DNA from: Methylorubrum extorquens
GTDB lineage: Bacteria > Pseudomonadota > Alphaproteobacteria > Rhizobiales > Beijerinckiaceae
Assembly (NCBI GenBank): GCA_900234795.1
Contig: LT962688.1
Coordinates: 1,380,001-1,412,000 of the forward strand
Direction of reading: 5' to 3'
Length of the DNA stretch: 32,000 nt
The translations under genes were made by a program, and so were the position numbers. Of this stretch, positions 1 to 32,000 are shown piece after piece (the stretch's first letter is position 1; each line of letters starts with the position of its first letter). Below the pieces are notes generated by a model. That model was not told the origin of the DNA. It saw only the letters and a list, made by a program, of their open reading frames with translations, and searched no databases.

Positions 1-61
1 CCGTGCCGCGTTTGGGTCCGCGGGCCGCGTCGGCTTTCTTGGTCGCTTCGTTCGATGCCAT
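1..61 (-). CDS. Possible 5' end of preprotein translocase subunit SecE (partial, runs off the window)
   Basis: An ATG at 61-59 on the minus strand opens MASNEATKKADAARGPKRGT and stays open to the window edge. It lies directly downstream of tRNA-Trp on the same strand, matching the conserved bacterial tRNA-Trp-secE-nusG order. Only about 20 codons are visible, so the call rests on synteny. Confidence 0.3.
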   Translation of the reverse strand, partial: MASNEATKKADAARGPKRGT

Positions 62-258
62 GGCGCAACTGAAACCGGACAGGGCTCCGGGAACCACCGA
101 TCGCGGTGCGGGGACAATCGCGTCCCACACCGACAGCATCTGAGGATCTCGGAATGCGCCCGCTCTAGCGCAAGTGATCCGGCTTGTCGATGGGTTCGGG
201 ACGGGGTGCCGCGGGTCGGATGCCAGGTCGGTCTCGGCGTCGGGCTCGGTGGGCGCCG

Positions 259-335
259 TGGCAGGAGTGGAGGGACTCGAACCCCCAACCCCCGGTTTTG
301 GAGACCGGTGCTCTGACCAGTTGAGCTACACTCCT
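259..335 (-). tRNA. trnW: tRNA-Trp (anticodon CCA)
   Basis: The reverse complement reads AGGAGTGTAGCTCAACTGGTCAGAGCACCGGTCTCCAAAACCGGGGGTTGGGGGTTCGAGTCCCTCCACTCCTGCCA. It has a 7-bp acceptor stem (AGGAGTG/CACTCCT), an anticodon stem CCGGT/ACCGG with loop CTCCAAA, a GGTTCGAGTCC T-arm and an encoded 3' CCA. It closely resembles E. coli tRNA-Trp. Confidence 0.93.
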
Positions 336-416
336 ACGGCGCGCGCGGCGCGGCTCGCGTCATGCCGCAACCTGCGGCCCAAAGCAAGGGCAGGACGTCA
401 GCAAGCAGAGTCATCG

Positions 417-983
417 CTATTCGTCGTCCAGCTCGAAATCCGCATCCGCGAAGGGATAGGCCGCCTCGACGAGGTAGGGCCCGCCGCCGCGCGAGGTGCG
501 GGCGGAGAACAGGGCTGCGCGGCGCGCCGTGAAGGTCAGACGGGGAAACACCCCCGCCTCCGTCAGCCTTCGCGCCACGGCCTCCGGCGAGGCCTCGCGG
601 TTGAGGCGGGCCAGCGTCACATGCGGCGTGAACTTGCGCCGCTCCGGCGCGGCACCGGCCCGGCGGGCGATACGCTCGTGCTCTTCCTGCAAATCGATGA
701 GTTCCGGCGTGGGGACGACCGAGGCGTAGAGCGCCCGCGGCCGGTCTCCGCCGAAGCTCGCGAGCCCGTCCAGCGTCACGGTGAGCGGCGCGCGCACCCG
801 CGCCTCCCGCAGGCCGGCATCGACATCGGCAGCGATCATGTCGTCGATCTCGCCGAGGAAGCGCAGGGTGACGTGGTAGTCGCTCGGCTCGATCCAGCGC
901 GCGCCGGGCAGGCCGCCACGGAAGAACGACAGCCGCTCGGCGATGTCCGGCGGAATCTCGATGCCGGTGAACAGGCGCGGCAT
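417..983 (-). CDS. thpR: RNA 2',3'-cyclic phosphodiesterase (2H phosphoesterase, ThpR/LigT family)
   Basis: 188 aa. Both HxTx motifs of the 2H superfamily are present (YHVTLRFLG and PHVTLARL), and the length is typical. Confidence 0.88.
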   Translation of the reverse strand: MPRLFTGIEIPPDIAERLSFFRGGLPGARWIEPSDYHVTLRFLGEIDDMIAADVDAGLREARVRAPLTVTLDGLASFGGDRPRALYASVVPTPELIDLQEEHERIARRAGAAPERRKFTPHVTLARLNREASPEAVARRLTEAGVFPRLTFTARRAALFSARTSRGGGPYLVEAAYPFADADFELDDE

Positions 984-989
984 AATTCG

Positions 990-1676
990 CTACCCCTTCT
1001 TCTCCGGATTCTGGCCCAGGCGGCCCAGGAAGGTTTCGACGCTCGGCAGGATGCCCTCGACGATCCGCTCGACGCCCTTGGCGGTGGGGTGCAGCCCGTC
1101 ATCCATGGTGTTGGCGCGCTGGCCCGTCACGCCGTCGAGAAAGAACGGGTAGAGCACGAGGCCGTGCGCCTTGGCCAAGTCGGGATAGATCGCGTCGAAC
1201 CGGGCGCGGTACTCCGTGCCGAGGTTCGGTGCGGCCAGCATGCCGGCGAGCAGCACCGGAATGTTGCGCTCCTTCAGCCGCGCGATGATCGTCTCGAGCG
1301 CCTTGCGCGTCACCGCCGGATCGGTGCCGCGCAGCATGTCGTTGGCGCCGAGTTCGAGAATCACGCCCTGCGTGCCGTCCGGCACCGACCAGTCGAGCCG
1401 GTCGAGCCCGCCGGTGCTGGTGTCGCCCGACACGCCGGCATTGGCGATCTCGACCCGGTACCCCTTGGCCTTCAGCGCCCGCTCCAGCACCGCGGGAAAG
1501 GCGGCGTCGGCCGGCAGGCGGTAGCCCGCGGTGAGGCTGTCGCCGAAGGCCACGAGCTTGAGCGGCGCCGGCTCGGCACGGGCCGAGCCGGGCAGCAGGC
1601 CCGCGGCGCCGACGAGCGTAGCTGCGGCTAAGAGGAGCATCAGCGCGGCCCTGCGCCGAAGGCGGCGCGGCCCCAC
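990..1676 (-). CDS. Secreted SGNH/GDSL hydrolase (arylesterase, TesA-like)
   Basis: It carries the FGDSLTAGY block I motif, GVSGDT, GANDML and a C-terminal DGLHP block. The signal peptide is RRLRRRAALMLLLAAATLVGAAGLLPGSARA. The start is uncertain: GTG 1676 keeps the positively charged n-region, with ATG 1640 or ATG 1784 as alternatives. The long 403-aa ORF version overlaps the divergent ABC gene and is rejected. Confidence 0.85.
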   Translation of the reverse strand: MGPRRLRRRAALMLLLAAATLVGAAGLLPGSARAEPAPLKLVAFGDSLTAGYRLPADAAFPAVLERALKAKGYRVEIANAGVSGDTSTGGLDRLDWSVPDGTQGVILELGANDMLRGTDPAVTRKALETIIARLKERNIPVLLAGMLAAPNLGTEYRARFDAIYPDLAKAHGLVLYPFFLDGVTGQRANTMDDGLHPTAKGVERIVEGILPSVETFLGRLGQNPEKKG

Positions 1677-1854
1677 ATCGGGTGCGGCCGCCTCGCGCCG
1701 GGCGTCCAAGCATGACACAAGCCTGCCGGGTCCGGCTTCCGCTTCGTTCGCATGGTGCAAGACCGTATCCTTTCGCTCGGACATGTCCGGGTGGTTGCCA
1801 AGCTGCTCGCCAACTTCCCTGCCAAGATTCCCCGCCAAGATCGGTCGGTGCCTG

Positions 1855-2547
1855 ATGTCGAACAAGGCCGTCTCTCTGTCGCAGATCGAGCTGAGCCTCG
1901 GCCGCGGCCCCGCGCGGGTGCATGTCCTGCGCGGCATCTCGCTCGATGTCGAGCGCGGCGAGGCGGTCGGACTCGTCGGCCCGTCGGGTTCGGGAAAATC
2001 GACCCTGCTCACCGTCATGGCCGGGCTGGAGCGGCCCGATACCGGTCGCGTCACCATCGCCGGCACGGATCTCGGCGGGCTCGATGAGGACGGGCTCGCG
2101 CGCTTCCGCGGCCGCAACATCGGCATCGTGTTCCAGGCCTTCCACCTCGTGCCGACCATGACCGCGCTGGAGAACGTGGCGCTGCCGCTCGAACTCGCCA
2201 ACGCATCCGATCCGCACGGACGGGCGGCGGCGGAACTCGAGGCAGTGGGGCTCGGCCACCGGCTGCGGCACTATCCGGCGCAGCTCTCCGGCGGCGAGCA
2301 GCAGCGCGTGGCGATCGCCCGTGCGCTCGCGCCCGATCCGGCGATCCTGGTCGCAGACGAGCCGACGGGAAACCTCGACGAGGCGACGGGACGGCAGATC
2401 GTGGACCTGTTGTTCGGGCTCAAGCGCGACCGCGGCGCGACCCTGGTCCTGGTGACGCACGATCCCGGCCTCGCCCGGCTGTGCGACCGCACCGTGCGCC
2501 TGCGCGCCGGCCGGATCGAAGCGCCGGCCGAGGCGCAAGAAGCCTAA
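1855..2547 (+). CDS. ABC transporter ATP-binding protein, YbbA/LolD-like (MacB/FtsX-type partner family)
   Basis: 230 aa starting at ATG 1855 (MSNKAVSLSQIEL). It has Walker A GPSGSGKST, the signature LSGGEQQRVAIARAL, Walker B ILVADEPTGNLD and an H-loop VTHD. It is divergent from the TesA-like esterase, as in the tesA-ybbA-ybbP arrangement. Confidence 0.9.
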   Translation: MSNKAVSLSQIELSLGRGPARVHVLRGISLDVERGEAVGLVGPSGSGKSTLLTVMAGLERPDTGRVTIAGTDLGGLDEDGLARFRGRNIGIVFQAFHLVPTMTALENVALPLELANASDPHGRAAAELEAVGLGHRLRHYPAQLSGGEQQRVAIARALAPDPAILVADEPTGNLDEATGRQIVDLLFGLKRDRGATLVLVTHDPGLARLCDRTVRLRAGRIEAPAEAQEA

Positions 2548-2669
2548 GTAAACAGGGCCTGGAAAAACGATGCCTTCCGGTGCCGGTCGGGCGCCGAAAG
2601 GCAAGCTCGTGTCAGGTGTTGAAGCCGTCTGCTCGCGCGTCGCGTCAGGCGAGGCGGCACCCAGAAGGA

Positions 2670-2876
2670 TCAGGCGCTCAGCGGGGCGCCGATCCGGGCG
2701 CGGAGCTGAGCCCGCAGGTTCTGGTTGGCCGCGCTGCGGTCGGCGTCGAGGGCCCACATCAGGCGCAGGAGCCGGCTGATCGGCAGAGCCCGGTCCTCAA
2801 TGGCCTCGGCAACCTGCTGCTGGATCGATTTCGAGGTCGCCATGAACGTCTCGGCCGTGGTCTGCATGAGTCGCAT
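2670..2876 (-). CDS. Small hypothetical protein (68 aa)
   Basis: The ORF reads MRLMQTTAETFMATSKSIQQQVAEAIEDRALPISRLLRLMWALDADRSAANQNLRAQLRARIGAPLSA. Third codon positions are almost all G/C, as in neighbouring real genes. No family was recognised. Confidence 0.5.
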   Translation of the reverse strand: MRLMQTTAETFMATSKSIQQQVAEAIEDRALPISRLLRLMWALDADRSAANQNLRAQLRARIGAPLSA

Positions 2877-3014
2877 CCGGAAACGGGCTCGCCCCCCGCG
2901 GGGCGGGCTCTTAAACGGTTCCAAATCGCAAGGCCATAGGTTTGCCGGCTTGCAGTTAGCGGTTCCTTCGAGCGCCCGCGCCGCGCCTCACAGCTTTGTG
3001 AAGCCGGCACGTCG

Positions 3015-3686
3015 TCAGGCGAGCGGCGAGCGCGCGTAGCCGTCGAGCAGATCCTGCGGATCGCGGTAGATCGCGATGCATCCCGCCGCCGACAGCTCGG
3101 CCTCCGGGAAGCCGCCGCACAGGACGCCGATCGTCGAAAGCCCAGCGCCGGCAGCGGCTTGCGCATCGTAGGGAGTATCCCCGATCACCATCACCGCGTC
3201 TTTGGGGAGGCCGGGAAGCTTCTTCAGCACCGCCTCGAAGATGTCGGGATGCGGCTTGGATCGGTCGGCGTCGTCTGAGGTCGTGACCACGTCGACGAGA
3301 TCGGTAATGCCCAGGATTTTCTGGTAGTTTTCCACCTCGTCCGCCTTGCCGGAGGACGCGAGCGCGACGGTCTGGCCTGCATCCCGCACATGGCTGAGCA
3401 GTGCCTTCACGGCGGGAAACGGCTTGGCCTGCGCGAGATAGGACCGCTTGAACAGATCGGAGCGGTAGGCCTCGATCGCTTCGCCCTCCCGGGCGAGCCG
3501 GTCGGCGTCCACGAAGACGGGCAGGAGCTGGTCGCCGCCCTTCCCGATCTGGCGGCGGACCTCGGCCTCCTTCGTCTCGATCCCGAAATGCGCAAAGGCC
3601 TCGACCCAGGCGCAGGCGTGCAGATCGACGCTGTCGAGCAGCGTGCCGTCGATGTCGAAGACGACGGCCTTGATGCGAGCGGACAT
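3015..3686 (-). CDS. HAD-superfamily hydrolase, subfamily IA (phosphatase/beta-phosphoglucomutase-like)
   Basis: 223 aa. It has HAD motif I FDIDGTLLDS, motif II ALASSG, a motif III lysine (SKPHPDIF) and motif IV GDTPYD. Confidence 0.9.
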   Translation of the reverse strand: MSARIKAVVFDIDGTLLDSVDLHACAWVEAFAHFGIETKEAEVRRQIGKGGDQLLPVFVDADRLAREGEAIEAYRSDLFKRSYLAQAKPFPAVKALLSHVRDAGQTVALASSGKADEVENYQKILGITDLVDVVTTSDDADRSKPHPDIFEAVLKKLPGLPKDAVMVIGDTPYDAQAAAGAGLSTIGVLCGGFPEAELSAAGCIAIYRDPQDLLDGYARSPLA

Positions 3687-3700
3687 CGAATCAGGCCCTC

Positions 3701-3991
3701 TCAGCGCGGAAACAGCTGGAGGCCGTCATCGGGGAGGAGATTGCGGGCGGGCCCGCCGGTCTGCTGGCCGCGGCCCTGCTGGTAGTAGGGCAGCTCGGGG
3801 CGACGGTCGTTGCCGCTGCCGGAATCGTATTCCCAGGGCGCGTTCCACGGCGCCCGGCCGCTCACCGCCGGCACGGCGGGGCCGGTGTAGAACGAATCGC
3901 CTGGCCGCATGGGCCCCGCCGCGGCGGCGCCGGCCGCCAGCATCGTGCCGAGGAAGACGGCGGCAGCACCTCGTCCGATCAACGTGCGCAT
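3701..3991 (-). CDS. Small secreted hypothetical protein (96 aa)
   Basis: The N-terminal signal peptide is MRTLIGRGAAAVFLGTMLAAGAAAAG. The mature part is rich in Pro, Gly and Tyr. No family was recognised. Confidence 0.5.
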   Translation of the reverse strand: MRTLIGRGAAAVFLGTMLAAGAAAAGPMRPGDSFYTGPAVPAVSGRAPWNAPWEYDSGSGNDRRPELPYYQQGRGQQTGGPARNLLPDDGLQLFPR

Positions 3992-4110
3992 CGCTTGTCA
4001 TCCCCCGATCGTGGCCGCGCTCTGCCCGCGGAGCGCGAAGGGAAACGGCCGAGCCTGGTCCGCGTTCCGGGTCCTCGGGCTCGCTCGCCCCGACTTTCCC
4101 CGGATGGGCC

Positions 4111-4149
4111 TCAAAAAGCGAAGCCCGCCGGCCCCAGGGGGCGGCGGGC
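4111..4149 (-). terminator. Rho-independent terminator downstream of the DUF2934 gene
   Basis: The minus strand reads GCCCGCCG-loop-CGGCGGGC followed by TTCGCTTTTT. The stem arms are 4123-4130 and 4142-4149, and the T-run corresponds to the plus-strand A-run at 4113-4117. Confidence 0.55.
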
Positions 4150-4178
4150 TCTCGAACCGCGTCTCGTTCAGTGGCGGC

Positions 4179-4568
4179 TCAGTGGAGGACGACCGCCTCG
4201 GCTCCGGCGCGGCTGGCTGCCGACTTGGCCCTGGGTGCCGCCTTCACCGCCTTGGCGGCAGGCTTCTCGGCGGCCTTCGCGGAGGTCTTGGCAGGCGTCT
4301 TAGCCGGTGCCTTGGCCCTGGCAGCCTTGGCGACGCTCGCCAGAGCCTCGGCGGGGGCCTGCACCGACGCCTTGGCGCGGGCGGTGCGGGGCTTGGCGAC
4401 CTTGGCCGGCGCAGCGGACGCCTCGGCTTCGATCAGCGCCGCAGCCGGGGCCTGAAGCAGTTCGGATTCGGCCTGAAGCCAGTGGGCCTCGGCCCGGCCG
4501 AAAACCCGGCCTTCACCTTCCCAGATGTAGTAGGCGCGCTCGCGCACGCTTTTCTCGCACAGCACCAT
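4179..4568 (-). CDS. DUF2934-domain protein with Ala/Lys/Pro-rich histone-H1-like tail
   Basis: The N-terminus RERAYYIWEGEGRVFGRAEAHWLQAE matches the DUF2934 signature. The C-terminal 80 aa or so is low-complexity (AKAPAKTPAKTSAKAAEKPAAKAVKAAPRAK). Confidence 0.8.
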   Translation of the reverse strand: MVLCEKSVRERAYYIWEGEGRVFGRAEAHWLQAESELLQAPAAALIEAEASAAPAKVAKPRTARAKASVQAPAEALASVAKAARAKAPAKTPAKTSAKAAEKPAAKAVKAAPRAKSAASRAGAEAVVLH

Positions 4569-4630
4569 AACGCTCTCCCGAAATCGTCCGACGTGAGTTC
4601 GAACGATGGAAGCGCATGGTTAAGGGGCGG

Positions 4631-4903
4631 TTAACCGCGTTCCGCAGCGCGGGAAAGACGGCGGTGGTTCGCGCGCACCTTGCGGCGGTAGCCAGCCACG
4701 ACCGCGCCGTGCGAGGCGCCCGTCGCAAGCTGCATCGCTGCCTCGCTGGCCGCGAGCAGCTTCTCGCTCACCATGCGCTGCGCCTCCACCTGCGCACCGC
4801 TGCCCCCGGCCGCGAGCTTGGCCATCCGCAGGGCGATCACCGACTGCGCCTCGAAGGCGAGCAGGGTCGTGTCGAGGCCGAGCTTCCACCACGTCGCGTA
4901 CAT
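4631..4903 (-). CDS. Conserved small hypothetical protein (90 aa)
   Basis: It starts at ATG 4903: MYATWWKLGLDTTLLAFEAQSVIALRMAKLAAGGSGAQVEAQRMVSEKLLAA...YRRKVRANHRRL. It resembles a small alphaproteobacterial family that I recall being auto-annotated as antifreeze protein; that is from memory and unverified. Confidence 0.6.
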   Translation of the reverse strand: MYATWWKLGLDTTLLAFEAQSVIALRMAKLAAGGSGAQVEAQRMVSEKLLAASEAAMQLATGASHGAVVAGYRRKVRANHRRLSRAAERG

Positions 4904-4980
4904 CGAACCTGCCCTCTCGTCGTCACACGGCATCGATCTGATAAGGTCACGACGGCCCGCAACGGCGCAGGGCCGGGCTC

Positions 4981-5018
4981 GGGAACGGCGCAGAGACACA
5001 GGTTCGAACGCCGTTCCC
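4981..5018 (-). terminator. Stem-loop downstream of the 5061-5465 gene (possible terminator, no T-run)
   Basis: A perfect 10-bp inverted repeat, GGGAACGGCG (4981-4990) and CGCCGTTCCC (5009-5018), encloses an 18-nt loop. Confidence 0.3.
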
Positions 5019-5060
5019 GGCCGCCTCCGGTGGTTGGGCGGCCCGGAACGGCATCGCGGC

Positions 5061-5465
5061 TCAATCGAAGCTGCGGCCCTTGGCGGCCGAACCGCCCAGG
5101 CTGATCTTGACCTTCTTCGGCGGGGCGGCCTGCCCCCCCTTGCCGCGCCCGGCCGGCACCTCGACCTCCGGCGCCGCCTGAGCGGCCTTCAACCGGGACT
5201 GGCCGTAGATCACCGAGCCGATTTCGCCCACCGCCTGGACCAGGTCGTCGCGCTCGCAGGCGCGGGCCACCTTCAGGCCGAGCTGGTGCATGTGGCTCTT
5301 GCCGTAGAGGTAGGCGGCGAGCTTGGCGCGGGTCAGCGCCGGAATCTCCTCAAGGATGTAGGGCAGATCGTAGTCGTCGGCGCGGTAGACCTCGCCGAGT
5401 CGTTCGAGGGAGACCGGGCATTCCGGATCGACGGTCGCGCCGGTGGTCGGATGGGCCTGGGTCAT
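5061..5465 (-). CDS. Hypothetical protein (134 aa)
   Basis: The ORF begins MTQAHPTTGATVDPECPVSLERLGEVYRADDYDLPYILEEIPALTRAKLAAYLYGKSHMHQLG. GC3 is high. Its ATG overlaps the stop of the upstream ORF (ATGA at 5465-5462). No family was recognised. Confidence 0.55.
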   Translation of the reverse strand: MTQAHPTTGATVDPECPVSLERLGEVYRADDYDLPYILEEIPALTRAKLAAYLYGKSHMHQLGLKVARACERDDLVQAVGEIGSVIYGQSRLKAAQAAPEVEVPAGRGKGGQAAPPKKVKISLGGSAAKGRSFD

Positions 5466-5917
5466 GGATCACCTGCTGTCGGTGCAAAGGGCGATGGAGA
5501 GGGTGACGAAAGCGGCGAAGGCATGTCGGCGGTCGCAGCCTCCGCCACGGGGGACGGCCTGACTGCAATCGAGTCGGAACGCGTGGGAAGGCATCCGGTG
5601 CAAACTGAGGCGATCGCGATCCGGGCGCGCCGGTCGCTGCGCTCCCAGACGGATTCGCGCGCCGTCGCTGCGGCGGCCGGCCCGGAGGCCGCAGTTCCAG
5701 AGGTCGAAGTCCCGGCGAGCCGGGCGTCCGGGTTCGCGCGAATCCGCAGATAGAGCGGCTCCTCCGCCCGGACAGCGGAGATCGGACCGCACGGGAACCC
5801 ACACAGGGCCATCCCGTACACGGCCGCGCCGAGGAGTGCGAGCCGGCCCGGACGTGCCGATGCCGTGCGCCGCGCGGCGCCTCGTGCCGTGCAGCCCGAT
5901 GTCATGCCGGTTGTCAT
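5462..5917 (-). CDS. Hypothetical, possibly secreted protein (about 151 aa)
   Basis: The candidate start is ATG 5917 (MTTGMTSGCTARGAARRTASARPGRLALLGAAVYGMALCG), which gives a signal-like hydrophobic segment. The stop overlaps the start of the downstream gene. Codon bias is only moderate and the start is uncertain. Confidence 0.4.
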   Translation of the reverse strand: MTTGMTSGCTARGAARRTASARPGRLALLGAAVYGMALCGFPCGPISAVRAEEPLYLRIRANPDARLAGTSTSGTAASGPAAAATARESVWERSDRRARIAIASVCTGCLPTRSDSIAVRPSPVAEAATADMPSPLSSPSPSPFAPTAGDP

Positions 5918-6053
5918 GCGGATGCGCGGGTCTCGCCATGGCGGTTGCGGGCGCCGGTTCCCGCGTCGCGGGCTTCCGGGCCGAACAGGATCGGCCGGGA
6001 TGGTCAACAAGACCTTAACCGCGGCATCCATGCGAGGCGAGCCACCCCACGCG

Positions 6054-6078
6054 AAAAAGCCCGGCGCGAGGCCGGGCT
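6054..6078 (-). terminator. Rho-independent terminator of the outer-membrane protein gene
   Basis: The minus strand reads AGCCCGGC-CTCGC-GCCGGGCT followed by TTTTTCGC, an 8-bp GC stem with a T5 run. Confidence 0.65.
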
Positions 6079-6091
6079 CTTCTGGGGGAGG

Positions 6092-6119
6092 TCCGGCGGT
6101 CCGGTGAGGGACCGCCGGA
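6092..6119 (-). terminator. Additional strong stem-loop just downstream of the OMP stop codon
   Basis: A perfect 11-bp inverted repeat, TCCGGCGGTCC (6092-6102) and GGACCGCCGGA (6109-6119), encloses a 6-nt loop. It lies 11 nt past the stop at 6130. Confidence 0.5.
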
Positions 6120-6129
6120 GATCCAGATA

Positions 6130-6996
6130 CTAGTACGAGCCGAACTTGTAGTTCAGGCCGGCGCGGACGACGGCGAACTCGGTGTCGCGGACCTGCTGGC
6201 CACCGCTGACGAGCACGGTGCCCGGGCTGCCGATGGAGACCGTGCGGCCCTGGTTGTCCGTCGCGAAGGCGCCACGGCCGCCGGTGCCGCGATCGAGGTT
6301 CACGTACAGACCTTCGACCTTCAGCGTCACGGCCGAAGACTTGAAGAAGTTCAGGAACGAGTCGGTCGGGAGAGCGTACTCGATACCACCACCGGCGGCC
6401 CAGCCGGTCTGGAAGTCGTTGCTCGACACACCGGTGCCGAACTCACGACCGCCGCCGGAGCCGTAGGCGAAGCCGCCGGTGCCGTACACGAGGGTGCGGT
6501 CGAAGGCGTAGCCGAGGCGACCGCGGACGGTGCCGAAGAAGTCGAGGCCGGACAGACCACCCGGGTTGAACACCTGCTGGGCGGCCAGCGGGCTGGTCGA
6601 GAGGAAGCGGTTCCGGTCACGGCCGAAATCGGCGTACTGGGCGTCGGCCTCGACACCGATCACGACACCGGAGCCCGGGGTGAACTGGTAGTTGTAGCCG
6701 ATCTGACCGCCGCCGACGAAGCCTTCGTTGGACTCACGGTTGCTGAAGGCGACCACGGCGGTGGTGCCCGGGGGCACGAGCAGGGAGGCCGGGCCGACGC
6801 CGATCACGGTCGGGACGCGGTCGTCCTGGGTGCCGAAGCCGTAACCGGCGTTGAAACCGGCGTAGAAGCCCGTCCAGGTGAACACCGGCACCGGCTGGAA
6901 CACCGGCGGCGGAGCCGCGCGGCGCGGGAGGTCGGCGGCCGAGGCGGCGACGGTGGCGGCAACGAGCGCGCTCGAAGCAAGAAGCAGGATTTTCAT
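6130..6996 (-). CDS. Outer-membrane beta-barrel protein, Omp25/Omp31/RopB (OMP_b-brl) family
   Basis: 288 aa. It has the signal peptide MKILLLASSALVAATVAASAA, the WTGFYAGFNAGYGF first strand typical of the family, alternating Gly/aromatic strands and the C-terminal motif GLNYKFGSY. Confidence 0.9.
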   Translation of the reverse strand: MKILLLASSALVAATVAASAADLPRRAAPPPVFQPVPVFTWTGFYAGFNAGYGFGTQDDRVPTVIGVGPASLLVPPGTTAVVAFSNRESNEGFVGGGQIGYNYQFTPGSGVVIGVEADAQYADFGRDRNRFLSTSPLAAQQVFNPGGLSGLDFFGTVRGRLGYAFDRTLVYGTGGFAYGSGGGREFGTGVSSNDFQTGWAAGGGIEYALPTDSFLNFFKSSAVTLKVEGLYVNLDRGTGGRGAFATDNQGRTVSIGSPGTVLVSGGQQVRDTEFAVVRAGLNYKFGSY

Positions 6997-7350
6997 CGTG
7001 TCGTGTCCTGATTTGGCGGGAGCCGGTGTTGGTGTGAAGTGGCCCGGGGAGCTCCCCGGTATCCGTCGCCCTCCAGCGATGAAGCGATCAATGCACCTGA
7101 ATCCGTCAACGAAAGGTGAAGCTTACCCAGCCGCAAGCGCTCGATCAGGCCCGATGTGTCTTTGCGCACATCGTTGCCTCGTCTTGTCGAAAACCGGCAA
7201 CAGTCAAACCATTCAGCACAGCCTGAAGACAATACGGTTAACGGTCAGTGTCTCCCGCCGCGCAAGGCCGCATTAACCACACTTGGGCGATCATTCCCCC
7301 GCGCCGGCGCCCGATCCCGGATCCGGCCGGCCCGATGGATTGCGCTGCCC

Positions 7351-7590
7351 ATGTCCTTCGATTCCGGCTCGCCCAGACCGCGCGGCCCCCTCGCATGGTC
7401 GATCAAGACCGCGCTGATCGTCGGCCTCGGCGCCACCGCCCTCGCCCACCACATCGCCCAACCGGTCGGCAAGCCGGTTCACCGGGGAGGCGACCCGGAG
7501 GTGACGGGCTCGATCGGCGTCAAGGCGCAGTCGCTGCGGCTCGACCCCTGCGCGCTCCGCGGCGCCCTCGGCACGAGCGCGCGCGACTGA
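7351..7590 (+). CDS. Possible small membrane-anchored hypothetical protein (79 aa)
   Basis: ATG 7351 opens MSFDSGSPRPRGPLAWSIKTALIVGLGATALAHHIAQPV, which contains one hydrophobic helix. GC3 is high. No homology was recognised. It sits in the 900-nt spacer between the OMP gene and rhlE. Confidence 0.35.
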   Translation: MSFDSGSPRPRGPLAWSIKTALIVGLGATALAHHIAQPVGKPVHRGGDPEVTGSIGVKAQSLRLDPCALRGALGTSARD

Positions 7591-7894
7591 CCTTCGCGGC
7601 GGGACTCGAGAGGACCGCCCAGGAAAGCCTGGCAAGGCGAGGCCGGAGACGTCGGCCTTACGCGAGCACGGGTTTGAGACGGTCTCGGGATGCCGTCGAC
7701 GCAACCGTCCCCCGCCCGCGCGGGAGGAGGCTGCGCTGTCTCGGTCGATTGACAAGCAGGCACAGGGGTCTAAGTGTCGCGCGCGTTCGGACGCGTGATG
7801 GCGTACCGCGCACGGCTCTCGCGATCCGCCGCCGGCGCGAGCTTTCGAGCCCCTGATCGGCCCACTTCACGCGCACAATGGTTTTCCCTACCCG

Positions 7895-9448
7895 ATGTCT
7901 TTCGCCGATCTTGGACTGAGCGACAAGGTACTCCAAGCCGTCACCACGGCCGGCTACACCGAGCCGACGCCGATCCAGGCCCAGGCGATCCCGCATGTGC
8001 TCGCCCGGCGCGACGTGCTCGGCATCGCCCAGACCGGCACCGGTAAGACCGCCGCCTTCACCCTGCCGATGCTGACCATGCTGGAGACCGGCCGCGCCCG
8101 GGCTCGCATGCCGCGCACGCTCATCCTGGAGCCGACCCGCGAACTCGCGGCGCAGGTCGAGGAGAATTTCGAGCGCTACGGCACCAACCACAAGCTCAAC
8201 GTGGCGCTCATCATCGGCGGCGTCTCCTTCGCCGACCAGGATGCCAAGCTCACCCGCGGTACCGACGTGCTGATCGCGACGCCGGGGCGCCTGCTCGACC
8301 ATTTCGAGCGCGGCAAGCTGCTGCTGACCGGCGTCGAGCTTCTCGTCATCGACGAGGCCGACCGGATGCTCGACATGGGGTTCATTCCCGACATCGAGCG
8401 CATCGTGAAGATGGTGCCCTTCACGCGCCAGACGCTGTTCTTCTCCGCGACCATGCCGCCGGAGATCGAGCGGCTGGCCGACATGTTCCTGCACAACCCG
8501 CAGCGGGTCGAGGTGGCGCGTCCCGCCTCCACCGCCACGACCATCGAGCAGCGCCTCGTGGCGACGGGCGCGGAGGGCCATGAGAAGCGCAAGGTGCTGC
8601 GCCACCTCATCCGCTCGGCGAGCGAGCTGCAGAACGGCATCATCTTCTGCAACCGCAAGCGCGACGTCGCCCAGCTTCAGCGCTCGCTGACCAGCCACGG
8701 CTTCAACGCGGCAGCACTCCACGGCGACATGGACCAGCGCGCCCGCATGGCCGCCCTCGATGGCTTCCGCAGCGGCGAGGTTCCGCTGCTGGTGGCCTCG
8801 GACGTCGCCGCGCGCGGCCTCGATATCCCCGCCGTCAGCCACGTCTTCAACTTCGACGTGCCGCACCACCCGGAGGATTACGTCCACCGGATCGGACGCA
8901 CCGGCCGCGCCGGCCGCTCGGGCCAGGCCTTCACCCTCGCGAGCCGAAGCGACGAGCGCTCGCTCTCGGCGATCGAGAGCCTGATCGGTCAGCCGATCGC
9001 CTGGCTCGACGGCGATCTTGCCAGCGTCTCCGACGAGGTGGAGGGCGACGAGCCGCGCCGCCGCCGCGGCAGCCGCCGGGCCAAGGAAACCAAGGGGGGC
9101 GAGGAAACCAAGAGCGGCGGGCGCAGCACCGAGCGGAGTGCCGCCCCGTCGAGCGAAAGCCCCCGCAGCGAGAACCGCTCCCGCGGAGGTCGCCGTCCGG
9201 CCGCCGAGCGCAGCCGCGCCGACGCGCCCCGGCGAGACCCGGTGCGTGTGCCGGAACCGGTTGCGGTTGCCCCTTCCCCTGCCCCTTCCCGCGAGTTGGC
9301 CCGCGAGCCCGTCCGGAGCGCCCCCGAACGCGCGCGCGGCGAGCGTCGTCCCCCGCGTCGCGACGAGGACGGCGAGACGCCGGTCGGCCTCGGTTCGCAC
9401 GTCCCGGCCTTCCTGCTGAAGCCGACCGGGTTCGGGAAGAGCAAGTAG
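7895..9448 (+). CDS. rhlE: DEAD-box ATP-dependent RNA helicase (RhlE-like) with Arg/Ser/Glu-rich C-terminal tail
   Basis: 517 aa. It has a Q-motif (GYTEPTPIQ), motif I AQTGTGKT, PTRELA, DEAD, SAT and HRIGRTGRAG. The basic low-complexity tail starts after about residue 380. Confidence 0.95.
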   Translation: MSFADLGLSDKVLQAVTTAGYTEPTPIQAQAIPHVLARRDVLGIAQTGTGKTAAFTLPMLTMLETGRARARMPRTLILEPTRELAAQVEENFERYGTNHKLNVALIIGGVSFADQDAKLTRGTDVLIATPGRLLDHFERGKLLLTGVELLVIDEADRMLDMGFIPDIERIVKMVPFTRQTLFFSATMPPEIERLADMFLHNPQRVEVARPASTATTIEQRLVATGAEGHEKRKVLRHLIRSASELQNGIIFCNRKRDVAQLQRSLTSHGFNAAALHGDMDQRARMAALDGFRSGEVPLLVASDVAARGLDIPAVSHVFNFDVPHHPEDYVHRIGRTGRAGRSGQAFTLASRSDERSLSAIESLIGQPIAWLDGDLASVSDEVEGDEPRRRRGSRRAKETKGGEETKSGGRSTERSAAPSSESPRSENRSRGGRRPAAERSRADAPRRDPVRVPEPVAVAPSPAPSRELAREPVRSAPERARGERRPPRRDEDGETPVGLGSHVPAFLLKPTGFGKSK

Positions 9449-9642
9449 CTCCTCGACCCAATCCCGCGGATCCCATCGCGTCGGCGCGATGGGGGCCCTC
9501 CTCGAGCGCCGCGCGGGTGGGGCGATCCGGTCCCTGCTTCGATCAAAACGCCCGCGCGGCGAAGGGTCGGCGCTCGGGCGCTTTGTGAGACGCTCTTAAC
9601 GTCCTGGCGAGATTCTGAGACGACACTTCGGCGGAGCGGACG

Positions 9643-10752
9643 ATGTGGGCGGCGTGCCCCGTCCGCAGGAGCCTACGTCACCGGATGAGCCCCGATCCCG
9701 ATCGTGATCGCAGTTTCGTGCTCGCGCAGCGCAGCTTCGAGCTGATGCGCGACTACTGTGCCTGCGCGACGCCGCGGGCCTACGCCGTGTGGTATCTCTA
9801 CGTCTCCGGCACGCAGCCGCTGATGAACGATGCGGTCAAGCGGCTCACGACGCAGAACGGCACGCTGACCAGCGCCGACATCGAAGGGCTCCACGACACC
9901 TACATTGACGGCCGCCGCATGGCCGTGGAGGTGGACCGGATGAATTCGAGCCTCATCGCCGAGGTCGAGGGCATCATGGAAATGATCGAGGTCTCGATCC
10001 GCTCCACCGCCCAGTACGGCGAGTCGCTTCAGGCCCTGTCCCACGACATCGCCAACACGGCCACGAGCCGGACGCGTCTGCGCGAGGTCGTTACGACGAT
10101 CATCGCCAACACCCGCGACGTGACCGCCAACAACCGCACCCTCGAAGCGCGGATGCGCGAGAGCCGCAGCGAGATCGAGGCCTTACGCGAGACGCTGGAG
10201 GCGGCCCGTCTGGAGAGCCTGACCGACGCCCTGACGGGGCTGGGCAACCGCAAGAATTTCGAGGAGTCGCTCCGCAAGAGCGTCGATCGGCAGTCTGCCT
10301 CGGCGCAGCAGGGCAAGCCGGCGAGCCTGATCGTGATCGACATCGATTCGTTCAAGCGCTTCAACGACCTCTACGGCCACCTGACCGGGGATCAGGTGCT
10401 GCGCCTCGTCGCCATCGTGATGCGCGAGCATATCGGTCAGAAAAACGCGACGCTCGCCCGGTTCGGCGGCGAGGAATTCGGCATCGTCCTGCCGGAAACC
10501 GACCGGGTCGAGGCGCGCGCCATCGCCGAGCGGGTGCGCATCGGCGTCGCCGGCCGCGAACTGGTGAAGCGCTCCACCGGCGAATCGCTCGGCAAGGTCA
10601 CGGTCTCACTCGGCGTCGCGACCCAGCGCGAGGATGACAACGCGGTCTCCCTGCTGGAACGGGCCGATGCCTGCCTGTTCGCCGCCAAGCGCGCCGGCCG
10701 CAACCGCACTCTCGACGAGACCGAGGTCGAGAACCTGCGCGACGTCGCCTGA
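9643..10752 (+). CDS. Diguanylate cyclase (GGDEF domain, GGEEF active site) with N-terminal coiled-coil sensor-like region
   Basis: 369 aa. The GGDEF domain includes DALTGLGNRKNF, DIDSFKRFNDLYGH and RFGGEEFGIVL. No RxxD I-site lies 5 residues upstream of GGEEF. ATG 9643 is preceded by GGAG at a 6-nt spacing. Confidence 0.9.
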   Translation: MWAACPVRRSLRHRMSPDPDRDRSFVLAQRSFELMRDYCACATPRAYAVWYLYVSGTQPLMNDAVKRLTTQNGTLTSADIEGLHDTYIDGRRMAVEVDRMNSSLIAEVEGIMEMIEVSIRSTAQYGESLQALSHDIANTATSRTRLREVVTTIIANTRDVTANNRTLEARMRESRSEIEALRETLEAARLESLTDALTGLGNRKNFEESLRKSVDRQSASAQQGKPASLIVIDIDSFKRFNDLYGHLTGDQVLRLVAIVMREHIGQKNATLARFGGEEFGIVLPETDRVEARAIAERVRIGVAGRELVKRSTGESLGKVTVSLGVATQREDDNAVSLLERADACLFAAKRAGRNRTLDETEVENLRDVA

Positions 10753-10764
10753 GGCGGAAGAGAG

Positions 10765-10796
10765 CCTCGTCCCGAAAGGCGGCCTCCGGGACGAGG
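10765..10796. terminator. Stem-loop between convergent genes (diguanylate cyclase and sufA)
   Basis: A perfect 10-bp inverted repeat, CCTCGTCCCG (10765-10774) and CGGGACGAGG (10787-10796). No clear T-run on either side. Confidence 0.45.
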
Positions 10797-10805
10797 CGGC
10801 GCCGA

Positions 10806-11186
10806 TCAGGCCGTAGCGCCGGCCGTGAGCCGCTCGGGATTGACCGGCGTGATCGCCACGGATTCGCCGCAGCCGCAGGCCGAAGTCTGGTTCGGGTTGT
10901 TGAACACGAACTGCGACGACAGCTTGGTCGTCTGGAAATCCATCTCGGTGCCGAGCAGGAACAGCACCGCCTTGGGATCGATGAACACGGTCACGCCCCG
11001 GTCCTCGATCACGTCCTCGCCGGCTTTCCGCTCCTCGGCATACTCCATCGTGTAGGACATGCCGGCGCAGCCGCCGTTCTTCACGCCGACGCGCAAACCG
11101 GCGATCGGCGTCTCCGCATCGGCCATGATCGCCTTGAGCCGGTCCGCGGCGCGGTCGGTCAGCGTGATCACCTTGAAACTGGACAT
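10806..11186 (-). CDS. sufA: Iron-sulfur cluster insertion/assembly protein, A-type carrier (SufA/IscA/ErpA family)
   Basis: 126 aa starting at ATG 11186 (MSSFKVITLTDRAADRLKAI), preceded by GGAGAG. The three conserved Cys are in GGCAGMSY and CGCGESV. Confidence 0.9.
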   Translation of the reverse strand: MSSFKVITLTDRAADRLKAIMADAETPIAGLRVGVKNGGCAGMSYTMEYAEERKAGEDVIEDRGVTVFIDPKAVLFLLGTEMDFQTTKLSSQFVFNNPNQTSACGCGESVAITPVNPERLTAGATA

Positions 11187-11343
11187 TGGGGTCTCTCTCC
11201 TGCGGCCGGGTTCAAGGCCCGGGCGGGTGAGGGGTTTTCGTACATCTGCAAAGATAAGCACTCCCCCGGCGCCGGTCCACCAGGAGACCGGGCACACCGG
11301 ACGATTGCAGCCGTGCTATGCTGAATTGGTGACGGAGCGCACG

Positions 11344-11949
11344 ATGGCCGAGCCTGCTGGGCGGCGGATGACGCCGGACGAGTTTTTCGCGTGGCAGCTC
11401 CATCAGGACGAGCGTTACGAACTCGTCGATGGCATCCCGATCCTGCGCCACCGGATGATGACCGGCAGCAGCACGCAGCACGATCAAGCCACCGTCAACA
11501 TCATTGCTTCGCTGCACGCACAACTGCGCGGCTCTGGCTGCCGGCCGACGACGGCGGACATCGCGATCCGAACCGGCATTCGCGATCTGCGACGCCCCGA
11601 CGTGATGGTCGAGTGCGCCGAACTCGTTCGCGACACCTACGAGGCCCGCGAACCGCGGCTGGTCGTCGAGGTCGCCTCCCCCTCGACGAGCGCCGTTGAT
11701 CGGACGCGCAAGCTGGAAGAGTACAAGCGCCATCCGACCCTGCGCTGCATCCTTCTCGTCGAGACCGTCCTGCCGCAGGTTCTCCTCTATCGCCGCAACG
11801 ACGTGGGCTGGGCGATCGAGACCTTCGACGGTCTCGCGGCGATCATCGATTTGCCCGAGATCGGTGCGCGGCTGACGCTGTCGGACATCTACGATGGATT
11901 GACGTTCGGACCGCATTGGGATCCGGCCGCCCCCCAACCAGAGGGCTGA
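11344..11949 (+). CDS. Uma2-family (DUF820) putative restriction-endonuclease-like protein
   Basis: 201 aa starting at ATG 11344. MTPDEFFAWQLHQDERYELVDGIPI, then RRPDVMVEC and EPRLVVEVASPST, give the PD-(D/E)xK-like D...EVxS signature of Uma2. The KLEEYKRHPTLRCILLVE region also fits the family. Confidence 0.85.
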   Translation: MAEPAGRRMTPDEFFAWQLHQDERYELVDGIPILRHRMMTGSSTQHDQATVNIIASLHAQLRGSGCRPTTADIAIRTGIRDLRRPDVMVECAELVRDTYEAREPRLVVEVASPSTSAVDRTRKLEEYKRHPTLRCILLVETVLPQVLLYRRNDVGWAIETFDGLAAIIDLPEIGARLTLSDIYDGLTFGPHWDPAAPQPEG

Positions 11950-11998
11950 AGCGTGCCGACCCTGCGAAGTCCGCAAGGTCGGGCGACGGGATCGCCCC

Positions 11999-12382
11999 TT
12001 ACCACATGTCCAGCGCGACGCGGGCCTCGTCGGACATCCGGCTCTGGTCCCACGGCGGATCGAACACCATCGTGACGGAGCAGGATTGGACGCCCTGAAC
12101 CGCCGAGACCGCGTTCTCGACCCAGCCCGGCATCTCGCCGGCCACCGGGCAGCCGGGGGCGGTCAGCGTCATGTCGATCAGCACGCGCCGGTCATCCTCG
12201 ATCTGCACCCGGTAGATCAGGCCGAGCTCGTAGATGTCGGCGGGGATCTCCGGGTCGTAGACGCTCTTGAGCGCCACGACGATGTCGTCGGTCAGGCGAT
12301 CGATTTCCTCGGCCGGGATCGCGGAGGCGGCCACGAGGGCGGGGGTGTTGGTGCCGCCGGTGATGGTGGCGTCGGTGCTCAT
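11999..12382 (-). CDS. sufT: SUF-system Fe-S assembly protein, DUF59/SufT (PaaD-like) family
   Basis: 127 aa starting at ATG 12382. It has the DUF59 core VYDPEIPADIYELGLIY and TLTAPGCPVAG with the conserved Cys. Confidence 0.88.
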   Translation of the reverse strand: MSTDATITGGTNTPALVAASAIPAEEIDRLTDDIVVALKSVYDPEIPADIYELGLIYRVQIEDDRRVLIDMTLTAPGCPVAGEMPGWVENAVSAVQGVQSCSVTMVFDPPWDQSRMSDEARVALDMW

Positions 12383-12432
12383 CGGGTCTCTCCCTCGGCC
12401 GCCGCCGGCGACGGCCGAAATTCCCAAAAGAA

Positions 12433-13689
12433 TCAGGCGAACAGCATCTCGGCCTTGGCCAGAGCCGCGGCCAGGACATCGATTTCCTGCGTCGTATTAT
12501 ACAGACCGAACGAGGCGCGACAGGTCGAGGTGACACCGAAGCGCGTCAGCAACGGCATCGCGCAGTGAGTGCCGGCCCGCACCGCGACGCCCTGGTGGTC
12601 GATCACGGTGGCGATGTCGTGGGCGTGCGCGCCCTTCACCTCAAAGGCGATGACGCCGCCCTTGTCGCGGGAATTGCCGATCTGGCGGATCGAATTCATC
12701 GCGCCGAGCCGCTCCTGGGCGTAGGCGGTCAGCATCGCCTCGTGCGCGGCGATCTTGTCGCGGCCGAGCTTCATCATGAATTCCAGCGCCGCGCCGAGGC
12801 CGACCGCCTCGATGATCGCCGGCGTGCCCGCCTCGAAGCGGTGGGGCGGATCGTTGTAGGTGATCGCGTCCTGGCTCACCGTGCGGATCATCTCGCCGCC
12901 ACCCTGATAGGGCGGGAGCCGGTCGAGCCACTCCTTCTTGCCGTAGAGCACGCCGATGCCGGTCGGCCCGTAGACCTTGTGGCCGGTGAAGACGAAGAAG
13001 TCGCAATCGAGCGCGCGCACATCGACCGGGCGGTGCACCGCGCTCTGCGCTCCGTCGAGCAGCACCGGCACGCCGTGGGCGTGGGCGATGCGCACGATCT
13101 CTTCGGCCGGCGTCACCGTGCCGAGCACGTTCGACATGTGGGTGATCGCCACCATCTTGGTGCGCGGCGTGAAGAGCTTTTCGTATTCCTCGACCAGGAA
13201 GTTGCCGTCGTCATCGACCGGCGCCCACTTGATGACGGCGCCGCGCCGCTCGCGCAGGAAATGCCAGGGCACGATGTTGGAGTGGTGCTCCATGATCGAG
13301 AGGATGATCTCGTCCCCCTCCCCGATCAGCCCGGCCCAGCCCATGGAGGAAGCCACGAGGTTGTAGGCCTCGGTCGCGTTGCGGGTGAAGATGATCTCGT
13401 CGGTCGAGGCCGCGTTGAGGAACTGGCGCGTGGTCTCGCGCGCGCCCTCGAACCCCTCGGTCGCGGCATTGGCCATGTAGTGCAGGCCACGGTGCACGTT
13501 GGCGTAGCCGGTCTCCATGCAGGAGACCATCGCGTCGATCACGGCCCGCGGCTTCTGCGTCGAGGCGGCGTTGTCGAGATAGACCAGCGGTTTGCCGTAG
13601 ACCTTTTCCGACAGGATCGGGAATTCCTTCCGGATCGCTTCGACGTCGTAGGACGAGTCCTGGGCAGTGGTACGGACGGGTGCGTTCAT
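12433..13689 (-). CDS. sufS: Cysteine desulfurase, group II (SufS)
   Basis: 418 aa. It has YLDNAASTQKP, the PLP lysine in FTGHKVYGPTGIG, and RAGTHCAMPL with the active-site Cys. It sits in a suf operon context. Confidence 0.95.
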   Translation of the reverse strand: MNAPVRTTAQDSSYDVEAIRKEFPILSEKVYGKPLVYLDNAASTQKPRAVIDAMVSCMETGYANVHRGLHYMANAATEGFEGARETTRQFLNAASTDEIIFTRNATEAYNLVASSMGWAGLIGEGDEIILSIMEHHSNIVPWHFLRERRGAVIKWAPVDDDGNFLVEEYEKLFTPRTKMVAITHMSNVLGTVTPAEEIVRIAHAHGVPVLLDGAQSAVHRPVDVRALDCDFFVFTGHKVYGPTGIGVLYGKKEWLDRLPPYQGGGEMIRTVSQDAITYNDPPHRFEAGTPAIIEAVGLGAALEFMMKLGRDKIAAHEAMLTAYAQERLGAMNSIRQIGNSRDKGGVIAFEVKGAHAHDIATVIDHQGVAVRAGTHCAMPLLTRFGVTSTCRASFGLYNTTQEIDVLAAALAKAEMLFA

Positions 13690-13744
13690 CGTCTCGACCT
13701 CGAAGCGGCGCGGCCCGTCATAGAGCCGTCTTTCCCTTCACTCC

Positions 13745-13925
13745 CCTCATCCTGAGGTGCTGGAGCGAAGCGGAGGCCTCGAAGGAGACCTCCCAATTTC
13801 GTCGGTATCCCCTGAGCCGTCCTTTCGAGGCCCGCTGACGCGGCCCCCTCGGGATGAGGCTCAGGGTGGGGGTGCCCGACCTGGGCAGGGACCTGCGGAT
13901 CCCCGGCAGGCCGGCGATCCGCGGG
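13745..13925. repeat. Palindromic intergenic repeat element (REP/MITE-like) in the sufD-sufS spacer
   Basis: Outer arms CCTCATCCTGAGG (13745-13757) and CCTCGGGATGAGG (13847-13859) match at 12 of 13 positions as an inverted repeat. Inner arms are GGCCTCGAAGGA and TCCTTTCGAGGCC. A second hairpin pairs CCTGCGGATC (13892-13901) with GATCCGCGGG (13916-13925). The element fills a 255-nt gap inside an operon. Confidence 0.6.
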
Positions 13926-13944
13926 TCGGGTTGTGGGCGGCGCC

Positions 13945-15272
13945 CTACCCTCTCGACGCCAGCCACGCCTCGATCCCGCCGATCAGCACCGCGCGGGCGC
14001 CCTCATGCGTGACCGTCTCCACCGCCTCGCCGACGAAGGCCTGGACCAGCAGGCTCTCGGCGGTGGCGCGCGGCAGGCCGCGGGCCATGAGGTAGAACAG
14101 GAGATCCTCGTCCGGCGCGCCGCAGGTGGCGCCATGGCCGCAGGCGACGTCGTCGGCGAAGATTTCCAGCTCCGGCTTGTTCATCATCTGACCGTCGTCG
14201 GTCAGGAGCAGGCAGTCGGACTTCATCTTGCCGTCGGTCTGCTGCGCGACCTGGCGGACGATGATCTTGCCCTGGAACACGCCAGTGGAATCGCCGTCGA
14301 TCACCGTCTTGAACATCTCGCGGCCGACGCCGCCCGTCGCCGCATGGTCGGCGAGCAGGGTCGAATCCGCGAGCTGGCCGTGGCCGAGCAGCGTCGCGCC
14401 GTTGACCACCGCGTTGGCGTCCTCGCCCGCGACGTGCAGGTAGATCTGGTGACGCGAGAGCTTGGCGCCGGTGACGAGGTTGACGGTCTCGAGCTGCGCC
14501 CGCGCGTCGAGGCGCACCGAGAGCGTCGAGAGGGGCGACGGCCGCGTCCCCTTCCCGGTTGAGGCGGGTGTGGCGGAAGGCGGCCTCGGCGCCGATATGC
14601 ACGTCGAGCGCGTCGTTGGGCTGGTAGGTCAGCCCGGCCGGCCCCTCGTGGCTCTCCAGCAGGAAGAATTCCGCCTCAGCGCCGACATCGACCAGAACGC
14701 GGGTCGCGGTCGAGAAGGCGGCCTCACCCGTGCCGACGAAGCGCAGGTGGATCGGCGTCGCCGGCTTGGCGCCGGGGGCGACCGAGATCAGCGCACCATC
14801 CGCGAGGAAGGCGGTGTTGAGCTGGTAGATCGGGTTCTCGCGCACCTGCTCGACGGGGGGCGAGGAGCTTCAGGCGGGCGTCGCCCTTGCCCATCGCCTC
14901 GTTGAGCGGGGTGACCGTCACGCCCTCCGGCACCCGGTCGAGATCCGACAGGGACGCGACGAGATGGCCGTTGACGAAGGTGAGGCGGACGGCCTCGACC
15001 GCGTTGAAGCCCGTGGTCCCGGCGACGGCGGCCCGGGCCGCGTCCTCGCTCGGCGCCTCGGCAGGCGGAGCGGCTTCCGTGATGGCGGCGCGCAGGTCGG
15101 TGTACTTGAACGCCTCGACCCGGCGGCTCGGCAGGCCGGTCGCCTCGAAGAAGCGGAACGCCTCCTCGCGGCTGATCGCCTGCTCGCTGGCGAAGCCTTT
15201 GCGTGCGGACTCGAACAGCTTGGAGAGGCCGGCCTCGGCGGGGGAGCGGAGATTGGTGACGTCGGCCATCAC
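13945..15272 (-). pseudogene. sufD: Fe-S cluster assembly protein SufD, interrupted by two frameshifts (or two homopolymer sequencing errors)
   Basis: SufD-like sequence is spread over three minus-strand frames. The first is 15272-~14858 (MMADVTNL...GDARLKLLAP). The second is ~14855-~14536 (VEQVRENPIYQLNTAFLADG...NREGDAAVA). The third is ~14533-13945 (LSTLSVRLDARAQLETVN...IEAWLASRG). Removing one G from the G6 run at 14855-14860 and one from the G4 run at 14532-14535 restores a single ORF of about 440 aa. The start overlaps the sufC stop. Confidence 0.85.
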
Positions 15273-16021
15273 GCAGCCTCGCTCGTGCGGTACTCGGCGT
15301 AGCCGGAGGCCTCGAGTTCCAGCGCCAGCTCCTTGCCGCCGGTCTTCACGATCTGGCCCTTCGACATGACGTGCACGGTGTCGGGCACGATGTGGTTCAG
15401 GAGCCGCTGGTAGTGGGTGATGACGAGGAACGAGCGGCCCTGCGCGCGCAGCGCGTTCACGCCCTCGGAGACGATGCGCAGCGCGTCGATGTCGAGGCCG
15501 GAATCGGTCTCGTCGAGCACACAGAACTTCGGCTGCAGCAGCGCCATCTGGAGGATCTCCATGCGCTTCTTCTCGCCGCCGGAGAAGCCGACGTTGAGGG
15601 CGCGCTTGAGCATCTCCTTGTTGATCTCGAGCTTGTCGGCGGCCGTGTTCACCGCGCGGATGAAGTCGGGGGTCGAGAGCTCGGCCTCGCCGCGCGCCTT
15701 GCGCTGCGCGTTAAGGCAGGCCTTGAGGAAGGTCATCGTCCCCACGCCCGGGATCTCCAGCGGGTACTGGAAGGCGAGGAAGATGCCGGCGGCGGCGCGC
15801 TCGTCGGCCGCCATCTCCAGCACGTTCTGCCCGTCGAGCAGGATCTCGCCGTCGAGGACCTCGTAGTCCTCCTTGCCGGCGATGACGTAGGAGAGCGTCG
15901 ACTTGCCCGACCCGTTCGGGCCCATGATCGCGGCGACCTCGCCGTCGTTCACGGTCAGGTTCAGGCCGTTGAGGATGCGGTTATCCTCGATCTGCACGAC
16001 GAGGTTTTTGATCTCAAGCAT
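15269..16021 (-). CDS. sufC: Fe-S cluster assembly ATPase SufC
   Basis: 250 aa. It has Walker [10 protein letters not shown], the atypical signature [13 protein letters not shown], Walker [12 protein letters not shown] and ITHY. Confidence 0.97.
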
Positions 16022-16060
16022 CGTTCGATAGTCCTAATTCAATTCCGATGACCTTCCCTT

Positions 16061-16267
16061 CCCCTCGGCGGGGGAGGGTGGCCCTCGCGTCAGCGAGGGT
16101 CGGGAGAGGGGAGCGCCGGTTCCGGAGAGGTCGCTTCCGGGCGCCCCATCCGGCCGCGTCGCGCGGCCCCTCTCCCGCCTGCTTGGCAGGCACCCTCCCC
16201 CGCTTCTCAAGTCGGGCTTGCCCGACTTGGGCATTCGGGATGGGGATATCGGGCAAGCCCGATATCC
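16061..16267. repeat. Compound palindromic repeat element in the sufB-sufC spacer
   Basis: Two inverted copies of a unit of about 45 nt: GCGGGGGAGGGTG...CGGGAGAGGGG at 16068-16111, and CCCCTCTCCCG...CACCCTCCCCCGC at 16167-16203. Two perfect hairpins follow: CAAGTCGGGC-TT-GCCCGACTTG (16208-16229) and GGATATCGGGC-AA-GCCCGATATCC (16244-16267). Together they fill a 285-nt intra-operon gap. Confidence 0.65.
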
Positions 16268-16306
16268 GTGGGGGAAGGACATTCGTTCTGTCCGTGTCGA
16301 AGCGCG

Positions 16307-17776
<1,470 letters not shown>

Positions 17777-17869
17777 TCAGCGTCTCCTACCGACTCCGGC
17801 GTCAAGGACCGGGGGTTTCCAACGACACGGCGGGTTTGCCGCCGAAAGAATGGCTTGGGCGGGCGGCGC

Positions 17870-19042
17870 TCAGGCTGCCTGCCCTCGCCTCTGATATAGG
17901 GACGACACGACCCGTTCGAACCCCGCCGCGAAGCGTTCGAGGTCTTCCGGGCGCGAATTCCAGCCGAAACTGACGCGCAACGCCCCCGCGGCGAGCGCAG
18001 GGCTCACGCCCATCGCTGCGAGCACGGGGGAACGGGCCACCTTGCCCGAGGCGCAGGCCGAGCCCGACGACACGGACAGGCCGGCGAGATCGAGGGCGAT
18101 CAGCGCCGTGGAGGCCGCGAGGCCCGGCACGGCGAAGCTCAGGGTGTTGGGCAGGCGCGGCGCCCCCTTCCCGAACACCACCATGTCCGGCGCGAGCGCC
18201 CGCAAGCGTGCTTCGAGGCCATCGCGCAAGCCCGCGAGCCGCACCACCTCGGCTTCCAGGCTGGATCGAGCGATCGCCGCCGCCTCGCCCATGCCGACAA
18301 TGCCCGAAAGGTTCTCGGTGCCGCCGCGCAGGCGCGCCTCCTGGCCGCCGCCGCGCAGGAAGGCCGTCTCCAGGCTCACGCCGTCGGCCAACACCATCGC
18401 GCCGGCGCCCTTCGGCGCGGCGAATTTGTGGCCCGACAGGGTCAGGGCGTCGAGGCCGAGGGCGGAAAAATCGAGCGGGATCTTTCCGACCGCTTGCACC
18501 GCGTCGCTGTGGACCAGAGCCCCTCCGTGAGCGCGGGCGAGCCGCACGATCTCGGCGAGCGGCTGCACCACCCCGGTCTCGTTGTTGGCCGCATGGACCG
18601 AGATCAGCACCGCCTCGTCCCGGCAGGCTTCGAGCCGGGCCGCGAGCACGTCGAGCCGCAGCAGGCCGGCCCCATCCACCGGCAGCACCGCGACCGCGTC
18701 CGGCGCGAAGCGGTGGCCCGCGGCAACGCACGGATGCTCGGTGGCCGAGATCATCAGACGGGTGGGGGCGGGGAGGCCCGCCTTCCGAAGCGCACCGGAG
18801 AGCACGGTGTTGGCGGCTTCCGTGCCGCCGCTGGTGAAAGTGATGCGCTCAAGCGTCGCGCCGAGCAGGGCGGCGAGCGCCGCCCGCGCCGTCTGCAGCG
18901 CATGGCGCGCGGCGCGGCCTTCCTGATGGATCGAGGAGGGATTACCGGGCAATGCGAGCGCGCGCGCGACCGCAGACGCGACTTCCGGACGCACCGGAGA
19001 AGTCGCATTGTGATCGAGATAGCTGCGCGCGCCGGACGTCAT
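17870..19042 (-). CDS. Cysteine desulfurase, group I (NifS/IscS-like aminotransferase class V)
   Basis: 390 aa. It has LDHNATSP, the PLP lysine in SGHKFAAPKGAG, and the active-site loop SSGSACASGK. It is the first gene of the suf cluster. Confidence 0.9.
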   Translation of the reverse strand: MTSGARSYLDHNATSPVRPEVASAVARALALPGNPSSIHQEGRAARHALQTARAALAALLGATLERITFTSGGTEAANTVLSGALRKAGLPAPTRLMISATEHPCVAAGHRFAPDAVAVLPVDGAGLLRLDVLAARLEACRDEAVLISVHAANNETGVVQPLAEIVRLARAHGGALVHSDAVQAVGKIPLDFSALGLDALTLSGHKFAAPKGAGAMVLADGVSLETAFLRGGGQEARLRGGTENLSGIVGMGEAAAIARSSLEAEVVRLAGLRDGLEARLRALAPDMVVFGKGAPRLPNTLSFAVPGLAASTALIALDLAGLSVSSGSACASGKVARSPVLAAMGVSPALAAGALRVSFGWNSRPEDLERFAAGFERVVSSLYQRRGQAA

Positions 19043-19162
19043 CCTGCCGTTTCGCTCCGTATCGTCCTGCCAGATCCTGATTTTCTTGATTTCGCCCCCC
19101 TTCCCCGTGCTAAGCCGCGCGAAACGCGCCGTGTGCTTCGCAGGTCGAGGCCCGACGAACTG

Positions 19163-19179
19163 TTTAGAATGATTCTAAT
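19163..19179. promoter_or_regulatory. Irr-type iron control element (ICE)-like box 1
   Basis: TTTAGAATGATTCTAAT against the ICE consensus TTTAGAA-N3-TTCTAAA matches 13 of 14 half-site positions. It lies in an AT-rich patch of the divergent nifS-like/hydrolase intergenic region, about 120 nt upstream of the suf cluster start. Confidence 0.55.
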
Positions 19180-19181
19180 GA

Positions 19182-19198
19182 CCTAGAATTATTCTAAG
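19182..19198. promoter_or_regulatory. Irr-type ICE-like box 2
   Basis: CCTAGAATTATTCTAAG contains the palindrome TAGAAT-T-ATTCTA and matches 11 of 14 consensus half-site positions. Its centre is 19 nt from the centre of box 1. Confidence 0.5.
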
Positions 19199-19302
19199 AG
19201 CGCTTGTAGGTGGCGCGCGCAACGAGTCAAGCCGTGACCGGCTCAGCCTGCCTGCCTTCGCGGGGGCATCAGGGGTGAGGGTCGGATCATCTCGAGGACA
19301 CC

Positions 19303-19959
19303 ATGCCCGAAGTCATCTTTTCCGGCCCCGCCGGCCGCCTGGAAGGCCGCTACCAAGCCCCCAAGAAGAAGGGCGCGCCGATCGCGATCGTGCTTCATCC
19401 GCACCCCCAGTTCGGGGGCACGATGAACAATCAAATCGTGTACAATCTTTTCTACACCTTCGCCAATCGCGGCTTCGCAGCCCTGCGCTTCAATTTCCGC
19501 GGGGTCGGGCGCAGCCAGGGCGCCTTCGATCACGGTTCGGGTGAACTCTCCGACGCCGCGGCTGCTCTCGACTGGGTGCAGTCGGTCAACCCGGAGGCGA
19601 AGTCCTGCTGGATCGCGGGCGTCTCGTTCGGCTCGTGGATCGGGATGCAGCTCCTGATGCGCCGCCCGGAGATCGAGGGCTTCATCTCGATCGCCGCCAT
19701 GGCCAACCGCTACGACTTCACCTTCTTGGCGCCCTGCCCCTCCTCCGGCCTGTTCGTGCATGGCTCGGAAGATCGGGTGGCGCCGGCCCGCGAGGTGATC
19801 CCGGTGATCGAGAAGGTGAAGACCCAGAAGGGCGTCATCATCGAGCACCAGATGGTCGAGGGTGCCAACCACTTCTTCGACGGCCGGGTCGACGAGCTGA
19901 CCCAGACCGTCGACACCTATCTCGACAAGCGTCTCGGGGCGAAGACCGAGGCGGCGTGA
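19303..19959 (+). CDS. Alpha/beta-fold hydrolase (small serine hydrolase family)
   Basis: 218 aa. It has the nucleophile elbow GVSFGS, the HPHPQFGGTMNN segment and a C-terminal GANHFF with the catalytic His. The ATG is preceded by GAGGA. Confidence 0.85.
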   Translation: MPEVIFSGPAGRLEGRYQAPKKKGAPIAIVLHPHPQFGGTMNNQIVYNLFYTFANRGFAALRFNFRGVGRSQGAFDHGSGELSDAAAALDWVQSVNPEAKSCWIAGVSFGSWIGMQLLMRRPEIEGFISIAAMANRYDFTFLAPCPSSGLFVHGSEDRVAPAREVIPVIEKVKTQKGVIIEHQMVEGANHFFDGRVDELTQTVDTYLDKRLGAKTEAA

Positions 19960-19980
19960 GGCGGAAGAGCGCGGCGGCCG

Positions 19981-20259
19981 TCAGCCTTTGACGGTCGCCG
20001 TGAAGTCGGACCATTGCTCGACGCGGAAGGCGCGCAGGTCGCGCACCGAGGCCGGGAACCACGGCAGGGCCTTCAGTGCCGCGATGGCTGCGAACAGCTT
20101 CGCCAGATCCTCGTCGCGGCTGACGTAAAGGCTCCCCTGAACCCAGTTGAATCCTTGCCGGGCGAGCACCGTGCGGATGTCACTGTAGGCTTGTGCGATG
20201 CCCTTCGGATGATGGGCCTGCGTCTCGACGACGACCAGATCGAAGGCGATTGCGAACAT
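19981..20259 (-). CDS. vapD: VapD-family endoribonuclease (Cas2-like fold), putative toxin
   Basis: 92 aa. MFAIAFDL...QAYSDIRTVLARQGFNWVQGSLYVS...VRDLRAFRVEQWSDFTATVKG aligns along its whole length with my recollection of Helicobacter/Haemophilus VapD (MYALAFDL...GFEWTQGSVYV...VRDIRAFKVEDFSDFTEIVKS). Confidence 0.9.
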   Translation of the reverse strand: MFAIAFDLVVVETQAHHPKGIAQAYSDIRTVLARQGFNWVQGSLYVSRDEDLAKLFAAIAALKALPWFPASVRDLRAFRVEQWSDFTATVKG

Positions 20260-20471
20260 CAGCCTTCCGCAGGGTCTTCGAGAAGGTCTGTGAGCGGGTA
20301 GTCAAGCTCCTCACCCGTCTCCAAGACGCGAATCCGCATCTGCGGGTGATCCGCGGCCTTCGGCTCCGTCACGCCGACGATTTCATAGACAGGCCCAGCC
20401 GAGCCGAAGCGCCGCCATGAGCCGATCAGGCTGCGGGGTTCTTGGAAAGCCGCAGGCTTCGCATCGAGCAT
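20259..20471 (-). CDS. Small protein upstream of vapD, putative cognate antitoxin/partner (70 aa)
   Basis: The ORF reads MLDAKPAAFQEPRSLIGSWRRFGSAGPVYEIVGVTEPKAADHPQMRIRVLETGEELDYPLTDLLEDPAEG. Its stop overlaps the vapD start (TGATG at 20261-20257). It has an acidic C-terminus. No family is assigned with confidence. Confidence 0.55.
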   Translation of the reverse strand: MLDAKPAAFQEPRSLIGSWRRFGSAGPVYEIVGVTEPKAADHPQMRIRVLETGEELDYPLTDLLEDPAEG

Positions 20472-20549
20472 GGAAGTGTCCTCGGGAGCCGCACGTCCGA
20501 CACCGGCAACATGGCATGAAAAGGCCTGCGGCGGCGAGAGGCTCCGGCC

Positions 20550-23500
20550 TCAGGCCGCCCGTGCCACAGCCTCGGCCGCCGCGTGCACCACGGGCACGGC
20601 AGGCGCGCCCTCCCATTCCGAATGTGCCGGGATCGACTCGCCCTTCATGACGATGGTGAGCGGGCGCAGCCGCGCGTAGTCGCCGACATGGCTGTCGTAG
20701 AGGACGGTGGAGAAGGCGCCCACCGTGACGCCGCGCCCGACCACGACGCGGCCGACCTTCATGATGCGATCCTCGTAGAGATGGGTCTGGAGCGCGGCCG
20801 AGCGGTTGATCGCCGCGAAGTCGCCGATCTCGACGCAGTCGAACTCGGTGATGTCGGTCATCAGCAGGCAGGCGCCCTTGCCCACCTTCACGCCGAAGAG
20901 CCGCAGCATCCAGGGCAGGAACGGCGTGCCCATCAGGTGCTCCAGCAGCACCTTGCCGGCGAGTCCCCAATAGGCGACGGCGATCGCCTCGGTCCGCATC
21001 GCCCACCACGACCACATCGGCCGCATGCCGGGGCGGTAGCGTCCCATCAGGAGCCATTTGAGGGCGATGACGCTGCTCGTCTGGATCAGCGCGATGGCGA
21101 GGCTCACGAGCACGAAGGCAAGCGCCAGCCCGCCCCAATCCTCGGCGAGGATGGCCGGGTAGAACACCCAGTCGATCGCGCAGATGGCGAGCGAGATGTA
21201 GAGCATCGGCGAGAACGAGGTGGCGAAGGCCTCGAACAGGCCGCGCCGCAGCTTGGCCCACACGCTCGGCTCGAAGGTCTGGGCGTTGGAGCCGAGATCG
21301 ACCTTCTGGCGGACCGGCAGGCGGATCGGCGGTGAGCCGAACCACGTCTCGCCCGGCCCCATCTTGTCGTTGGCCGGCGGCTTCGACTTGATGCCGATCA
21401 GCACGTCGTCGGGGATGTGCGCGCCCGGCGGCAGCACGCCGTCATTGCCGACGAAGACGCGGGCGCCGGTCTCTACGGGATGGAGATGCATCCAGCCGCG
21501 GCGGATCTCCTCCTCGCCGACCACCACCTCGTCGGCGATGAAGTTGTTGGCGCCGACCGCGACGAGGTCGTGGCGCGAGCCGAGATTGGTCGAGATCTCG
21601 GCGCCCCTTCCCATCCGCGCGCCCATCAGCCGGTACCAGGCCCGCATGTAGACGGTGGCGAACAGCGAGGAGAGCGTCTCCAGCGTCACTTCGGAGGCGA
21701 GCGCCACCAGCCACTTGCGCAGGTAGAAGCCCGACCAGATCGAGAAGGTGCCGTGCGTGACCCGCGGCAGCACCGCCCAGCGGATGGCGGCGATGAGCAG
21801 CACCGTGCCCGCCGTCATCAGCATGGCGGTGGGCCAGGTCAGCAGCGGCAGGTAGACGTGGTAATCGACGTCGGTGAGTTCCGAGAGGTTATCGGAGATC
21901 TGGTCGAAGAGGTAGAAGGCCGGGAAGATCGGCAGCAGGCCGACCGCCGGCACCGCCGCGAGCAGGAAGGCGTAGACCGCACCGAAGGCCGCCCGGCGGG
22001 CGGGCGAGGCGGTGGCCGGTTCGGGCAGCGCGGAAAAATCGACGGTGCCGACCCGGCGGCCCGGCGAGCCGTCCCAGGCCTCGGCCGGGCCGACTTCGGT
22101 GCCGGCCGGCACGGTGGTGAGGTCGGCGATCTCGGCATGGTCTCCGATCACCGTGCCGGGGCCGATCACGCAGGAGGTGCCGATGGCGACATCCTCGCCG
22201 ATCTCGACGGAGCCGATGACGAGTTCGTTGCCGACGACCTCCGCGTTGGCGATCACCAGCCGCCCGCCGAGCGACGCGCCGCGGCCGATGGTGAGCAGAT
22301 CGGGTGCGCCGACATCGAGGTCGGAGATCAGCACGTCATCGCCGATCCGCGCGCCGAGCAGGCGCAGATAGGTGACGATGACGGGGGAGCCCTGGAGCCA
22401 CTTGATGTGCACCAGCGGCGTCAGGCGCTGCGCCAGCCACCAGCGGTAATAATAGACGCCCCAGAGCGGATAGCGGCCGGGCTTTGTCCGCCCGAGGATC
22501 AGCCATTTGGCGGCGATCGCGATCGTCGCGGTGACCGCGTTGATGCCGATATAGACCAGCAGGAGAACGCCGAGTTCGCCCCAGAAGCCGAGCCCGCCGC
22601 CGGTGAGCAGCAGGTAGGTGACGAAGATGCCGAGCCATTGCGCGGTGGCCAGCGCGATGACGAAGGGCAGCGTGATTGCCTGCGCCAGCCCGCAGAGCGC
22701 CCGGCGCAGCAGCGGGGGCGGAGCAAAGCTCAGGTCGCGGATCGCGGTCTGGGCGCCGGCCCCGCCCGTGCGCTCGATCAGACTCGCGGCCATCACCCGC
22801 AGGGTGCGGCCGTTATAGACGTCCTGCAGGGTGATGCCAGCGAGCGCCGGGATCTCGCGCACCGCACCGACGAAGCGGGCGGCGAGCAGCGAGTGGCCGC
22901 CGAGTTCGGAGAAGAAGTCGGCCTCGAGCCCGATCGGACCGTCGCCGAACACCTTTTTCGCCGCCGCCAGCAAAGCGGCCTCGGTCTCGTTGTCGGGGGC
23001 CTCCTGCTCGCCGTCGGCCACCGCCACGGTCAGCGGCGCGATCCGAAGCGCCTTGCGATCGACCTTGCCGGAGGTGAGCCGCGGCAGGGTCTCGACCGTC
23101 TCGAAATGGCCGGGCACCATGTAGGGCGGCATCTGCGCCGCGAGATTCTTTCGCAGCGCCGCGCGGTCGAGGGCGGCATTCCGCTCAGGCACGAGGAAGG
23201 CGACGAGGCGGTCGACCTCGTCGTCGCGGCGCAAGACCACCGCCGCCTGATTGATCCCGTCCTGCGCCCGGATGCGCGCCTCGATCTCGCCGAGCTCCAC
23301 GCGAAAACCGCGGATCTTGACCTGATCGTCGATGCGGCCGTGGAAGACGATGTCGCCCTCCGGCGTCATCGAGACCGCGTCGCCCGAGCGGTAGAGTACC
23401 GGATCGGCCCCGTCGGACGGGTAGGGGTTGGCGACGAATTTTTCCGCCGTCAGTTCGGGCCGCTTGAGGTAGCCGGCCGCGACGCCGGGGCCGCCGATCA

Positions 23501-24656
23501 GCAGCTCGCCTTGCTCGCCCGGCGCGAGGAGGTTCAGCGCCTCGTCGGCGACGTAGACCGAATAATTCGGGATCGGGCCGCCAATGGTGACGGGCCGGCC
23601 CGGCCGCATCTCGGCGGCGGTCGCCACCACGGTGGCTTCGGTCGGGCCGTAGGTGTTGAACAGGCGCCGCTCACGGATCGCCCAGCGCGCCACCAGCGGC
23701 TCGGGCAGGGCCTCGCCGCCGAGCAGCACGAGGCGGACACTCGGCAGGTCGCCGGGGATCATGGCGAGCAGGGTCGGCACCGTGTCGAGCACGGTGATCC
23801 CGGCCTCCGCGATGATCGCGGGCAGGGATTCGACGTCGCCCATCATCGCCGGGCTCGCCACGAACAGGCAGGCGCCGACGAGATAGGGAACCCAGATCTC
23901 CTCCATCGAGAGATCGAAGGCGACGGAGGCGCCCTGGAACACCACGTCGTCGGCGCCGAGGCCGTAGACCGCGTTGCCCGAGCGCAGGAAGTGGCAGATG
24001 TTGGCGTGGCTGATGACGATGCCCTTCGGCACGCCGGTCGAGCCCGAGGTGTAGATCAGGTAGGCCGGGTGCTCCGGCCCGAGGCCGGCAGCGTCGAGAT
24101 CGGGCGCGGAGGCTCCCTGCCGGGCCCGCAGAAGCGCTTCGGTGGTGACGGCGGGCGTGCCCTCCGGTGCCTGCGGCCGCAGGGCCTCCGAGACGAGGAG
24201 CGCCTTGGCCTCGGCATCGTTCAGGCAGACCGCGACCCGGTCGGCGGGCGCCTCGGCGTCGAAGGGCAGCCAGGCGGCGCCGGATTTCGTGATGCCGATC
24301 TGCGCGATCAGCAGTTCGGTGCCGCGGGCCATCCACAGCCCCACGACGTCGCCGGGGCCGATGCCGCGGGTGGACAGCCCGGCGGCGATGGCGTCGGAAC
24401 GGGCATCGACCTCCGCATAGGACAGGACCGGACGGCGCCCGCCGGAGCCGGGCTCAGCGGCGTCGATCAGGCAGGGCGCGTCAGCGCGCGCAGCGGCGCT
24501 CGCCCGGAACAGGTCGGCCAGGGTCTCCCGGCGGATCAGATCGGGCCGCGCAGCCCCCCGTAGAACGGCGCGGCCACCGAGGCGCTCGCCCGGTCCTTCG
24601 TCGTGCCGTCCCACCTCGGCGAGACCGCTCATCCGATGCTCTGCTGCCGATTCCAC
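20550..24656 (-). CDS. Pls/PosA-family single-module non-ribosomal peptide synthetase (A-T plus three membrane-embedded LbH/acyltransferase-like domains); putative homopoly(amino acid) synthetase
   Basis: 1368 aa from GTG 24656, or 1360 aa from ATG 24632. Adenylation cores are LSYAEVD, TKSGAAWLPFD, YLIYTSGSTGVPKG, FDLSMEE, NTYGPTE, GELLIGGPGVAAGYL, YRSGD, GRIDDQVKIRGFRVELGEIE, PPYMVP and SGKVDRKAL. The carrier domain has FFSELGGHSLLA. No C or TE domain is present. Instead there are three tandem repeats, each with two hydrophobic helices followed by a hexapeptide-repeat segment (for example IGDDVLISDLDVGAPDLLTIGRGASLGGRLVI). Confidence 0.9.
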   Translation of the reverse strand: MESAAEHRMSGLAEVGRHDEGPGERLGGRAVLRGAARPDLIRRETLADLFRASAAARADAPCLIDAAEPGSGGRRPVLSYAEVDARSDAIAAGLSTRGIGPGDVVGLWMARGTELLIAQIGITKSGAAWLPFDAEAPADRVAVCLNDAEAKALLVSEALRPQAPEGTPAVTTEALLRARQGASAPDLDAAGLGPEHPAYLIYTSGSTGVPKGIVISHANICHFLRSGNAVYGLGADDVVFQGASVAFDLSMEEIWVPYLVGACLFVASPAMMGDVESLPAIIAEAGITVLDTVPTLLAMIPGDLPSVRLVLLGGEALPEPLVARWAIRERRLFNTYGPTEATVVATAAEMRPGRPVTIGGPIPNYSVYVADEALNLLAPGEQGELLIGGPGVAAGYLKRPELTAEKFVANPYPSDGADPVLYRSGDAVSMTPEGDIVFHGRIDDQVKIRGFRVELGEIEARIRAQDGINQAAVVLRRDDEVDRLVAFLVPERNAALDRAALRKNLAAQMPPYMVPGHFETVETLPRLTSGKVDRKALRIAPLTVAVADGEQEAPDNETEAALLAAAKKVFGDGPIGLEADFFSELGGHSLLAARFVGAVREIPALAGITLQDVYNGRTLRVMAASLIERTGGAGAQTAIRDLSFAPPPLLRRALCGLAQAITLPFVIALATAQWLGIFVTYLLLTGGGLGFWGELGVLLLVYIGINAVTATIAIAAKWLILGRTKPGRYPLWGVYYYRWWLAQRLTPLVHIKWLQGSPVIVTYLRLLGARIGDDVLISDLDVGAPDLLTIGRGASLGGRLVIANAEVVGNELVIGSVEIGEDVAIGTSCVIGPGTVIGDHAEIADLTTVPAGTEVGPAEAWDGSPGRRVGTVDFSALPEPATASPARRAAFGAVYAFLLAAVPAVGLLPIFPAFYLFDQISDNLSELTDVDYHVYLPLLTWPTAMLMTAGTVLLIAAIRWAVLPRVTHGTFSIWSGFYLRKWLVALASEVTLETLSSLFATVYMRAWYRLMGARMGRGAEISTNLGSRHDLVAVGANNFIADEVVVGEEEIRRGWMHLHPVETGARVFVGNDGVLPPGAHIPDDVLIGIKSKPPANDKMGPGETWFGSPPIRLPVRQKVDLGSNAQTFEPSVWAKLRRGLFEAFATSFSPMLYISLAICAIDWVFYPAILAEDWGGLALAFVLVSLAIALIQTSSVIALKWLLMGRYRPGMRPMWSWWAMRTEAIAVAYWGLAGKVLLEHLMGTPFLPWMLRLFGVKVGKGACLLMTDITEFDCVEIGDFAAINRSAALQTHLYEDRIMKVGRVVVGRGVTVGAFSTVLYDSHVGDYARLRPLTIVMKGESIPAHSEWEGAPAVPVVHAAAEAVARAA

Positions 24657-24878
24657 GTGCTGCCCATTCCCGGATCGGTCGAACCCCGCGCCGACGCTGG
24701 CGGCGCGCGATCCCGCGCCCCATGCTCGGCACCCTTGGCGGTTTTGCGACAGGATCGCGCCATACGGATGATTGTGGTCGAGAGACCCGCCCGGATGTCC
24801 CGCACGCGTTCCATATACGGGATGGGCGGCCAGGAAACCGGTCTTCCCGAACAGCCCGGACCTGCGATGCCGCCCGGC

Positions 24879-25772
24879 TCAGCCGGTGACGAGGTGCAGG
24901 GCCCGGTCGGCCGGCGCGATCCGCACCTGCCGGCCCCAGCCGAAGCCGAGAAAGTCCTGCTCGATTCCGTCGGCGAAGATCACGCCGCCCTCGTTCATCC
25001 GCGAGGTGACGACCAGCGGCGCATCGGTGAGCTTGCCGGCGCGCAGCCGCGTCGCGGTGGCGACGCTCGGGAACGGCTCGCGCACCCAGTAGCCCACCGC
25101 CCGCTCGTCGGGCTCGAGCGGCAGGTCGAGCCGGGTCGCCTCACTGATCGAGCGGGCCCAGCCGGTCGCCCCGGTGCCGGAGGCGACGATAAGGCCGCTG
25201 GAGGAATGCTCCTCCGCCTCGCTTCCGGCCTCGATCCGGTAGCGCGCGGATTGGTGGCTGCGGTGGCCGACAAAAATCTCGTTGAGGGCGAACAGGCGCT
25301 CGGTGCCGTCGATCACCGCCTGGACCATGGTGCGCCGCTCGATTGCGGCCGCGCCGGCGACGCTCGCCGGCAGCAGCCGGGCCAGCCGCTCGACGGGGTT
25401 GCGCGCCAGCACGCCGTCATAGAGGTCCGGCGCCGGGTTCACCCCGATCACCGGCTGCTCGCCTAGATACTTGGCGACGTTGGCGATCAGCCCGTCCTGC
25501 CCGACGGCGACGACCACGTCGTCCCCGGCGAACAGGAAGCGGTCGAGGTCGGCCCGCCGCACCAGGGCCTGGCGCCACTCGCCCGGCACCGCGGCCCGCG
25601 CCTGTGCCAGCACCGCGTGGAAGCGCTCGTGGCGGGCCTCGACCGCGGCGAGCCCCTGGCCGCGGCTCTCGAGGAAGAAGCGGGCCTGTCCCCGCGTGGC
25701 GTGCCGGGCGATCAGCAACTCGTAATCGGTCTCGCGGGTGACGAAGACCACCCGGGGGGTAAGCGCGGCCAT
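24879..25772 (-). CDS. NAD kinase-fold protein (ATP-NAD kinase/DAGK superfamily), atypical
   Basis: 297 aa. VVVAVGQDGLIANV replaces the GGDG motif. NEIFVG matches the NE/D motif. SSGLIVASGTGATGWARS matches the Gly-rich TPTGSTAY-like motif. The start lies 9 nt after the SPFH gene stop. Confidence 0.75.
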   Translation of the reverse strand: MAALTPRVVFVTRETDYELLIARHATRGQARFFLESRGQGLAAVEARHERFHAVLAQARAAVPGEWRQALVRRADLDRFLFAGDDVVVAVGQDGLIANVAKYLGEQPVIGVNPAPDLYDGVLARNPVERLARLLPASVAGAAAIERRTMVQAVIDGTERLFALNEIFVGHRSHQSARYRIEAGSEAEEHSSSGLIVASGTGATGWARSISEATRLDLPLEPDERAVGYWVREPFPSVATATRLRAGKLTDAPLVVTSRMNEGGVIFADGIEQDFLGFGWGRQVRIAPADRALHLVTG

Positions 25773-25781
25773 GAGCCCCCC

Positions 25782-26762
25782 TCAGCGGGCCGGAAGGCTG
25801 GCCGGCCGGCGGACCTCGCCGAGCAGGGTGGCGAGGAGGTCCGGCGTGACGTTCACGTGCTCGATCGTGTCGAGCTTGCCCGCCAGCGCCTGGGCGGCCA
25901 GCCCGAGCAGGGTGCCCGGCGCCACGTCGCGGTAGATCGCGATGCGGGCCCGCTCGGCCTCGGCCCGCGCGCCCTCGACCATGCGGATGCGTTCGGCCTC
26001 GGCGCCGGCCTCGATCCCTTCCGCCTCCGCCCGCGCCTGCGCTCGGTTGCGGGCGTTCTGCGCTTCCTCGGCGATCAGCAGGCTCTCGCGCCGGGCCAGT
26101 TCGGTCTTGGTGGCGAGTTCGTTCTCGGCGATGGCGCGCTCCTTCTCCACCGCCAGCGCCCGGCGGGCGAAGGTGGCCTCGTCCGCCTTCTGCTGCAGCG
26201 CCTCGTAGGTCGGTGTCTGGAGCGCGCGCTCCAACTCGCTCGACGGAGCGAGGTTGGTGAGCCGCACCGAGACCACCGCGACGCCGATCTCGGCCAGCGA
26301 CGGATCGTTGGCGAGCGTCGCCTGCACCTGCCCGCGCAGGGCCTCCGGCCCGGCATCGAGCAGGGTGCGCACCGGCGCGGTTCCGAGGAATTGCAGCACG
26401 GTCTGGTTGGCCAGCCCGGCGATGCGCGCCTCGATCCGCTCGACCGGCTCGGTCTGGAGCCGGCCGGTGCGCAGATCGAGGGAGAAATCGACGCGGGCGG
26501 CGAGCCGCTCGGGATCGGCGACGTGCCAGCCGATGCTGCCCTGCACCGCAACCGCCTGGAAATCCGCGCTGCGGCCGCGGACGAACAGCGTCATCTCGCG
26601 GTCGTCCATCGGCAACTCGCTGATGCTCGCCGTCTCCGGCCGGAACCAGAAGACGAGGCCGCGCCCGCTCTGGCGCGGGCGGCCGTTGCGGTAGCGGATG
26701 ACGTAGTGGCTCGCCTCGCTCCTGAGCTGGGAGAGCACGCCGAAACGGCGGATCGTGGCCAT
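25782..26762 (-). CDS. SPFH/Band-7 (stomatin/flotillin-like) domain protein lacking an N-terminal membrane anchor
   Basis: 326 aa starting at ATG 26762 (MATIRRFGVLSQL). The SPFH core ends in VVSVRLTNLAPSSELERALQ, followed by an Ala/Glu/Arg coiled coil (AEEAQNARNRAQARAEAEGIEAGAEAERIRM). No hydrophobic N-terminal helix is visible. Confidence 0.85.
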   Translation of the reverse strand: MATIRRFGVLSQLRSEASHYVIRYRNGRPRQSGRGLVFWFRPETASISELPMDDREMTLFVRGRSADFQAVAVQGSIGWHVADPERLAARVDFSLDLRTGRLQTEPVERIEARIAGLANQTVLQFLGTAPVRTLLDAGPEALRGQVQATLANDPSLAEIGVAVVSVRLTNLAPSSELERALQTPTYEALQQKADEATFARRALAVEKERAIAENELATKTELARRESLLIAEEAQNARNRAQARAEAEGIEAGAEAERIRMVEGARAEAERARIAIYRDVAPGTLLGLAAQALAGKLDTIEHVNVTPDLLATLLGEVRRPASLPAR

Positions 26763-26763
26763 G

Positions 26764-27543
26764 TCAGTCTCCTTGAGCGGGGGTCTGCCAAGAGGTTTGG
26801 GACGGGGTCTGCGAAGAGGTTTGGCGAAGGCGGTACAGCTCGGCGGGGCGATAGGAGGTGCCCGTCTCGAACCGGCCGGTGGGGTCGAGCCAGCCGCGGT
26901 CGAGCATGCGGCGGCGGAAGGCGGGCTTGTTGAGGCCCGTGCCGAGGATCGCCTCGTGCACGTCCTGAAGCTGGCGCAGAGTGAACAGCTCCGGCAGCAG
27001 GGCGAAGCCGACCTCCGAATAGTCGAGCTTGCCCCGCAGACGCCGGATCGCCAGCGCGACGATCTCGGCGTGGTCGAAGGCGAGCGGCAAAGCCGCGCCG
27101 TCGGCCGCATGGACCGTCACGGATCCCTCCGCCGCGGGCGACGCCGCGACCGCGCCGGGAATCAGGGCCGGGGCCCGCGCCCGTGCCTCGGCGAAGGCCG
27201 CCTCGGTCAGGAGCGCGAGATAGGCGACCGTGATGATGCGCATGCGCGGATCGCGCTCCACCGCGCCGAAGGTGTAGAGCTGCTCCAGATGCGCCCGCGC
27301 CCCGCCCGCCTTCTCGCGCAGGACGCGCGCGGCGGCGTCATCCAACGACTCGTCGATCCCGACGAAGCCGCCGGGCAGCGCATGGCGCCCCGCATGCGGG
27401 TGCCGGTCGCGCTTCAGCAGCAGGAGGGTCGGGCGACCGCCGGAAAGGCCCAGCAGCACCAGATCGACGGCCACGGCCGGCCGGGCGTAATCGGCGGGAT
27501 CGTAGCGCGCCAGGAAGGCGGCCTCGGATTCGGCTTGGCTCAT
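26764..27543 (-). CDS. NrtR-like Nudix-related transcriptional regulator (degenerate Nudix domain plus C-terminal winged helix)
   Basis: 259 aa. The Nudix box GGFVGIDESLDDAAARVLREKAGG keeps Gx5E and the Arg but has lost two of the three REUxEE glutamates. The C-terminal FTLRQLQDVHEAILGTGLNKPAFRRRMLDRGWLDPTG matches the NrtR wHTH region. The stop lies 1 nt before the SPFH start. Confidence 0.85.
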   Translation of the reverse strand: MSQAESEAAFLARYDPADYARPAVAVDLVLLGLSGGRPTLLLLKRDRHPHAGRHALPGGFVGIDESLDDAAARVLREKAGGARAHLEQLYTFGAVERDPRMRIITVAYLALLTEAAFAEARARAPALIPGAVAASPAAEGSVTVHAADGAALPLAFDHAEIVALAIRRLRGKLDYSEVGFALLPELFTLRQLQDVHEAILGTGLNKPAFRRRMLDRGWLDPTGRFETGTSYRPAELYRLRQTSSQTPSQTSWQTPAQGD

Positions 27544-27564
27544 AGGATCACGCCCGATCCAGCT

Positions 27565-27605
27565 TATATTCGACTGGCATATTAGTTATTCTCGTATCGA
27601 ATATA
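27565..27605. promoter_or_regulatory. AT-rich inverted repeat, candidate operator/promoter in the nrtR-like / PepSY divergent region
   Basis: TATATTCGA (27565-27573) and TCGAATATA (27597-27605) form a perfect 9-bp inverted repeat with a 23-nt AT-rich spacer (CTGGCATATTAGTTATTCTCGTA). It lies 22 nt upstream of the nrtR-like ATG and is the most AT-rich patch in the window. Confidence 0.4.
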
Positions 27606-27803
27606 TGTCAACGCGGCTCTCGATCTCGGGCGCGCCGGCGCCGGCCCTATCGATCTCTGGCCCTGTCGATCGTCGGCGGCGCGCACCAGCATGCCTCGAA
27701 CGCAGTGACGCGCTGCAACCAAGCGGCGGCTCGGACCGTTCTGTGGGTCCGCAACAAGCTCGAGCGCCTCAGGCGCCGACACAAGAAACGGAAAGCCCGC
27801 CAC

Positions 27804-28421
27804 ATGAAGACGAATTTCCTGCGCCTCACCGCCGCCACCGGCCTGCTGACCCTGATGACCGGCCTCGCCGCGGCCCAGAACCCCGACCTGACCAAGAACC
27901 CGGAGAACTCCGGCCGCGCCCCGAGCGCCACGGAAGCGACCAAGTCCAACAGCGACCTCAAGGAGTGGCAGGTCGCCAAGTCGGCCAAGGTCGGCCTCGC
28001 GCAGGCCATCGCCACCGCCGAGGGCAAGGCCGAAGGCGAAGAGAAGGGCGGCAAGGCGATCGACGCCGACTTCGAGAAGGCCGACAGCAAGAACCCGGCG
28101 CACTACTCGATCAAGGTCGTGTACCCGAGCGGCAAGCTCGTCGAGCACGGCGTCAACGCCGACACGGGCGATCTCTACAAGAGCGAGAACCAGCCGTTCG
28201 AGCGCTACTTCACCCGGCTGAAGGCGAGCGACTTCCAGAACGCCAAGGTCTCGCTGAAGGACGCGATCAAGCTCGCCGAGCAGAAGAGCCCCGGCAGCAA
28301 GGCCTACGAGGCCGAGGTCGAGCGCGAGGGCAATGCGGTCGAGTACGAGATCAAGCTGGCGCTCACCGACCGCGAGCAGGAGGTCAAGGTCAGCCCGGAC
28401 GGCACGGTGAAGAACGACTGA
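27804..28421 (+). CDS. Secreted PepSY-domain protein (two PepSY-like repeats)
   Basis: 205 aa starting at ATG 27804. The signal peptide is MKTNFLRLTAATGLLTLMTGLAAA. Two modules have the pattern K(V/A)(G/S)L..AI..AE...G.......E.E......Y.(I/V)K. Confidence 0.75.
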   Translation: MKTNFLRLTAATGLLTLMTGLAAAQNPDLTKNPENSGRAPSATEATKSNSDLKEWQVAKSAKVGLAQAIATAEGKAEGEEKGGKAIDADFEKADSKNPAHYSIKVVYPSGKLVEHGVNADTGDLYKSENQPFERYFTRLKASDFQNAKVSLKDAIKLAEQKSPGSKAYEAEVEREGNAVEYEIKLALTDREQEVKVSPDGTVKND

Positions 28422-28470
28422 TCCCGCTTAAAAGCCGCCCTCGTCAGGAGAGGCGCTCGAGCGGCGATCG

Positions 28471-28507
28471 CGAAAAAATCGTCCGGGAACCGCGCGGAAC
28501 CCGGACG
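28471..28507 (-). terminator. Rho-independent terminator on the minus strand, 245 nt beyond the nearest minus-strand stop codon
   Basis: The minus strand reads CGTCCGGG-TTCCGCGCGGTT-CCCGGACG followed by ATTTTTTCG. It has an 8-bp stem at 28480-28487 and 28500-28507, and a T6 run corresponding to the plus-strand A-run at 28473-28478. Confidence 0.55.
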
Positions 28508-28752
28508 GCCCGCCGCCGACGCGCCGTCTCGGGAGGGGCAGGACCCGGATGGCCACTCCGGTGGAGCGCCCCCACCCTCATGACCGCCGGCATCCGGAAA
28601 CGGGTGCCGGCGAATGATTTCAAAGACGGCGCCGTTGCGCCTTAGCCGCGCATGACCGGCCAAACCGGCCCGTTCGGCGTCCGGGATGCTGCGCTGCCTT
28701 CTTGTTTGGAGCGTCGTCCCGAAAGCCGGTAACCGCTTCGTCGGGATGCGCT

Positions 28753-29028
28753 CTAACGGGCCTCGTGGCCCTTGCCGCTGGCGCCGGGCGAGGAACCGGA
28801 GCCGGCATCGTTGGCGCCCGTGCTGTTGGCCGTGCCGGAGCGGCTCTTGTCGCCCGAAGTCGGGCCGCTTCCGGCCGCCCCGGGGGACGCCCCCGAACCG
28901 GCATCGTTCGGCCCCGTGCTGTCGGCCGTGCCGGAGCGGCTTGTGCCGGAAGCCCCCGTGCCTTCGGCGGCGAAGGCCGCGGGCGCGAGCAGGAGGGTGC
29001 TGGCGAGGGCGAAGGTCAGAGCCTTCAT
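28753..29028 (-). CDS. Small secreted Gly/Ser/Thr-rich repeat protein (91 aa)
   Basis: The signal peptide is MKALTFALASTLLLAPAAFAA. The mature part holds two copies of SRSGTA(D/N)STG(P/A)NDAGSG(A/S)SPGA, encoded by a 96-nt imperfect tandem duplication. Confidence 0.6.
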   Translation of the reverse strand: MKALTFALASTLLLAPAAFAAEGTGASGTSRSGTADSTGPNDAGSGASPGAAGSGPTSGDKSRSGTANSTGANDAGSGSSPGASGKGHEAR

Positions 29029-29404
29029 GGCGGATCTCCCTGTTTGTTGAGGTGATGGGCCCTGGGAGAACCAGCGCTCCGGGACGCTGTTCCGCCCTGC
29101 CCGCTTCGCCCCACCTCATCGCATCGCGGCGCATCGCTCGATCCTGGCTCGGGATCATGCGCCTCCGAGGCCGTCCCGAGCACGCATCCTCCGCCCCCTC
29201 CAAGATCGCGTCCTTGTGATGGATGAAACAGGAACGGCGGCGCGCGAGAAATCTTGAGCGGCGGATCGGCGGCGATGCACAGACCGTCGGGGCTTGGTCT
29301 CGGCGCGGCCGTGCGCGATCCTGCTCCAAGCCGGAGCGACCCGCAGCGGTGCCCCGCCGCTCCGAATCCCGTGATCCTCCCCGACAGAAGGAAGCCCGAC
29401 GCCG

Positions 29405-30673
29405 ATGGGCGCGCTGATCCCGAACCCGAACGCGGCGACCTGGGGTATCGCCGCGCTGGCGACGCTCGGCGTGATCCTGCGCCCGTTCTCCTGGCCGGAG
29501 GCGATCTGGGCGGTGCTCGGCGCGGTGCTCCTCGTCCTCCTCGGCCTGATCCCCTGGCAGAATGCCCTGGAGGGCGCAGCCAAGGGCACCGACGTCTACC
29601 TTTTCCTCGTCGGGATGATGCTGCTCTCCGAGATCGCTCGGAAGCAGGGCCTGTTCGATTGGCTCGCCGCCCACGCGGTGCGGGCCGCGAAGGGGTCGCC
29701 GACGCGGCTGTTCTCGCTCGTCTACGTCGTCGGCACGGTGGTTACGGTCTTCCTCTCGAACGATGCCTGCGCGGTGGTGCTAACGCCCGCCGTCTTCGCC
29801 GCGACGCGGGCCGCCGGGGTGAAGCAGCCCCTGCCCTACCTGTTCGTCTGCGCCTTCATCGCTAACGCGGCGAGCTTCGTGCTGCCGATCTCGAACCCGG
29901 CCAACCTCGTCGTCTTCGCCGAGCACATGCCGCCGCTCGGCCGGTGGCTGGCGACCTTCACCCTGCCCTCCCTCCTCGCCATCGTCGCGACCTATCTCGT
30001 CCTGCGCCTGACCCAGAACGCGCGGCTGAAGGCCGAGACGGTCGCGACCGACGTCGCGATCCCGAGGCTCGGGCTCGGCGGCACGATCGCGGCCGGGGGC
30101 ATCGTCGCCACCGGCGCGGCCCTGATCGGCGCCTCTGCCGCCGGGATCGAACTCGGCCTGCCGACTTTCATCGCCGGGCTCGCCACCACCCTCGTCGTGC
30201 TCGCGATCAATCGGGGCGGGCTGGTCGCGGTTGCTCGGGACGTCTCCTGGGGCGTGCTGCCGCTGGTCGCCGGGCTCTTCGTTCTCGTCGAGTCCCTGGA
30301 GAAGACCGGCCTGCTCGCAAGGCTCGCCGACCTCCTGGGCCGCGCCGCGCAGGGCGATCCCGCCGCGACGGCCTGGGCCGGCGGCGTGCTCGTCGCGTTC
30401 GGATCGAACCTCGTGAACAACCTGCCGGCGGGTCTCCTGGCGGGCGCCGCGGTGCAGGCCGCCCATGTGCCGGAGACGGTGGCGGGGGCGATCCTGATCG
30501 GCGTCGATCTCGGGCCGAACCTCTCGGTCACGGGCTCGCTCGCCACGATCCTCTGGCTGACCGCGATCCGCCGCGAGGGCCAGAACGTCTCCGCCTGGGC
30601 GTTCCTGAAGCTCGGCGCCCTGGTCATGCCCCCGGCGCTGGCGCTGGCCCTCGCGGCTCTGATCCTCGCCTGA
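29405..30673 (+). CDS. ArsB/NhaD-superfamily permease (arsenical pump / citrate-transporter-like membrane protein)
   Basis: 422 aa and polytopic. It has characteristic segments VFLSNDACAVVLTP, FIANAASFVLPISNPANL, GSNLVNNLPAG and GPNLSVTGSLATILW. GGAAG lies upstream of the ATG. Confidence 0.85.
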   Translation: MGALIPNPNAATWGIAALATLGVILRPFSWPEAIWAVLGAVLLVLLGLIPWQNALEGAAKGTDVYLFLVGMMLLSEIARKQGLFDWLAAHAVRAAKGSPTRLFSLVYVVGTVVTVFLSNDACAVVLTPAVFAATRAAGVKQPLPYLFVCAFIANAASFVLPISNPANLVVFAEHMPPLGRWLATFTLPSLLAIVATYLVLRLTQNARLKAETVATDVAIPRLGLGGTIAAGGIVATGAALIGASAAGIELGLPTFIAGLATTLVVLAINRGGLVAVARDVSWGVLPLVAGLFVLVESLEKTGLLARLADLLGRAAQGDPAATAWAGGVLVAFGSNLVNNLPAGLLAGAAVQAAHVPETVAGAILIGVDLGPNLSVTGSLATILWLTAIRREGQNVSAWAFLKLGALVMPPALALALAALILA

Positions 30674-30719
30674 TCCACTCCCCTACCAGCCCCCCTCGCC
30701 GATCCGGAGGCCGACCCGC

Positions 30720-31685
30720 GTGAGTGCCGCCCTGCTCTATCCCTTCATCATCGTAGCGGGCGCGCTCCAGGCGCTCGGCAACTCCATGAACGCGCAGTTG
30801 CGCGGGCACCTCGTCAACCCGTTCCTGGCCGCCGCGGTCTCCTTCCTGCCGATCGTCTTCGTCTTCGCGACGCTGTTCCTCGTGATGCCGACGCCGCTGC
30901 CGAGCCTCGACTCGCTGGCGGCGATGCCGTGGTATGCGCCGCTCGGCGGCGTGGCCGGCGCGGTGGCGGTGTTCGGCGGCCTCGCCTTCGTCGACAAGGT
31001 CGGCGCCGGCCCCTTCAACGGCCTGACGCTGACGGCCAACATCCTGACCTCGCTGGCGATGGATTCGCTCGGCCTGTTCGGGCTGCAAGGCGGTGGGTTC
31101 AAGCCGATGCCCTGGCTCGGCGGCCTGCTCATGGCGATCGGCGTAACGTTCATCGCCCGCGTCACGCCCGACAAAGGCGCCGGGCAAGGTGCCGGGCAAG
31201 ACGCCGGGCGAGACGAGACCAAGGATGCCGGCCACGGCCTCAACCCGCGGCTGCTCTATCCCTTCATCGTCGTCGCGGGCGCCCTGCAGGCCATCGGCGT
31301 GGTCTGGAACGCGCAGTTGCGCGGAGCCCTGATCAACCCGTGGCTCGCGGCCCTGGTCTCGTTCCTGCCGGTGGTGTTCGTCTTCGTGCTGGTCTTCCTG
31401 CTGCGGCCGAAGCCGCTGCCGCAGCGGGCCGACATCGAGGGGGTGCGCTGGTGGATGCCGCTGGCCGGCCTCACCGGCGCCGTGGCCGTGTTCGCCGGCC
31501 TGCTCTTCGTCGACAAGGTCGGCGCGGGCGCCTTCAACGGCCTCCTGATCACCGCCAACCTGCTGACCTCGGTGGCGCTCGACCATTTCGGCTGGGTCGG
31601 CATGAAGCGGGTGCGGGCCGGCGCCTCGCGGCTGGGCGGGGCCGCCCTGATGGTGGCCGGCATCGTCCTCATCTCGCTGTTCTGA
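30720..31685 (+). CDS. Fused tandem DUF606 (YdcZ-type, DMT-superfamily) membrane protein
   Basis: 321 aa starting at GTG 30720. Two homologous halves of about 145 aa begin LLYPFIIVAGALQALGNSMNAQLRGHL and LLYPFIVVAGALQAIGVVWNAQLRGAL. Each half ends in FVDKVGAG.FNGL..TAN.LTS.A.D. The halves are joined by a Gly/Ala/Gln/Asp linker. Confidence 0.8.
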   Translation: MSAALLYPFIIVAGALQALGNSMNAQLRGHLVNPFLAAAVSFLPIVFVFATLFLVMPTPLPSLDSLAAMPWYAPLGGVAGAVAVFGGLAFVDKVGAGPFNGLTLTANILTSLAMDSLGLFGLQGGGFKPMPWLGGLLMAIGVTFIARVTPDKGAGQGAGQDAGRDETKDAGHGLNPRLLYPFIVVAGALQAIGVVWNAQLRGALINPWLAALVSFLPVVFVFVLVFLLRPKPLPQRADIEGVRWWMPLAGLTGAVAVFAGLLFVDKVGAGAFNGLLITANLLTSVALDHFGWVGMKRVRAGASRLGGAALMVAGIVLISLF

Positions 31686-31742
31686 CAGCCGCGACCGAGC
31701 CCGGAACGCCTCACGGGCAGAGCCGGGGGCGGCCTGTCGGCG

Positions 31743-32000
31743 TCAATGCGCGAGGATCCTCGACAGAAACTGCTGGGCGCGCTCGCTGCGGGGCCGGTCG
31801 AAGAAGGCGTCCTTCGCCACGTCCTCGACGATCTCGCCACGATCCATGAACACCACCCGGTCGGCCACCTTGCGGGCGAAGCCCATCTCGTGGGTCACGA
31901 CCATCATGGTCATGCCGTCACGGGCCAGTTCCACCATGACGTCGAGCACCTCGCCGACCATCTCGGGATCGAGCGCCGAGGTCGGTTCGTCGAACAGCAT
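31743..32000 (-). CDS. Polar amino-acid ABC transporter ATP-binding protein, C-terminal part (partial, 5' end outside the window)
   Basis: It has Walker [13 protein letters not shown], the H-loop VVTHEMGFA and the C-terminal [18 protein letters not shown] typical of GlnQ/HisP-type ATPases. Confidence 0.9.

Follow-up and report, generated by a model that had tools for sequence, protein, structure and literature searches.

A probable homopoly(amino acid) synthetase of the Pls/PosA family with a DLED-type substrate pocket in Methylorubrum extorquens

Homopoly(amino acid) synthetases of the Pls/PosA family, whose poly-lysine and poly-ornithine chains are antimicrobial, have been characterised in several bacteria, and all full-length members tested experimentally join a diamino acid into a homopolymer through isopeptide bonds (PMC10522769). 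PosA, the delta-poly-L-ornithine synthetase of Acinetobacter baumannii (structures 8g95-8g98; PMC10522769), has the same A-T-terminal-domain architecture as the protein described in the present study, and Pls, the epsilon-poly-L-lysine synthetase of Streptomyces albulus (Yamanaka et al. 2008; 7wew), has the same six transmembrane helices and three tandem acetyltransferase-like units. The actinomycete synthetases for poly-Dap (DFEYVGTVTK), poly-Dab (DFECLSAVTK/DFECLSCVSK) and poly-beta-Lys (DGESVSVVNK) belong to the same family and carry out the same type of reaction. In the model of Patel & Gulick, the three terminal units are packed like a trimer of left-handed beta-helix enzymes (PMC10522769). 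Genes of this kind are classified by antiSMASH as NAPAA clusters, and a DLED group has already been published, including Methylobacterium sp. WP_056379773.1 (DLEDLGTVTK), Rhizobium hainanense (DLEDIGTVVK) and the NAPAA clusters of Bosea, for which a genome note prints the code DLedLgTVvK, the same as that found here. The table of Patel & Gulick (2023) lists the Methylobacterium orthologue with an "uncharacterized binding pocket" (PMC10522769).

Herein, we describe a member of this family encoded in a window of 32,000 nucleotides, the whole stretch of DNA that was analysed (Table 1). The open reading frame given in the preliminary description is present and intact, with its stop codon at 20550-20552; in the public record, translation begins with the ATG at 24632 and gives 1360 aa. 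Database entries for exactly this protein come from M. extorquens/zatmanii, in agreement with the proposed alphaproteobacterial chromosome, and identical copies are recorded on 23 contigs from several strains, whereas the top representative cluster, that of Methylorubrum aminovorans, shows 93% identity. These records already name the protein a Pls/PosA family NRPS, and its pocket code is in print; thus, the novelty implied by the preliminary description was overstated. Compared with the published DLED group, the code is identical or one position off and the taxa overlap, with no substantive difference. What is added here is the monophyly of the DLED sequences with an Orn-type sister, together with their vertical conservation, purifying selection and solitary housekeeping context.

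Table 1. Features of the Pls/PosA-family gene, with positions in the window
Feature	Residues	Position	Strand	Basis or remark
Whole gene, Pls/PosA-family single-module NRPS		20550..24656	(-)	1368 aa counted from first GTG at 24656
Adenylation domain	50-531	23064..24509	(-)	Pfam + TIGR01733
Pocket residues	D248, L249, E252, D291, L311, G313, T335, V343, V344	23625..23915	(-)	Alignment
Tenth pocket residue	K531	23064-23066	(-)	Completes code DLEDLGTVVK
Carrier (thiolation) domain	561-624	22785..22976	(-)	Pfam PP-binding
Pls/PosA terminal polymerisation domain	658-1353	20598..22685	(-)	TIGR02353
Membrane helix pair 1	about 649-721	22494..22712	(-)	Hydropathy + AF2 helices
Left-handed beta-helix unit 1 (C1 in Pls nomenclature)	about 765-872	22041..22364	(-)	Pfam Hexapep + DCTN5, AF2 strands, Foldseek, hhalign
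Membrane helix pair 2	about 885-964	21765..22004	(-)	Hydropathy + AF2
Left-handed beta-helix unit 2 (C2)	about 1014-1113	21318..21617	(-)	hhalign, AF2, Foldseek
Membrane helix pair 3	about 1132-1204	21045..21263	(-)	Hydropathy + AF2
Left-handed beta-helix unit 3 (C3)	about 1257-1349	20610..20888	(-)	hhalign, AF2, Foldseek
Q-T-H-L-Y-E-D-R motif in unit 3, including His1292	1290-1297	20766..20789	(-)	97-sequence alignment

The family assignment is carried by the terminal domain, on which the preliminary description had made its Pls/PosA-type reading depend. The C-terminal 700 aa match NCBIfam TIGR02353 over its full length (model positions 2-695 of 695) with 587.2 bits, above the cutoff of 423.1, as the last domain of the protein. 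The proposed series of three tandem units, each with two helices and a beta-helix, was likewise borne out: Kyte-Doolittle hydropathy reveals six hydrophobic helices in three pairs, near residues 652-721, 889-964 and 1143-1204, that alternate with three soluble units, and these units are mutually homologous according to hhalign (99.5%, 99.6% and 96.9%). AlphaFold2 modelled the last 730 aa as helix pairs followed by beta-strand ladders (pLDDT 88.6, pTM 0.89). The solved neighbours retrieved by Foldseek are left-handed beta-helix acyltransferases and gamma-carbonic anhydrases only, and none of the structures retrieved spans the whole terminal domain (TMq <= 0.16). Trimeric left-handed beta-helix acyltransferases, such as the serine, maltose and galactoside acetyltransferases, AntD and LpxD, have the fold of each of the three units, with a Foldseek probability of 1.00 for most of the top matches; however, the three "subunits" reside here in one chain, interleaved with membrane helix pairs, and the predicted donor is a carrier-bound aminoacyl thioester rather than acyl-CoA.

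The remainder of the protein consists of one adenylation and one carrier domain, with no Pfam match to Condensation or Thioesterase in the translated gene at E<=0.01, which is the layout that had been read from the translation. Pfam places AMP-binding at residues 50-397 (E 2.6e-80) and AMP-binding_C at 457-531. TIGR01733, the model for amino-acid adenylation domains, matches with 409 bits, exceeding its cutoff of 317. The core motifs A3, A5, A7, A8 and A10 are all present, including YTSGSTGVPKG at 202, NTYGPTE at 334, YRSGD at 422, GRIDDQVKIRGFRVELGEIE at 440 and SGKVDRK, which carries K531. PP-binding was detected at 22.4 bits (cutoff 20.8), and within the carrier motif FFSELGGHSLL the predicted phosphopantetheine attachment site is Ser589 (nt 22890-22892), with G586-G587-H588-S589 invariant among orthologues.

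PosA is the nearest characterised enzyme to this protein, being collinear over query residues 29-1358 with about 40% identity, and its adenylation domain (8g95) is the nearest solved one (385 bits, compared with 208 bits for the more distant Pls). In the terminal domain, the query and DAES-type representatives are about 29-36% identical. Both PosA (PMC10522769) and the present gene stand alone, with no cotranscribed partners, whereas the alphaproteobacterial host and the vertical conservation distinguish the latter. The two proteins also have in common the motif QTHL[FY]EDR, a family feature derived here from 97 aligned sequences and not a published criterion; it is exact in 82 of these sequences, and the histidine is kept in 95. 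The motif is nearly universal in the family irrespective of substrate and invariant inside the DLED clade.

Alignment with the sequence of the PosA crystal structure and with the published code of PosA gave the same pocket code, DLEDLGTVVK, as the initial derivation by hand. This code is shared by 118 of 121 sequences in the alignment and by 53 of 80 genome loci, the other loci being DLEDIGSVVK-like. D248 and E252 align with PosA D217 and E221 (code positions 235 and 239), which are the ligands of the two amines of the substrate and form a pair conserved in the adenylation domains of the family (PMC10522769). The acidic residues at 239 and 278 had been taken to suit a basic substrate, and in a 2025 compilation the signatures for Lys, Orn and Arg contain this pair (PMC12283262), with the caveat that His260 of PosA, at position 278, makes no contact with the substrate (PMC10522769). 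D, E, G, T, V and K are common to the PosA and query pockets, and relative to PosA the query has Leu for Met at 236, the position proposed to determine chain length, Asp for His at 278, Leu for Asn at 299, and Val for Ser at 331, where the serine touches the substrate in PosA. The protein is thus distinct from the Orn-type pocket DMEHNGTVSK at four of ten positions, with Leu249 and Val344 in place of PosA Met218 and Ser313. Since these four differences include Ser313, and the S313A replacement in PosA caused a 183-fold drop in efficiency (PMC10522769), ornithine is an unsafe call. The code of Pls, DAESIGTVVK, agrees at seven of ten positions, including the GTVVK tail, but the strict-sense epsilon-poly-L-lysine pattern DAESIGTV[VI]K differs at positions 2, 4 and 5, and Ala236, which leaves room for lysine in Pls, is replaced by Leu. 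At 236, the synthetases for poly-Dap, poly-Dab and poly-beta-Lys carry Phe or Gly instead of Leu.

In the phylogeny, the DLED sequences were monophyletic in 40 of 40 bootstraps and the Orn-type DMEH proteins were their sister in 39 of 40, an analysis that the preliminary description had called for. The clade is vertically conserved in Methylobacteriaceae, Boseaceae and Beijerinckiaceae and is also found in Azospirillum. A dN/dS of 0.18 against the closest orthologue locus indicates that the gene is under purifying selection. The gene stands alone in a syntenic region of housekeeping genes, which does not resemble a typical secondary-metabolite island. Neither an adjacent exporter nor a Pld-like hydrolase had been noticed earlier, and this absence was confirmed, with no neighbour conserved alongside the gene in the comparison across genera. 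Several genes for poly-Dap, poly-Dab and poly-beta-Lys synthetases adjoin monomer-supply genes, e.g. lysine 2,3-aminomutase, whereas no such gene was found within the window or in related loci. The vertical conservation in housekeeping synteny hints at a physiological role new to the Pls/PosA family.

Taken together, these results make it probable that the gene product is a functional homopoly(amino acid) synthetase of the Pls/PosA type, embedded in the membrane. By analogy with the characterised relatives Pls and PosA, we propose the following mechanism. The adenylation domain would select a basic L-amino acid, with Asp248 for the alpha-amine and Glu252 for the side-chain amine, like Asp217/Glu221 of PosA, and would convert it to aminoacyl-AMP, and the phosphopantetheine arm on Ser589 would then carry the amino acid as a thioester. 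The C-terminal domain, with its six membrane helices bearing a putative cytoplasmic pseudo-trimer of the three left-handed beta-helix units, would drive repeated attack on the thioester by the side-chain amine of free monomer or growing chain, and the product would be an isopeptide-linked polycation released from the cell. From its conservation, QTHLYEDR with His1292 might be a catalytic motif. To judge from the pocket, the substrate would be a basic amino acid, and Orn, Lys, Dab and Arg-like compounds are candidates; the most likely monomer would be a diamino acid of the ornithine/lysine class, which is favoured because the DLED clade branches beside Orn-type enzymes.

Other readings have to be weighed against a polymer of this class. 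The same machinery might use a new monomer, arginine or an Arg- or Lys-like non-proteinogenic basic amino acid, giving an undescribed type of polymer. The query pocket equals that of no characterised family member, and E239 with D278 is the hallmark of the arginine consensus D-[AV]-E-D-[IVL]-G-A-[VI]-[TD]-K, which the query fits at seven of ten positions (PMC12283262); another odd pocket, that of a Bdellovibrionales family member, was associated with L-Arg activation, although only a modest one (PMC10522769). However, the same acidic pair also belongs to codes for Lys (DGEDHGTVVK) and Orn (DGEDHGTVTK, DMEDVGSVDK) (PMC12283262), Leu at 236 is bulkier than the Ala or Val of arginine domains, and positions 322 and 331 differ as well. 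Moreover, a guanidinium is a poor nucleophile for isopeptide polymerisation, and the sisters of the DLED clade have Orn-type codes, and we consider a new monomer unlikely. A further possibility, a relic gene that is silent or decaying and yields no product at present, is very remote in our estimation, as the frame is intact in the identical copies from several strains, every catalytic motif is intact, selection is purifying, and the pocket shows strict conservation across hundreds of species; the absence of a promoter-like site in consensus scans would fit a relic, but the sigma-70 consensus used in these scans is ill-suited to high-GC alphaproteobacteria.

Alternatively, the terminal domain might mainly transfer a basic amino acid or short oligomer to a non-amino-acid acceptor in the envelope, such as a surface polymer or a lipid head group that contains glycerol, so that the protein would be an MprF- or Dlt-like modifier of surface charge and not a synthase of secreted polymer. 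Both in vivo and in vitro, Pls esterifies glycerol, PEG and similar alcohols at the end of the chain, and therefore the terminal domain of the family takes hydroxyl acceptors (PMC9606270). The core-genome context and vertical inheritance over several families, unlike a typical antibiotic gene, also agree with an envelope role, as do the marginal phenotype of the posA knockout and the description of the natural role of such polymers as unclear in the literature. Nevertheless, free homopolymers are released by all assayed members, and no lipid or envelope partner gene is conserved beside the gene, and such a transfer appears quite improbable. More broadly, DLED proteins might serve a vertically inherited, core-like envelope function in Methylobacteriaceae, Boseaceae, Beijerinckiaceae and Azospirillum, beyond a secreted antimicrobial polycation, by means of either an Arg-like or other basic monomer novel in nature or basic residues grafted onto an acceptor in the membrane or at the surface, which would tune the charge of the cell surface, a speculation that we hold to be rather doubtful.

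For the preferred reading, a polycation made by a conserved single-gene route could matter for competition with fungi and bacteria, considering that the product of PosA is antifungal, and could also influence attachment to surfaces or the charge of the membrane. Among leaf-surface bacteria, Methylobacterium and Methylorubrum are dominant, and Bosea and Azospirillum are common in soil and on roots. The DLED monomer would give the family a new rule relating monomer to pocket, although the practical value is limited, since the annotation is already correct and the question of the monomer was explicitly posed in 2023. The gap downstream of the gene is not empty and contains a small VapD/DUF5397 gene pair.

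The gene examined in the present study, read on the minus strand, encodes a genuine single-module synthetase of the Pls/PosA family, and the open reading frame called in the preliminary description is intact and matches deposited proteins. The frame is unbroken, and its first GTG (24656) gives a protein of 1368 aa, while the ATG at 24632 gives 1360 aa, identical in an exact-sequence look-up to ARO52992.1, SOR28112.1 and KQQ13481.1, which represent Methylorubrum extorquens/zatmanii on 23 contigs. Neither GTG-start form (24656, or the second GTG at 24614) had an exact match in the protein collection. The NCBI entries of M. extorquens/zatmanii begin at the ATG at 24632, and those of M. aminovorans begin at a GTG equivalent to 24656. 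Conservation among the orthologues sets in only at about residue 30, so either 24656 or 24632 may be the true start. The G+C content of the gene (0.67-0.73) is the same as that of the flanking DNA, and a dN/dS of 0.18 was obtained against the closest orthologous locus, with the values for more distant loci left out as saturated. The gene is real and under selection, and is not a chance reading frame of a high-GC genome.

The layout proposed beforehand, namely one adenylation and one carrier domain without condensation or thioesterase domain, followed by three units of a helix pair and a beta-helix, was borne out by Pfam, hydropathy and AlphaFold2. Pfam matched the adenylation and carrier domains as well as hexapeptide repeats, and no condensation or thioesterase domain was matched in the protein. 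The core motifs of the adenylation domain and the carrier serine (Ser589, GGHS) are intact. The preliminary description was to be refuted if the C-terminal part failed to match the Pls/PosA terminal-domain model; the match instead extends over nearly the whole of TIGR02353 (NCBIfam, "Pls/PosA family non-ribosomal peptide synthetase"), at 587 bits (curated cutoff 423). The six membrane helices form three pairs. When an alignment of ten orthologues was split into units 645-882, 883-1137 and 1138-1368, profile-profile comparison showed the three units to be mutually homologous (probabilities of 99.5%, 99.6% and 96.9%). The AlphaFold2 model of the C-terminal 730 residues (pLDDT 88.6, pTM 0.89) repeats three times the pattern of a helix pair, short helices and a ladder of short strands, in agreement with the AlphaFold description of PosA, the Acinetobacter baumannii delta-poly-L-ornithine synthetase, by Patel & Gulick. 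Foldseek against the PDB returned left-handed beta-helix proteins only (serine, maltose and galactoside acetyltransferases, AntD, LpxD and gamma-carbonic anhydrases), each match spanning one unit with a TMq of at most 0.16. The predicted assignment of the units to this fold holds. Neither Foldseek in the PDB up to April 2026 nor the literature yielded a solved structure covering an entire Pls-type terminal domain.

The best solved relative of the adenylation core is PosA (PDB chains 8g95-8g98), with 385 bits versus 208 bits for the adenylation domain of Pls (7wew), the Streptomyces albulus epsilon-poly-L-lysine synthetase. These chains are labelled "dimodular nonribosomal peptide synthase", and their sequence is that of PosA in the Patel & Gulick supplement. 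A reading in which module 2 of LgrA, a Gly activator, is the closest adenylation domain and the query is unlike Pls was rejected since the LgrA score sums two adenylation-domain matches of ~176 bits each. In the pocket alignment, PosA D217, M218, E221, H260, N280, G, T304, V312, S313 and K correspond to query D248, L249, E252, D291, L311, G313, T335, V343, V344 and K531, respectively. The mapping is validated by the same columns returning the published PosA code, DMEHNGTVSK, and it reproduced exactly the code DLEDLGTVVK that had been read by hand. Of 121 aligned sequences, drawn from the query, PosA and the best 120 clusters in the database, 118 share this code exactly. Among the 80 related genome loci (denoted L003, L013 and so on), 53 carry DLEDLGTVVK and the others, including Azospirillum and Methylosinus, carry codes like DLEDIGSVVK. 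Because both pocket tests fail, the query is strictly neither Pls nor PosA.

Protein identity was 88-93% for Methylorubrum orthologues, 75-85% for Methylobacterium, 64-70% for Enterovirga, Salinarimonas and other Methylobacteriaceae and Beijerinckiaceae MAGs, and about 63-64% for Bosea, Microvirga, Chelatococcus and Alsobacter. When one genome per species was scanned, relatives turned up in at least 377 species, among them Methylosinus and Rhodoblastus and, outside Hyphomicrobiales, many Azospirillum at ~61%. At this value the Azospirillum (Rhodospirillales) proteins are as similar as those of Bosea, a hint of lateral transfer of the gene between orders. Used in an exhaustive search, the terminal domain gave 649 clusters (50% identity) at E<=1e-30. 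Sorted by the four residues that open the code, an alignment of 97 sequences contained 43 DAES (Lys type), 14 DMEH (Orn type), 10 DLED and 7 DGES (beta-Lys type) members, along with ~14 of the DFE-/DFD- type. In a distance tree, the DLED sequences were monophyletic in all 40 bootstraps, with two DMEH proteins as the immediate sister in 39 of 40. Thus, judged from these sequences, the DLED clade seems to have branched off the ornithine-type lineage and to have had its pocket remodelled. Left-handed beta-helix acyltransferases have a catalytic His. By analogy, we propose that the motif Q-T-H-L-[FY]-E-D-R in the third unit (query His1292), which 82 of the 97 sequences match exactly and whose His persists in 95 irrespective of substrate type, may be part of the active site.

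Membership of a known family is not new, and the pocket of this clade is already in print as uncharacterised. At NCBI the orthologues bear the name "Pls/PosA family non-ribosomal peptide synthetase", Methylobacterium genome papers report one NAPAA ("non-alpha poly-amino acid") cluster by antiSMASH (PMC11610968), and the table of Patel & Gulick lists Methylobacterium sp. WP_056379773.1 (DLEDLGTVTK) with the substrate "#", for an uncharacterised binding pocket (PMC10522769). No characterised DLED-type enzyme was found in the literature, including papers after the 2023 table. The description and interpretation given beforehand were right, and the real question, already posed in the literature, is which polymer is made and why many plant-associated alphaproteobacteria keep the gene.

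The mechanism of Pls and PosA, traced to Yamanaka 2008 through later literature citing that study, is by analogy the best supported for the query. The adenylation domain would adenylate a basic amino acid, the aminoacyl group would pass to a thioester on the carrier domain, and the side-chain amine of a free monomer or of the chain would attack this thioester repeatedly; the membrane-embedded, pseudo-trimeric terminal domain would catalyze the last step and yield an isopeptide polycation. A less conventional reading is that the terminal domain transfers to a hydroxyl acceptor in the envelope, consistent with the esterification of glycerol and PEG by Pls (PMC9606270), but the query data give it no direct support. 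Under the Pls/PosA mechanism, several monomers have to be weighed. It has been proposed that position 236 sets the chain length, with Phe for Dap/Dab, Met for Orn and Ala for Lys (PMC10522769); the query has Leu, which is nearest in size to Met. The code tail GTVVK is shared with Pls. Ser313, a substrate-contact residue of PosA, is Val in the query. The pair E239/D278 occurs in published signatures for Lys (DGEDHGTVVK) and Orn (DGEDHGTVTK, DMEDVGSVDK) and in the Arg consensus (PMC12283262), and the PosA residue at 278 makes no substrate contact (PMC10522769). As a rough division, ornithine is a tentative first candidate and lysine a possible second, and Dab, arginine or another basic analogue, and any other monomer are each unlikely, to a similar degree. 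No gene for monomer supply (Dab or Dap synthesis, lysine aminomutase) was found in the window.

Rather than a biosynthetic cluster, we take the genomic context to reflect vertical inheritance inside a core block. Across the 80 related loci, the gene has no constant neighbour, and PosA has likewise been reported without cotranscribed partners (PMC10522769). As had been noted, no exporter or Pld-like hydrolase gene lies near the gene in the window. Downstream, synteny of the suf operon, cysteine desulfurase and alpha/beta hydrolase extends to 21 of the 80 loci, all from Methylobacterium/Methylorubrum except one MAG (L069), in which SufB and an aminotransferase lie 6-7 kb downstream without a hydrolase match. 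A de novo neighbour search revealed another arrangement, that of most genera other than Methylobacterium/Methylorubrum: a histidine phosphatase (His_Phos_1) on the same strand, 99-421 nt upstream of the NRPS gene in 46 of the 80 loci (e.g. L036, 8967-9698; L004, 9127-9861; L042, 9021-9692), with FabI and a DnaJ-like gene further upstream and, in Bosea and allies, chorismate synthase downstream. The phosphatase may be co-transcribed with the NRPS gene; its position probably reflects housekeeping synteny that has been conserved, and not a link in function. All four genes are absent beside the NRPS gene in the window and from the Azospirillum loci with upstream sequence, and as housekeeping genes missing from both they were rejected as a biosynthetic cluster. 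The upstream same-strand trio and the suf/hydrolase side were also rejected as functional partners. Since the trio is present in only 3 of the 80 loci, it appears to have been inserted in the M. extorquens group specifically, and it may serve an NAD-related function. The first member (297 aa) has weak NAD-kinase/diacylglycerol-kinase similarity (best NCBIfam score 33.7 bits, cutoffs >200), the second is an SPFH/band-7 protein, and the Nudix-wHTH regulator scored 159 bits, under the cutoff, to an ADPR-responsive repressor model.

Coordinates of features in the window (nt) and in the encoded protein (residues, numbered from the GTG at 24656)
Feature	Position	Strand	Basis
tRNA gene	262..335	-	Rfam, 70.5 bits
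GGDEF diguanylate cyclase	9643..10752	+	
Uma2-family putative endonuclease, inserted beside suf operon	11059..11949	+	
VapD/Cas2-like protein, 92 aa	19981..20259	-	PADLOC Cas2 model, 7.5e-13
DUF5397 protein, 70 aa	20259..20471	-	Pfam, 29.1 bits (cutoff 26 exceeded)
NRPS gene	20550..24656	-	
AMP-binding	residues 50-397		Pfam
AMP-binding_C	residues 457-531		Pfam
PP-binding	residues 561-624		Pfam
Terminal domain, TIGR02353	residues 658-1353		model 2-695 of 695
Membrane-helix pairs	residues ~652-721, 889-964, 1143-1204		hydropathy
Conserved upstream segment	24733..24769	-	
Trio (NAD-kinase-like protein, SPFH protein, NrtR-type regulator)	24879..27543	-	

No riboswitch or other RNA was detected in the 5' region of the NRPS gene, and PADLOC gave no defence-system match for it. 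The segment ATCCGTATGGCGCGATCCTGTCGCAAAACCGCCAAGG (core GTCGCAAAA-N2-GCC) lies ~100-135 nt upstream of the ATG at 24632. It is kept upstream of the Methylorubrum orthologues, even with a different upstream gene (L003, L033), and is degraded yet surviving in some Methylobacterium (L013, L015, L017). In other genera it was not above the null, and a conserved upstream motif across genera was rejected because the signal exceeded the null only in Methylorubrum and close Methylobacterium. The segment is likely a promoter or operator remnant travelling with the gene. In several loci of Azospirillum and an allied Roseomonas record (L049, L052, L055, L057, L058, L059, L061), the contig ends 450-820 nt upstream of the NRPS gene, and this clustering suggests that a repeated element just upstream breaks those Azospirillum assemblies.

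Two small minus-strand genes (19981..20471) with overlapping stop and start (GCTGATG) lie in the 590-nt stretch that separates the NRPS stop from the alpha/beta-hydrolase gene. The 92-aa product scored below the cutoffs for NCBIfam VapD (36.5 bits, cutoff 100) and Pfam Cas2 (21 bits), and no CRISPR context was found in the window. The pair is probably a vapXD-type toxin-antitoxin system. The order of the suf operon is sufA, sufS, sufD, sufC and sufB, followed by a NifS/IscS-like desulfurase.

Follow-up and report, generated by a model that had tools for sequence, protein, structure and literature searches.

Transcriptional repressors of the NrtR family have been characterised in Shewanella oneidensis, Synechocystis, Mycobacterium smegmatis and Pseudomonas aeruginosa, where they regulate NAD synthesis or salvage. 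According to the main text of Rodionov et al. (2008, Nucleic Acids Res 36:2047, PMC2330246), ADP-ribose released NrtR from DNA in the two species tested, Synechocystis and Shewanella, and NrtR sites carry a GT-N7-AC core. In the same survey, nrtR is listed together with a gene pair, nrtX-nrtY, in Streptomyces, Kineococcus, Frankia, Proteus mirabilis and Hahella, with the function entered as '?', and the main text assigns no domains to either member of the pair.

For the human mitochondrial NAD kinase NADK2 (C5orf33), residues K76, D161 (the catalytic Asp) and W319 have been functionally validated, and motif 1 (PxxGxN) and motif 2 (SxGxx) of C5orf33 homologues were defined in PMC3535332. Where the eukaryotic mito-clade NAD kinases come from was reported as unknown in a phylogenetic study of 2019, which also described a 'nadK2' paralogue of mycelial actinobacteria (PMC6675116).

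The locus analysed here lies within a stretch of 32,000 nucleotides of Methylorubrum extorquens DNA, referred to below as the window. It comprises the following three genes:

26764-27543, minus strand: nrtR, 259 aa, Nudix-related transcriptional regulator (degenerate Nudix box, C-terminal winged helix)
25782-26762, minus strand: nrtX, 326 aa, anchorless SPFH/Band-7 protein
24879-25772, minus strand: nrtY, 297 aa, NADK2-type NAD-kinase-fold protein (GQDG, NE, SSSG and GTGxTGW motifs)

In the window sequence, nrtR and nrtX are separated by a single nucleotide (TGA-c-ATG), and nrtX and nrtY by nine (TGA-ggggggctc-ATG). The co-directional genes form one tight unit, as the original prediction had stated, and a single operon is strongly supported. 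The nrtX and nrtY genes are an obligate pair and are probably coupled in translation.

The trio is most probably an alphaproteobacterial (Methylorubrum) copy of the nrtR-nrtX-nrtY locus. It would then belong to the nrtR/nrtX-nrtY regulon first described, as a comparative-genomics prediction, in the main text of the 2008 survey, and is no new discovery. The earlier statement that no characterised pathway combines these three families was superseded on two counts: the combination is in all probability the one listed in PMC2330246, and a 93%-identical Methylorubrum orthologue already bears the UniRef name 'NrtR-regulated protein NrtY'. The same SPFH-kinase pair was recovered here in Streptomyces and Proteus. 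The nrtX-nrtY name has spread into annotation. In SEED, nrtX and nrtY go by the names Band 7 and PpnK-type.

Conservation of the neighbourhood in other genomes, on which the grouping of the three families depended, was borne out. In all, 85 loci with this arrangement, spread over many phyla, were collected by a genome scan with an 11-sequence alignment. The SPFH gene lies immediately upstream of the kinase gene in all 85 loci, and the two genes overlap or are at most 15 nt apart in 74 of 84 (median 2 nt). The regulator gene adjoins the pair in 65 of 84 loci, and an adjacent nrtR was missing in 16 loci with adequate flanks. When a fourth partner was sought across 84 loci, no gene family was found in more than nine of them. 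Taken as a lower bound, the SPFH-kinase pair is present in at least 596 species representatives from many phyla; its phyletic distribution is patchy, and copies also occur on plasmids and chromids. The module is self-contained, consisting of nrtX and nrtY, usually with nrtR.

In some genomes the module is linked to NAD salvage. Three Sphingomonas loci have the arrangement pncA-like <> nrtR-nrtX-nrtY-pncB, in which the pncB gene scores above its equivalog cutoff and overlaps the nrtY stop. In one metagenome locus, an ADP-ribosylglycohydrolase gene is placed between nrtR and nrtXY. An NrtX::NrtY fusion protein (P0207) was considered as Rosetta-stone evidence and was not relied on; it comes from a single metagenome contig and lacks ~17 residues at the start of NrtY, among them the basic residue that is otherwise conserved.

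The regulator displays the domain pair originally attributed to it. Matches above cutoff were obtained to Pfam NUDIX (PF00293, E 5.9e-10) and NrtR_WHD (PF21906, E 2.6e-22, 79 bits against a cutoff of 27), and the PDB search gave a full-length match to Shewanella NrtR (3GZ5, E 3.6e-31) as well as a match to AraR (5BS6). The Nudix box is degenerate, reading G59-x5-E65-x7-R73-V-L-R-E-K-A-G (RVLREKAGG) against the consensus REUxEExGU. The equivalog level of NCBIfam NF050029 (ADPR-responsive repressor) was missed, with 159 bits against a cutoff of 400, so the NrtR of the window is a family-level relative and not an equivalog of the modelled clade.

Upstream of nrtR, two further features were found:

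27564-27606, no strand assigned: dyad of ~45 bp, candidate NrtR operator, with nested inverted repeats and outer arms TATATTCGA / TCGAATATA
27606-27611, minus strand: TTGACA hexamer directly adjoining the dyad and almost unchanged across 18 orthologous upstream regions

The dyad lies 20-60 nt upstream of the nrtR start and contains a perfect 9-nt inverted repeat. Its architecture is kept in register in 18 alphaproteobacterial loci, with an identical centre position in 15 of the 18. When the window's own site was left out of its training set, a weight matrix scored 55 bits at 27564-27606, and the best other site in the window reached -8 bits. The presence of a conserved dyad on the promoter region of the operon is strongly supported; the dyad is a candidate NrtR operator, in agreement with the expectation that a site would be located in nrtR's own upstream region. 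The GT-N7-AC core is not present in the alphaproteobacterial dyad; actinobacterial divergent loci carry two 21-bp palindromes, TTATCGTCAnnnTGACGATAA, with that core. The TTGACA hexamer would be a -35 element or else part of the operator, as its outer edge. A sigma-70 scan of 24400-28000 gave no consensus promoter and no -10 element matching TTGACA, so the conserved hexamer is not assignable as a -35 element.

The second protein was identified as an SPFH/Band-7 member by Pfam PF01145 (55 bits against a cutoff of 23.6), with weak profile matches to HflK and stomatin. In an alignment of 26 orthologues, a conserved helix follows the SPFH domain; after it come an Ala/Glu/Arg-rich stretch that varies and a C-terminal segment that is conserved. 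A membrane helix was sought in NrtX and about 25-26 orthologues by 19-residue Kyte-Doolittle windows, and none was hydrophobic enough; the maximum was 1.17 for the window protein and at most 1.68 for the orthologues, never at the N-terminus. The absence of a visible membrane anchor, first noticed in the window protein, thus extends to its orthologues.

The third protein gave weak Pfam matches to NAD_kinase and DAGK_cat. The alignment-based AlphaFold model (pLDDT 95.8) shows a two-domain NAD-kinase fold; the single-sequence model (pLDDT 32) was unusable. In a Foldseek search of the PDB with the NrtY model, human NADK2 was the top match (TM 0.72) and the top 50 were all NAD kinases, which upholds the earlier assignment of an NAD-kinase fold with a GQDG motif. 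A diacylglycerol or lipid kinase, as the weak DAGK_cat match might suggest, was rejected since the close structural neighbours are NAD kinases without exception. With the NrtY family profile, NADK2 scored 86 bits and the best canonical NADK 40 bits.

Residues K76, D161 and W319 of NADK2 align to R13, D93 and W205 of NrtY, which are conserved in the NrtY family. N164-E165, W205 in GTGxxxW, PVIGVN and SSGLIV are also present. At the GGDG position, which reads GQDG in the window protein, the family alignment shows G91 and G94 to be invariant, D93 nearly so and position 92 variable. NrtY has Val in place of the adenine-stacking His191 of NADK2, and the residue is not conserved. It is strongly supported that NrtY has an NADK2-type fold in which the catalytic Asp is kept together with the Trp that stacks on nicotinamide and the basic residue that contacts the diphosphate; since neither the second Gly of GGDG nor His191 is conserved, a substrate other than NAD(H) is possible.

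NrtY is not an ordinary NadK. No curated NadK equivalog level was reached, the best score being 33.7 bits against cutoffs of 211-470, and NrtY coexists with a canonical NadK in one Proteus mirabilis record.

The trio is best read as a module for NAD(P) homeostasis that is derepressed by ADP-ribose and linked to NAD metabolism, a reading held to be more likely than not; the description as an NAD/ADP-ribose-responsive module is in this respect retained. In the proposed mechanism, NrtR, with a presumably catalytically dead Nudix box, would bind the dyad and repress its own operon. When ADP-ribose, a breakdown product of NAD, accumulates, NrtR would leave the DNA, by analogy with other NrtRs. NrtY would then act as an inducible second NAD(H) kinase, shifting the NAD(H)/NADP(H) balance, and NrtX, as a soluble or peripheral SPFH oligomer, may bind, scaffold or gate NrtY.

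Three alternatives were weighed against this reading. NrtY might phosphorylate a different substrate, either a dinucleotide or one related to ADP-ribose (ADP-ribose itself, NaAD or some signalling nucleotide), in which case the module would not make NADP(H) but would detoxify or convert a product of NAD breakdown. Such a reaction would fit the family-wide change of GGDG to GxDG, the non-conserved counterpart of His191, the scores far under every curated NadK equivalog cutoff, the sensing of ADP-ribose by characterised NrtR relatives and the ADP-ribosylglycohydrolase gene inside one cluster. It is nevertheless unlikely, as the nicotinamide-contact Trp, the diphosphate-contact basic residue and the NE motif are conserved, the top 50 structural neighbours are true NAD kinases throughout, and the co-operonic pncB fits management of the NAD pool. 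That the cassette regulates or supports the synthetase gene next to it, for example by co-transcription or cofactor supply, is very improbable. This gene encodes a Pls/PosA-family NRPS (TIGR02353, 587 bits) and does lie downstream on the same strand, 222-246 nt from nrtY, where a distance of about 220 nt had been noted. No intrinsic terminator was predicted in the gap, and read-through transcription into the Pls-like gene is possible. However, the gene is adjacent only in Methylorubrum, and the proposed enrichment of the trio near Pls-like genes amounted to 3 of 85 loci (L001, L002 and L006), all from this genus; no copy flanked nrtXY in other Methylobacterium, Sphingomonas, Mesorhizobium or any further lineage. 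The operator model found no site before it in the window scan, and the spacer gave no Rfam family match and folds no differently from the ordinary (z 0.11). Its place beside the cassette in this genus makes the Pls-like synthetase, on this reading, a neighbour by chance.

The original prediction had also considered a stress or abortive-infection style system, in which an SPFH-associated effector, set off by an ADP-ribose or NAD signal, would drain or convert NAD. NAD and ADP-ribose are key players in several known defence systems, and the patchy phyletic spread with copies on plasmids and chromids would suit an anti-phage role. The searches point the other way: PADLOC-DB 2.0 gave zero matches for NrtR, NrtX, NrtY and the Pls-like protein, no homologue of the trio was found in the phage collection searched, and across 84 loci no defence gene recurred beside nrtXY, so that the check for enrichment near defence islands returned no signal. 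In the window the trio is surrounded by housekeeping genes (transporters, a suf cluster and the NRPS), the Sphingomonas locus is joined into an operon with NAD salvage genes, and a literature search returned no paper tying these families to defence. The trio is not a defence-island component, and a defence function is scarcely credible. The module most likely serves to balance NAD(P); a role in phage defence or in regulating the peptide synthetase next to it is less likely. The question has been narrowed to a self-contained module with a link to NAD salvage in some genomes and an NADK2-type kinase whose key residues are intact.

A wider joint reading is offered tentatively and is more doubtful than the homeostasis module itself. 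NrtY could be the prokaryotic counterpart, possibly the sister or source, of the mito-clade NAD kinases (human NADK2, plant NADK3), held in an obligate complex with an anchorless SPFH oligomer and switched by ADP-ribose via NrtR. If this were true, a regulated and scaffolded second route to NADP(H) would exist in at least 596 species representatives, and NrtY would be a candidate bacterial relative of a eukaryotic enzyme clade of reportedly unknown provenance.

When compared with described systems, the locus stands closest to the 2008 nrtR/nrtX-nrtY regulon as presented in the main text of that survey, with what are probably the same three families, the same order and a palindromic candidate NrtR site upstream. 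Certain differences were noted. The survey's main text reported no NrtR regulons in alphaproteobacteria, whereas the window locus is alphaproteobacterial. In the window nrtR is upstream and predicted to be co-transcribed, whereas in the regulon as described it is divergent or unlinked. The candidate operator of the window, a nested dyad of 45 bp, is longer than the 2008 sites and has no GT-N7-AC core. With the characterised NrtR repressors, the window protein has in common the Nudix and winged-helix domains, the degenerate Nudix signature and an operator, here a candidate, over the promoter of its own operon. The target genes differ, being nrtX and nrtY in the window and nadV, pncB or nadABC for the characterised NrtRs, although some orthologous Sphingomonas loci include pncA-like and pncB genes, as in NrtR-controlled NAD salvage.

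Human NADK2 (PDB 7R4J, 7N29) and plant NADK3 are the best sequence and structure matches for NrtY. Both NADK2 and NrtY have an N-terminal strand with a basic residue (K76/R13), the catalytic Asp in GxDG, PVIGVN, the NE motif, SSG, GTGxxxW with the invariant Trp, and (V/I)REP. Unlike NADK2, NrtY (297 aa) is without the animal-specific dimerisation insert, is paired with an SPFH gene and is under predicted NrtR control. The fold and core motifs are also common to canonical bacterial NadK/PpnK, from which NrtY differs in its scores of 33-40 bits to NadK models and structures and in its patchy, accessory distribution.

NrtX resembles the HflK/C-FtsH, stomatin-NfeD and flotillin systems in having an SPFH domain followed by helical or coiled-coil-like segments, with a dedicated partner gene adjoining. 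In contrast to these systems, it is without a transmembrane or hairpin anchor. A search of nrtXY neighbourhoods for an NfeD or FtsH-type partner gene found only nrtY and nrtR conserved; the partner of NrtX is a kinase, whereas those of the stomatin and HflKC type are NfeD or a protease.

The nrtR, nrtX and nrtY genes form a syntenic operon, with 1 nt between the first two (TGA-c-ATG) and 9 nt between nrtX and nrtY (TGA-ggggggctc-ATG). The original prediction was correct in all its sequence-level statements, namely both spacers, the domains, the GQDG motif and the Pls gene downstream. Base composition was even over the whole window. The trio is flanked by an amino-acid ABC transporter, DMT and ArsB/CitMHS-type transporters, an NRPS, a hydrolase and a suf cluster. 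The features were as follows.

262-335, minus strand: tRNA gene (70.5 bits), the sole Rfam match in the window
19981-20471, minus strand: DUF5397 protein (70 aa) and a 92-aa ORF, overlapping by 1 nt, just downstream of the NRPS
20550-24656, minus strand: Pls/PosA-family single-module NRPS with an adenylation domain, a carrier domain and a C-terminal region with hexapeptide repeats (TIGR02353, 587 bits), starting 222-246 nt downstream of nrtY
24879-25772, minus strand: nrtY, ORF of 297 aa
25782-26762, minus strand: nrtX, ORF of 326 aa
26764-27543, minus strand: nrtR, ORF of 259 aa
27805-28422, plus strand: secreted PepSY-domain protein, divergent from nrtR and sharing a 260-nt intergenic region with it
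28753-29028, minus strand: 91-aa signal-peptide protein built of SGTA(D/N)STG(P/A)NDAGSG repeats

NrtY homologues numbered 7528 proteins at E ≤ 0.001 among 8000 candidates scored, the best matches being from Methylorubrum and Methylobacterium. When one genome per species was scanned with the NrtY alignment as query, a relative was found in at least 596 species; 80 loci among the matches listed came from Alphaproteobacteria, Myxococcota, Acidobacteriota, Planctomycetota, Actinomycetota, Chloroflexota and others. The following counts combine listed genome loci with plasmid and contig loci. In every one of the 85 loci the kinase gene was immediately preceded by an SPFH gene, and in 74 of 84 the two genes overlapped or were at most 15 nt apart (median 2 nt), a spacing so tight that it suggests translational coupling of nrtX and nrtY and a physical complex of their products. 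The position of nrtR was more varied. Of 84 loci, 41 had it ahead of the pair in the same orientation, 22 had it divergent and 2 had it downstream; the remaining 19, among them 3 cut contigs, showed no nrtR in the flank. Streptomyces loci carried no adjacent nrtR, in agreement with a table published in 2008 (PMC2330246). Clustering of all flanking ORFs revealed no fourth partner: the most frequent other families, generic ABC ATPases, histidine kinases and short-chain dehydrogenases, were each limited to at most 9 of 84 loci.

The pair also appeared on contigs binned to two metagenome-assembled genomes, one labelled as a Halobacteria archaeon (L027, with nrtR on the contig) and one assigned to Patescibacteria (L058); these could reflect lateral transfer or binning error. 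On the Acinetobacter lwoffii plasmid pALWED1.1 (L004, 4094-8841), tetR(H)-tet(H), a tetracycline-resistance unit, comes directly after an intact nrtR<>nrtX-nrtY locus. On Actinobacillus pleuropneumoniae p405tetH (L087, 428-2797), tetR(H) has a 3' fragment of nrtY in the corresponding place, and 3' nrtY fragments were also found on small plasmids of Mannheimia, Psychrobacter and Wohlfahrtiimonas. These arrangements suggest that nrtXY was the neighbour of tet(H) in the genome from which the resistance gene was mobilised.

For NrtY, the Pfam NAD_kinase and DAGK matches were sub-threshold, and GQDG stands where GGDG is expected, the second glycine being variable throughout the family. The AlphaFold model (48-sequence alignment, pLDDT 95.8) displayed the NAD-kinase fold, with NAD kinases accounting for all of the top 50 structural matches. 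The best of these were structures of human mitochondrial NADK2 (7R4J and 7N29, TM 0.69-0.73 with the model), with bacterial, archaeal, yeast and human cytosolic NADKs ranking next (TM about 0.55-0.63). NADK2 was also the sole match in a PDB sequence search with NrtY alone (E 4e-8), and the family profile scored it at 86 bits (E 1.5e-23) against 40 bits for the best canonical NADK.

The signatures described for NADK2-type enzymes (Ohashi et al. 2012) are PxxGxN(T/S)DP, SxGxx, an NE/D motif and an invariant Trp replacing the Tyr of GSTAY; NrtY has PVIGVNPAP, SSGLIV, NE and GTGATGW, respectively, and the (V/I)REP motif of NADK2 also aligns. The validated NADK2 residues D161, W319 and K76 correspond to D93, W205 and R13. 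Among 48 family representatives W205 was invariant, D93 nearly so, and position 13 mostly basic. In contrast, NADK2 His191, which stacks on adenine, is Val121 in NrtY and is not conserved. NrtY is not the housekeeping NadK: it scored far under every NadK equivalog cutoff, and a 4.09-Mb Proteus mirabilis record encodes both NrtY and a canonical NadK (74% identical to that of E. coli). In Streptomyces coelicolor, the sole gene annotated as NAD kinase is SCO1781, which is distinct from nrtY. The origin of the eukaryotic mitochondrial NAD kinase clade was reported as unknown in a 2019 study (PMC6675116).

NrtX is an SPFH/Band_7 protein (Pfam, 55 bits), and no membrane-spanning hydrophobic stretch was detected in it or in 25 orthologues. 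All 26 proteins have a conserved N terminus, MAxI, along with the SPFH domain and a helix that is strongly conserved (ALQTPTREAIQQxADEATFxRRAxAVEKERAIAENEL). They also share a stretch rich in Ala, Glu and Arg, whose length varies, and a conserved C-terminal segment (YRDxPPxVLxGLAARELAGKLxxIEHLNxxPDLL). HflK and stomatin matched the NrtX profile weakly (E 6e-4 to 3e-3). The layout is presumably like that of SPFH proteins forming large rings or cages.

NrtR carries Pfam NUDIX and NrtR_WHD domains and aligns end to end with the Shewanella NrtR structure 3GZ5 (E 3.6e-31). In its Nudix box, G59-x5-E65-x7-RVLREKAGG, two of the catalytic glutamates are replaced; a degenerate RVLxxKAG-type box was found in most NrtRs of proteobacterial, myxobacterial and acidobacterial loci. 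Actinomycetota NrtRs encoded divergently from nrtXY (L054-L085) retain the intact signature RELxEETG and, judging from this motif, could be catalytically active.

The 260 nt that separate nrtR from the PepSY gene hold an inverted repeat without mismatches, TATATTCGA-N23-TCGAATATA, at 27565-27605. Eighteen alphaproteobacterial upstream regions, aligned in register, gave the consensus TTGACATATATnCAAnnCGCATATnAGTAAnnnGCAnnnTGnATATAnGG, a conserved 45-bp nested dyad; in 15 of them its centre fell at an identical position. When 16 loci, leaving out the window and its closest relative, were used to train a weight matrix, the site at 27564-27606 scored 55 bits on one strand and 51 on the other. The matches ranking next stayed at or below 5 bits and overlapped this region, while the best site in the rest of the window scored -8 bits (window mean -69). 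We infer that NrtR would bind this candidate operator. No sigma-70 consensus emerged from the promoter scan near nrtR, so a TTGACA hexamer there may serve as a -35 element or belong to the operator.

In three Sphingomonas genomes (L018 4615-9207, L021 906-5504, L023 4711-9207), pncB, encoding nicotinate phosphoribosyltransferase (TIGR01514, 290-298 bits, over cutoff), starts within the last codons of nrtY, and a nicotinamidase-like isochorismatase-family gene diverges from the nrtR promoter region. This layout, pncA-like <> nrtR-nrtX-nrtY-pncB, joins nrtXY to Preiss-Handler salvage in a single transcription unit. On a metagenome contig (SRR22387796_508235, L086 1143-5725), nrtR is followed in order by an ADP-ribosylglycohydrolase (PF03747), a 213-aa gene of unknown function and a single 574-aa nrtX::nrtY ORF without the first ~17 NrtY residues; this fusion may have arisen by deletion or through faulty assembly. 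Most likely, the trio is an operon that would be derepressed by ADP-ribose and would supply an NADK2-type NAD(H) kinase, NrtY, with the SPFH protein NrtX as its putative partner.

Two other roles had been proposed. A defence or abortive-infection system would fit the patchy distribution and plasmid copies, which suit an accessory metabolic module equally; the idea gained nothing from PADLOC models, which matched none of the three proteins, from the phage collection, which held no NrtY homologue, or from the transporter, NRPS, hydrolase and suf flanks. Control of the Pls-like enzyme was likewise not borne out, as that gene adjoins nrtXY solely in three Methylorubrum loci of 85, and neither the 246-nt spacer nor the weight-matrix scan yielded an operator ahead of it. 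The spacer also contained no RNA family match or unusual fold. Read-through from nrtY is possible because no terminator was predicted there. Beyond the NRPS, the DUF5397 gene and the 92-aa ORF, which matched no family, resemble a toxin-antitoxin pair in layout.

The original prediction knew of no characterised pathway combining the trio, which has in fact been known as nrtR/nrtX-nrtY since the paper that defined the NrtR family (Rodionov et al. 2008, PMC2330246). Its Table 1 lists 'nrtR<#>nrtX-nrtY' or '#nrtR2; #nrtX-nrtY', with pathway '?', for Streptomyces, Kineococcus, Frankia, Proteus mirabilis and Hahella. Because the main text of that paper names nrtX and nrtY without domains, their equation with the SPFH and kinase families rests on an annotation name ('NrtR-regulated protein NrtY' in UniRef, for a Methylorubrum populi protein 93% identical to NrtY) and on recovery of the pair in Streptomyces and Proteus. 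No report of a function for either gene was found in the later literature searched. GT-N7-AC, the core of the common NrtR consensus in the 2008 paper, is present in both 21-bp palindromes (form TTATCGTCAnnnTGACGATAA) of the intergenic region in divergent actinobacterial loci but not in the alphaproteobacterial dyad, which is a lineage variant. The locus is real and well described, yet a further instance of an arrangement known since 2008; its one less ordinary feature is NrtY's apparent specific affinity for the mitochondrial clade of eukaryotic NAD kinases.
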